This document shows, one piece after another, positions 1 through 64,000 of a stretch of DNA of 64,000 bases. A program made the translations under genes and the position numbers. A model generated the notes under the pieces. The model did no database searches and was not told where the DNA came from. It was given only the letters and a program-made list of their open reading frames with translations. The stretch is from Schmidtea nova (lineage: Eukaryota), in the NCBI GenBank assembly GCA_044892505.1, contig CM097883.1, positions 418,004,001 through 418,068,000 of the forward strand, given 5' to 3'. The first letter of the stretch is position 1, and each line of letters opens with the position of its first letter.

Positions 1-3000
1 ATCCACACAATATATCAGTCATTTCACCATCGATTCCTCAGTCTTCAATGTTCAGATTCACTTCACATCCATTCAATATCATGCCGATGTCTACCGTGCC
101 CATGGAAACAGTTGATTCAAAATTAATGGAAAAATTTGTAGAATTTCTCAAATTACAGTCTACTAATGAAGGGAACCCCGATAGTCCAATGAATTCTGAA
201 CATGCACAAACAATAAGACCTCACGAATCTGAAATAAAAACAATCCCAGAAAGCAACATTCAACAACATCAACAGGAAATTGAAAGACCTCAATCTCACG
301 TTTCTTCACTAGGTGGTCACGGGCAAGTTGATAAAGAGAATTTAAATACCGATAAATTTACTGGATCAAATATAAAAGACAATTCGGAATCTATCGACAA
401 AGAATTACAGAGAAAATCAAGTTAGGAAATTGATTAATTACTTTCCATGTAATGCTTATGTAATAGAATCTAATTATTCTCACGAGGACGACAATCAGAA
501 ATATGATCAATCGAAAAAGGGAGTGAAAAATAAAAATTTTAAGGAATATAGGCCTAACAAAACTGGATACAGAGGAGATTATTCCATTAATGCTGGAGGT
601 TCCGGCAATACAATTGAGCGTGATTATTATCCAGAAAATAACGACGTGATGGCCTATGAAGATTACAATACATATAAACAGCATTATGCAAGAGTTCCTC
701 GGGGCTATAATCGAAATCCGTCATTTAATTATTATTCAGATCAATATTCTAGTCAATCTAAAGATAATTTCGCCAACGATTATCACTACAAATCCAATTC
801 ACTCAAAACTAAATCTTCTACCTCAAAATCCAAGGATTCGAAACCATCAGGTTAATTGTAATAATATTGTATGTTAACTTTTGTTCTAATTTACTCCTAA
901 AATAGTAATTGGTATTCATTGGCTGAGAAATCTATCATTCAAATATCTTTTTAGGAAATGCGTTTGAATAGGATAGACATTTCAACTTATTTAGTTGTAA
1001 ATAGCTTGCAGTTAGTAAGCTGGAAACGGTTGGAAATGCGTAAACAAAATAGTTAATCAATTAAATTGCATGCTTGAAATTTAAGAAAAATGATATTCCA
1101 CTGTGCTGCATCCAATCTACAAATGCTGCATTAGTTTCACTTGCCATTTAGAGCAGGGTTATGCGGCGTAAAATTGTAACAAGGGTCACTTGAGGTCGAT
1201 AAATACCAGATCCAACTTTTACGAGACAACAAGCCGATTATTTACACGCCTTTTACAAGAGAAACAAAAAAGGGGTTTTTTCGACAAGTGAAAAAAGTGA
1301 AGTCAATTTTTTTATTCCGACCAGTTTAATTGAATTTCAGTCATGTAAATAGTGGAAAGCTGATTTAGAGTTTCCTATTTGTTATATAATTATTGGATTT
1401 TTTTTGAAGATCGTTGAGCCCCATATGCCCACCGATGGGTCACTCAACACCACCAACACGAGGCAATTTCTACTTCGGGACCTAGTTACTATCTACATGC
1501 AAAAAATTTAGATAATTAATTAGAGTTTTCAAATGTCAAACTCAAAATATTGAACACTAAGAAATAATTTTCAATAAATAAAAATATCAGTCCGTATGTG
1601 AGAAATACGATTTTACAGTACGACGCTCAACATTTTTTTAATTCACAAGGGCATTTTATTGGGTTTACTTTAAACCAGGGTTTCACAATCTTACTATAGT
1701 ATCGTACCTGTACGATTTAAACAGTTTGATGACGTACAAACAGGCGGAAAATTTTTGAAATGGGAATAAAATGCAATGCAGAACATTTGTAATAAAGANN
1801 NNNNNNNNNNNNNNNNNNNNNNNNNNNNNNNNNNNNNNNNNNNNNNNNNNNNNNNNNNNNNNNNNNNNNNNNNNNNNNNNNNNNNNNNNNNNNNNNNNNN
1901 NNNNNNNNNNNNNNNNNNNNNNNNNNNNNNNNNNNNNNNNNNNNNNNNNNNNNNNNNNNNNNNNNNNNNNNNNNNNNNNCTACGCGTACTCTAGGTTGGA
2001 AAGCCTTTAAATCAAGGGTGTCAAACTCAAACTGGCCCGCGGGCCGCATTGGACTAGTATCATGAACCGGTGGGCCGCATTAGACTAGTATCATGAGCCG
2101 GCGGGCTGCAACATAATTTTTTTTGAAAATAAATACTCGAGAATGTATCATAATTACAATTTTTTCGAAATAGGAAAAAACATTATTATGAACACAAAAT
2201 TGTAACACAAAATTATTTAAATAAAGACAAACAAAGTGACAAATATATTATTTTTATTTCTGGCTACTTAGCTGGCAACGTTTAGCCACCACAAGATCAT
2301 CAATATTAGTAGCAATCTTTTGAGATCTGGCCAGTCTTAGTGTTGCTTGTAAATGTTCGTCACTTAACTTTGTTCTTGTTGAAGATTTGTTGAATTTCAT
2401 CAATGAAAAATATTGTTCAGAAAGATAGGTGCTTCCAAACATTGCAATTACTGCCTGAGAATACAACCTTCGAAATCTTTCTTGTTGGAGATATGAATAA
2501 AACTCAAGAATTCCAACATCAGAGTACTTTTGTTTTAAAATAGAATCACACTAAAGCTCCACTAATTACATCTGAATTCCATCTGACAAATAAGACACAC
2601 AATTCGGTCCTTTGTTTCAATAAAAAAATACATATCTTCCCACTTGAAACTTTCCCGTCTTGAAACTTTCTGTTTTCATCTTCAATTTTTCTTTTAAATG
2701 CCACCATATCTGTTTCCAACTCAACATCCATTTTTGATTTCTTTTTCATAGGCATTTTATATATTATTTCTTTTGTTTGGAACTGTTGAAAAAAAATTGA
2801 GTAAAAATTATTGAATACGGATAATTCGTTAAAATTTACAACAATGATCAAATTTTTTTATTATAACCTTTGATGATGCTTTGTTTGAGTCAAATTTTAA
2901 ACTAAACATATTATAATTTTCTAAAGTTTTTCTTTAATAAACATTAATTAAAAATATTGAAGTCATGCTTTTAATTCAAAAAAAATCAATTTAAAAACTT

Positions 3001-6000
3001 GATTTTTAACTGCGTTATGCAGTTCTTGTTATTTAATTAATTTGAATTTCAAATTATAAACTTTTTTTAGTAATTTATTAAAAAGTCTTCGCGGGCCGCG
3101 TGTTTGAGGCGCCTGCTTTAAACAAATAATCGGATATTAATTATGATAAATAATAAAATTTATATAAAATTATCATATGTTTGTTACAATCGATAATTCT
3201 GGTCTTGTCACTATTGTGTTCATAATGAATATGATTAAGTTGGTGCAGATAAAGTGTGAAATTAAAATTTTACATAAAAAATAAAATTTAAATGAATAGA
3301 AACTAAACGAAACGATGGTAATGAATACAGGACAAAATACGAGACAAAATATTTTTACGGTTTCCCAACATTGAAAATCGCTCAATTATATTTTAAACAT
3401 TTATCGAAATACCTCTGTACATTTATTAATGCCAATCCAACTAGTCTATTTTCATTCATTCGTGTTCTCACCCACAATTAAAAAATACAAAAAACGGTTT
3501 AATGAATTTTGCACTTCACAACATAAATCAAAAACAACTAAAAGATCTGTGTCTACTGATCATTTTCCTCTCTCGTTGATTACCAAGCATTTCCCTTACA
3601 CAATTCAACTTCATATAAAAATTCAAGTTAACATAAGTGCTGGATACTAAGTCTAAGAATGACACCATAAACATTATTGATTGCTGAAACAATTTTGACA
3701 ACACCGTTATAATTTAGTCTAATGGGATTTCATGGTATCAAAGAATATATTTGGAATCATCATGAAGAGGGATTTAAATTTATCGTTCGCAATATTCTTT
3801 TGTATCCAAAAGTACATTTTCCCAGTGAGTCTGTCGTTAAGAGAACCATTTTTTTCAATTATTGTTTCTCTGTTGCAGTTTTATCTCTTAACAGTTTTAT
3901 CTTTTTTTTTTTTTTAAAAAATTTATAACAGATTATGTAATATAAAATTACTAATTTTTTTGAAACAATTCTCTTGTCTTTTGCAAGCGAGAACACATAA
4001 ACAGCAGAAATGCAATTGGAATTATTCTCAACCCATTGGTTTCAGAATGTTTTCTTTTCATAAAATTTCGTTTTGCAGAAGCATCGAAAAAATCAATCAA
4101 TTTACTGATAACTCGAAACAATTTTTTGTTTTTTATTAAGCACAACGAAACATAAAAATCGCTTTTCACAATTTATCTAAAATAATTTTTTTTTCTGAAT
4201 TATTACATTAAGTAAAATAAATTACAGTTTTTCAAGAAAATTATATATCATTCATTAATAGTGGTTTTTCAGCTAATATTTAAATAAAAATAACATGTTA
4301 TTGATTGATTATAAAAATTATTATAAATTTTGTTTGTCATATCTCGTTACACGTCCGCTCATATCTAATATATAAGGGTCAATGTTTGTGTGTTCTCTAT
4401 AGAAATTCAAAGCGTTGGACAGATCTCCATTTAATTTGACATTGGGGTAGTCCTCGAGGTGTAGAAGGTTGATAGCTGGGAATTGACCCAGAGAGCAAGG
4501 AGTCCAAAATAGGCCCCTGGATGGCTCTGCAGCATCATTCGTGTGATTTAGTGAAAACTTTATAAAACAAAAGTTGTAGAGCACCCTTGTTTTACTAGGG
4601 GTGGATCACATTTCTGGACCCGTAACCCTGATCTGGAATATTCTGGGCCCATGTACTTTTAAGCCGTTTCAACAATAATAATCAAATATGAATAAATTAC
4701 CCATGATTTAACTTTTTGTAACATGTTTAAGTTCTCTTTTCAGTGCACGAGAACAATTTCATTGAAAAAATTGAGGAAATATTTTTTTGAAAATTCTTTA
4801 TTTGTTGTTTTAAAGCGGAAAATAAACAAAACTTATTACTTTCTTAATGTGTTACAGTTTTTTCATAGCTTTAACCAACAGGGTCATGATGTATCTTACT
4901 ATGCATTGTCCAAAATTGGTATAACAAAGTTCCAAATGGACATCAAGCCTTGCTTGAGTGATATGCTTTGCGTACTGGCCCGGGAAACGCCGGATAACCC
5001 CATCTACTTCTATATAAAACTTAATAATGTTCAATATAAGGTCATCTAAAAATAGATAAAACCAAAACGAATAATTCATAGCAAAAGAACAGCTAAGATG
5101 ATGTTTGCGATGACATTTCGCTATATGGATAATTTTATAGGAACGTGTCTAGGCCGTAAAATAAAGTTTTGGTGTTGCTACAAATGTCGTTATTTTATTT
5201 AATAACACAATTATTAATAATTCCGATCTCGATTAATATAGATTTTTCTCATTTTATGTTAAAATTGTGAGGAATACAATCTTTAAAATATTATATAATG
5301 TAGGTTCAAATGCTGATCACATTCAATCGGATCGGGAATCATCGAACATCAAAAAGTATGAAAATCAACAGGAAGCATGGCCACATGAAAATGACATTAT
5401 TGATTGTTCTGATAAAAAGAATAAAGATCCAAAAAAGAATCCGAAAGCAGTTAAATCCGTTGTATATCAGCCAAAAAAATTCGATAATCGTTATTATAAA
5501 GAAAAGCCGACTGAATCTGCCCAAGAGTACAGTATGGGATTTGCCGTGAATCCAAAAGAAAATAGAAAAAATTACTATCCAAGTAATTATAATCGAAGAT
5601 ATTATACGGATTACAGCTACTATAACTCATCCGCCAATTACAATGAATACGATGACGAAAACAGCTATTACCAGGACAACTATTATTCACAAGAATATTA
5701 TGGATACGATAAAGATTATTCGTCAAATAAATACCCAAATAAACGGAATCCTAAAACCTCGAACACAGGCGACCAATGGCGACAGAATAAAGATGAAAAA
5801 TCCAATAATCCTAGAAACACAGAAACTACAAATTCCACAAATCAATTTGGAAATCCTAACTCCAGCCAATCAAAAACCGTTAATCGTAATAACCGAAAAT
5901 CTGACAAGAGACAGTTCTCCAGTGAGTATATTTTGCATAAATCTAAGGATGATTATTTGAATGATGAATTTATCTATAATAAATAGTCAATGTACTGTGA

Positions 6001-9000
6001 GTTAGTAGTGTTACATCTGTGAATCGATTTATAAGCATAATATAATTTTGTTTGTCAGAATTCTTCTTTGTTTTTTTGTTTATATAATTTGATGATAATA
6101 TTTGATGTGGTTATTTATTTTATAATTGAATTTGGAAATTTTTTAGATAATAGCACTCTCGTTATAAAATATCGTTCATCCGGTCAATTTACGTATGGTA
6201 TGATGTATTTGTTGATTATTTCTATTTGATTCTGATTTGGTTTTTGTTTATTAATGTTGCGGTGATACAATATAATATATTAATTACTAACAATTTGTAC
6301 AATTTATTAACAATTTCTTTATCTTATTAAGCCTCGAAAGACAGCAATGATAATGATCAAGAAGAATGGGAAACGGCTTCTGAAGGTGGCAGTGTTCGCA
6401 GTAATAGTGCTCCTAGAGATATGCACAAATTACACATGAATCGGCAAAATAATTCTCAGCTTAATGCGACAGAAAATAAAGTAATGTCAAATAGCAACAA
6501 TGAAAATAGAAAAGTAGCAATGAATAAAAATGGATCAAGTCAGTTTTTATTTTTTAAATATGATTGTTTTTCAATATGAAAATTAATATGTAGAAAATAA
6601 GTAGTGGAATTTAATTCTAAATTGTGATGCTTATTATAATTGTTTCAAAAATAATGCATTTTTGCGTAAAAGAAATACTTACGGTCCAACAGATTCAGTA
6701 TCCGTTAAAATTAATTTTAGATGTCGGCTCCCATTTGCAATGTTGACATTATTTTTAATAAATATTTCTGATGATTTTTGTGTTCTCATTTCTGTGAAAA
6801 TTTTTACTCCATTTTCAAATNNNNNNNNNNNNNNNNNNNNNNNNNNNNNNNNNNNNNNNNNNNNNNNNNNNNNNNNNNNNNNNNNNNNNNNNNNNNNNNN
6901 NNNNNNNNNNNNNNNNNNNNNNNNNNNNNNNNNNNNNNNNNNNNNNNNNNNNNNNNNNNNNNNNNNNNNNNNNNNNNNNNNNNNNNNNNNNNNNNNNNNN
7001 NNNNNNNNNNNNNNNNNNNNNNNNNNNNNNNNNNNNNNNNNNNNNNNNNNNNNNNNNNNNNNNNNNNNNNNNNNNNNNNNNNNNNNNNNNNNNNNNNNNN
7101 NNNNNNNNNNNNNNNNNNNNNNNNNNNNNNNNNNNNNNNNNNNNNNNNNNNNNNNNNNNNNNNNNNNNNNNNNNNNNNNNNNNNNNNNNNNNNNNNNNNN
7201 NNNNNNNNNNNNNNNNNNNNNNNNNNNNNNNNNNNNNNNNNNNNNNNNNNNNNNNNNNNNNNNNNNNNNNNNNNNNNNNNNNNNNNNNNNNNNNNNNAAT
7301 ACTATAGATCAAAATTATTTTTTTAAACAAGTACACAATATTTCGGCATGCTTGATAATACACACTTGATAAAGGCTCTTCCTAAATATTGTGTACTTGT
7401 TTCAAAAAAATAATTTTGATCTATAGTATTATGGAAATTATTGATATTAATAATAATATACAATAGATAAAAATTTTTTACTTTATTAATATTAATATCA
7501 ATAATTTCCATAAGACTAGATTCTTTGGTCTTATGGCAATTATTGATATTAATATCAAAGAAAGATCAAACGTGAAACAAAAAGATAATTATGATATTTA
7601 TTATCATTGTTATTTGTTATTATTTTTATGTANNNNNNNNNNNNNNNNNNNNNNNNNNNNNNNNNNNNNNNNNNNNNNNNNNNNNNNNNNNNNNNNNNNN
7701 NNNNNNNNNNNNNNNNNNNNNNNNNNNNNNNNNNNNNNNNNNNNNNNNNNNNNNNNNNNNNNNNNNNNNNNNNNNNNNNNNNNNNNNNNNNNNNATTTAA
7801 TAATAATTAGATAATATTATTATTTACTAATTGTATATTTAATTATTTAACTAATTTTCAATTTGTACAAACCGTATCAAATTTAATAAAACAGCCTTTT
7901 TCAAGAATTGACAAAGTAATATTAATAACAATTATTCAATTTAACTTTTATTAATAAGAAAAAATTAAAGAATTCTAAATAAAATTGTCATTTTCAGTTG
8001 GTCATAATCATTTTTCCAAAACCTTTTTTATTCTTCAATTCTTATCCAAATGATTTTTTATTTATTCTAATTTAATACACTTTAGAAATTGAATTTTTAT
8101 TACATTATTATTTTATTATATTTCACACCAACAAAACAATTTTCCAATAAAATCATTTTGTAGGAAATTAAATTTTATTTCCGCAATATTACGCAATATT
8201 TTATATCAGTGAAATATACAAATTTAATTACAAAAATGCGTATCACTAAATTTCCAATCAAGCTATTTTTAAGAAATTAAAATTTTATCTGTATAATATT
8301 TCAATTAAAACTCATTAAAGCATATTTATATAGACGACAAATGCAAATGTAATTGCAAAACACGAGTACACACCAACACACAAAATTTCTAATCAACCCA
8401 TTTTCTAAAAAAATAAATTTTATACATTCACCTTTGATCTTTTTTTATTAATATCAATAATTTCCATAATGGTAGGACTATTATTTTTTTTAAACATACA
8501 ATATTACAATGAAAATAAAATATAAATATTTTATATAGGTTAAATTTACAACTTTAATTACAAAACTCGTGTGCACTACACTTTAAATATTGAATAAAAC
8601 CATCTTGTAGACAATTAAATTTTACCTATCCATTGTTTCACTAAAAACCTGAATAAACCGACATAAAGAACGTTAGAAAAAACCGGAGAAGCGTGAACCC
8701 CCTTTTTAAAAATTTTTTTTTAAATTTAAAAAAAAATTGACATTAAAAGGGAGGTTTTTCGATTTATTGGTTATAACTCATTGGTTATAACTTCATCTAC
8801 AAAAATATATTAAACTTCGGATATGACATCTGATTCATCTATCAAATAATAGAAGTATCCCAAATTTAGTATATTTGAAGATATAAGAAATTCTATGTAT
8901 ATTTGGCTGCAATTTAAGTGACTATGGAAATTTTAACTAATGAACGCTTTAGTGAGGAAAATAAACTTTACGCAATTTGGCTGATAAAGATTATTCCAGG

Positions 9001-11205
9001 TCATATTCAGAAGGTGAATTCTATTGAATTATTATAACATAATAAACATTTTTTCATCAGTATTTTCTAAAAATTTTTATTGTATATGGGTTATAAGTAT
9101 AAATATTGTATCCGAAAATTAACCCGACAAAACGTGACACATTTTAAAAGTTTTTAAAATTTAAATATTTAGAAAAAAATTGCTTAAAAATTATTTTTTT
9201 ATTAAGTTGTAATGTTATTATTTGCAATTAGTAATATAAAAGAGAACATTCCTTTATAAAACAATATCAACTGTCAATTCAACTGTCAATAATATATCTT
9301 AAAAAGCTTAAATCTGAAGAGCAAGGACATCCGTAAACAAATCTATCACAAATTCAACGGATGGTAGCGGATATGATTCATATCCACAAAATAGTTTTTC
9401 ACCTGTTTGGAAATGTCACTTTTACCATTATTGAGCGAATATAATTAATACTATATTAGCATTAATATTTGATATTGCAAATCGTGTATTGTTATTTATT
9501 TGTTGATTTCTTAAGCAAGATAATATTTTGAATTTTCATCTTTTTAATGTTTGGAAATTCATAAACGCTTTGAAAATTTGAGGTCAATAAGAAGTCTTTT
9601 CTACTTTATAATTATTTGGAAAGTTTCGTATTTTTAACCATATATTTCCAACTGGTTATAATTAGTTTTAATTTATAATTCCAGAATCTCCTTGATATTT
9701 ACTGTGAATTATTTCTTAATTGTTAAATTAAAGCCATTGAAAATTATATATTTTTAAAAAACGAAACTTTTCACTAAGAGACTTGGAATCGTCCATAATA
9801 AATAAATTATAAATTTGCCATAGTTCGTTGAANNNNNNNNNNNNNNNNNNNNNNNNNNNNNNNNNNNNNNNNNNNNNNNNNNNNNNNNNNNNNNNNNNNN
9901 NNNNNNNNNNNNNNNNNNNNNNNNNNNNNNNNNNNNNNNNNNNNNNNNNNNNNNNNNNNNNNNNNNNNNNTCTTGAGACTAATATAGAAATAATAATAGT
10001 AAAATAATTGATACAGACATATTTAAACTTCAACATATATAGGTAAAGAAAATGTATTTTGTTTTAATAATCCATTATTGTTTAAGTATACTTTTGCGAA
10101 CATTCGAAAAATGCCTCTGGAAACTATTCAATACCGTAGCGTTATTCGCTTTCTCTTTCTAAAAGGAAAAAATAGAGAAAAAAAATACACAGCAACAATT
10201 TATCGTTGTTTCAATTACTTTCAGAGTGGTATAACCTCCGTGGTGGACGAAGAAAGATCTGGAAGACCCTCAGAAATTGATGGAAAAAATAACGCAAAAG
10301 CTGCAGACAATCGTGCAAAACGAGAGAAAAATAACGACGAGAGAGCTCACAACCCGTCTAAATGTGAGCAAAGGCACTGTGCATACTCTCCTCACTGAAA
10401 GTGGTATTCGAAAACGATGTTCCCGTTTTGTGCCACGCTTCTTAACGGTGGAAATGCAACAACGACGCTTTGAGAATCTGCAGATCAGGACCAATTTTGG
10501 AAACCGTTTCATTGATAATATCATCACTGTGGAAGAGACACCGTTGTCCCTTTATGTCCCCGAATCTAAAAGAGAGTCTCAAGAATGGAAACTGCCAGGA
10601 GAAAGCAGCTCACTGAAAATGCGGTCCTCAACTTTCCACCGAAAGGCTCTCATGCTGACGGTGTTTTGGGACGCCAATGGCATTATTCTGACTGACTTTG
10701 CTGAATCCGGCGTGAAGATCAATAGTTCTTACTACTCCAACATCGTGCAGCAAGCAAGGAAGGCACGACGCAAGAGCAGAGTGTGATCTCTATTTTTTAC
10801 ACGATAATGCTTCCATCCACACCAGTAGCGTTTCCATGGTCAAAATTGAGGGTTGCGGGCTCAATTTGCTTCCCCATCCACCATACAGCCCCGAGTTGGC
10901 TCCCTCCGATTTTTTCCTGTTTAACCATCTTAAGAAGCATCTGCGGGGCCAGGTGTTTGCCAACAAACATGATTTGAGAGCAGCCGTGGAGAGTTTTCTG
11001 GGAGAAAAGCCTCCAGAATTCTTCAAAAACGCCTTCGAAAACCTCGTTATTCGCTGGGAAAATTGTGTCAGTGCAGAAGGAAATTTTTTGAGAAATGATG
11101 CCTATTTACCATGCTTGCTCTAAATACAAAGTTTTGTGTTGATATCTTAAGTCTTTCTATTTTAGTCTCAAGACTTATTGGGCGCACCACTTACATATCC
11201 ATATC

Positions 11206-11264
<59 letters not shown>

Positions 11265-14200
11265 TCACATTTCATTAAAAAAGTATTTGATAAATATTCA
11301 TTTTTAATAAAACCAGATTTTGACTTTGATATTTCTTACCAAATTTTTCATAAATTGATTTAAGATTTCTTGAATTCAAGGTATTATCAAAAAAGTCATG
11401 GTAATTTCAGAAATTTTTAGGTCTCTAAATTTTATATATTTAGCCTACTATGTTGGTTGATATATACATATTTAGCTATTGGAATGCGTCATACGTTCTT
11501 GTATATAATTATATACCAATTAAAATAAATAATAAGTGTATCGCTTTTGATTTTCAGCAATCACCATTAGAAAACAATTTTTACCTTTTGATCTTTTTCC
11601 GATTTTCTTTATCTTAATTTCTATTCAATAAAAAATAATATAATAATAAAAATTAATATAATTTTTCAAACTTTTTTTAACTGCAGCGCATATCTGTGTA
11701 TACACATGCCGTACGACAGACAAATAGGATAATCGCACAACATTTTGCATATAATTTAAATATTTTAATAAATAAACATTATTTTTCTACTATTCAACAC
11801 TATATATTTAATTTTTATACCTTTATTCCTCGAATATATAAGTTCCTAGACATTGGTCAAAATCAATTTAGTAAATTGGTTTTCATACAAAAGACACTTT
11901 TAATTTACATTAAAGTTTTATTATTTATGTATAATACAAAAAAACAAAACGTTAATAATTTATTAAACAAAACTAAAAAAAGTTTTAATATTTTTAATTA
12001 AATTTATGTTTAAATTCGATGGAATTTCAATTTCATGCGCTGAATTAATAAAAAAAATTCTTTTCACTAAAATAGTTAATATAAAATAATCGAAATATCA
12101 AAAGTGTACTTTATTGCTCCACATCAATTGTACTTAATTAGGTACGGTCCATTGGTTTTGTGAAAAAAATATCTTTCGTTGTTTGAACAATTCCTGTTTA
12201 TTTTTTGTATAAATTTCATGATAGCACACCAGGTTTCCTTAAATTAGGTGGCTTTAGAAAATCTTTCATACGTATGCATTTTTCTATTTTTTCCATTTCT
12301 CAGAAAGCTGAAGCCTTTTCTTGAAAATTAATCTTTTGTTGGTATTCTCTGTTCATTTTCTAACCAACATTGTTTTTCAAGGTCCAACAAGTCTTCATTA
12401 GAAAAATCGTATTTAATAAGATGGCTAATGTCTTCATTGTCAACATCAAGATTAAGTATATGATCGCTAATTTCTTGTTTTTCCCTTTAATTTTCGAACG
12501 CGAAATCAATATTATCTTCAAATCGTTATATAAGTTTTTCCATATACAAACAAACTAGAATAATATCTAAACATCGTTCTAGCCATGTTTTTAATTCTGG
12601 TCGTGTTTGGTAGATCAACACAACTTTATTGTTCGGATATGAATCTCAAATATGTGGTGGATGGCCTGGTGCATTTTCAAGTAATAAAAGATAATATTAG
12701 CTTAATTTATTTAATAAATAATAAAAAAAAGCTATAAAGTTCTCCCCAAACACTAGTCGGTGTAAATTGTAATTTTTTGTGTACTTATAATATTTCGATA
12801 TTTTTCCAAATTGGGGCATCGTAAGTTCGAAAAGTCGTAAATCCAGGAGGACTTATGTACAATAATATAAGTACACAAAAAATTTAGTTTTTGGGGAAAT
12901 TTTTTAATGTGATGTTTTTGTTATTATTCCTGGTTCTTAAATGAATTATTTTGACAGTGTAGAAATTAATTATGGTGGTTTTATATTTTGATAATTCAAA
13001 TTATATTTTCCTTTGCAAAATCATATAACAAACAGTCATTAGGCGCCGAGTAATGAACTAGTTTTATTTATTTTTTTACAAATGAATATAAATGAGATCG
13101 AACCAAGGTCAAAGGTGACGAAAATTAATGTTAATTAAATTAGTTTTCCATATAAAACATTTTCCCGATAACATTGTCTACTTTTCAAACCCCCTTTTAA
13201 ATAAAAAACAATGGTAGTTATCATTTATTATTTTAGACTATTCATGTAACGGTGGTAATTCATTAAATGATAACAACGGAAATCAAGATGGAAGTGGGGG
13301 TGCACCAGGTTCATCAGGAGGCACTAGATTTCGTTCGAGTGCATCACAAAATAAATCTGTAGATTCTTCTCAAAGTAAAAACATTGATAAATCATCTAAT
13401 GAAAATCGGAATTCTGATTCAACATCGAAAAACTGTTCAAATAACAATAATAGCAACAAAGACAATTTATTCAACACTATAGATTCACGGCAAGCAGATT
13501 CTTTCCAGCGTTCAAATGATATTGCGCACATGTCCTCACCAATAAATCTCGATAAATATGCCGAATTTATCGAAGAGGAAGAAATGCTTTATGAAAATGC
13601 ACAATTTCAAGAAGTTCTATCAAAAGCAACGAAAAAAAGCAGGAAACTAGAAGAACAAAAACGACTCAAAGAAGAATATCGATTAGAACAAAAGAGATTA
13701 GAGGCTTTGAAAAATAAAAGCAAATCTGACTATAATCAAATTAGAAAACCATCGAATCGACGAGACCAACCTCCGAGAACTAATAAAACCGAGACAAGTA
13801 CTGGACACAAATTTGAAAATAAACCAGCTATAAATATACGCGATAAAGAAACTTTGAATAATCCAATGAAAAAATGGGAAATAAATAAAGTAGCAATGCA
13901 AATTGGTTCATGGGACAATAGTTTAGCAGATGAAATTACCTCAGAGAAAAAAGGTAGTATGGAATAAATTTATTGGCAATCGTTGTAACTTATTGTACTT
14001 AGCTCCTCCTAAACCAATCGGCACTCCAGCCTCTATACCAGCTTGGAATAAAAAAACTAAAACTCCATTTGAAACAAGTTCTTCAAACGCTTGTCAAAAT
14101 TCTTTATCGACTGAATCCATAAAGATGCCAACCGATATTGAAACCATTTCACAAACATTTTCTTCCGAAAATTCCGAAGTCAATTTTAACCCAACATCAT

Positions 14201-42800: not shown

Positions 42801-43649
42801 AAAGTTTACATTTGTTTTGTGTTCATACTTTTTCTAACTTTTTCAGTGAGTTAATAAATGAAACCATTTAGTAAACCAAGAATAAGGCAAAGTATGTATT
42901 TTTCTAAACTTTAAGATTATTGATTATTATAGGTGAGACTATTGAGTGAATCATGACACAAAATAAATAATTTATGATTTTGAATAGGTTTTTAATGCTG
43001 AAGTCGGCCAAAAAAGCACAATGACGAAATGACCCTAGTAGACTATATTCAATTTTTTAAAGCCCTAAATACCTCCTTTATAAGTCGATAAAATTTTAAC
43101 ATTTTTAGCGTTGCATATACTTTCAAACTAAAAAGAAATTTGGATTTTATTTTTAATATTATTTAATAAACAAATATATAAAGAAACAAAAATCAAAAAC
43201 GAGTAAAAATATAAAACCGACCGTAAAATGTTAATAAAGAATCCTATTGATTTTTAATCAATTTTCACACCTTAAAAGATATTAAATAAGTGTATGTTCA
43301 CGGAGCTTGATTATTGATTGCCAGAAATCACTTGTAAACAAACCATTCAAATGAAAACACATAATAACACCTAAAATATCGATTAGCACTCGTTGAATAT
43401 TTGTTACTAAAAATAGCAAGATAAATCAATATTGATTCTCGGTACAATTTTTTGAAATTGATAAATAACCACATAAACATTTAGTTTAAAAAGAGAATTA
43501 CGCTCAATTTTTTGTCTAAATATTTAACTCAAAAAAATTTAACATAAAAATAAAATCAATGAAAATTTTTTTATAATCGATTAACTTTTGAGAAAAAATT
43601 CAAAAAGCCAGTTGAATTTATTATACGATTCCTATGATCGTGTGTGTAT

Positions 43650-46600
43650 TCAATAATCTTCGTCAAATTCCAAATCATCATCTTCTTCATAATTTGTTAC
43701 ATCATTTACTCTGACAGTTGCTAATTTTGCACCTTTAACTGCTTTCTTTTTCTTACCGGTAGTCTAGAATTCATTATCAAATAAATGGCCATTACTTATC
43801 GAATGCGACGGTTCTTTTTTCTTACTTTTTGTACTTTTGATTTTTCATTTGCTAATGCATTGAACATTACTGAGAATTTCTTTAAAGTGTCGACATCAGC
43901 TGAGAAATAAATTGTTGATAATAAGCAATTCATAAAATGTGAATCATAAATCAAAGCTAGCAAAATTTTTGATAATATACATTTAATTCATATCATAATT
44001 CATATCAAGGCCTGAAAAATCCCTCGATTCGCATAGAAATAATAAAGTTAGAACAAAGTTCTTTTATATTTGAACTAAGACACACAAATGTTATAAATCT
44101 ACAAGTTTGTTTTAATGGATTAATATTTAATTTTAGTCATTCGGCGATAAGAAAATGAGTGAAATTATTTAACATATTAAAGAAGCATATAGGAGAATGG
44201 CTCCGACAGAGCAAGTGTTTTTGGATGTCGAAGAGGGGGAAGACCTGGAGAAATTGCAAAATTGAAGGAAATTTTATTTAAGAACAGGAAAATTACACAA
44301 ATGGAATTTTCATTAAAACTAATTGTTTGCAAGAGAACAATACAGCTTATGTTGTATCAATTGGGATTCAGGAAATTGTGTAGGAGGTTCGTTCCACGGT
44401 TTTATCGGCAGATATGATAGATATACGTTTTGTAGCAATAAATTGTTGTGAAAACTAAATATGCAATTATACACAATCATCGTAAATGTCACAATATTTT
44501 TTTTCTAATTTGAGTTTGCAAAAAAGGACTTGAATCCGAAAAGCAATTACGCGTGGAAACTGGGTTGATTGGGTCGTGAAAGTCTTGGAAAGAATTGTTT
44601 ATTTTAATTATTGTTTGATCAACATGCTCTAAATGCGAAGATACGCTGTAAAACTGCACGATTTATGCTTAGACTGACCATTTGCGCGGAATCATTCGGG
44701 ACAGTTCCAGATTGGCACCTCTGTCCCCGAATCCCGGTTTGGCTACAATATGTTCCGGTTTAGAAATTTTTTTCTTTTTTAAGCTTTGCATATATTCGTA
44801 ACGGAAAAATTAAAAAGGTCATTCGCAGCTAGGTCATTTTTACATTGAGAAATTTCTGGAAATTGGTTTAAAATCAATATCTGTTCTTAGAAAATACATA
44901 AAGCCATTTGTTTCAGTTGTAAAACGCTTGTAAGTATGAATTTAATAATTGCTTGATTGAAAAAATTGATTAAGAATGTCATCAGCAAGTAAACATCGAA
45001 AAACCTCGAGTTTGGATTTATACAAAAAGTTCAGGATGATGAATCACCGGCGATTTGTACAATCTGTTCAAGTCGATTTCTTATCGTTCATGGTGGTCGT
45101 CAAGATATTCTGGATCACATCAAGTCAGATCGTCATACATCAGGTGTAAAAGCTGGATCATCAAGCAAGAAAGTCAGCGATTATTTTCAAAAATTGACAG
45201 CAACGAATGACGAGCAGAAGGTAGCTGGAAAAGAAGAAGTTTTTTTTACATTTCACACTGCAAAACACAATTATTCATTTCGTTCAAATGACTGTACTGT
45301 TGGACTTATCAGAGGACTCTATGATCCAAAGTTTTCACTCGGAAAGACAAAGACTGTAAAATTGTTCTCCAAAGTATTGGCTCCATTCATTGACAAATCA
45401 ATCAAAGAAGCATTAAGCAAGGCTAATTTTGTCTCTCTTATTACCGACACATCAAACCATGGAAACATAAAAATGCTGCTTATCGTTGTACGATATTTTG
45501 ATTCAGCAAGAAATTGGCTATGCCCAACACTTATTTGTCTGGTGTTAAAGGCAACGATGACATGTTTCAATGCATTCTGTTGATATAAATATATTTTGAG
45601 TACCTGGATAAATTTGAAGGATTTGTATTTTGTTTATCTTGGTTGGCATATAGCTGAGTTGCAGATAACCGAAAAGTAAGAATATCGATTTATTTGTTTT
45701 TTATTTTAATTTTTTACTTAAATTTATTCTAGTTAATTAAAAATCATGCCACGAATAGATTTTCGTATAATTTACCTTCACAAGTTTATACTCGGGCACA
45801 ATGTGATGAAAGCAACTCTAAAAATCAATGTGAGTTTGGAGGAAGTTAGGGCATTCGAATCAAAAATGCGATTCTGATTTACTAAATTTTGCGGTGAAGA
45901 TTTTGGTCTTGACGATTAAGAGGGACCAAAGATTGGTGGAATAATATCCACCATTTCTCTACGTTTAAACATGATTGGTGGAATAATATCCACCATTTCT
46001 CTACGTTTAAACATGATTGGTGGAATAATATCCACCATTTCTCTACGTTTAAACATGATTGGTGGAATAATATCCACCATTTCTCTACGTTTAAACAGGA
46101 TTGGTAAGATGAAAAATATGACTAAATGGGCTAAATGAACGACAAAAAAGAAAAAAGATATAAAATCTGTTCAATGCTGTTTATCCGAAACCACAATAAC
46201 CAATTCTGCAATCGAATAATCACTTGTGGCGAGAAACGGATACTCTAGGATTAACATAAAAAGTTTCATGATAACGGATTATTTCTGAGATATTTTCAAA
46301 AACCATGTGATGATCAGTTTGGTGGTCACGAGCATGTTGAAACAATAAATGGGCTGGGACGCTAGTTGGCCAGATAAATGAGAGAACGCAGATATAGGGA
46401 TGAGGTTTGTTAAAGGGAAACCGGCATTAAAATGTGGTGTAGCTATGTTGGAAACTAATTACCCAGGTATTTACGTGTCAAGACAAGCAGCACCAAATGC
46501 AAAACCTAAGATAGATACCAATGACATCAAATTGCACGTGTATTTAAATAACAAAATGGATTTTTTATTCCATAAAGGTCAAGCATCAATGGAAAAAATA

Positions 46601-49600
46601 TACTACGATCTCATTAACAACGACTGTATATTAAATAGAGTAATATTAAAGACGAAACTAGCAGTAGCAATTACAAACCCGGATAGTGCGATGTCATCAC
46701 TACCACTTAATGAAGGTCCGATTACGACGAGGGCAATGCACCAACGAACTAGAAATCGAATATAAAGGAAAATAAGATATGTACAACCAGTAACAAGGAT
46801 CATTAATCCAGTTAGTTTTGAACCAAACCCTTTCAATTGCAGTAATGCATACGGACCATTGTATGAGAAACCAGACGGAAATTGGGCTATGTTTCCTTCA
46901 AGAACAGAAGTACAACAACCTAAAGAATTCGAATTAAAGGACGAAAATTTTCCAATGTGGATGTAAATAATGGAGGAATTTACAGTGCAAAAGACCTTGA
47001 AGCAGCACGACAAAATATATTATTCGCAGCTAGAAGAGAAGCGGTATTATCTAGTATCTTAACGATAACAGGAGGAACAAGCTATCAAGGAGGACCAAAT
47101 TACGAATTATTATAATCACCAGCAACGGAAAATATGATGAAGGCAATGTGGGGACGATTTTTAATTTTCGGACAAATGATGGCCGGAATATTAGGTGTAA
47201 TTTTGATTATACAGATAATACGAGTAATAATAACACAAATGCTAGCATGCTTCGATATTTACAAACGAGAAAAGAAAGTTAATTGGAAACTAATAGTAGG
47301 ATTTTTACCATTTTTAACTAAAACGATAGTGTTACATGGTCACTACTCCAAAGATATTCATAGAATAAAAAGATTATTAAAAATACTGGCAAAAATGAAA
47401 GGAACAGATGAAGACGTGGGAAGAAAATTCAAAATGATAATGAAGGATGAGCAAGCGAGACAGCAATTAAAGAGAAAGAAAAGGATTATGGGAAAGAATA
47501 GGAGGATATATAACCCAAAATGATTCCAGTGATGACGACGATAACAATGACGACTGCGAAGGAGGACAAAGGTATAGAAACCAAGCAGTACAATATATCG
47601 CAAGAATCCAGTGGAAGCATGGAAATGTTACGCACCTCCACCTACAATGTATCAAGAACCACTACAGGCATTAGTACCCAGAGCAACGCAAATGATGCCA
47701 ATGACAAATCTATATCCAATTATACCAGAAGATTATAAACTAAGACGATGTAGAAGCATGGATCCGCAAGGAGATTCACACACAATTGCAGTCATGTCAT
47801 CGAATACAGGACCAGTACTAACCACAACCATAGAAATAAATGGAAAAGAAGTAGAGGTAATGATAGACACAGGAGCAAACATTTCGGCGATAGACATTAA
47901 ATGGATACCGCAAGAACAGAGACGAGAAATCGAAAGAACAAACGTTCATGTAATCGCATGTAGCAAGGAGATAGTTGAAGTTGCAGGAAGATGGTGGGTG
48001 AAAATAAGACACCAAAATATAGAAATCGAAACCTATGTAGCAGTAATTCCAGCATTAAGTGTACCATGTATGATCGGAACAGATTTAATGCCAGCACTAT
48101 TCAAAGAAATAATCATTGACCTAGGAACAATGAGATTAAAAGACAGACCAGGAAAAATATGTGCCATGGAAGCAAAAGTAATAAGCTCGAAACAAATGAT
48201 AATACCAGCAAGAAAAGAGAAAATATGTTATGTCAAAATAGACCCTACAATAGAAGGAGACATGGTTTTCGAACCCAACAAGAGATTCGAAATAAATATG
48301 CTCAGAGCAGAAGAAATGAACACAGTCAGTCAAGTAGACAGTGAGAAAATCGAGGTTGACAAAGAAATCGTACGAAAAGCCAAAGAAATAAACGAAAGAT
48401 GGAAAATCAAAAGGGAAAAAGACGTATTATGTGATATTTGACAAATAATTAGCGATTACGCTAGAGGATTCCCAACCAAATCAGTTATAATTGAACTACT
48501 AAGAAAAATACCAGAGATACTCGTATTACAAGATATAGGAGGTGCAACCGCACTACACAATGCCATAAAGTGGGGTGAAACGGAAAAAGTGAAAGAGTTC
48601 CTGAACATAGCAAAAGAAACGAATCAAAATCTCGACATTGGAAACGCCAATGATGACAGCAACACTAACCTTAGTGGATAAGGAAATAGTAGATATGCTG
48701 ATAAACGCAGATGTCAACTGGGCAGCTTGTGATAGAAGAGGAGATACAGTTCTTAACCACGCAATAATAAGCGCAAATCAGATGGTACTAAGACATATAA
48801 CTAACAACCTCACATTGGAAATCAATGAATTAATAAAAGGAGAAATTAAAAAGGAGGCAATTAGGAAAGGAAATACAAAAACAATACGGAAACTAATAAG
48901 ATGGAAATGGCCGAATAACGAAACATGGGTATTAGACATAAATCAAGAATTTAGCGAAGGACAGAATGCGTTATTGTGATACCTTTTAGAGTTTACGTGC
49001 GATCAGAAAACAATGTTAGCACTAATAAATAGAGGAAAAATAAATATCAGCAAAAACGAAGAATACAAACTAGAAGTCGAAAAGAAAGCTTTATTCAGGA
49101 AAATCTGGATATGGTGCCAAAGACAACTACACAAAGACATAAGTTACAAGGATCTAACCGATTTCCAAAATAAGCATCAAACGATAATAAAGGAACACAA
49201 GAAACTAGTAGAGATATTAAACGACCCAGAAAAATTTAACCAAACAATAAGTCAGAAAGAAGAGGAGAGTAAAAGGATATTCACACCATTGTTCAACGCG
49301 AAGATAGATTACCAAGAAAGATTGGATGCAATACATGAAAAAGCGAAAGAACTATTACCAGAATTCAAGAATACTAAATACGCCTTAGAAATACTTGGCG
49401 CGAAAAGGAGTGTATATTGAAGACGATATAGCAATTATAAAAAGAGAAATGCCAGTTGCATTTTTATTAACTAAGGAAAAAATAATGCCGATTCATAGAG
49501 CATTAAGAGCAGGAAAAGATAACAAGGTAATCGAAATCGCAAGATTAATGCATAAGTCAGAGTATTAGAAGAGTTATATAAAGCAGGCGTAAGATTAATA

Positions 49601-52600
49601 GGAAAAACTGTCAAAGACAACTCAATATTGGACGTGACATTATTAGGTCATAACTGGGAAATGTTGAATTTCATTAAAACGATAACCAATCAGGAAGAGA
49701 TAGATTACCTAACCTAAACAGTAAAAGGACCCAGCGTATTGACAATGATGCAAAAGACCGAATTGACAGAAGAAGTGCTAAATTGGAAATACCAAATACA
49801 AACGAACCAGCTTTTAGAGTCAACAAGTTTATGGAGAAAAACCAAAATTGGTGTATCAGAAGCGCACTATTAACTTACAAATGGCCTGAAATTGTGGAAA
49901 TTTTCATGAGAAGAGAAGACCTGAGATTTACGAACAAGTCTAAAGAAACGGAAAGGAGAGGCGAATGGAAGGAACTGATGAGAACACACATCCAAAGTTG
50001 GATAAAAGCCAAGAAAGAAACTATGCAGTACAGGTTAAACAACAAAAAGATACCCGAAAATATACCCGAAAATATAGAAATCCAAGAATTCGAGGCAAGT
50101 AACCTAGCAACACTAGCTTATGCAAAAATAATAGAAGCGATTAATGTCGAGGACGACATTTTCAACGAGCCAGGGAGAGATAATAATAGTGACAATGACG
50201 ATGAGAGAAATTATGAAAATCCAGATAACCACGAACAAACCAAAGAAAGCGACGAACAAACCAACAAAGAAGGTGAAAATCAAGAGGGAAACACAAAGAA
50301 ACCAGAACCCAAGAAACAAAGAGAAGACAGCAATAAAAACAATAATGAAAAGAAAGGAACAAGTTACAAAAAGAATCCATTTTCAGACCAGAATTACTAA
50401 TACTGGCAATAGTTATAACACTTATGGGACAGGGAGAAGCAACGGAACAACAGACATCAGTAGAAATAATAAACCCGATACAACAAGCATCAATACAAAT
50501 GATGAATTCAAAGGACATTGAACAAGTATGTTGGGTAAGAGAAAATGAACTTCTCGGAAATAACAACCCACTACGATGCATAGACCCAGAACCCGATCAG
50601 AAAACCATAATAATTGACGAAATGGATATGAAAACATGGTATAGGATATGTACAATAAAAAAACCCAAAGACGCAAAATCACACAAAACAGCAGCATGTC
50701 AAGTACTCGAAACACCTAAAGCAACAAAAATAATTAGATATAAGTTCTCCAATGGAATAGATCTTCCAGGACCATTTCATTTTAGAATAACAAAAGCACC
50801 AACAATAAGAAACGTCTTACAACAACCAAGAACCAAGATAACAACAATAAGTACAAGGAATACAACGGATAAACCAGAAGCAAAAAGACTCACGAAACAA
50901 ACCACGAGAGTAACCTACAATACCAAGTTATTATGTATAACACTCATACTAACAATATTGAAGCGATTGGAAGAAGGAATAGAAATGGATACAATGACAT
51001 TAACAGACCTAGAATATACACAAACGACAAATCAAAAATGTTGGTTTAGAAACGACGAGCAATTAGAATTAAATGAACCAAGAGCAAGTCAGAAATCGGA
51101 GGTGGGAAAAACAAGCAAAGTAAACAAGATAGTAAAAATAAAAACGGACAGAACTCATAAACTATGTTTATTAGAAAAAGAGAGAAACAGGCGAGGAATG
51201 ACCAATTGTAAAACATTTCAAGCAGGAAAAATAATAACGTTTGCAAGAAAAATGGGAGGAAGAAATAAACAATACTTCCAGAAATTAACCATAACGTTAG
51301 AAATAATGGGAATAGAACAAAATGTAAAGGGAGTATGTTGGAGAAAATACGAGAAAGAAACGAAAAATCAGAGGAACAACTACAGTACAAATAAAAAGAT
51401 AAGAAAGAAATCAAACATACGAAATATGTTTAGTAAAGGAAAATGATCAAATAACGATAGACGATTCAGAATGCAGAATTTACAAAGCACCGAACAGAGT
51501 AAAAACCAATAGAACAATACGAAAGAATAAAAGACAACGAAATAAAAGAAAACCGAAGCATACTCAGTAACACTTATACTTTGGAAGATAGATAAAAGAA
51601 CAATAGAAATATGTTGGTCAATGATCCAGAAACACGAAGGAAGACAGCCACAGCAATGAGAAAATATGAACAAAGAAGAGGAGATTAGAATGGAGAACCT
51701 ACAAGTGGACAAACAATACGAAATATGTTCCATAGAGAAGGCAGATACATTCGAAAACCAACAAGAAAAATGTGAAACATACTATACACCGACAAATACA
51801 ACGACCAAAGGAAGAATCATGAAACTAACCTTCAATAAACTAAGTCAAACAACGGAGCAAATGGAAAGCGAGGAAACAATAATAGACTCTTATGCAAAAT
51901 GAAAACCAGAGAAAGTAATCCAAGAAGTCAAAAGGAAACAACAAGAACGACAAAAATTAGAACTCGAATTAAAAGGACAATATGGACTAATGATCAATCA
52001 GAGCAAATTCACCCAAATCAATGTCAACAAGCAAGGAAGAGAATTAATTTGCATAGGAATACTGGCAGTAAGCGTACCAGTAATAATAATATTATCAATA
52101 ATAAGGCTATGGGACATAATGAAAAAGAAACCAACCATACAATGGCCAGATATAAAGATTATGAATTGTAAAATCAAAATACCTGAAGAAGTGAAAAAAG
52201 AATTTCAAAGAAGAACCAAAGGCAAAGAATTCTGGAAACAGATAGAAGATGAAGAGCAACACGATGAAAAGACAGTGATGAAAGTATAGAGGGTGGGATA
52301 TGACTGTAAATAATATTGTAAATTACAAAGCATTATAAAATATATAAAAAGAGAAAAGAGAAAAATAATAATGTATATAATTTAGAAAATGAATGTACAA
52401 GAAGGAATAACCGAAATGACTATGACAATGCGATGGAAAGCACAATGTAAAACGTTAGTTTGATCAATCAATTCACTACAAAATCAACTAGTAGAAAAGC
52501 AGAATTTATTAGCAGATTGCTACAACAACATTTTCGAACAACTGCATAAAATAGAGGAGCAACAGAGAATAGTAGAACTTACAAGAGAGAATCAGAGATT

Positions 52601-55600
52601 AAGACAGACAATGGAAATAAACCAACTATCAAGTAGGGAAACAGAAGAATCAGGAGGACAATGGCTAGATTGGGTAATAAATGGATTGGTGAATGACCTG
52701 GAACCTGATTCAACGAGCGAACCATAGTCAACTGTAGCGGAAAAATTGTATATGTAAAATAAAAAATTAGAAAATCAAAAATAAACAACAAATCAATGTA
52801 TATATTATTGTAGAAATGGATATTGAAGGTAAAGCCGAAGAAAAGATAATCTAAATACTGAGATTAGCAAACAGAAACTGGAGCAAGAGATTTTCATGTG
52901 GATATTGCAACAATTTATTACAGAAACCAAGGCAAACCACCTGTGGATGTAGGTTATGCACATAATGTGTACAAACATTAGAGTTAAAGAAAATAACAAA
53001 ATGCCCAGAATGTAAAGAGGGACAAATCGTGTACGAAGAGACAAGACCAGATAAAGCAACACAGAGAGAGAGAGATTATGTACACAATAATCGAATGTGT
53101 AAATCCCCCATGTATATGGCAAGGACCAATTAGTGAGATTAAAAATCATATAGAAAACTGTGAAGAAAAGAGAAGCGAATGTGAGAAATGTAAACAAGCG
53201 ATAATTTTAAAGGATAAAGAGAAACACAGAAATGAATGCAAGGAGGAAGAAATCGCATGTGAATATTGCGAAATTCGAGAAACAAGGAAGAGGAGCACAT
53301 CAATGTAAAAGAAGAGAAAATATTTGAACAGTATGTAGGAGTGTGCCCAAACAAATGTGAAATAACCGAAGAGGTGAAATTACGAGAACATTGGTAAGAG
53401 TGTACGGATATACCAAGAGAATGCCCTTACAACAAACATGGATGCAGAGAATAGTAGACTCAACAAGCCATGAAACAACATTTAGAAACAGAGGCAATCA
53501 ATCACATCGAAATGACAGATAAAACAATGTAGAAATTGGAAAACGAAATAGAATCTCATAAAATAATGACGAACCTATTATTAGAAACCAGAGAACAGTT
53601 CGAATTAACTCGGGAAAAGATGGAAGGGAAAATAAGAGCCATCGAAGAATTGGCAAAAGGAATGAAAGTGCAATATAACAAATTATTACGAGGCATCAAC
53701 GAAAGAAAAGATTTACCAATAGCACCATATGTATGGAAAATAACGGATTTCCTAGATAGATTAGCGGATGCACGAAGTTTTAAGCAAGTCGCGGTAATAA
53801 GCCCACCATTTTACTTATGGGAAAACGGGGCTAAAGTGAGATTGAAACTATACCCGAACGGAGATGGAAAATGTCTTGGAAAGCACGTATCAATATTTTT
53901 CGCGTTTTGCAAAGGAGAATATGACGATCTAATCGAATGGCCAATAGGAGAAAGACGATCATAAGAATCAAAAGTTTAAAAAAACCATAGAAAAGAAATT
54001 CACGACAGATAGAGGAGTAGATACGAAGAACAGACCAACAGAAGAATGCGGATTAGCAAGTGGAGAGCCATATTTTGTATCACAAAACAAGATATGGGGA
54101 TTATTGTATGAGGACACCTTATACATAGAAACGGAAAGGAATGAGAAAGTGGATAGAAAAGGATGGTCGGCGTAGTAAGAGGAATCATCGTGTAAATAAT
54201 ATGTACAGAAATAATCTAAAATAATAAATAAAAAATAATAAAAATATAGTCTGATTGAAAATATTTGTAATTATAGAAATGGGAAATGTCGAAATCTGTT
54301 TACAAGAAGTTACCGCACACCAAGACAAAGTTATTTGTGAACATTTAGAACAAATTGAGAATTGGATCCACGCATACTACCACAAACAGGAAGAAGTAGA
54401 AAGACAAGCCGAATTAATAAAAGAAGCCAAAAGAGCAAAGCGAATAAGTCAAGATAAAATAGAAGAACTATATGATTTACTGGGAAAACAGAAAGAATAT
54501 TATAAAAAGATGATGAAAGAACGACGAGAAGAAAGAGATCGAGAGCGAACAGAAATGGAACGTAAAATTTACTCCATAAAAGAACAAGCAAGGTATTGGA
54601 AAAAAGAAGCTAAAGAATCTTATATAAAAGCAAGAGATAATCGAGAAAACTGCTCATAGTGATGATTGGAAGTTATACGAAGAAATCGATAAATTGAAAG
54701 AAGAGTTAGAACAAAAGATCAGTCAAGAAACGTCGAATAAAAGATGAGATAAAAAGAGACAGCAATTCATCAGAGACCCAGTAAGGAAAATTAAACACGT
54801 ACATACCAGATCGAAAGATTGGGAAAGGAATTAAACATCAATAAACAACAAGGAAACACAAATCAGAGCATGGATTCAGAAAGAGGAAGACATGAAGCGC
54901 GATATAAATGGATATTAAGAAGTAATCACTCAAAAGAAGGTGGAATTAAAGACAACCAGAGAAAGATTAGAGGAAGCAAAGTGAAGCTATGAGGAAAATT
55001 TGGCAAATTTAACAAAGGAAAATGAAGAGTTGAAACAGAAACTGATACAAAAACTAGCACCACCAAAAGAAACATACATCACCACAGCAGTAATCAAAAT
55101 GATGGAAGAGGAAGAGAGAAAAGTCAAAATAACAGAATTAGAAAAACAGATAGAAGCGTTGACAGAACAGGCAAATTATTTGGAATACCTGTTAGACGAA
55201 GAAATTCAAGTATCTCACCTATATCGAGATGAAGTAACAAGGTGGAGAAACACGGTAGTGTGGTTACCACTCCCCATGAATCAAGTGGAACCTCAAGATG
55301 AAGGTTTCCACGAACCCAACGAATCGCTAGTTTAAAAAGAAGTGCGAAAATCCAATTGTAAATGTGGTAAAAATAACAATGTCAAACTGTATTGACAAAT
55401 ACGTAAAATAACACGAAGAAGCTCGCGATCCCGATAATCCTAAATATAACCACAATCACCTAGCAAATAAAGACATTCAACTCTCAGAAGAAAATCTGCC
55501 AGTTTTACCAGATAAAATCTATAAAGAAATAGACAATCTAATAAAAGAAACAGCCGAAACCAATCAAGTACAGTTGGTTTTGACACATTATACTCGTTGC

Positions 55601-56775
55601 AAACCTTAGACACTGTTGCATTTACTGACCATTTATAAACTAGCAATCGTGACTTTATAAAAAAGGATCGAATCCGCAAGCTCATTGTGGTTTTGTTATA
55701 TACACAGGCAAATCCATTTCCAACGAAATCTTCCGTAACTATCCCTTGTTTTGTTTTTAATTGGAAGTCTAAATAACATTTCAGGTAAACCCTTTTGGGA
55801 TGCAATCAAATTATTTTTCATCAAAATTGTATTGATTTTTCTTTGTCATTCGTTATACGAATTAGATCAACACATTTAAAATTCGGTAAACCCATTAAAT
55901 ATTTAAGAAAACCGTTTTTAATATTTTTTAATTAATATATTTATTTAATATATCGTTGTGGGAGTTTATTTTTTAGTTTAAACAAAATATATAGAAATAA
56001 TTATTTAAAAAATGCTTCCAATAAAATTCAATAATGAAGAAATTATCACATGTTTAATTAATAAAATTAATCTGCAATTAAATTAGAAACTATTTAAGGA
56101 TAAAAAATATATCAGTACTTACAAGATATTACTAATTCACGGAAAGTATTCTCCAAAAACGTGCTATAATAAGAATTATTCTATAAATTATGATTATTAT
56201 TTACTGGTGCTTATCAAGCAAAAAGATACTTCAAATGGCAAGATTTTCTTTTTAAGAAGATCTTTCAATTTATCAAAGTCTTCTTTAGTTTTTATTTGAA
56301 TATCATCAATTCCAATTACAACTGGTTTTACTAGATATATATAATAATATATCAATTACGTCATTCATATACAACAAAAATTCACTTTCTAAAGATTCCT
56401 TAAACAATTCATATTCAGCATTTTTCTCAAAATTTTCTCTCTCTTTTTCTGTTAGTGGAACATTTTCAATTTTCTTTTTCAACTCTTTCTCTTTGATTTC
56501 TTTTTTCAATAATTTCGATTTAACTTCAACTTTTTTTATAACAGGTTCTGGTAATTTTTTTATTGGTTCGTCTTCTTCAGCATCCCAAGAATCCTAGTCA
56601 AATGAAGAACTGAAAATAGTTAATAAGAATAAAATACATACAGGTATAGTAAAATCCTCATCTTCCCCAGCGAAACGACTAGCCACTACAGTCGGAACAG
56701 CAGTATCTTCATCTTCTGATTTATTTCAATAAGTTTTAATATTAAGTAAATCATAAATTTCTTACCCCAAGACAT
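43650..56775 (-). CDS. EIF3J: Eukaryotic translation initiation factor 3 subunit J, 7 exons
   Basis: Exons (minus) 56775-56766, 56715-56642, 56593-56386, 56330-56230, 56180-56123, 43899-43826, 43763-43650, all GT-AG with compatible phases. Protein MSWEDED...FAGEDED...DSWDAEE...KTKEDFDKL...STFLENTFREL...LANEK...YEEDDDLEFDEDY* has the eIF3j acidic N-terminus, helical core and acidic C-terminus. Confidence 0.9.
44150..44690 (+). mobile_element. Heavily decayed mariner fragment
   Basis: Remnants DVEEGGRPG and LGFRKLCRRFVPRF, similar to the 10-kb mariner. Confidence 0.5.
44695..45515 (+). mobile_element. 5'-part of a hAT-type transposase (zinc finger + start of core), truncated
   Basis: ICTICSSRFLIVHGGRQDILDHIKSDRH, FHTAKHNYSFRSNDC, FVSLITDTSNHG...IVVRYFD (ORF 45194-45583 plus upstream). 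cgggacag subterminal motifs near 44697. Confidence 0.7.
45760..46395 (+). mobile_element. Possible Merlin/ISXO2-like transposase remnant
   Basis: Scattered motifs in the expected order: EGPKIGG (45920), FMITDYF (about 46268), HVETINGLG (about 46333). Multiple stops and frameshifts. Confidence 0.4.
45931..46105. repeat. 42-bp tandem repeat x4 plus partial copy
   Basis: Unit gattggtggaataatatccaccatttctctacgtttaaacat starting at 45931, 45973, 46015 and 46057. Each unit has a 7-bp stem (tggtgga/tccacca) and the palindrome gtttaaac. Confidence 0.97.
46382..47523 (+). pseudogene. Chuvirus-like (class III) fusion glycoprotein, C-terminal half, frameshifted (env-like)
   Basis: Stitched translation: KCGVAMLETNYPGIYV...IKLHVYLNNKMDFL...YYDLINNDCILNRVILKTKLA...GQCTNELEIEYKGK...YVQPVTRII...CSNAYGPLYE...NGGIYSAKDLEAARQNILF...MWGRFLIFGQMMAGILGVILIIQII. 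This is collinear with chuviral glycoproteins as I recall them, including the membrane-proximal and TM segment. Confidence 0.8.
47581..48441 (+). pseudogene. Retropepsin-type aspartic protease plus downstream spacer domain
   Basis: IEINGKEVEVMIDTGANISAID catalytic DTG motif and the closing CMIGTDLM (ILG.D-like) motif in ORF 47611-48441. The frame continues past one TGA into ankyrin repeats. Confidence 0.9.
48442..49780 (+). pseudogene. Ankyrin-repeat region, in frame with the protease apart from a stop and frameshifts
   Basis: GGATALHNAIKWGETEKVKEFL, ETPMMTA...EIVDMLINADVNWAACDRRGDTVLNHAII, and MPIHRALRAGKDNKVIEI. Confidence 0.75.
49783..50400 (+). pseudogene. Unknown element ORF with acidic/Asn-rich linker
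   Basis: ORF track 205 aa with the same A-rich codon bias as its neighbours. Probably part of a broken polyprotein. Confidence 0.45.
50349..52289 (+). pseudogene. Predicted membrane protein: signal-like segment, repeated Cys-Trp ectodomain units (possibly FN3-like), Thr-rich stalk, TM, basic tail
   Basis: ELLILAIVITLMGQGEA upstream of ORF 50424. Repeated VCW/KCW/VCW/ICW, with YRICTI/HKLCLL/YEICSI downstream in three of the units. TM ICIGILAVSVPVIIILSIIRLW in ORF 51990-52289. Confidence 0.55.
52389..52727 (+). pseudogene. Small coiled-coil ORF (112 codons, one internal TGA)
   Basis: MNVQEGITEM...SLQNQLVEKQNLLADCYNNIFEQLHKIEEQQRIVELTRENQRLRQ...EP*, translated by hand. Confidence 0.5.
52816..54175 (+). 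pseudogene. Intronless TRAF (RING - TRAF zinc fingers - coiled coil - MATH), degenerate
   Basis: RING: CGYCNNLLQKPRQTTCGCRLC..C...CPEC. Zinc fingers: CVNPPCIWQG...HIENC...CEKC...HRNEC...CEYC and CPNKC...CPYNKHGC. MATH: YVWKITDF...SPPFYLWENGAKVRLKLYPNGDGKCLGKHVSIFF...GEYDDLIEWP...RPTEECGLASG...EDTLYIE. Confidence 0.9.
54279..55335 (+). pseudogene. Long E/K/R-rich coiled-coil ORF, frameshifted
   Basis: ORFs 54255-54659 (ATG at 54279, MGNVEIC...) and 55000-55335, with coiled-coil-like sequence between them. Confidence 0.5.
55554..55805 (-). mobile_element. Merlin/ISXO2-like transposase N-terminal fragment
   Basis: SLRIRSFFIKSRL...YKWSVNATVSKVCNEYNVSKPTVLDWFR resembles the Merlin zinc-ribbon/HTH region. 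It is cut off exactly where the A-rich element ends. Confidence 0.55.
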
Positions 56776-57528
56776 TATTTAAAAAAAATTTCAACGATGA
56801 CTATATGAAATTTAAAAAAGTGAATATTTAAACAAAGCATTGAATAAAACAAAACTGTTTGACTGGATAAGAAGTTTCAACAATTATGTTTTATATAAAA
56901 TCACTTGAAATACTTTCTAGATTTTTGAACTTACTTTAAATATCTTTGAAATTTGTTTATTATACAAAAGGTTAGTTAGATATCATTCTTAAATTTAATT
57001 ACATTAATAAAATTTTATCAATTTGCAATATTTTCTTGAAATGATAGATTCTGGAATAGTCAAAATCTATTTGGGTAACCTAAACACTAAATATAAAAAC
57101 AAGTTGTCCAAACTCTGCACTAAAAATATCGGTCACTGAGCACCGAACTCAGATACTGTTAGTCAAGGGTGGCTTGTCTTTAAATGGCTACTGCTGCATT
57201 GCCCCACACGCATTTCTACTAACTAAAAAATAAAAAAAATTATATATTTTTGGTAACTCACTGTATGAATAAACAAAACTTTCTCTATTCTTATAGCCAC
57301 GCGTAAGTCAAACTGGTTTTAATTCGTTTCTGACAGTCCTTCATGTTGGGCTGGTAGAAGTTAAATTACTAATTGTTTTAATGCGTCAAATATGCACATG
57401 CATCACGATAATATATTTTAAAACTCACGAAAGCATAAGATAATATCAAGAAAAGCATAGTACATGCACAAAATAGTAAGCATACGGACCACTTTTTAAA
57501 AGTCGACCGAAATAGGAATAAAAAGATA

Positions 57529-58909
57529 CAAGATAAACCAATAAGTTTTGTCCGGTGCTCATACTCAGCTTTCCAATGCTGTAATGAGTGTATATGTCTG
57601 CAACTTTATGTGTCTATGCTATATATGTTGTAGATTTGTAAAATTTAAAAAAATCGCTTATTAATAATTTTTAACATTGCTATTAACTTTGATATGTCTT
57701 TCAAGGATTTAATAAATTTCTTTTAATTTACTTTTAATAAATTTCTTATTTGACTGAAATACTTTTTGTTTTCATTACGATACGTCGATTTGAAATGAAT
57801 TTCGCACAAGAGGATATCCGCAAGTTAATCTACTACAATTGGAAACGTGGATTAGTGCCTTCCACAGATTGCAAATGAAATAAATTTGACACTGGGGAAG
57901 GACACAACAAATGAGTGCACTTGTCGACGCTGGGTTTCAAACTTCAAGGAAGGAAACTTTGATATTGAAGACAAAGAGCGATGTGGGAGGCCCTCTCTTG
58001 ATATCAACAACAAAATTCTAGCTCTTTTGGAGGAGCACAACAGTACTGTAGAAATGAGCGTAGAGCTTGGAGTTTGTCAGCAGACAATTCGAAATCATCT
58101 GCTTGCAATGGGCATGCGTTACCTGTGCAACCACTAGGTCCCACACAAGTTGTCCGAGCAACAAATGGCCAACCGTAATAAAATATGCAACGAGCTGATG
58201 TGCAAGTATGCTGCTAATGACGTCCTCAGTCAGCTCATTACAATGGACGAAGTCTGGATCTGTTGGAACAACGACGGAACCTATCACCACCGTTCGTAAA
58301 GAGGCGCATGTGATGCCCCTGATGTGGAAGTTTGCCGCACATTGTCACCCAGGAAACATATCATGTCCGTCTTTTGGGACTGTAAAGGTGTGATTATGAT
58401 GGATATTCTGCCGCAGGGTGCTACAATAACTGCCAATGTTTACTGCGAACAGCTGTCCCGTCTGGTGACTGCAATACAACAAAAGCGACGCCGTCTTCTT
58501 GGTGGTGGGTTTCATCAAATTCACTGTCTCCACAACAATGCACGACCCCATACGGCAGCCAAATCTGTGCAAAAACTTACTGACATTGGTTTTACTGTTC
58601 TTCCACATCCCCCTTGCTCCCCAGACCTCGCACCATCCGATTTTTATTTGTGTTCCCCTTTAAAATCTACGATTCGTGGAAGAGATTTCAACGGAGTTGA
58701 TGAAATTCAAGTGGTTCTGGACTCTTGGTTGGACAGTAAACCACGCAGCTTCTTCGCCGATGAAATAAGGAAACTGTCTGGTCGATGGCGCCAATGTGTC
58801 CTTCTTAATGATGCAAATCTTGAACATCTCTCTGGCACAGATGATTGACATTTTTGATGTTTTGAAATTTATACATGTTTCACCGGACAAAACCTATTGG
58901 TTTATCCTG
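57529..58909 (+). mobile_element. Full-length but inactivated mariner (DD34D) element
   Basis: TIRs caagataaaccaataagttttgtccggtg / caccggacaaaacctattggtttatcctg with TA on both sides. Transposase 57795-58848 has ERCGRP, VPHKLS, TMDEVW, MSVFWD, HNNARPH, SPDLAPSDF, with stops and frameshifts. Confidence 0.95.
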
Positions 58910-59887
58910 TAAAAAGATGCATCTCAAAAAAGAACACACAATTTGATGGTAGGTAAATAAAACATATACACCAATTACACACATGTGCAATACGAATGCA
59001 TGATTCTGATCACTATAAATACAAAGACATTTTTAAGATAATAATTTATACAATGCAATCACGTAAACAAAATTATGATATCAGTAAGGAAAGGATATTC
59101 CCGACTAAAGTAAAACCAGTACAGATGTATTACGATAGCAGAATTTATTTTTTGGTTTAAGAAATACCGTTTCGTAAAATTATCAAAATCATTGTATGAT
59201 AGTCTAGCTGTTATTATTAATAAAGATATTATGGCAATAAATAAATCAATATCAATTTGTAAAGAAGCGATGTACATCGACAATAGAATAACTCGTTTCC
59301 ATAATGCTTTTCTAACTATCGATTACGAGGATCAAGAACACTGGTTCATTACGACTATTATTCAAGGATATAAGATCGATAAAAATGAAGTGATTACTCC
59401 AATTTGGAGAATTGACAATGCACAATATGCATAAATAATTTGTATAAATGTAATTTAATAAATTTTAGTATTATCAATTTTAGTTTTTAATATTTGTTTA
59501 AAATGAAACTAATCATCATTATTATTGACGTTGACTTAGAAATTCCTGATAAAAAACCAGAGATCTTTAGATTTGGAACAGAAAATTGAAACTTTCTCTT
59601 GATGCTACTTCATTTCAACCAGGTCTCATCTCTAATTATTTTACCTTTGTTATCATTTTATTGATCTATAATAAGAGAGATATCAAAAACAGCAATAAAA
59701 TATATTTTCCGCGTAAATGAACACAATTTTTGATTTTAATAAAATTACAAAATGGAAATCCAAATTTATTACAGACAGAACACATTTACAATAATCGATC
59801 ACACCATAAAATGTCAATAAAACGAAGCAAAATAAAATATGCCTCCGAGAAATTTGTGATGCTTGAAAATACGATTGCAATTCGAAG

Positions 59888-60124
59888 TTACGCTTTTGAA
59901 TTTGGAATAGTTGGCCGTTTGTCATAGAAAAAACTTCGCAAAACAAAAACCTGTCCAATGCCTACTGCAACTATTAACAAGGCTTGACCAATCGACCAAT
60001 ATAAAACACGAGAATTCAGTTCATCGGCAAAATATCTTCCAATAGATTCTCTCAATCGAATATGAGTCTGTTCTTCATTGATGTTTGTCATGGCTTCATG
60101 AAGATTCACAGCACTTGTTTCCAT
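59888..60124 (-). CDS. TMED7: Last exon of a p24 gamma (TMED7/TMED3-like) cargo receptor; upstream exons not identified
   Basis: Acceptor ttcag at 60125. METSAVNLHEAM...QTHIRLRESIGRYFADELNSRVLYWSIGQALLIVAVGIGQVFVLRSFFYDKR matches the coiled-coil/TM/FF tail of p24 gamma proteins. Confidence 0.8.
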   Translation of the reverse strand: METSAVNLHEAMTNINEEQTHIRLRESIGRYFADELNSRVLYWSIGQALLIVAVGIGQVFVLRSFFYDKRPTIPNSKA

Positions 60125-60699
60125 CTGAATTATTCATTTTATTTTTTATCTTATTTTTGTACTGTTATTTTTTGGAACAAAAATTGTAAAATAAAGATTT
60201 TAATTACGGATTGTTTAAATGTTTTTTTCATTTTCAACTATTTTGGGTCAATCAGAAAAAGATATTGCTGCTTTGGTTATTGACATCAATAATATCATCA
60301 TATTGATCGACCAAGATATCAAGGCGTTATGGATGGCATGGACAAAACGATATTTATCAGTCTACGATAAGTATTTTAACTGTGAAATAGTATTTCAATT
60401 TAATTATTTCAATTTAACTTTTAAATTTACTTAATCACTTAATCAGTTGAAACAAAAATCTATAATGATAATAGATCTGTTCAAACAATCGTATTTAAAA
60501 AATCCAAATTAAAAAAACCCATTTATTTAGCAGGTATAATATTAATTTCTCAAAAATAAAATCAATTAATGAATTTCTTTACTTTGTCTTGAATATAACT
60601 TTTAAATTACCGATTTTAATATATTTATGGGTAATATCTTAATAAATACTTCTTTTTAAATATATTTTTTAATCTAGTTAACGGCAACGAAGTCATCAC

Positions 60700-60814
60700 A
60701 GACAAATTTTGTTTTTCGCCAAAACCCGGTTTTTCGGTGCCAAACCCCGGTTTTTCAGTTTTTGTAAATTTGAACAAAAAACCGGTGTCGGTTTTAACCG
60801 GTTTGCAAGCCCTA
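60700..60814. mobile_element. Isolated terminus of a TAGGGCTTGCAA-type hAT element
   Basis: accggttt subterminal repeats ending ttgcaagcccta, the same TIR as 18977-20740. No partner end found. Confidence 0.7.
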
Positions 60815-61932
60815 TGGAAAGCAATATCGTGACAAGGACAGAGACTTGCACAGCCTCGGTCTAGGCCCTCGATATTTTGTTATTTTATTCGGGTTCGGGT
60901 CGGGCTTAAATTTAAAAATTAACTAAATTTACTCTTTATGAATTTTATATATAATTTTTTTGCCTCAATAATGGATGAATTGAAATAAAATTTCCGGCGT
61001 AAAGTTACCTGCTTACATAAATTTAATTCTAATTGGCCAAAATGACGGCATTTCAATGCAATAGACTAGAAAATCTAGTACAAAATTCTTGATAAACATT
61101 AATTCGCGCAGTAAAACTTTAATATTATGCTCTATTAAGTTTTTTTAAAAAACATTTTATGAACGCAATTAATCTCATTTTTTTTAAGAAAAAACGTGTT
61201 TGCAAACGATTTAAAAAAATAACGTTAACAATTTCCTGCTAAATTAAATAATATAAACAATAAACATGGTCTGTCTTGCGTAATATTATTATTTTAATAA
61301 TATCGGTTAGTACAATAATAGTCTAACGATAAATATTTAAATACAAAATAATTTAATTATTTTTTTAACTGTAAGTAATTTAATTTTAGTTTCGATTAGT
61401 ATTTAACGGTAATTAATACATAAATATTATCATATTTAGCGAAACCCCGTCATGAAAGTCGATGAAATTAAAAAAAAATGAAAACAGAAGAATATGTTTT
61501 AACTGACAAGAAGAACGCGAAGAGTGATGTCTGGAGTGATGTCTAAAAATCAAAACATTGGCTATGTAGAATGTATCAAGTGCAAATTATAAAATTACCT
61601 AAATGTATGTAGTATTAAAATTTTAATTGTCTTTTTTTTATTTTTTTTTTCATTATTCTAACTTGTATTTCTTTTTTCGGGTCGGTTCGGGTAAAATTTT
61701 CAATAGGCCGTGCAGGTCTTTGGACAAGGAAGAGTTTTGGCAGCATGCATTCTATAATGAGATTAGAGTAGCTTCAGAAGACAACCAATTGTGCGGACTG
61801 AAGCACTGTTAGATTTAAAAGTCAAAAAAGAAAAGATCAATCACATCATGTTCGAAACTTAATTCTCCAACCATGTATGCTACCATTAAAGCTGTGTTGC
61901 CTTTGTATGTTTCTAGAAGAACAACTGGATTT
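60811..61932 (+). pseudogene. Actin pseudogene fragment (about residues 70-150) interrupted by a hAT element
   Basis: After removing 60839-61722: PMESNIV..DKEEFWQHAFYNEIRVASED...TEA...KEKINHIMFET.NSPTMYATIKAVLPLYVSRRTTG, versus actin [27 protein letters not shown]...TEA...[35 protein letters not shown]. Confidence 0.85.
60839..61722 (+). mobile_element. Non-autonomous hAT element with BED remnant
   Basis: TIRs cagagacttgcacagcct / aggccgtgcaggtctttg and perfect 8-bp TSD gacaagga (60831-60838, 61723-61730). Remnant KSDVW...YVECIKCK near 61520-61585. Confidence 0.9.
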
Positions 61933-62131
61933 ATGAGACTAAAGTTGTTTTACCTCAAGCAATTTTGCGTTTGAGTTTGGCTGACAGATTTGACCGATTA
62001 CTACAACCGCAAGAGAAATTGTTCGATACATGGGAATAGGAGAGATTTAATATATACACACACATACTATATATATATAATCTCACTATCATTGCGTTAA
62101 ATGACTTTATTTTGATTAAAATGTTTTAAAT

Positions 62132-62529
62132 CAGTGGTTCTTAACTTTTTTCCGCTACCAGCACCCCAAAATTTTTCTAAAAATATTTTAGCCACCCCTT
62201 ACCAAAAATTATTTAATTATATAAATTGAAAAACAAACATACTTAGTTTTATTATTTATTTATAGTAAATATTAATTCTTATCTAAAATATAAATTTATG
62301 GTTAATGACTTTTCTGTTCTTGCTTTTGCTCAACTATGCTTGAAAATTCGGGGAATTAGTGGATAAAAATAATTTTTCCTAAGAAAAATTAATAAAAATA
62401 ATTTTAGATTGTTATTTTACTGGATTCACTTAAATTCAGTGGTGAATTTGAAAAATTACAACTTCGCAGCCCAAGATATTCTCGCACGCACCCACAAAGG
62501 GTGCATGAAACATCGATTAATAACCACTA
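62132..62529. mobile_element. hAT-Charlie-type MITE (similar ones at about 15766-15950 and 23037-23405)
   Basis: Ends cagtggttcttaac / attaataaccacta resemble CAGTGGTTCTCAA-type TIRs. TSD is degenerate. Confidence 0.55.
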
Positions 62530-63355
62530 TTTTAGATATTTATTTCAGGAGTTTTCAGGAAATAATTAATGTCAAATTCATATTATTATTATTTTTTAAA
62601 TATTTATTTTAAATTTATTATTATTTTAATATTTATTTTATTATTATTTTTGGTACTTTCCGGTTAAAATAATAATAATAAAAAATNNNNNNNNNNNNNN
62701 NNNNNNNNNNNNNNNNNNNNNNNNNNNNNNNNNNNNNNNNNNNNNNNNNNNNNNNNNNNNNNNNNNNNNNNNNNNNNNNNNNNNNNNNNNNNNNNNNNNN
62801 NNNNNNNNNNNNNNNNNNNNNNNNNNNNNNNNNNNNNNNNNNNNNNNNNNNNNTGTATGTCGCCCGAAAATTTAAAATAAAAAAATGAATTTAAAATTAT
62901 AATTTAATAAATTATAATTTAATTATTATAATTTAATTATAATTTAATTATAATTATAATTTAATTATTAAATTATAATTTAATAATTTTAAAACTAACA
63001 ACATTCATTTTTTTATTTTAAATTATTTAAAATTTTCGGGCGACATACACTAGAGCGTCGCCAAAATAATAATAATAATAAATATAATAATGGTTTAAAA
63101 ATTGGTTTAAAAAGATTTTTCAAATTTTTTTGATGAGGTCGAGATAACAATAGGGTTAATCAAATATAAAATTATGCTTTTTTTAAAGAATTATGCTTTT
63201 GGTTGTAGTCAGCCTGTCACAAGAGTAAAAAATTCCTTTGTTTCAAAAAACTTGGTTAATAACAGTAAAGGATTAGTAAGAATATTTAATTTTTAAACCC
63301 GTTTACTGTGGAAATAATTTTCTTCATAGATTGCACTGTTTTGACAAAATAAAAC

Positions 63356-63398
<43 letters not shown>

Positions 63399-64000
63399 TC
63401 TTTCAAAAACGGGTTTAAGTCGAGATAAAATCCAAAAGGATTTATAAATCAGCCTAAAAATTCTGACTTGCTTCTATTTATTAATAAAGAGCAATTAATA
63501 ATAATTGAAATAAGAACATCCAAATTTTTACAATTAAAGAAAAGGTACTTTTATTTGAAAGAATTTCATGAGCAATTAAAATTTACATTACATGTGGAAA
63601 TTCAGACGTTTCATATTGGACAATGTAGCACAGAAAAAACCTCATTGCAGTTATTAAACGCATTTACCACTTCACTCAATGTCCATTAGGTAATACAATT
63701 TCATGAACGGAATATATTAGTATTAATAATAGATTTATATTAAATCAATAACAATATTAAATTCAAATATTAAATTATTATAATCAGTATTTTAAAATCA
63801 TATTTTTGAATGACATATTTAGTTATAAAAACATTCTTACAAAATTTAAAGGTTGGGAATTGCCAAATTTACTATTTTTCGAAAAATAGTATTCAAAAAG
63901 AACAATTAAAAAATATAATGGAAATAATAACATCTAACGATGTTAGATGTAAATATATAACACGTTCATTACCAAGATTTTTGAGAACAATTTAAAATTA

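Follow-up and report, generated by a model that had tools for sequence, protein, structure and literature searches.

The closest described relatives of the element analysed here are the Burro retrotransposons of planarians. Burro1/GYPSM1 of Schmidtea mediterranea is a giant LTR element whose single polyprotein runs gag-env-PR-RT-RH-IN, with env in frame between gag and protease, and which carries ankyrin repeats and MATH cargo. The domain MATH_TRAF_C has been described inside the Burro1 polyprotein, and it has been proposed that Burro elements meddle with apoptosis and ubiquitination (PMC6431247). A Burro-like element of Dugesia tigrina has two CCHC knuckles, an ORF1 of 5,140 amino acids (aa) without MATH, and MATH in an accessory ORF upstream, for which only MATH_TRAF_C is named (PMC6431247, data not shown there). 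Burro RNA rises after PIWI loss (PMC8532177), and an expansion of planarian TRAF/MATH genes has been reported from transcript counts, in passages that draw no link to Burro (PMC6109357).

Two other kinds of TRAF protein are relevant for comparison. The TRAF2/3-like proteins of triclad hosts (D. japonica TRAF2-like A, ADF47429; Dendrocoelum 'TRAF-2/-4/-5', T1DF65, T1DBK6 and T1D122) have four modules, a length of about 450-490 aa and a CGC RING. Among genetic parasites, the megalocytivirus ISKNV has captured a host TRAF2-like gene, ORF111L, with a RING and a TRAF domain (PMC3352826).

The Schmidtea nova element described below shares the features listed above for Burro1, and the commonest long open frame among its RT matches has the length of the D. 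tigrina ORF1. It extends the cargo already reported for Burro elements. Whereas Burro1 has a lone MATH inside its polyprotein, the element analysed here has a separate, full RING-ZnF-CC-MATH gene 3' of the polyprotein. Its 5' accessory ORF is an IAP-type RING, and the element ORFs scanned gave no BIR domain. For one copy, searches of PDB, Pfam and Atlas with the part before env gave no BCL2-like match. The D. tigrina MATH ORF is upstream, whereas the gene here is downstream and includes a RING and zinc fingers; judged by description, a single type of element could lie behind both accounts. The element proteins fall in one clade with the triclad TRAF2/3-like proteins (94/90), but have the codon bias of the element and shortened and changed MATH loops. 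ISKNV ORF111L is an independent capture by a fish DNA virus, is 296 aa long and has been shown to bind TRADD (PMC3352826), whereas the element TRAF is known from sequence. A full RING-TRAF in Burro elements, its 3' position and data on its selection were not found in print, and the supplements of Grohme 2018 may already show a RING or zinc-finger annotation. The available portions of PMC13238120 and PMC11410931 do not mention TRAF.

The window, meaning the whole stretch of DNA that was analysed, comprises 64,000 nucleotides of S. nova (GCA_044892505.1, contig CM097883.1, positions 418,004,001 to 418,068,000). Its element fragment is called Burro-type by the description in section 7 of PMC6431247 rather than by sequence comparison with Burro-1 to -4. 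The features of this fragment are as follows.

46385..55554, + strand: Burro-type giant Ty3/gypsy element fragment, 9 kb, truncated, A-rich on the + strand
46385..47523, + strand: 3' part of env (Monjiviricetes-type fusion glycoprotein, PF24664), broken
47755..48120, + strand: aspartic protease
48472..52286, + strand: ankyrin repeats and unannotated C-terminal part of the polyprotein, broken
52389..52727, + strand: 111-aa accessory ORF upstream of TRAF, no Pfam family above cut-off
52808..52813, + strand: TTGTAG directly 5' of the TRAF ATG, putative splice acceptor by its likeness to one, identical in three subfamilies
52816..54175, + strand: decayed TRAF accessory gene, RING-ZnF-CC-MATH, intronless
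52897..53013, + strand: RING finger, with one stop within it in this copy
53087..53526, + strand: TRAF-type zinc fingers (PF02176), in two frames
53533..53721, + strand: coiled coil (TRAF-N)
53722..54172, + strand: MATH/TRAF-C domain (PF22486, PF21355), broken by two frameshifts
54279..55335, + strand: 353/367-aa accessory ORF downstream of TRAF, K/E-rich, no Pfam match, frameshifted here

From 46385 to about 55554, the + strand consists of 41-51% A. No LTR of this fragment was found in the 64-kb window or in the next 10 kb. RT, RNase H and integrase are absent at a junction near 48290, after the protease. In a pol-bearing copy, the protease leads into pol and the sequence rejoins that of the window's fragment after integrase. 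At its other end, 3' of the 353-aa ORF, the fragment stops with the start of a 187-aa ORF. Just upstream of the fragment are four near-perfect 42-bp tandem repeats (45931-46098), and remnants that by eye resemble DNA transposases (mariner-like, BED/hAT-like) are present at 10280-10786, 58363-58848, 19305-20012 (- strand) and about 44950-45550.

The sequence-only reading of this window had proposed a complete intronless TRAF carried by a mobile element. The gene does sit inside the Burro-type fragment, and its four modules are in order, colinear with those of open copies and free of intron-sized gaps. The description as complete holds to this extent only, because the copy is not intact. Alignment to the reading frame of a natural open copy shows six in-frame stops (about 52852, 52963, 53395, 53452, 53455 and 53530) and four frameshifts (near 53070, 53280, 53955 and 53980). 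The gene begins with an ATG at 52816, its stop codon ends at 54175, and the longest ATG frame is 132 aa. A three-frame reading recovers the RING in frame 1, zinc fingers that shift frames, and then the coiled coil and MATH; in a Pfam scan, MATH scores above cut-off, with weaker matches for zf-TRAF and RING. The RING has CGC in place of the CGH of canonical TRAFs, as do triclad host paralogues. The window's copy is a dead pseudogene within an ordinary decayed fragment.

A DNA search of the same genome yielded 584 candidates, of which 40 were scored (85-100% identity), and nine copies chosen by their TRAF were mapped with 30-50 kb of flank. Both LTRs were recovered in five of the nine mapped copies (2.7-2.8 kb, 99.4-100% identical), and all three copies checked have TG..CA ends and 4-bp target duplications. 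The full-length order is LTR, 153-aa RING ORF, gag (two CCHC), env, protease, RT, RNase H, integrase, ankyrin, tail, accessory ORFs and LTR, where every domain from the gag CCHC to ankyrin was assigned by Pfam. Open frames around RT reach about 5,100 aa, and env shares the reading frame of gag and protease, which flank it. The polyprotein is followed by three or four accessory ORFs. TRAF, the second of these, is a separate gene some 2 kb before the 3' LTR; this position rules out a location inside the LTR. The 5' accessory ORF (153 aa; L048:2140-2598) matches XIAP/cIAP-type RINGs at E 7e-10.

A sample independent of TRAF, consisting of 20 copies from 113 scored RT candidates, has TRAF about 8 kb downstream of RT in every copy and MATH within the fetched stretch in 19. 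Among the mapped copies that reach the protease, six of seven are missing the pol core, and several also are without env, which implies that non-autonomous derivatives keep TRAF; as these copies were chosen by TRAF, they do not constitute a retention test. The loci L031-L050 and L051-L063 represent recent non-autonomous derivatives with differing internal deletions of the pol core, the env region or the ankyrin-tail region. Because several have near-identical LTRs, the derivatives likely were mobilised in trans.

Several other features were observed in these copies. Each LTR encodes an ORF of roughly 196 aa preceded by AG (L048:444-1031; L050:2879-3466), for which Pfam gives only a faint, sub-threshold likeness to SGNH/GDSL esterases (E 0.0025). 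The sequence just 3' of the 5' LTR (L038, about 7452-7475) resembles a tRNA-Pro primer-binding site. In one copy, env is interrupted by roughly 19 kb of inserted DNA (L032:3000-L034:1800), with related ORFs in L041; by eye, the inserted ORFs look like those of a Polinton/adintovirus-type element (ATPase, capsid and polymerase-like).

TRAF-bearing copies number about 530, are dispersed, and belong to at least three subfamilies. Exact 20-mer counts gave 106 copies for alpha (the window's subfamily), 69 for beta and 100 for gamma, with controls at 0, and a family with MATH inside the polyprotein has 48 exact-20-mer sites (control 0). Genome-wide, degenerate motifs matched MATH at 536 sites (control 1) and RING at 527 (control 0), and they reveal at least one further subfamily. 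All of these counts are lower bounds. Protein identity to alpha is 68% for beta and 47-48% for gamma (48-69% overall among subfamilies).

An open full-length TRAF frame is retained by 23 of 40 alpha copies: 14 of the 30 picked by likeness to the window, which were the best 30 fetched of the 40 scored DNA matches, and 9 of the 10 same-subfamily copies picked by RT. Between subfamilies, NG86 gave dN/dS values of 0.16 (95% 0.10-0.22), 0.21 (0.11-0.32) and 0.13 (0.08-0.25), and LWL85 gave 0.31-0.38; at this distance dS is near saturation, and YN00 returned no result for three of four pairs. Across the 40 copies, pN/pS is 0.17-0.25 for variants shared by at least four copies, well below 1, and 0.56-0.85 for singletons (transition weight 1 or 4). 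The changes private to the window copy have a pN/pS of 1.05 (10 synonymous, 30 non-synonymous), and all 22 stop variants in the 40 copies are singletons. These patterns reflect purifying selection along transposing lineages and neutral decay after insertion, which indicates that the TRAF serves the element and not the host. It is very probably a selected accessory gene of the element.

The constraint is neither uniform nor exceptional. Constraint is evident in the zinc fingers, the coiled coil and MATH; NG86 dS reaches saturation in the coiled coil and in several alpha-gamma regions. The RING is the least constrained module (dN/dS 0.57, 95% 0.27-1.21, and 0.40, 0.17-0.99), which makes ligase activity uncertain. 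By LWL85, TRAF has a value of 0.30, compared with 0.19-0.29 for four neighbouring regions and 0.04 for integrase, so it is not specially constrained. The 187-aa ORF has a dN/dS of 0.36-0.71, above the other neighbouring regions.

As judged from its encoded domains, the protein is a member of the TRAF family (TRAF2/3/5-like), with RING, zinc fingers, coiled coil and MATH all present. In an open copy, MATH/TRAF-C scores 72 bits for PF22486 and 63 bits for PF21355, above cut-off, with TRAF3 as its best PDB match (E 5e-21), and the zinc fingers score 30 bits for PF02176. The stretch from the RING to the first zinc finger matches TRAF5 (7l3l_A, E 7e-14) and aligns to TRAF5/6/2. The RING has its eight zinc ligands, the His being replaced by Cys as in the triclad paralogues; its Pfam scores remain below cut-off. 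An AlphaFold model of an open copy (pLDDT 83) has TRAF1/2/3/5 as its best Foldseek matches and contains a long helix at residues 225-294, corresponding to the coiled coil. A homotrimer of residues 235-445 is predicted at 0.79 against 0.34 for the best control (contact agreement at least 90%, pLDDT at least 82). In a microbial calibration, 21 of 30 solved pairs attained that mark and none of 23 monomers did; among animal pairs, 7 of 16 attained it. Because structures of TRAF trimers have been solved, the prediction may merely reproduce what the model had learned from them. The TRAF3 stretch SSSF, which binds receptor peptides, aligns to ATSN in the alpha subfamily, and the ligands may differ from host receptors as a consequence.

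The gene appears to have resided in the element for a long time. At fourfold-degenerate sites, A makes up 61-65% in three element TRAFs and 63-67% in element integrase and polyprotein, compared with 30-41% in eight host TRAF frames. This element-like codon bias, suspected from the window's letters, points to long residence, as do the purifying selection and the divergence among subfamilies. The lack of introns is hardly informative and may be inherited, because at least six host loci (L071, L075, L076, L077, L090 and L137) also have RING to MATH in one open frame; such single-frame host TRAFs rule out intronlessness as proof of retro-capture.

Sequence comparisons suggest that the element acquired its TRAF long ago from among the triclad TRAF2/3-like paralogues with a CGC RING, with no single donor gene identified. 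The element TRAF is 22-29% identical to the host paralogues of this genome. A search for protein relatives with a single element TRAF gave no matches, the same search with an alignment gave one unnamed match, and the best relative found by further search has 39% identity. In a 41-row full-length tree that includes 26 outside proteins and 11 host frames, the element proteins are monophyletic (100/100), with P0015, a metagenome protein that has no name, as their sister (99/97). This clade is placed in the group (94/90) that holds the single-frame host genes, D. japonica TRAF2-like A and the Dendrocoelum TRAFs, nearly all with a CGC RING; TRAF3/5-like rows from molluscs, echinoderms and fish fall outside that group. 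Long-branch effects may play a part in this tree, given the unusual composition of the element rows. Both the Burro-type element and the nearest named proteins point to a triclad flatworm as the host. P0015 itself is a 452-aa TRAF on a 2.7-kb contig and may be an element-borne TRAF of another flatworm.

Host MATH genes were surveyed by scoring 150 of 2419 PF21355 candidates and fetching 34 non-element loci. About 60 of the 150 scored matches lie at C2:405-455 Mb, mostly as short frames. This host cluster (L071, L074-L077, L081-L100, L139, L140) includes local tandem arrays and also holds several intronless full-length TRAF2-like genes. The window lies inside this region and contains a second, divergent MATH frame of host type (38960-39652, - strand), which scores 75 bits for PF21355 and falls with the cluster; an exon for a RING or zinc fingers to go with it was not found in the window. 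Element copies inflate raw genome-wide MATH counts. A 158-row MATH tree served as a quick tree only, and a 46-row tree, from which three host rows were omitted (the long-branch window MATH and two near-duplicates), leaves deep forks open and groups the polyprotein-embedded MATH weakly with full TRAFs (93/53).

The suggestion that element copies had fed the expansion of the host TRAF family finds no support in this sample, in which the 12 host-cluster rows form their own clade (100/99) and no sampled host row nests inside the element clade (100/100 in the full-length tree). Domestication of element-borne copies as a source of planarian TRAF expansion consequently seems distinctly improbable. 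It would fit the intronless state of the host TRAF2/3-like paralogues, a tree that forces element MATH and the host cluster together as sisters is not rejected (AU p 0.30), and the sample covers only part of the candidates; however, the host loci are without the A bias, private changes decay neutrally after insertion, and 30 of the 34 loci have no element protein other than TRAF in the flanks fetched. The other four have a 35% env-like scrap (three) or a distant gypsy pol on the other strand (one). That the TRAF is a functionless processed pseudogene, passively carried, has a negligible probability, although it would suit the broken copy of the window, in which private changes evolve neutrally. 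About 530 copies, TRAF in all 20 copies picked by RT, 23 of 40 open frames, and dN/dS well below 1 both for shared variants and between subfamilies contradict this idea, and a one-off pseudogene with dN/dS near 1 was not what the genome contained.

For a gene that serves the element, the function that on balance seems likely is that of a trimeric TRAF2/3-like adaptor and ubiquitin ligase that dampens death or innate-immune signalling in the cell in which the element replicates. TTGTAG precedes the TRAF ATG in all three subfamilies and a T-rich AG stands just before most other accessory-ORF ATGs, which suggests separate spliced or trans-spliced messages. The TRAF would putatively be expressed from a sub-genomic RNA spliced or trans-spliced at the AG just before its ATG. 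With intact copies, the modelled trimer would form and would interfere with, or be recruited into, host TRAF signalling. In survival signalling from TNF receptors, TRAF2 cooperates with cIAPs, and the element TRAF probably acts together with the IAP-type RING protein of the element, with an outcome for the cell that would be pro-survival. Cells of S. mediterranea depend on host TRAF2-like genes for survival, since RNAi of two host TRAF-like genes led to cell death and lethality (PMC7586133). On the other side, BURRO1 RNAi gave no improvement of the smedwi-2 phenotype (PMC8532177), and the viral TRAF of ISKNV was reported to induce apoptosis (PMC3352826), which leaves the sign of the effect open.

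The same evidence of selection, from dN/dS between subfamilies and pN/pS of shared variants, would also be expected if the TRAF served the element's life cycle by ubiquitin-dependent removal of restriction factors or in particle assembly and budding. We regard such a role as unlikely. It would suit an element with env and a second RING protein, a ligand-side MATH motif that has diverged from TRAF3, and the long element branch, but all four TRAF modules and the predicted trimer interface have been kept, and the apoptosis domains BIR and BCL2-like have been reported from related elements (PMC6431247). A role in promoting cell death or stress signalling for particle release is improbable. Here the precedent is ORF111L, and an env gene makes an extracellular phase possible; against this, an integrated element inherited via stem or germ cells would be expected to gain from host-cell survival, and the TRAF travels with an IAP-type RING.

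The survival-signalling reading also has a stronger form, which is tentative and doubtful as a whole: that these elements might be enveloped endogenous planarian viruses with the first full-length retroelement TRAF, which has its own spliced message and forms with the IAP-type protein a private TRAF-IAP module that hijacks the essential host TRAF2-like survival pathway of stem cells. If this were true, cells that lost PIWI silencing would be swamped by a dominant signalling adaptor made from about 530 copies.

Overall, what had been a label on a Burro map, 'MATH_TRAF_C', becomes a defined, selected gene that is open to expression studies, knock-down and assay, and this makes the open 'tinkerer' proposal for Burro elements directly testable. 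Furthermore, hundreds of planarian MATH/TRAF matches are element cargo. Counts of the TRAF/MATH expansion and RNAi designs thus must distinguish this cargo from two sets of host genes, the tandem cluster and the intronless TRAF2-like genes.
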